10,508 nt of DNA, from positions 1 to 10,508 of the forward strand of contig JANQHR010000104.1 in the NCBI GenBank assembly GCA_028282585.1, read 5' to 3'. The position numbers and the translations under genes are program-made. The number at the start of each line of letters is the position of its first letter. Position 1 is the stretch's first letter. The stretch comes from Bacteroidales bacterium (GTDB taxonomy: Bacteria; Bacteroidota; Bacteroidia; Bacteroidales; UBA12077). The notes beneath the pieces were generated by a model. It was not told where the DNA came from. It worked only from the letters and a program-made list of their open reading frames with translations, and ran no database searches. Below are positions 1-10,508 of the stretch, one piece after another.

Positions 1-439
1 CTCTGTATTACCTGATTATATGATGCCTTCCTATTATAGCATAATAGAATCGATACCATTAACATCTAATGGTAAGGTTAACCGTAAAGCGCTGCCAGAA
101 CCGGAGGTGGTAAATAACCTCGTAAAGAAAGGCTATGTATCTCCTCAAACTGACCTGGAAAAAAAGATTTCTAATATTTGGAAAGAAATTTTACAAACAG
201 AGAAAGTAGGTATCTATGACAATTTTTTTGAAATAGGAGGTGATTCAATAAAAAGTATTCAATTACAAAAAGAATTAGAAAAACATTTTAATATAAATAT
301 CTCAATTCAGACAATATTTAATAATCCACAAATACATCATTTGGTTAACTTTTTTGAACAAAAGGATATAGAAGAAGATCAAATTAATGATAGATCTGAA
401 GGAGTAGCTTTCTTGAGTAATTTGATGAGTAATGAATAG
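1..439 (+). CDS. NRPS, 3' end (partial at window edge): C-terminal adenylation subdomain + peptidyl carrier protein + short C-terminal tail
   Basis: The frame is open from base 2 (SVLPDYMMPS...), so the ATG at 20 in the ORF track is internal. Motifs: LPDYMMP, the A10 catalytic-Lys motif LTSNGKVNRKAL, and the PCP motif DNFFEIGGDSI (Ser codon 245-247). Stop TAG at 437-439. No TE or E domain follows. Confidence 0.95.
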   Translation, partial: SVLPDYMMPSYYSIIESIPLTSNGKVNRKALPEPEVVNNLVKKGYVSPQTDLEKKISNIWKEILQTEKVGIYDNFFEIGGDSIKSIQLQKELEKHFNINISIQTIFNNPQIHHLVNFFEQKDIEEDQINDRSEGVAFLSNLMSNE

Positions 440-530
440 AAAAAATAATAAAGAAATATGCAAATATAAATGGGTAAGAAATAGCTAGTCGGTTTCCAGA
501 AGAAAAAAGATCGGAGAGTTTTGGTTAATT
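359..530 (+). repeat. Diverged direct repeat, copy 1, of the NRPS-tail/PKS-start junction (partner 2263-2448)
   Basis: Shares ATATAGAAGAA, TGATAGATCTGAAGG, GAGTAATTT and AAGAAATATGCAAATATAAATGGGT-AGAAATAGCT with 2263-2448, followed by weaker similarity through the RFPE...FW codons. Ends are approximate. Confidence 0.92.
448..528 (+). pseudogene. Dead remnant of the PKS 5' end (KS N-terminus)
   Basis: Reads ATA-KKYANING-TAA-EIA-SRFPEEK versus MKKYANINGLEIAVIGMAGRFPEAK at 2348. Start ATG>ATA (448-450), Leu TTA>TAA (475-477), 15-nt deletion of VIGMA, and a later 1-nt frameshift. Confidence 0.88.
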
Positions 531-558
531 TTTTTCTGTGATTTGCTCAAACTGTTAA

Positions 559-586
559 TGCAAAAATTATTACTTTTTGCAAAAAG
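559..586. other. Overlapping inverted repeats (hairpin or operator-like)
   Basis: TGCAAAAA-ttattac-TTTTTGCA (559-581) overlaps the perfect 14-bp palindrome CTTTTTGCAAAAAG (573-586). Function unknown. Confidence 0.35.
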
Positions 587-637
587 CTTTGTTTATATTG
601 CTGATCTTTTCAGATTACCTGTCAAACTATGGAGAGG

Positions 638-655
638 TTGAGGATTGTTTCTCAA
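638..655. promoter_or_regulatory. Palindromic operator-like site 1 upstream of lspA
   Basis: TTGAG-gattgttt-CTCAA. Its first 9 bases (TTGAGGATT) recur in the palindrome at 725-743. Confidence 0.35.
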
Positions 656-668
656 GCTACACTTTTAA

Positions 669-697
669 TTGACACATAAAAGAAGTAACAATAAAAT
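669..697 (+). promoter_or_regulatory. Canonical sigma70-like promoter candidate upstream of lspA
   Basis: TTGACA (669-674), 17-bp spacer, TAAAAT (692-697). The AT-rich background raises the chance of a random match. Confidence 0.45.
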
Positions 698-719
698 ATT
701 ATGAAAAACAGTTGACAGA

Positions 720-748
720 AATTATTGAGGATTAAATCTTCAATAATT
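720..748. promoter_or_regulatory. Long inverted repeat (operator site 2 or terminator/attenuator hairpin)
   Basis: AATTATTGAGGATT-A-AATCTTCAATAATT has 14-bp arms with one mismatch (a G.U pair in RNA) and is followed by the T-rich run ATTCTTTTATTT. Confidence 0.5.
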
Positions 749-772
749 ATTCTTTTATTTAAGGCTTTTTTA

Positions 773-780
773 TAGCTTTA
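773..780 (+). promoter_or_regulatory. Possible Bacteroidota -7 promoter element for lspA
   Basis: TAGCTTTA differs from the TAnnTTTG consensus at the last base and lies ~40 nt before the lspA ATG. No clear TTTG -33 element. Confidence 0.3.
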
Positions 781-821
781 CGCGCAATTGTGTTAATATG
801 AAAATTTAACAGAAATTGAAT

Positions 822-1439
822 ATGTCCATGGGAAAAAAAACAATACTAATTATATCGCTCATTCTTATTGCTGATCAGTCACTTAAAATCTGGGTAAAAA
901 CCAGTATGTATCTTGGTGAATCGATACCTGTGATAGGTAATTGGTTTATCATACGTTTTGTTGAAAATGATGGAATGGCCTACGGGATAGATATTCCTGG
1001 CAAATTCGGAAAAATGGCACTCAGTCTTTTTCGGATTATTGCCGTGGGAGCTATTGGCTATTACCTGCATATACTCATTAAGAAAAAAGCTCGAAATGGT
1101 TTGATTATTTGTTTGTCCTTTATATTTGCCGGTGCCATGGGTAATATTTTAGACAGCATGTTCTATGGCTTGATATTTAATGAAAGTTCCTTGACTCAAA
1201 CTGCCGAATTTTTACCGGCAAATGGAGGATATAATTCCTTTCTTCATGGGGACGTAGTCGATATGTTTTATTTTCCAATTTTGGAATACACCTATCCTAA
1301 ATGGTTTCCATTATGGGGAGGCCAAACATCTACTTTCTTTAATGCAATTTTTAATCTGGCCGATTCATTTATTACCATCGGTATAATTTCTATTCTGCTT
1401 TTTAATAGAGAAATTTTAAGGAAAAGTATTGAGGCGTAG
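822..1439 (+). CDS. lspA: Lipoprotein signal peptidase (signal peptidase II, aspartyl peptidase family A8), long Bacteroidota-type form
   Basis: Motifs ADQSLKIWV, ENDGMAYG, GAMGNILDS, HGDVVDM (catalytic Asp 1260-1262) and IFNLADS (catalytic Asp 1362-1364). About four hydrophobic helices. The insertions FYGLIFNES...GGY and YPKWFPLWGG are typical of Bacteroidota LspA. ATG 822 preferred; TTG 816 or ATG 828 are possible. Stop TAG 1437-1439. Confidence 0.96.
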   Translation: MSMGKKTILIISLILIADQSLKIWVKTSMYLGESIPVIGNWFIIRFVENDGMAYGIDIPGKFGKMALSLFRIIAVGAIGYYLHILIKKKARNGLIICLSFIFAGAMGNILDSMFYGLIFNESSLTQTAEFLPANGGYNSFLHGDVVDMFYFPILEYTYPKWFPLWGGQTSTFFNAIFNLADSFITIGIISILLFNREILRKSIEA

Positions 1440-1723
1440 GAAATAAGTATATCCCATTCTACCATAACTTGAGATATTTGAGTTGTTTGTACTTTGCTCA
1501 TTTTATATCTATAAACCATTTTCCGAGGTCATCCTTAGTGATCCAATTTTCATATGTAATGATTGTTTTTTGTTTGCTTTTTATTGTTTCATATTTGTTA
1601 TTTATGAAATGAATATGAGGAATTTGACCATGATATTTTAGAATGGAGACCAATTTAAATACGGTGTCAATTTTATCCAAGATGTCATTACCCTAATCTC
1701 GCCCAAATTCTCTAAACTGGATT

Positions 1724-2248
1724 GTAATTACTATAGTAGGGAAGGTAATTTACCTGGTTAATCACATTTGTTACGAGACTTAAACTAGCTGAATGAGATT
1801 TACCATCACAAATGGAGCCAGGCTATCAGAATACTTTATCATATTTCTTTGAACCTAGAAAAACAAATGAGTGTCTCAGTTTATCATAACTATAATCCTG
1901 GAAGGTATCAAATTGGAAAGCAACTTGATTATTTGATAAACTATAATTTGCACATGAAAAAGTAGAACTAATAAAATTTCAAAATCGATTGAAAAAGTAT
2001 CGTAATTTTATTTTTACTTCTCTAGAGCCATTTGAATTTCCTCCAGATTATAATGCCTCTGAAAGAGCTATCCAAAATGTTAAGGTAAAATAAAAAGTGT
2101 TTGATCAATCCAGAGCAGCCAATGGTGCATTTCGATTTGCTATGTATGGATCAATGACAGATATAATAATCAAAAATGAACAGAAGGATTTAAGTCCTTT
2201 TCAAAATATAGCTAATTTATAAACTGATCTGTAATCCTGATTAATAAT
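1724..2248 (+). mobile_element. Degenerate, internally deleted IS66-family element (TnpC transposase C-terminal pseudogene ~1762-2234)
   Basis: Manual translation gives SHLLRDLN*LNEIYHHKWS... then a frameshift at ~1953, then ELIKFQNRLKKYRNFIFT...PPDYNASERAIQNVKVK*KVF...GAFRFA...IKNEQ. This matches the IS66 TnpC hallmarks AHLLR and PPDNNASERAIRxxKVKQKxSG. In-frame stops at 1786, 2091 and 2220. Possible decayed ends GTAATTACT (1724) and CCTGATTAATAAT (2236-2248). Confidence 0.85.
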
Positions 2249-2262
2249 TTAAAAAATAACCC

Positions 2263-2448
2263 CAAAGAATATAGAAGAATAACAGAATGATGATAGATCT
2301 GAAGGGGGAGTTTTTCGGAGTAATTTAATGAATAGGAGAAAAAAACAATGAAGAAATATGCAAATATAAATGGGTTAGAAATAGCTGTAATAGGTATGGC
2401 TGGTCGTTTCCCTGAAGCAAAAAATATTGAGGAATTTTGGGATAATTT
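2263..2448 (+). repeat. Diverged direct repeat, copy 2, of the NRPS-tail/PKS-start junction (partner 359-530)
   Basis: See copy 1. It begins ~15 bp after the putative IS66 right end and runs into the intact PKS start. Confidence 0.92.
2265..2351 (+). pseudogene. Orphan remnant of the NRPS 3' end
   Basis: Reads KNIEE*QNDDRSEGGVFRSNLMNRRKKQ* versus KDIEEDQINDRSEGVAFLSNLMSNE* in the upstream NRPS. Internal TAA at 2280-2282. Its TGA (2349-2351) overlaps the PKS ATG (ATGA). Confidence 0.85.
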
Positions 2449-5400
2449 AAGGCAAGGAAAAGAATCAATTTCAAGATTTACTAACGAAGAACTGATCGAA
2501 AGTGGTTTCAATAAAGAAATATTAGATAATCCCAAATATGTAAAAGCTAAAGGGTATATAAAAGATATCGAATATTTTGACAATGAATTATTTGGGTATT
2601 CGCCTGTAGAAAGTCAATTAATGGATCCTCAATTTAGATTGTTACAAGAATGTGTGTGGGAGGCTTTAGAAAATGCAGGATATGCAAACAATACTTACAA
2701 TGGTAATGTAGGTATTTATGCTGGAGCAAATTTCAATTTTCAATGGCAGGAAATGCTTAGATCAGTCAAAACGTTTGATTTTTTAAATACTTCATTTTAT
2801 AATTGCAGAGAATATTTAACTACACAATTATCTTATAAACTTAATCTAAAAGGCCCAAGTGTTCCTATTATTACCGCTTGTTCAACATCGTTGGTTGCAG
2901 TTCATATTGCATGCCAGGGATTATATATAAGGGATTGTAATATTGCACTTGCAGGCGGGGTATCAATATCTCTTCCAAAAAAATCAGGATACCTTTACCA
3001 GGATGGAATGATTTATTCTAAAGATGGGCATTGCCGTGCATTTGATGCAGAAGCCAGTGGAACTGTTTTTGGTGATGGAGCTGGAGTGGTTGTTTTAAAA
3101 AGACTTAAAGATGCGTTAAAAGATGGTGATTCAATTTATGCTGTCATAAAAGGTTCTGCAATTAATAATGATGGAAATCGAAAAATGGTCTTCTCAGCCC
3201 CTAGTGTTCTTGGTCAGAAAAAAGTAATTAGTGATGCTTTTGCAATTGCAAATATTAATTTTGAGGATATTGGTTATATTGAAACACATGGAACAGGTAC
3301 TAAAATTGGAGATCCAATTGAAATAGAGGCTTTAACAAAAGCGTTTAATACCCCAAAGAAGAATCTTTGTAAAATAGGATCAGTAAAAACAAATGTGGGT
3401 CACTTAGGTATTGCTTCAGGAATTACTGGTTTTATAAAAACAGTTTTAACATTAAAAAATGGACAAATACCACCAAGTCTGAATTATAAAAAATCTAATG
3501 AAGCAATTAATTTTAAAAAAAGTCCATTTAATGTAAATACTACTCTTTTTCACTGGATAGATAATGATAATTCTAGAAAAGCAGGAGTAAGTTCTTTTGG
3601 AATAGGGGGAACAAATGCCCATGTTGTTCTTGAAGAAGCCCCGGAAACAAGAAAATCAGGTTCTAATCGTAGGAATCAGCTATTGCTTTTTTCAGCCAAA
3701 AGTGAACTATCTCTAAATAAATATATTGATAGCTTCATTCAATTTGCAAAAAACAATACAAACTTAAATATTGCAGATTCGTCATATACTTTAAGTGTTG
3801 GGAGAGAGACCTTTGAATATAAAAAGCACCTAGTATATAATGAGAATGTTGACTTTATTAATAAATTGAATGAACTAAAAGAAGAAAGCATACATAATCA
3901 AATTGTTAAAGAAAGAAAACAAGTTGTATTTATGTTTCCTGGACAGGGAAATCAATATATTAATATGGCAAAGGGGCTTTATGATAATGAACCAATTTTT
4001 AAAGCCTATATCGATAAATGCAATACTCTACTTAAGATTAATACGAATAAGGATATTTTAGAAATTGTATTTGCTGCTGACAATAATTTATCAATCAATC
4101 AAACAAACAATGCTCAAATTGCCCTTTTTATTATTGAATATTCCCTGGCAAGTACATTACTGCAACTTGGAATACAACCTGATGCTATGATTGGCCATAG
4201 TATTGGCGAATATGTAGCAGCATGTTTATCAGGAGTTTTTACACTAGAAGATGCCATTTCATTGGTAAATATTAGAGGAGAAGTGATGTTGTCGGCTCCT
4301 TCGGGTTCAATGTTATCCATAAGAATTTCTGAAAAAAAATTACTGGAAATAATTCCAAATGAAATTGAGATTTCAGTGGTTAATACTCCTGAAGATTTTG
4401 TTGTTTCAGGAACAAAGGACGAAATTCAAAAGTTTAAAGAAGTATTGGATAGTAAAAAAATTCAAAACCATTTATTGCAAACTTCCCATGCATTTCATTC
4501 AAAATTGATGGATTCTGTTTTAACTGATTTTAAAATGAAAATTAGTGATATAAAATTCAATGAACCAAGAATTCCATTTATTTCAAATATTACTGGGAAT
4601 TGGATTACAAGCAATCAGGCAACAGATATTCAATATTGGACTGAACATATCAGAAAGCCAGTACAATTCTCCACAGGATGCTATAAAATCTTTAATATTA
4701 TACCAGATATATTATTAGAGGTAGGGCCTGGAAATAGTTTGCAGTATTTCATTGGTAAACATCCTAATGAAAACAATAAACAAATTGTTATACCATTAAT
4801 TCGTCATCCAAAACAAAATACTGAAGATGATTTTATTTTTATAAAAATAATAGGTGCCTTATGGGAACAAGGAATTGATATAAATTGGGAAAATTATTTT
4901 GCAACTGAAAAAAGAAACAGAATTCCTCTTCCAACTTATGAATTTGATAAAAAACGATTTTGGATTGACTCTCAAAATCAAGAATCATTAACAAATACAT
5001 CCCTTTCAAAGAATAAAAATACTGATGAATGGTTTTATATACCTTCATGGAAAAAGTTTAAACCAATAATTAATACAAAAGCAAGCAAATTTAGTAAATG
5101 GTTAATTTTTAACAATGAAAACGATTTTGGTAACAAACTTACAGAACAACTTGAAGCTCAAAATAAACAGATTGTAAATGTTCTTATTGGTGAACAATTT
5201 AGTAAGAATAAAGATGAATTTGAAATCTCAGCAAGCAATAAAGGAGATTACATAAAACTTTTCAATGATTTCAAAAAGAATGGAAATATACCGGATTGTA
5301 TCGTACATCTCTGGAATTTAGACTATTCTCAATCAGAAGAAAATGTTAATTTAGAGAATCAACTAAATAAAAGTTTCTACAGTTTATTATATCTGGCACA

Positions 5401-7828
5401 AGCCATTCTTGAAAATAATATACAATCTAAAATAAAAATTGCAGTAATATCAAACCAATTGCAGAAGGTTTATCATTCAGATATTGTAATTCCTGAAAAA
5501 GCGACTTTAATTGGTGCTCTGAAAACAATACCCCAAGAAGTGAAGAATATTTCTAGTTGTAGTTTAGATATTTTAGTGCCTTTTGAATTTGAACAGGAAT
5601 TAGTATCTCGATTATTGATAGAAATAGAATATTTAAACGAAGAAAATTATTTTGCTGCTTATCGCGGACTTGATCGTTGGGTTCAAACGTTCGAGCATGT
5701 ATCATTACCCCCAAAGAACAATGTTTTAAATGGCAAACTTAAAACTGATAATGTTTATTTAATTACAGGAGGATTAGGTGGTATAGGGCTTATAATATCT
5801 GATCATTTGGTCAAAACGGTTAAAGCCAAATTAATTATTACTACAAATTCATATTTCCCCGCAAAAGAATCATGGGAGCAGTGGATTTCCACACACGATG
5901 TTCAGGATAGAACAACTCAGCGTATAATTGCATTAAGAAATATGGAAAAGCGAGGAGCTGAAGTTCTTATTCTTAAAGCCGATGTCTCTGATTGTGTACA
6001 AATGAATTATGTTATAACCCAAACAATAGAAAAATATGGAACCATAAATGGTATTATCCATGCAGCAGGAAATCCAGGTATTGGAATGATTCAAAATAAA
6101 ACGAAAGAAACAATTGAAAGAGTTTTAAAACCTAAAATTAAAGGATTGCGAACATTGGAAGCAGTTACTGATGATCTTGATTTGGATTTTATTTTATTGT
6201 TTTCTTCAACAATCAGTATAATTGGAGGTTTTGGTCAAATTGATTATTGTGCAGCAAATGCTTTTATGGATTCTTTCGCTCATAATAGTAGATGGGATAA
6301 TAAAATATTATCAATTAACTGGGATGCATGGGCTGAAGTCGGGATGGCGACAAGAACATACTCCAAACCAGATACATTTATAGAACTCAAAGCTCCTAAG
6401 GAACATAATATAATACATCCTTTGGTTTCAAGCATTCAAAAAACAACCAATGAAGAAGTTGTATATAATCTTACTATATCCCCAAAAGAACAATGGTTTT
6501 TATTGGAACATAAAATTAACGATATTCCAATATTGCCTAATACTGCGTATATATATCTTGCATATGCAACACTATGTAATTATTATAAAGCTGGAGTGCT
6601 TAGAATTAGTGAGTTGAATTGTGTATATCCTTTAATGGTAGGGGATATGCATACAAAAAATGGACAAATCCAAGTAACTAAAGAAAATAACAATTTCAAT
6701 TTTGAAATAAAAAGTATTGTTGGTACCAAAAATAATGGAGAGCCAATATGGCAAATAAATGCAGTAGGAAAAGCGGAAAAATTAGATAAAAAACCTCTTA
6801 AATATAATGTTGATGAGATATGCTCAAAATATCAGCCAGTTGAACTTGACTTTGTTGATAATAAAACAGGAGATAGTGATGATCAAAATTTCAGAACATT
6901 TGGTCAGAGATGGAATTCTATCAAAAGAATTTATAAAGGAGAGGATTTTGTATTAGGTTTAATTGAATTATGTGATGTTAATTGTAAGGATTTTGATAAT
7001 CATCAAGTTAGCTCCGTACTGTTTGATTGTGTATTACTGCTTAGTTCAATATTCTCTAAAGAAAAAGAGGTATTACCAATAATGTTTTACAATATTAATA
7101 TCTTCAAAAAGATTCCAGCTTCCCTGTGGGGGCTGTTAAAGTTGAAAACGTCAGATATTCAGGATGATAAGATAATAGATTTTGAATTAAATCTTATTGA
7201 TAAAGAAGGTAATTGTATTCTAATGGTTGAGTCTTTTATCCTGAAAGAAATTAATACTAATATGAATAATGAGCAACCCAATATCATCAATAATAAGCAA
7301 AAAACGTTGCTCCATGGTCAATCAAATGATAATGGAATCTCAAATATTGAAGGAACCGAAGTATTGGATCGGATATTGGAATATAATATGGGAAATCAAA
7401 TCATTGTATCTACAAGAGCTTTGCCCAATCTTATTGAAGAATATAATTCATTAGATATAACTAAATTATCATATAGTAGTAAAGAGTTAAGTAATACTGT
7501 GAGATTACAAAAAAGACCTCAGCTTTCAACCCAGTATGTGCCTCCAAGTCAGCCAGATGAGTTGATGGTGTTCAAGTTGTGGCAAGAATTACTGGGTATT
7601 GAGAAAATCGGTATAGATGACAATTTCTTTGAGATCGGCGGAAATTCATTAATTGCAACTCAGTTTATATTAAGAATTAATGAAGAATTCAATGTAGAAT
7701 TACCTGTGAAATCAATTTTTGAATATTCAACCATCAATCAATTATCTAAATATATAAATGTTATAAATAAAATAAATCCTGAATCTCATTTAAAATCTAA
7801 TGGTGAGGAGAAAGTATATGAAATCTAG
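2348..7828 (+). CDS. Single-module cis-AT type I polyketide synthase, KS-AT(malonyl)-KR with embedded DH-like domain-ACP, 1826 aa
   Basis: KS triad TACSTS (Cys 2879), HGTGT and KTNVGHL. AT GHSIG (4193) and HAFH (4487, malonyl-CoA fingerprint). KR GGLGGIG (5768), PKIKG, FSS and GQIDYCAAN (Tyr 6245). DH-like HPLV...EHKINDIPILP (His 6509)...LFD (Asp 7025). Carrier motif DNFFEIGGNSL (Ser 7646). Tail EEKVYEI. AGGAG at 2334-2338 upstream. Confidence 0.97.
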   Translation: MKKYANINGLEIAVIGMAGRFPEAKNIEEFWDNLRQGKESISRFTNEELIESGFNKEILDNPKYVKAKGYIKDIEYFDNELFGYSPVESQLMDPQFRLLQECVWEALENAGYANNTYNGNVGIYAGANFNFQWQEMLRSVKTFDFLNTSFYNCREYLTTQLSYKLNLKGPSVPIITACSTSLVAVHIACQGLYIRDCNIALAGGVSISLPKKSGYLYQDGMIYSKDGHCRAFDAEASGTVFGDGAGVVVLKRLKDALKDGDSIYAVIKGSAINNDGNRKMVFSAPSVLGQKKVISDAFAIANINFEDIGYIETHGTGTKIGDPIEIEALTKAFNTPKKNLCKIGSVKTNVGHLGIASGITGFIKTVLTLKNGQIPPSLNYKKSNEAINFKKSPFNVNTTLFHWIDNDNSRKAGVSSFGIGGTNAHVVLEEAPETRKSGSNRRNQLLLFSAKSELSLNKYIDSFIQFAKNNTNLNIADSSYTLSVGRETFEYKKHLVYNENVDFINKLNELKEESIHNQIVKERKQVVFMFPGQGNQYINMAKGLYDNEPIFKAYIDKCNTLLKINTNKDILEIVFAADNNLSINQTNNAQIALFIIEYSLASTLLQLGIQPDAMIGHSIGEYVAACLSGVFTLEDAISLVNIRGEVMLSAPSGSMLSIRISEKKLLEIIPNEIEISVVNTPEDFVVSGTKDEIQKFKEVLDSKKIQNHLLQTSHAFHSKLMDSVLTDFKMKISDIKFNEPRIPFISNITGNWITSNQATDIQYWTEHIRKPVQFSTGCYKIFNIIPDILLEVGPGNSLQYFIGKHPNENNKQIVIPLIRHPKQNTEDDFIFIKIIGALWEQGIDINWENYFATEKRNRIPLPTYEFDKKRFWIDSQNQESLTNTSLSKNKNTDEWFYIPSWKKFKPIINTKASKFSKWLIFNNENDFGNKLTEQLEAQNKQIVNVLIGEQFSKNKDEFEISASNKGDYIKLFNDFKKNGNIPDCIVHLWNLDYSQSEENVNLENQLNKSFYSLLYLAQAILENNIQSKIKIAVISNQLQKVYHSDIVIPEKATLIGALKTIPQEVKNISSCSLDILVPFEFEQELVSRLLIEIEYLNEENYFAAYRGLDRWVQTFEHVSLPPKNNVLNGKLKTDNVYLITGGLGGIGLIISDHLVKTVKAKLIITTNSYFPAKESWEQWISTHDVQDRTTQRIIALRNMEKRGAEVLILKADVSDCVQMNYVITQTIEKYGTINGIIHAAGNPGIGMIQNKTKETIERVLKPKIKGLRTLEAVTDDLDLDFILLFSSTISIIGGFGQIDYCAANAFMDSFAHNSRWDNKILSINWDAWAEVGMATRTYSKPDTFIELKAPKEHNIIHPLVSSIQKTTNEEVVYNLTISPKEQWFLLEHKINDIPILPNTAYIYLAYATLCNYYKAGVLRISELNCVYPLMVGDMHTKNGQIQVTKENNNFNFEIKSIVGTKNNGEPIWQINAVGKAEKLDKKPLKYNVDEICSKYQPVELDFVDNKTGDSDDQNFRTFGQRWNSIKRIYKGEDFVLGLIELCDVNCKDFDNHQVSSVLFDCVLLLSSIFSKEKEVLPIMFYNINIFKKIPASLWGLLKLKTSDIQDDKIIDFELNLIDKEGNCILMVESFILKEINTNMNNEQPNIINNKQKTLLHGQSNDNGISNIEGTEVLDRILEYNMGNQIIVSTRALPNLIEEYNSLDITKLSYSSKELSNTVRLQKRPQLSTQYVPPSQPDELMVFKLWQELLGIEKIGIDDNFFEIGGNSLIATQFILRINEEFNVELPVKSIFEYSTINQLSKYINVINKINPESHLKSNGEEKVYEI

Positions 7829-10508
7829 ATTTGAATTAATTGAATATTTAGCTCAGCTGGTAGAACTTGGTATCGAAATTAAAGTTGATCAGCAAAAAGT
7901 GGTAATAAGTGATAGAAATAATAATATTACAGATAAAATACTTGAAGACTTAAAAAGATATAAAAATGAAATAATTGGTCTTAGCTTCGACAAAAGGAAA
8001 AAAGACATTAGTGAAATAAAATTGGTTGATAAAACTATTGACCTTCCTCTGTCTTGTGCCCAGGAAAGGCTATGGTTTTTAGATCAGTACGAGCATAATG
8101 GTGCTTATAATTTACCTGTAGCTATACGTATAAAGGGTAAACTTGATTTATCAATATTAGAAAAAGTATTTAACGAGATCGTATGTCGACATGAATCATT
8201 ACGTACAAATTTTGTTCAAATAAATGATGTGCCTAGGCAAATCATTCATAAAGAACCAAATTATAAAATTGAAACTGTAGATCTTACCAAGATGTCATTA
8301 TATAAGGCTGAACAAAAATTAAAAGGTCTTATAATTGAAGACTCTCAATTGCTCTTTGATTTAGCTAATGATAGTTTGATTAGATTCAAGATGTACGTAT
8401 TATCAGAAGAATATTTTGTATTATTTATAAATCAGCATCACATTATAACTGATTTATGGTCATATAATATTTTGATAAAAGAAATAGGTGTACTATATGA
8501 ATCATTTACAAAAGGCGAACCTTCACCATTAAGAGATTTGTCCATTCAATATGGTGATTTCTCAGTTTGGCAAAAAGAATATTTAGAAAATAAAGTAACA
8601 AAGAAGCAATTAGATTATTGGAAAAATAAACTTACGGGCACCTCAGTGTTAGTATTGCCAACAGATAGGCAACGTTCGGAAGTTCAGACGTTTAATGGGA
8701 GTAGGAAATCTTTTAAGATAAATAAAGATGTAACAAATAAATTAAATGAATTATGTATTAAATACGATGTAACTTTCTTTATGATGTTGCTATCGTTGTT
8801 TAAAGTATTATTGAATAAATACTCAGGCCAAGATGATATTTGTGTTGGTAGTCCTATAGCCAACAGAACAAGGCGTGAATTAGAAGATTTAATTGGTTTT
8901 TTTGTTAATACACTAGTTCTCAGAAGCAAAATTGATATAGAGGGCACTTTTATTGATTTACTAAATAATGTTAAAGTAAATACACTTGAGGCTTATAACA
9001 ATCAGGATATTCCTTTTGAAAAAATATTAAGTGCGGTTAATTCTGAACGGGACTTGTCATTTTCGCCACTATTCCAGGTTATGATGGTTTTGCAAAACAT
9101 TTCTCATAATAATCAAATGATATCATCAGATATAAAATTGGAAAACATGGCATTTGAACATGTAGTCTCTAAATATGATTTAACTTTTGAGTTTACAGAG
9201 TCATCAGATGGTCTTATTTGCGTTATAGAATATAATACAGATTTGTTCAATCAAAGTACAATAGATAGGATGGTAGGGCATTTCAATGTTCTAGTGGAAT
9301 CAATTATATCTAATCCTACTGCTACTATTTCTGGATTAGAAGTCTTAACACCTGCGGAGAAACATAAATTATTGGTAGAATGGAACGATACTGATGCCGA
9401 TTACCCCAAGGATAAATGTATCCATCAGTTGTTTGAGCAGCAGGTAGAAAAAACACCCGATAGCATAGCTGTAGTTTTTGAGGGCCGGCAATTAACATAC
9501 AGGGAATTAAATGACAAATCTAACCAGTTAGGACATTATTTACAAACTAGAGGGGTTAAGCCGGATTCTTTGGTAGGGATTTGTGTAGACCGATCACTTG
9601 ATATGATAATTGGCATGCTCGGGATATTAAAGGCCGGTGGGGCATATGTGCCAATAGATCCATCTTATCCAAATGACAGAATATCATTTATGCTTGATAA
9701 TAGCGAATGCTCTATACTTCTGACCCAAGAATTATTCAAGTCAACATTTCTTAATGAGAAAAATATAGAGGTTGTTTACCTTGATGAAGAGAGTGTTGAT
9801 TCGGAAATAGAAAAAGAATCTAAGAGTACTGTCATTTCAAATGTTCGATCGAATAATCTGGCCTATGTAATTTACACTTCGGGTTCAACAGGCCAGCCCA
9901 AAGGGACACTAATAGAGCATAAGAATGTTGTACGGTTATTATTCAACGATAAATTCCAATTTGATTTTTCAGAAAAGGATGTTTGGACCTTATTTCATTC
10001 TTATTGTTTTGATTTTTCTGTATGGGAAATGTATGGAGCATTATTGTTTGGTGGCAAGTTAGTCATAGTCGCCAAAGACACAGCAGTAGATACTGAACAA
10101 TTTTGTCAGTTATTAGAAAACCATAAAGTAACAGTACTCAACCAAACGCCTTCAGCATTTTATACTTTATCTGAAGAAGCAGGAGGAAAAAATGCTGCTC
10201 TTTCGATACGCTATGTAATTTTTGGGGGTGAAGCTTTGGCTCCTTTCAGGTTAAGGTTTTGGTATGATAATTACCCAGCTTGCAAATTGATAAACATGTA
10301 TGGAATAACAGAGACCACCGTGCATGTAACCTATAAAGAAATAACTGAATTAGAAATCAGGAGTAATATTTGCAATATTGGTAAGCCAATCCCTACATTA
10401 TCCACCTACATATTAGATGAAAATAAAAATCTTCTGCCCATAGGAGTCTCAGGCGAGCTTTGTGTTTCAGGAGATGGACTTGCCCGGGGATATCTAAATA
10501 GCCCTGAG
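7818..10508 (+). CDS. NRPS, 5' part (partial at window edge): N-terminal docking domain - C (LCL-like) - A (threonine-specific code)
   Basis: ATG at 7818 follows GAGGAG (7805-7810) and overlaps the PKS end by 11 nt. I found no in-frame stop. C-domain motifs LSCAQERLWFL, RHESLRT, HHIITDLWS (8436), IGFFVNTLVLR and NQDIPFE. A-domain motifs YTSGSTGQPKG (9873), FDFSVWE, LNQTP, IFGGE, NMYGITETTVH and GELCVSGDGLARGY. The first nine Stachelhaus residues, DFWNIGMVH, are the Thr code. Confidence 0.96.
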   Translation, partial: MKSRFELIEYLAQLVELGIEIKVDQQKVVISDRNNNITDKILEDLKRYKNEIIGLSFDKRKKDISEIKLVDKTIDLPLSCAQERLWFLDQYEHNGAYNLPVAIRIKGKLDLSILEKVFNEIVCRHESLRTNFVQINDVPRQIIHKEPNYKIETVDLTKMSLYKAEQKLKGLIIEDSQLLFDLANDSLIRFKMYVLSEEYFVLFINQHHIITDLWSYNILIKEIGVLYESFTKGEPSPLRDLSIQYGDFSVWQKEYLENKVTKKQLDYWKNKLTGTSVLVLPTDRQRSEVQTFNGSRKSFKINKDVTNKLNELCIKYDVTFFMMLLSLFKVLLNKYSGQDDICVGSPIANRTRRELEDLIGFFVNTLVLRSKIDIEGTFIDLLNNVKVNTLEAYNNQDIPFEKILSAVNSERDLSFSPLFQVMMVLQNISHNNQMISSDIKLENMAFEHVVSKYDLTFEFTESSDGLICVIEYNTDLFNQSTIDRMVGHFNVLVESIISNPTATISGLEVLTPAEKHKLLVEWNDTDADYPKDKCIHQLFEQQVEKTPDSIAVVFEGRQLTYRELNDKSNQLGHYLQTRGVKPDSLVGICVDRSLDMIIGMLGILKAGGAYVPIDPSYPNDRISFMLDNSECSILLTQELFKSTFLNEKNIEVVYLDEESVDSEIEKESKSTVISNVRSNNLAYVIYTSGSTGQPKGTLIEHKNVVRLLFNDKFQFDFSEKDVWTLFHSYCFDFSVWEMYGALLFGGKLVIVAKDTAVDTEQFCQLLENHKVTVLNQTPSAFYTLSEEAGGKNAALSIRYVIFGGEALAPFRLRFWYDNYPACKLINMYGITETTVHVTYKEITELEIRSNICNIGKPIPTLSTYILDENKNLLPIGVSGELCVSGDGLARGYLNSPE

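Follow-up and report, generated by a model that had tools for sequence, protein, structure and literature searches.

A second lspA gene between duplicated NRPS/PKS junction copies in a coral-associated Bacteroidales bacterium: a candidate self-resistance gene

The locus and its assembly

The window, that is the whole 10,508-bp stretch of DNA analysed here, is contig C97 of a short-read MAG of a coral-associated Bacteroidales bacterium, a genome of 173 contigs. It opens with the 3′ end of an upstream NRPS gene (1–439), which runs off the contig edge and encodes the end of an A domain, a PCP (PF00550, residues 55–117) and a C-terminal docking tail, with matches to NCBIfam NRPS models. Overlapping this end is the left copy of a repeated junction (359–532), in which the live NRPS tail (359–439) is followed by a dead PKS head (448–532). 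Next come the decayed remains of a dksA/TraR zinc-finger gene, its 3′ end only (538–697), an AT-rich, terminator-like hairpin followed by a T tract (720–760), a weak candidate for a Bacteroidota −7 promoter element of lspA found with a relaxed motif (773–781) and a second, intact lspA gene of the Bacteroidota long type (PRK14788; 822–1439). An AT-rich spacer without a convincing match (1440–1761; no strand assigned) leads to the 3′ third and right end of a decayed IS66 transposase gene (1762–2237), which carries one frameshift and three stops. In the right junction copy (2262–2449) a dead NRPS tail is joined to a live PKS head with its ATG at 2348. This head opens an intact single-module PKS gene (2348–7828; 1826 aa) of KS-AT-KR-DH-ACP architecture, assigned by Pfam and catalytic motifs, and a downstream NRPS gene (7800–10508) supplies a docking domain, a C domain and an A domain before it too runs off the contig edge. 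All these features apart from the spacer are on the forward strand; lspA therefore shares the strand of the flanking NRPS and PKS genes, inside the biosynthetic cluster.

A check of assembly support across both junctions was favourable. Logan record 3 of run X1 spans 70–9297 with 0 differences, 0 gaps and an even depth of 17.6, and both junction copies lie within this one unbranched contig; none of the X1 joints listed skips the insert. X1 is probably the source run, so that the Logan record is independent as an assembly but not as a sample; the locus is absent from runs X2 and X3. Depth rises to 81–154 over 9268–9608, and the tetranucleotide distance of the stretch falls at the 82nd percentile among windows of the genome. 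The arrangement could in principle be an artefact or chimera of a short-read MAG with 3.9% contamination and collapsed repeats at both contig ends. However, given the single, evenly covered Logan record and junction copies that differ at 16% of positions and by indels, this explanation is extremely improbable.

The duplicated junction

The first-pass annotation had described the sequence around the NRPS stop and PKS start as present twice, and pairwise alignment bears this out. Positions 359–532 and 2262–2449 are identical at 140 of 167 columns of a global alignment (84%), with five gap events; the local score is 189, against a mean of 52 and a maximum of 78 in 300 shuffles, and blastn recovers a core (361–486/2264–2386) at 82.5% identity (E = 2e-29). 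The copies are two only, no third being found in the 173 contigs. The distance of ~1.73 kb reported earlier is correct as the length of the intervening stretch (533–2261), but not as the spacing of the copies, whose starts lie 1,903 bp apart.

The lesions noted earlier are also real. The left copy carries ATG>ATA at 448–450, TTA>TAA at 475–477, a 15-nt deletion after 484 and frameshifting single-base deletions near 503 and 523, and the NRPS frame of the right copy is broken by TAA at 2280–2282. Beyond this point the right-hand NRPS frame continues as far as an ATGA in which its stop and the PKS start overlap, while the left-hand stop lies 8 nt before the dead start; since the last codons differ between copies, the left copy is not necessarily the ancestral NRPS end. 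As judged by eye, the right copy probably reaches leftwards to about 2238, up to the IS66 right end. Identity is highest in the middle of the repeat, with a 25-bp exact match at 451/2351 and 94% over 440–486, and is about 70–80% at the outer ends; within its first 12 codons the dead PKS head departs from the live one only at the two killing changes. No deeper PKS remnant was found after the left head on C97. The C97 copies have a pS of 0.42–0.43 and a pN of 0.14–0.17, and their synonymous fraction (11/30) is compatible with immediate death or, under other assumptions about constraint, with a period in which both copies were live paralogues. Reciprocal decay does not itself diagnose a mechanism, because only one half of each duplicated copy is needed.

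On contig C25 a radical SAM gene is likewise set between a dead head and a dead tail; to judge from its sequence, this contig probably belongs to the same cluster. There the dead tail measures at least ~540 bp and the dead head once extended to codon ~293. This much longer, eroded pattern speaks against taking 170–185 bp as the original length of the duplicate: the junction duplicates would have started longer and been eroded later, which for C97 is suggested by C25 only. One C25 alignment in the synonymous-bias test has 3 synonymous and 10 replacement changes. C25 and contig C31 have 99 identical bases in common and are 78% identical over 1.5 kb, and the live C25/C31 paralogues show a pS of 0.46 and a pN of 0.14.

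A genome-wide scan returned 200 repeats, 10 of them at gene ends and four reciprocal. The reciprocal repeats on C33 and C55 were rejected as dispersed non-coding repeats with three and five copies, respectively. As no dead copy of a cluster gene was found in ~454 kb of other NRPS/PKS DNA (19 loci in four genomes of the genus, together with C124 and C126), present evidence does not show the pattern to be general.

Identity and probable foreign origin of lspA

The product of the intact gene is a predicted LspA, scoring 111 bits with PF01252 (cut-off 25) and 264.6 with NF011369 (cut-off 200). The ATG at 822 agrees with homologous starts; an in-frame TTG lies at 816. Thirteen of the 14 conserved residues listed in PMC6952399 are present, including both catalytic aspartates (D149 and D183); the remaining one, at the Arg110 position, is Ser here and in 157 of 160 relatives. 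The structural model has a pLDDT of 69, and all five Foldseek matches at E ≤ 0.001 are LspA structures. None of 160 close relatives has the substitution F56Y, R176N or P177A, and Y56 aligns with Trp57 of S. aureus, the residue that clamps globomycin. The three substitutions were considered as resistance-type changes and are not counted as such, more distant representatives having the same residues (Tyr at position 56 in 14/145; Ala before the FN motif in 13/122).

The genome has a housekeeping copy in an ileS-dksA-lspA arrangement on contig C161, whose product is 52% identical to the window LspA. In the tree this copy falls within a clade of the genus (100/99) that excludes the window gene, which is grouped with 10 other rows (96/88); a position as sister to the genus is not rejected by the AU test (p = 0.132). 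A loop signature of the window LspA occurs in 16 of 161 rows. GC3 of the gene is 0.32, against 0.19–0.26 in cluster and host genes.

The sequence upstream of lspA is informative about its source. The dksA remnant begins ~5 bp past the end of the left junction copy and gives the sole significant nhmmer dksA match in the window (627–684, E = 3.7e-4); aligned with an intact dksA end it is 68% identical at the DNA level, with frameshifts and a stop, and scores 80.5 against a shuffle maximum of 65.5. A dksA ORF is present at 97 of 123 lspA loci examined. The hairpin occupies the position seen in housekeeping dksA-lspA spacers, the layout resembling that of loci L088, L090 and L094, and has a folding energy of −11.8 kcal/mol (median of 58 housekeeping spacers, −16.1); it was not called by a G+C-based terminator scan, and a combined sigma-70 and terminator scan performed at chance level. 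The relaxed −7 motif is found in 19 of the 58 housekeeping spacers (shuffle mean 2.7, maximum 7), and the candidate element at 773–781 departs at two positions from the revised consensus given in PMC6847099. The recognition of 538–697 as a decayed dksA 3′ end indicates that the source of lspA was a housekeeping ileS-dksA-lspA operon other than the one in its own genome. Together with the tree and GC3, the remnant upholds the view that the insert is foreign.

Selection on the captured gene

The closest LspA proteins are only 64–65% identical and dS is saturated; a simulation calibrated on dksA therefore stands in for dN/dS. The dksA motif has accumulated 7 replacement changes at 38 sites (0.18; CI 0.08–0.34). 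Decay at this rate would have cost LspA 11–25 conserved residues, whereas 65 of 68 conserved columns are retained, a loss of at most three (P = 0.002 at the low bound; 0/4000 at the estimate). Against five near loci the pN of lspA is 0.22–0.27 and its pS 0.72–0.84. As the dksA piece has decayed while LspA has kept these columns, lspA has been under purifying selection since its capture, and the earlier suggestion that selection preserved it is sustained (P about 0.002 or less, and pN < pS).

The dksA piece (0.18) may have decayed further than the two junction copies (pN 0.14–0.17), the counts being small; if so, capture would be the earlier event.

The IS66 remnant

The IS66 3′ remnant (1762–2228) matches PF03050 below the cut-off (E = 8e-4) and is 44–49% identical in amino acids to intact IS66 genes of the genus (E = 3.5e-33). 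Its 5′ two thirds are missing, and it is the single IS66 match in the genome. The remnant bears 4 lesions in 467 bp, compared with 9–12 in 339 bp for the other dead pieces (Poisson P 0.006–0.0003). The element had been assumed to be as old as the repeats; with a lighter load of lesions than the other dead pieces, it probably arrived later.

IS66 elements generate a target-site duplication of 8 bp. The remnant touches the right junction copy, which raises the question of whether IS66 brought lspA or caused the duplication, lspA then being a mobile-element passenger unconnected with the cluster product. Extra lspA genes without clusters are indeed known, for instance in Acinetobacter and, as short-type copies, in three order-level genomes inspected here; two lspA matches occur in 18 of 400 genomes of the order, mostly as split or duplicated matches. 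However, the repeat exceeds 170 bp, no 8-mer following the IS66 right end recurs in 531–1800, the element looks younger than its surroundings, and no IS66 match was found on C25. The passenger explanation also leaves purifying selection beside a decaying dksA piece unaccounted for, and is judged highly improbable.

How the insert may have arisen

The reading favoured here, with a probability of about 0.55, is that the junction was duplicated in tandem, a fragment settled in the redundant stretch, unneeded parts decayed, IS66 arrived later and lspA was kept for self-resistance. NRPS and PKS genes that originally abutted would, after a tandem duplication across their junction, have left a whole NRPS gene and a whole PKS gene with a redundant stretch between them, running from PKS head to NRPS tail. 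Such a stretch may have acted as a neutral slot in which added DNA harmed neither gene. Into it, at about the same time as the duplication if their similar decay is a guide, would have come an operon fragment from another Bacteroidales lineage that starts within dksA, takes in the hairpin and promoter region and ends past lspA. Deletions and point mutations would then have eroded the PKS head, the dksA piece and the NRPS tail, IS66 presumably inserting later in the dead NRPS tail before itself being truncated. The extra, co-located LspA would shield the producer by dosage from a product that inhibits signal peptidase II.

Searches for an orthologous cluster or an empty site found neither: the best PKS match among 5.8 billion proteins is 45% identical, and 36 other genomes of the genus yield no more than 49%, along only part of the PKS. 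The NRPS tail retrieved three loci at 42–43%, the downstream NRPS reaches 48% and the C25 radical SAM protein 56%. The ancestral junction is therefore reconstructed, not seen, and a single crossover, two separate steps and a lost paralogous unit are inseparable on this evidence. Of the earlier proposal that lspA was integrated at a duplicated junction, the duplication and the foreign insert stand; a single-crossover event that both made the repeat and delivered lspA is only one candidate.

In the crossover scheme, a circle carrying a diverged junction copy and dksA′-lspA would have integrated in one Campbell-type step within the best-matched stretch. Direct repeats on both sides of foreign DNA, and an identity peak in mid-repeat with weaker outer ends, are what such hybrid copies predict. 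However, the donor circle must already join the junction to dksA′-lspA, which merely moves the problem, the insert holds no integrase or plasmid gene, and C25 suggests that erosion governs the length of the residue; this scheme appears quite unlikely. Somewhat less unlikely, though still doubtful, is that a working PKS-NRPS block once lay between two paralogous junctions and was replaced or interrupted by dksA-lspA, leaving its ends. The cluster is made of repeated modules, as seen in the C25/C31 likeness and in the high depth at 9268–9608; the divergence of the live C25/C31 paralogues is near that of the C97 copies, and on C25 a single C-A-T-E gene could have left both the dead head and the dead tail as its two ends. 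Yet the genome has no near second PKS (next best 37%), long joint survival is rejected under strong constraint (omega 0.1; P 0.0005), and killing mutations alone have altered the dead head over its first 12 codons.

Parallels exist elsewhere. Prophages and islands that enter tRNA or coding genes restore the interrupted gene with a duplicate that they bring along, and random loss after tandem duplication is a known process. The likeness lies in a foreign insert between two copies of a site, where one half restores each gene and the redundant halves decay. Here, by contrast, neither an integrase nor an att core is present, the duplicated site is the protein-docking junction of two assembly-line genes, and a piece of a housekeeping operon forms the cargo.

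A candidate self-resistance gene

The chances are about even that the window lspA is a self-resistance gene and that the cluster product inhibits signal peptidase II, a reading drawn from the presence of lspA in the globomycin and myxovirescin clusters. Myxovirescin is a mainly polyketide macrolactam built by trans-AT modules, whereas one cis-AT module stands among many NRPS modules here. Its cluster in Myxococcus xanthus (also TA) similarly places extra lspA genes, lspA3 and lspA4, within NRPS/PKS genes whose product inhibits LspA, two copies against one here (PMC9943842). Likewise, globF of the globomycin cluster in Streptomyces sp. CA-278952 is a second lspA in a hybrid PKS-NRPS cluster with the housekeeping copy elsewhere; its conserved active-site residues are essentially unchanged, as here, and resistance is proposed, not proven. 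The present gene differs in phylum and LspA subfamily. Compared with the globomycin cluster, the PKS module here comes after an NRPS module and builds no starter chain, C-domain paralogues follow epimerase tails, and an N-methyltransferase and a Ser module are absent from the assembled pieces. The capture scar, comprising dksA remnant and duplicated junction, is unreported for globF in the available portion of PMC9943842. Resistance by dosage is consistent with the 1.5–2-fold increase in LspA that confers resistance in E. coli (PMC7482066); counting against it, an extra lspA little alters resistance frequency in Acinetobacter (PMC9499571).

Two natural LspA inhibitors were known in 2023, both from producers with lspA in the cluster (PMC9943842). 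It is tentatively suggested, at somewhat less than even odds, that the product of the present cluster adds a third natural class to the inhibitors of signal peptidase II, the first from Bacteroidota, that the cluster DNA records the recruitment of a resistance gene and that the same route added the radical SAM tailoring gene on C25. If this is true, duplication of a junction, with a gene parked in the dead copy, may be a recurrent route of gene gain for tightly coupled assembly lines. An NRPS or PKS match lies near none of the 123 other lspA loci, and neither such a junction nor an lspA cluster from Bacteroidota turned up in a literature search that covered few subscription journals.

LspA is an antibiotic target, and a third lspA-bearing cluster, with no sequence relation to the other two and in a different phylum, offers a concrete lead. 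Mining directed at targets usually has co-location as its sole basis; here the dksA fragment captured alongside lspA provides a built-in neutral clock that reveals post-capture selection without orthologues. The duplicated junction is an expected by-product, valuable as a record, written twice in the cluster, of gene entry into abutting NRPS/PKS operons. Regarding the product, if the drifted DH domain is inactive, an amino acid that the PKS extends with malonate and ketoreduces could mimic the transition state of aspartyl proteases in the manner of statine; this is speculative, since the His and Asp of the domain are both present. The A-domain pocket of the downstream NRPS, read by eye, is taken to be of the Thr type.

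Duplicated junction

The window is the whole of contig C97 from a 4.89-Mb Bacteroidales genome obtained from a coral metagenome. It contains an NRPS 3' end (1–439), lspA (822–1439), an intact PKS gene with the order KS-AT-KR-DH-ACP (2348–7828) and, 3' of the PKS, the start of another NRPS. The region encompassing the NRPS stop and the PKS start is present twice, as a left copy with a live NRPS tail and a dead PKS head (359–532) and a right copy with the reverse arrangement (2262–2449). In the alignment 140 of 167 bases are identical, with five gap events, and the score of 189 compares with a shuffle maximum of 78; no third copy was found in the genome. The lesions listed in the first-pass annotation are all present and its duplication stands, but its distance of ∼1.73 kb does not: the copies are spaced by 1,903 bp and the insert measures 1,729 bp. 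In Logan, an independent assembly collection, one record, from a run that probably gave rise to the window, covers 70–9297 with zero differences at a depth of 17.6, and no joint listed in that run bypasses the insert. Misassembly is thus very unlikely, and an artefact deserves next to no weight as an explanation. In the dead right copy the stop codon at the end of a basic tail overlaps the PKS start (ATGA, 2335–2351); the live left copy ends differently (431–450), and its docking tail may have altered since the duplication.

Origin of the insert

A decayed dksA 3' end separates the left copy from lspA. A profile built from 97 intact dksA genes finds its sole significant match in the window at 627–684 (E 3.7e-4). 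The full remnant, 538–697, is 68% identical to an intact dksA end and scores 80.5 (shuffle mean 40, maximum 65.5, n=100), the part upstream of 626 being borderline alone, as its score was reached by 1 of 100 shuffles. It bears frameshifts, deletions and one stop, and is followed by a hairpin and T tract, then by a weak promoter-like element (720–781), a layout matching that of housekeeping spacers. Remnant and layout together establish, at the level of sequence, that lspA arrived within a fragment of a housekeeping operon. The captured hairpin may stop read-through from the upstream NRPS and the promoter-like element restart transcription, so that the lspA promoter would drive the PKS and the genes that follow it.

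Judged by sequence comparison, this gene did not arise by recent copying of the host's lspA. The latter lies in an ileS-dksA-lspA operon on contig C161, shares 52% identity with the window lspA and falls inside a genus clade (100/99). The window gene lies outside that clade and belongs to a different group (96/88); its placement as sister to the whole genus has a p-AU of 0.132 and is not rejected. Ranked by similarity to the remnant, the dksA of the host comes 48th of 98, and the window lspA has a GC3 of 0.32 versus 0.19–0.26 for cluster and host genes.

Two lspA matches are found in this genome alone among 41, and in 18 of 400 other order-level genomes by table count. A re-search of the 18 fetched 30 of 36 matches, 10 of those loci being examined in detail: most double matches are complementary halves of a single gene, the others comprising one duplicated contig, one genome with two housekeeping operons and 6% bin contamination, one stand-alone long copy and three short-type copies. 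Across 123 lspA loci from three separate searches (29 + 14 + 80), none has an NRPS or PKS match in flanks of up to 1.5 or 6 kb, and 97 have a dksA ORF. A stand-alone, long-branch second lspA of the long type, in another Bacteroidales genome (L064, G162:C2:1021474-1025040), has neither ileS-dksA nor NRPS neighbours.

Selection and putative function

As dksA and lspA came in together, the remnant serves as a clock of neutral change. Over the 17 codons that have survived best, 7 replacement changes are counted in 38 sites, or 0.18 (CI 0.08–0.34). At these rates LspA would have lost 11–25 conserved residues; it differs in only 3 of the 68 columns on which 90% or more of 160 relatives agree. Simulated losses as small as this had P 0.002 at the low bound and were seen in none of 4000 runs made with the estimate itself. 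The selection on lspA proposed earlier is thereby borne out at sequence level. Of the 14 residues given in PMC6952399, the protein keeps 13, the other being Ser, as it is family-wide; the two catalytic aspartates are in place, and the predicted structure matches LspA structures. By alignment, three unusual residues fall close to the inhibitor site; they were rejected as a sign of a resistant enzyme because about a tenth of distant representatives share them.

According to PMC9943842, lspA genes with a proposed role in resistance or regulation lie in the clusters for globomycin (globF) and myxovirescin (lspA3/lspA4), and no natural inhibitors of LspA besides these two compounds were known. Like those clusters, the window has an additional lspA within an NRPS/PKS cluster. 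In its testable features the locus resembles a cluster-embedded target copy, with inhibition by the product and protection both putative. PMC7482066 states that raising LspA 1.5–2-fold is enough to make E. coli resistant, and PMC9499571 that an additional lspA copy had little effect in Acinetobacter. In the literature searched, neither a Bacteroidota cluster with lspA nor a comparable junction scar is described.

Route of integration

NRPS–PKS junctions of this kind abut or overlap: besides the right copy, two of the six relatives shown have a KS start that overlaps the upstream stop or comes very close to it. A doubled junction would therefore give an insert its best chance of surviving. Reciprocal decay is then expected whichever route created the doubling. 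The favoured route, to which we assign a probability of roughly 0.55, is a tandem duplication across the junction, in which the fragment would have come to occupy the redundant stretch. The first-pass annotation envisaged integration by duplication or single crossover at a once-contiguous junction; duplication, foreign insert and selection hold, while order and route are reconstructed. A one-step single crossover appears improbable. Loss of a paralogous unit, with deletion joining two paralogous junctions, is the foremost competitor, albeit an unlikely one: the 11 synonymous and 19 replacement differences between the copies fit it as well as tandem duplication, and the collections searched hold no orthologous cluster.

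Bases 1762–2228 correspond to the 3'-terminal third of an IS66 transposase, and the right end of this element adjoins the right copy. An IS-driven event appears highly improbable. The IS66 remnant has one frameshift and three stops in 467 bp; the other dead pieces have 9–12 lesions, counted from alignments, over 339 bp (Poisson P 0.006–0.0003). No target repeat was found. Most likely, on these counts, IS66 jumped into DNA already dead.

A second case and the remaining cluster

Among 200 same-contig repeats examined across the genome, four were reciprocal candidates, including C97 and contig C25. The other two were rejected as dispersed non-coding repeats; they bracket small genes and look attC-like by eye (C33 5192–5413/7834–8055, three copies; C55 810–941/8419–8550, five copies). 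On C25 the junction copies (10–183/1970–2142, L074) are 79% identical over 175 bp at a spacing of 1,960. A live epimerase tail and dead head are followed by an intact radical SAM gene of the TIGR01210 family (RaSEA-like; 436–1539; best relative 56%), then by a dead tail and live head. The dead head skips to an internal C-domain piece (aa 273–297) and the dead epimerase tail extends ∼540 bp back, which indicates from sequence that the duplicates were originally long and later worn down. A search of other NRPS/PKS loci, about 454 kb in all, showed no dead copies.

From C97 position 9330 onward, C31 is 98% and C25 87% identical, and C148 shares 76–82% identity with both; the three contigs are likely parts of the same cluster. 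Logan depth reaches 81–154 at 9268–9608 and 63 at 1–72, versus 17.6, corresponding to roughly 5–9 and 3–4 copies of near-identical module segments; most of the cluster is thus collapsed or unassembled.

A second large NRPS/PKS cluster, nearly identical between contig C124 of this genome and genome G046 (L032, L036, L169, L170), has another TIGR01210-like gene, 30% identical to that of C25, and no duplicated junctions. Clusters of genome G016 have, within or near them, short intergenic repeats of 50–220 bp unrelated to coding junctions (L190 8492–8559/11296–11362 and 15935–16257; L193 16582–16722; L195 15942–17211). The PKS DH domain of the window (∼6400–7250, aa 1357–1635) is located after KR and keeps its His and Asp, the neighbouring motifs having drifted relative to the C124 and G006 homologues.

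Follow-up and report, generated by a model that had tools for sequence, protein, structure and literature searches.

The locus described here poses the question of why a gene for signal peptidase II (LspA) lies between two megasynthase genes, and what this position says about the product of the assembly line. LspA is essential and clinically unexploited in Gram-negatives, and the sections of PMC9943842 on which we draw name only two classes of natural inhibitor. The preliminary description of this DNA took as its premise that both, globomycin and myxovirescin, are NRPS/PKS products and that the myxovirescin cluster of Myxococcus xanthus contains extra lspA copies. This premise is correct and even stronger than it was put, since the globomycin cluster also carries an lspA gene, globF (same sections of PMC9943842).

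The window analysed is the entire 10,508-bp contig C97 of a metagenome-derived genome bin (G000; 4.89 Mb, 173 contigs, 31.9% GC, 3.89% contamination). Its long reading frames all lie on the plus strand, and both contig ends fall inside NRPS genes, leaving the cluster incomplete; the k-mers at these ends (21-127 nt) are absent from all other contigs of the bin, so that the cluster could not be extended. One sequencing run only, a coral metagenome by its label and perhaps the source of the bin, contains the window sequence, and no RNA dataset is listed for it. A Logan contig of 9228 nt from that run covers window positions 70-9297 with 0 differences, and the order NRPS-lspA-PKS is contiguous in this second assembly as well. 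The arrangement is therefore not the chimera of one assembler, although it does not add an independent sample. The features of the window are collected in Table 1.

Table 1. Coordinates of the features recognised in the window, with strand and supporting evidence
Feature	Position	Strand	Evidence
NRPS gene, 3' end (A-domain end, PCP, short C-terminal tail)	2-439	+	PF00550, E=6.8e-13
Left junction copy	361-528		Live NRPS end 361-439; dead PKS 5' end 447-528
AT-rich palindrome	720-748		Inverted-repeat search
Extra lspA (signal peptidase II)	816-1439	+	ORF; Pfam and NCBIfam profiles; aspartate motifs
IS66-family transposase, decayed C-terminal remnant	1956-2222	+	Weak PF03050 match
Right junction copy	2264-2440		Dead NRPS 3' end 2264-2340; live PKS start from 2348
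PKS gene, 1826 aa (KS, AT, KR, DH-like, ACP)	2348-7828	+	Pfam domain matches
NRPS gene, start (C and A domains)	7800-10508	+	PF00668, E=1.4e-116; PF00501, E=3.5e-97

We examined whether the gene between the megasynthases is an intact lspA, as had been claimed. Read from TTG, the frame encodes 207 aa; the likely start is the ATG at 822 (205 aa, MSMGKK...), where the database copy begins and which resembles the MS..KK start of relatives. The predicted product matches Pfam PF01252 (Peptidase_A8) with E=7e-32 and 111 bits against a cut-off of 25, and the NCBIfam equivalog NF011369 'lipoprotein signal peptidase' with 264.6 bits against a cut-off of 200. Four hydrophobic segments on the Kyte-Doolittle scale (residues 9-28, 69-88, 94-115 and 176-197) fall at the places expected for four transmembrane helices, and the protein matches the solved LspA chains 6RYO, 9EMZ and 5DIR. 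The catalytic aspartate pair is complete (D149 in the motif VVDM, D183 in FNLAD), and the gene stands in the same orientation as the NRPS gene before it and the PKS gene after it. Judged from its sequence, the gene is securely identified as an intact lspA of the MEROPS A8/PF01252 type. About 70 nt upstream, the AT-rich palindrome (14+14 nt, 93% complementary) is followed by a T-rich run and may be a terminator or an operator; a terminator scan that requires three G-C pairs called none, this palindrome included. Promoter-like sites are not above background, with 10 found against 12.5 expected from shuffles.

Using an alignment of 233 Bacteroidota-type LspA relatives, we found that the catalytic D149 and D183 are invariant in 233/233; in the alignment with 6RYO, the LspA of S. 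aureus, D183 falls on the FNIAD motif. As reference for further positions we took the 14 residues of LspMrs that PMC6952399 describes as highly conserved, with V147 and D149 equated to V116 and D118 of that enzyme by motif rather than from a printed alignment. The extra LspA keeps 13 of the 14 (D20, K24, N51, G53, G106, N110, D113, V147, D149, F179, N180, A182 and D183). At the remaining one, the Arg that follows GNxxD, it has Ser, as do 229/233 of the Bacteroidota-type relatives, indicating a trait of the lineage. Its sole unique change is Ala177, six residues ahead of D183, where 233/233 relatives have Pro, as do 9EMZ and the S. aureus chain. Two further changes, R176N and F56Y, are uncommon, yet they are also found in ileS-linked copies, and since Ser, Glu and Gln also occur at position 176 in ileS-linked genes, we rejected R176N as a hallmark of extra copies.

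The preliminary description had proposed a search of the genome for a second, ileS-linked lspA, and had held that refutation would follow if the window copy were alone. This refutation failed, as the bin contains exactly two Peptidase_A8 matches; the second gene lies on contig C161 in the order ileS, traR/dksA, lspA, usp; its product is 52% identical to the extra LspA. Such linkage was correctly said to be usual for housekeeping lspA in Bacteroidota: at 80 metagenome loci of this LspA type, TraR adjoins lspA in 60/80 and IleS in 49/80. The housekeeping gene on C161 is an open frame that keeps the catalytic motifs. In the family, no full-length match scores lower against Pfam than the two copies of the bin, at 114.1 and 110.4 bits compared with 118-130 bits.

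As a separate observation, a different and longer sequence takes the place of the loop that links GNILDS to the catalytic VVDM in the housekeeping LspA of the bin. This replacement (35 residues, before the catalytic aspartate) occurs in 1/23 genus copies, that one being the bin's own, and it accounts for 4/4 of the enzyme's departures from the consensus at positions conserved in at least 95%; outside the loop the protein is of the genus type. A frameshift artefact was rejected, since the consensus is not encoded in any other frame. The same kind of loop defines a 'long-loop' LspA subtype in a few database proteins (P0126-P0132), with 53-71% identity in the 49-residue stretch used for the search. 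The loop looks like a recombination patch in the sequence, and may or may not relate to an inhibitor.

A tree of both copies had been suggested, and we built one in order to understand where the extra gene came from. Among 5.8e9 proteins its product has a best match of 64% identity, and its identity to the one LspA of each of 37 relatives is 49-61%. In a tree of 78 rows it has an end branch of 0.93, compared with a median of 0.15, and stands without a supported sister, outside a clade (support 99) of seven genus copies that includes the host's own. When the extra copy was constrained to pair with the host's own LspA, the topology was rejected (p-AU 0.0045); a constraint that placed it next to the genus clade as a whole was not (p-AU 0.22). 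The extra gene is thus no recent duplicate of the host gene. It may have arrived by transfer or be an old, fast-evolving paralogue; among relatives whose context is known, the closest (L054, L060 and L075) are housekeeping genes linked to ileS.

Additional lspA copies are rare among related genomes. Within the genus, 34/36 other genomes have an LspA match, exactly one apiece, and 0/36 have two; in other genera of the family, 1/19 genomes has a weak second match. In a sample of the order, 20/400 other genomes have two or more Pfam LspA matches, and we looked at 15 of these 20 (all but G139, G147, G200, G274 and G423). The second copy was not recovered with this query in 6 of the 15; the second copies found are mostly distant LspA proteins of a short type, 29-38% identical. 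Both copies in one bin (G171) are ileS-linked and probably derive from two organisms. Of the genomes looked at, only G186 has a second copy of the Bacteroidota type. Like the window copy, its extra lspA (L048, 9909-10571) is not ileS-linked and has a fragmentary IS66 transposase behind it on the same strand; unlike the window copy, it has no NRPS/PKS gene within 10 kb, its neighbours being polyphosphate kinase, Ppx and a KilA-N protein. The two extra LspA proteins are 46-48% identical, and the two transposases show a weak similarity (36% over 39 aa, E=0.017). Given these values, we regard a common lspA-IS66 mobile unit in the two genomes as unsupported beyond the shared layout. NRPS/PKS genes are absent (0/7) from the surrounding DNA of seven extra copies in the order, three of which lie on contigs of <8 kb. 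At the 80 metagenome loci PKS genes are likewise absent (0/80), and the single 'NRPS' match is a lone AMP-binding enzyme. A cluster-embedded copy of the Bacteroidota-type lspA is therefore unusual.

The DNA around the gene records how it came to lie there. The junction of NRPS stop and PKS start, about 170 bp long, is present twice as direct repeats that are 80% identical (132 matches, 33 mismatches, 3 gap events). On the left, the live NRPS end is followed by a dead PKS 5' end, in which the ATG has become ATA and which contains an in-frame TAA as well as 15-nt and 1-nt deletions; in the right copy it is the NRPS end that is dead and the PKS start that is live. As each copy is half live and half dead, the ancestor had the NRPS stop followed by the PKS start within about 10 nt, and the roughly 1.7 kb between the repeats are a later insertion. 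The decayed DNA that the preliminary description had seen on both sides of lspA is thus real, and consists of the dead repeat halves (447-528 and 2264-2340) and an IS66-type remnant (1956-2129). The latter matches PF03050 positions 225-282 of 284 at E=0.008, its 17.1 bits falling short of the cut-off (23.1), and a separate fragment search gave it E=0.061. It contains one TAA, lies downstream of lspA on the same strand, and is extended to 2222 in Table 1 from stop-to-stop reading frames. It is the sole IS66 match in the whole genome bin, which points to foreign DNA.

Other traces of a mobile element are missing from the insert. Stop-to-stop fragments of the flanks have no Pfam match besides the weak IS66 one. 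The inverted-repeat search found no terminal inverted repeats bounding the insert, and the IS66 end motif is absent from the insert. No short target-site duplication was found; the flanking repeat is about 170 bp long. Neither the plasmid collection nor, by blastn and tblastx, the rest of the genome contains a match to the right flank (1440-2347). Of the earlier idea of a second, cluster-recruited copy of the target, the second copy stands, with the ileS-linked gene on C161, while for its recruitment the IS66-type insertion provides a route of entry that is non-adaptive.

We used simulation to ask how often an unselected frame would stay open in such surroundings. An ORF of the size and composition of lspA remained open in 4.8% of runs at 10% random substitution and in 19/5000 runs (0.4%) at 20%, a level that applies only if the repeats diverged where they now stand; the decay argument also assumes that lspA and the IS arrived together. 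On these terms, the open lspA beside a nearly erased transposase and dead repeat halves that have diverged by about 20% counts for selection and for self-resistance.

The genes on either side of the insert appear to form a working assembly line. The PKS frame has no internal stop, and it matches PF00109, PF02801, PF00698, PF08659, PF21089 and PF00550. It contains the active-site strings TACS, HGTGT, GHL, GHSIGE, HAFH and GGNS; both NRPS frames are also open, with intact active-site motifs. The upstream NRPS gene, which runs off the contig start, has its PCP serine in GGDS. The downstream NRPS gene overlaps the PKS end by 29 nt and leaves the contig inside the A domain, whose specificity residues read D-F-W-N-I-G-M-V-H, which we take to be a threonine code. 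The HAFH of the AT is presumably of the malonyl type, the KR without an LDD motif is presumably an A-type KR, and the DH-like domain keeps its His and Asp and is taken to be a possibly active DH, so that the beta-hydroxyl may be removed. Passage from the NRPS PCP to KS-AT(malonyl)-KR would give a gamma-amino-beta-hydroxy (statine-like) unit beside Thr. Relatives of the PKS are absent from 55 other genomes of the family (best 40-49% identical, or 37-49% with the searches of genus and family taken together), and the PKS query gave 36 pattern matches in the genome_contigs collection and 76 in the metagenome_contigs collection, with 0 confirmed in either. Further NRPS/PKS DNA in the bin comprises a region of about 80 kb on contig C124 and the four small NRPS contigs C126, C148, C25 and C31, and these five contigs resemble C97 in composition.

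Self-resistance by target duplication is our best reading of the extra lspA, and we give it about an even chance of being right, because both known natural LspA inhibitors have an lspA gene in their cluster. A functional second LspA would have been captured into a live NRPS-PKS assembly line and kept by selection as a self-resistance gene. The hybrid peptide-polyketide product would inhibit signal peptidase II, and the extra enzyme would protect the producer, most likely through a raised dosage of LspA co-expressed with the cluster; weaker binding of the inhibitor may contribute, perhaps through P177A. Co-expression, an LspA-targeting product and protection of the producer are what we infer from the locus. 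Among the signals of target-directed mining (ARTS), duplication is present, with two copies in the bin, as is location in a BGC, and phylogenetic incongruence is partly apparent in the tree. Apart from P177A, the conserved catalytic and binding residues of the extra enzyme are unchanged, which can be held against self-resistance. This does not argue against resistance, however, because GlobF keeps all 14 conserved residues (PMC9943842, sections cited above) and because in E. coli a modest excess of LspA is by itself enough to resist a globomycin analogue (PMC7482066).

A narrower form of the self-resistance reading concerns the chemistry. LspA is an aspartyl protease reported to be inhibited by pepstatin (PMC9360617), and both known antibiotics put a hydroxyl between its two aspartates (PMC6952399). 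The product might thus belong to a third chemical class of natural LspA inhibitor, made by an uncultured, coral-associated member of the Bacteroidota, with the hydroxyl of a statine-like unit between the catalytic aspartates and with both LspAs of the bin adapted, one by P177A and the other by the recombined loop of 35 residues. We regard this form as possible but doubtful.

One point against self-resistance is the possibility of a chance landing, raised by arrival with an IS66-type element and by the similar layout in G186. The extra lspA could be a passenger of a mobile element, either neutral cargo or a transferable resistance to the inhibitors of others, in a cluster whose product has nothing to do with LspA. 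The IS66 remnant downstream on the same strand, without a second match in the genome, fits such an origin, as does the order of lspA and IS66 at the extra copy of G186, outside any cluster. The insert is also clearly secondary to an older NRPS-PKS junction that abutted directly, and LspA dosage protects against exogenous inhibitors (PMC7482066). Chance would nevertheless have had to bring a rare extra lspA and a cluster without relatives onto the same 10.5-kb contig, exactly between core genes of which neither is broken, and leave lspA intact while the transposase was nearly erased. The flanking duplication of about 170 bp, where a short target-site duplication would be looked for, and the lack of terminal inverted repeats in our search speak further against a passenger, and the two IS66-linked copies are only 46-48% identical, with transposases at 36% over 39 aa (E=0.017). 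We consider this main rival a serious one, though less likely than self-resistance. A quite improbable explanation, by our judgement, is that the acquired copy serves the cell independently of the cluster, compensating for the loop-altered housekeeping LspA or allowing relaxed selection on it. It would account for the remodelled, foreign-looking loop being found in this bin alone (1/23 genus copies), for all four consensus departures lying in the loop, and for the low scores of both copies (114.1 and 110.4 against 118-130 bits). However, intact LspA proteins elsewhere (P0126-P0132) have the long loop as a natural subtype, the housekeeping frame is unbroken and retains its catalytic motifs, and a back-up leaves the position inside the assembly line unexplained; moreover, it is compatible with self-resistance rather than exclusive of it.

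The contig might also belong to another Bacteroidota organism in the sample and have been binned wrongly, for which we see a slim chance. The bin, recovered from a metagenome, is in 173 contigs and 3.89% contaminated, the sequence occurs in one run only, and the two ileS-linked copies in the G171 bin indicate that such mixing occurs. Against this, the composition of C97 fits the bin, and it is by composition only that membership of this 10.5-kb contig can be judged: among 394 bin fragments of the same size, its tetranucleotide distance from the mean of the bin ranks at the 82nd percentile, and its GC content of 30.9% lies inside one standard deviation of that of the bin (31.8 +/- 1.7%). The bin also contains the five other NRPS/PKS contigs of like composition, and in any host the copy would stand out of ileS context and inside an insertion. 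Least probable of all, and hardly to be expected, is a role in biosynthesis, in which the peptidase would mature an export lipoprotein or process a precursor of the product. To our knowledge there is no precedent for a biosynthetic role of lspA in a cluster, and the contig contains no lipoprotein or transporter gene. Co-location is in its favour, and a possible regulatory role for cluster lspA copies is mentioned in the cited sections of PMC9943842.

Bacteroidota is a phylum with few characterised antibiotics. Since both known inhibitor clusters carry lspA, an extra lspA embedded in a cluster is among the more specific signals for genome mining. If the link between gene and product holds, the locus would offer a new scaffold for LspA inhibition, with gene dosage, P177A and the remodelled loop as natural determinants of resistance, and under the narrower reading of a third inhibitor class both LspAs would be natural examples of escape from such inhibitors. 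If it does not hold, the locus would still show that lspA can be moved by IS66-type elements, which bears on the spread of resistance to LspA inhibitors.

We compared the locus with the known systems. The extra enzyme belongs to the same subfamily as the housekeeping Bacteroidota LspA (NF011369/PRK14788 type, in the order ileS-traR-lspA), to which it is 49-64% identical; it differs from it in lacking ileS linkage, in its long branch and in Ala177, where 233/233 have Pro. In the myxovirescin (antibiotic TA) PKS/NRPS cluster of Myxococcus xanthus DK1622, lspA3 and lspA4 occur besides the housekeeping copies and serve as a positive control for target-directed mining (PMC7319560 and PMC9943842). 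As in that cluster, whose product inhibits LspA, an extra lspA, second to the housekeeping one, lies inside a hybrid PKS/NRPS cluster. Here, however, the phylum is different, there is one extra copy instead of two, and the gene occupies an IS-associated insert with a megasynthase gene on either side. The globF gene is a second lspA in the PKS-NRPS lipodepsipeptide cluster of Streptomyces sp. CA-278952, whose housekeeping copy is elsewhere, and globomycin contains Ser and allo-Thr (PMC9943842, same sections). The resemblance to globF lies in a cluster-encoded second LspA with unchanged conserved residues, and here an A domain presumably of the Thr type follows the PKS. Unlike in globomycin, the PKS module is internal (peptide, ketide, Thr) and not a lipid starter, and unlike GlobF the enzyme is a Bacteroidota-type LspA with two loop insertions and the Ser for a conserved Arg that is shared by 229/233 relatives. 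ARTS-DB 2.0 lists 64 bacterial entries of duplicated, BGC-associated lspA (PMC13613211). Thus, the duplicated lspA associated with a BGC is an already established signal in genome mining, and the window adds a new case in a cluster without known relatives.

The host's housekeeping LspA, which is encoded on contig C161 of its genome bin (G000), has a genus-type backbone. Sequence comparison assigns its residues ~120-154, directly before the catalytic VVDM, to the "long-loop" LspA subtype, a replacement found in only this one of the 23 LspA copies of the genus. The protein is a mosaic of a genus-type backbone and a long-loop-subtype segment.

Features in the window, the host bin and genome G186 of the same order.
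Feature	Location	Strand	Remarks
Housekeeping lspA, ileS-linked	G000 C161:33822-34442 (= locus L003 8811-9452)	-	
NRPS region, ~80 kb	G000 C124:42000-121020	-	runs off contig end
AT-rich palindrome, 14+14 nt, near-perfect, then T-run	window 720-748		between dead PKS start (decayed copy of the PKS 5' end) and lspA
Second Bacteroidota-type lspA and IS66 transposase	G186 contig C2, locus L048 8731-10571	both same strand	

Downstream of the second lspA of G186 lies an IS66 transposase gene in split form (PF03050, E=3.4e-18), and the genes around this lspA encode a KilA-N protein, polyphosphate kinase and Ppx. lspA may be a recurrent IS66-associated cargo. Another genome of the order, G171, shows that lspA copy counts from bins can mislead: this bin, with 6% contamination, holds two different ileS-traR-lspA loci (L050 and L051), which most likely represent two organisms. 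In the window, the palindrome upstream of lspA could act as an end point for transcription from the NRPS gene.

The host bin contains further NRPS/PKS DNA. The NRPS region on C124 gives about 13 adenylation-domain matches and includes one PKS with the same KS-AT-KR-DH-ACP build as the window PKS, to which it is 38% identical; further NRPS pieces lie on contigs C148, C126, C25 and C31. C148 and the window contig (C97) end at the same A-domain position, suggesting a repeat that broke the assembly. Across the core of the A domain (window 9127-9828), summed contig depth in X1, a sequencing run labelled as a coral metagenome, climbs from ~18 to values of 105-125, and three positions there are variant (9350, 9431 and 9544). 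The rise is a pile-up of A-domain segments that are nearly identical but belong to other modules or other organisms.

In window 5100-6400 (PKS residues ~918-1456), Pfam places a PF21394 "beta-ketoacyl synthase-like N-terminal" region ahead of the KR of the PKS, and the DH-like domain comes after the KR, not before it. PfaA-type synthases typically show this domain order, in contrast to textbook modular PKSs.
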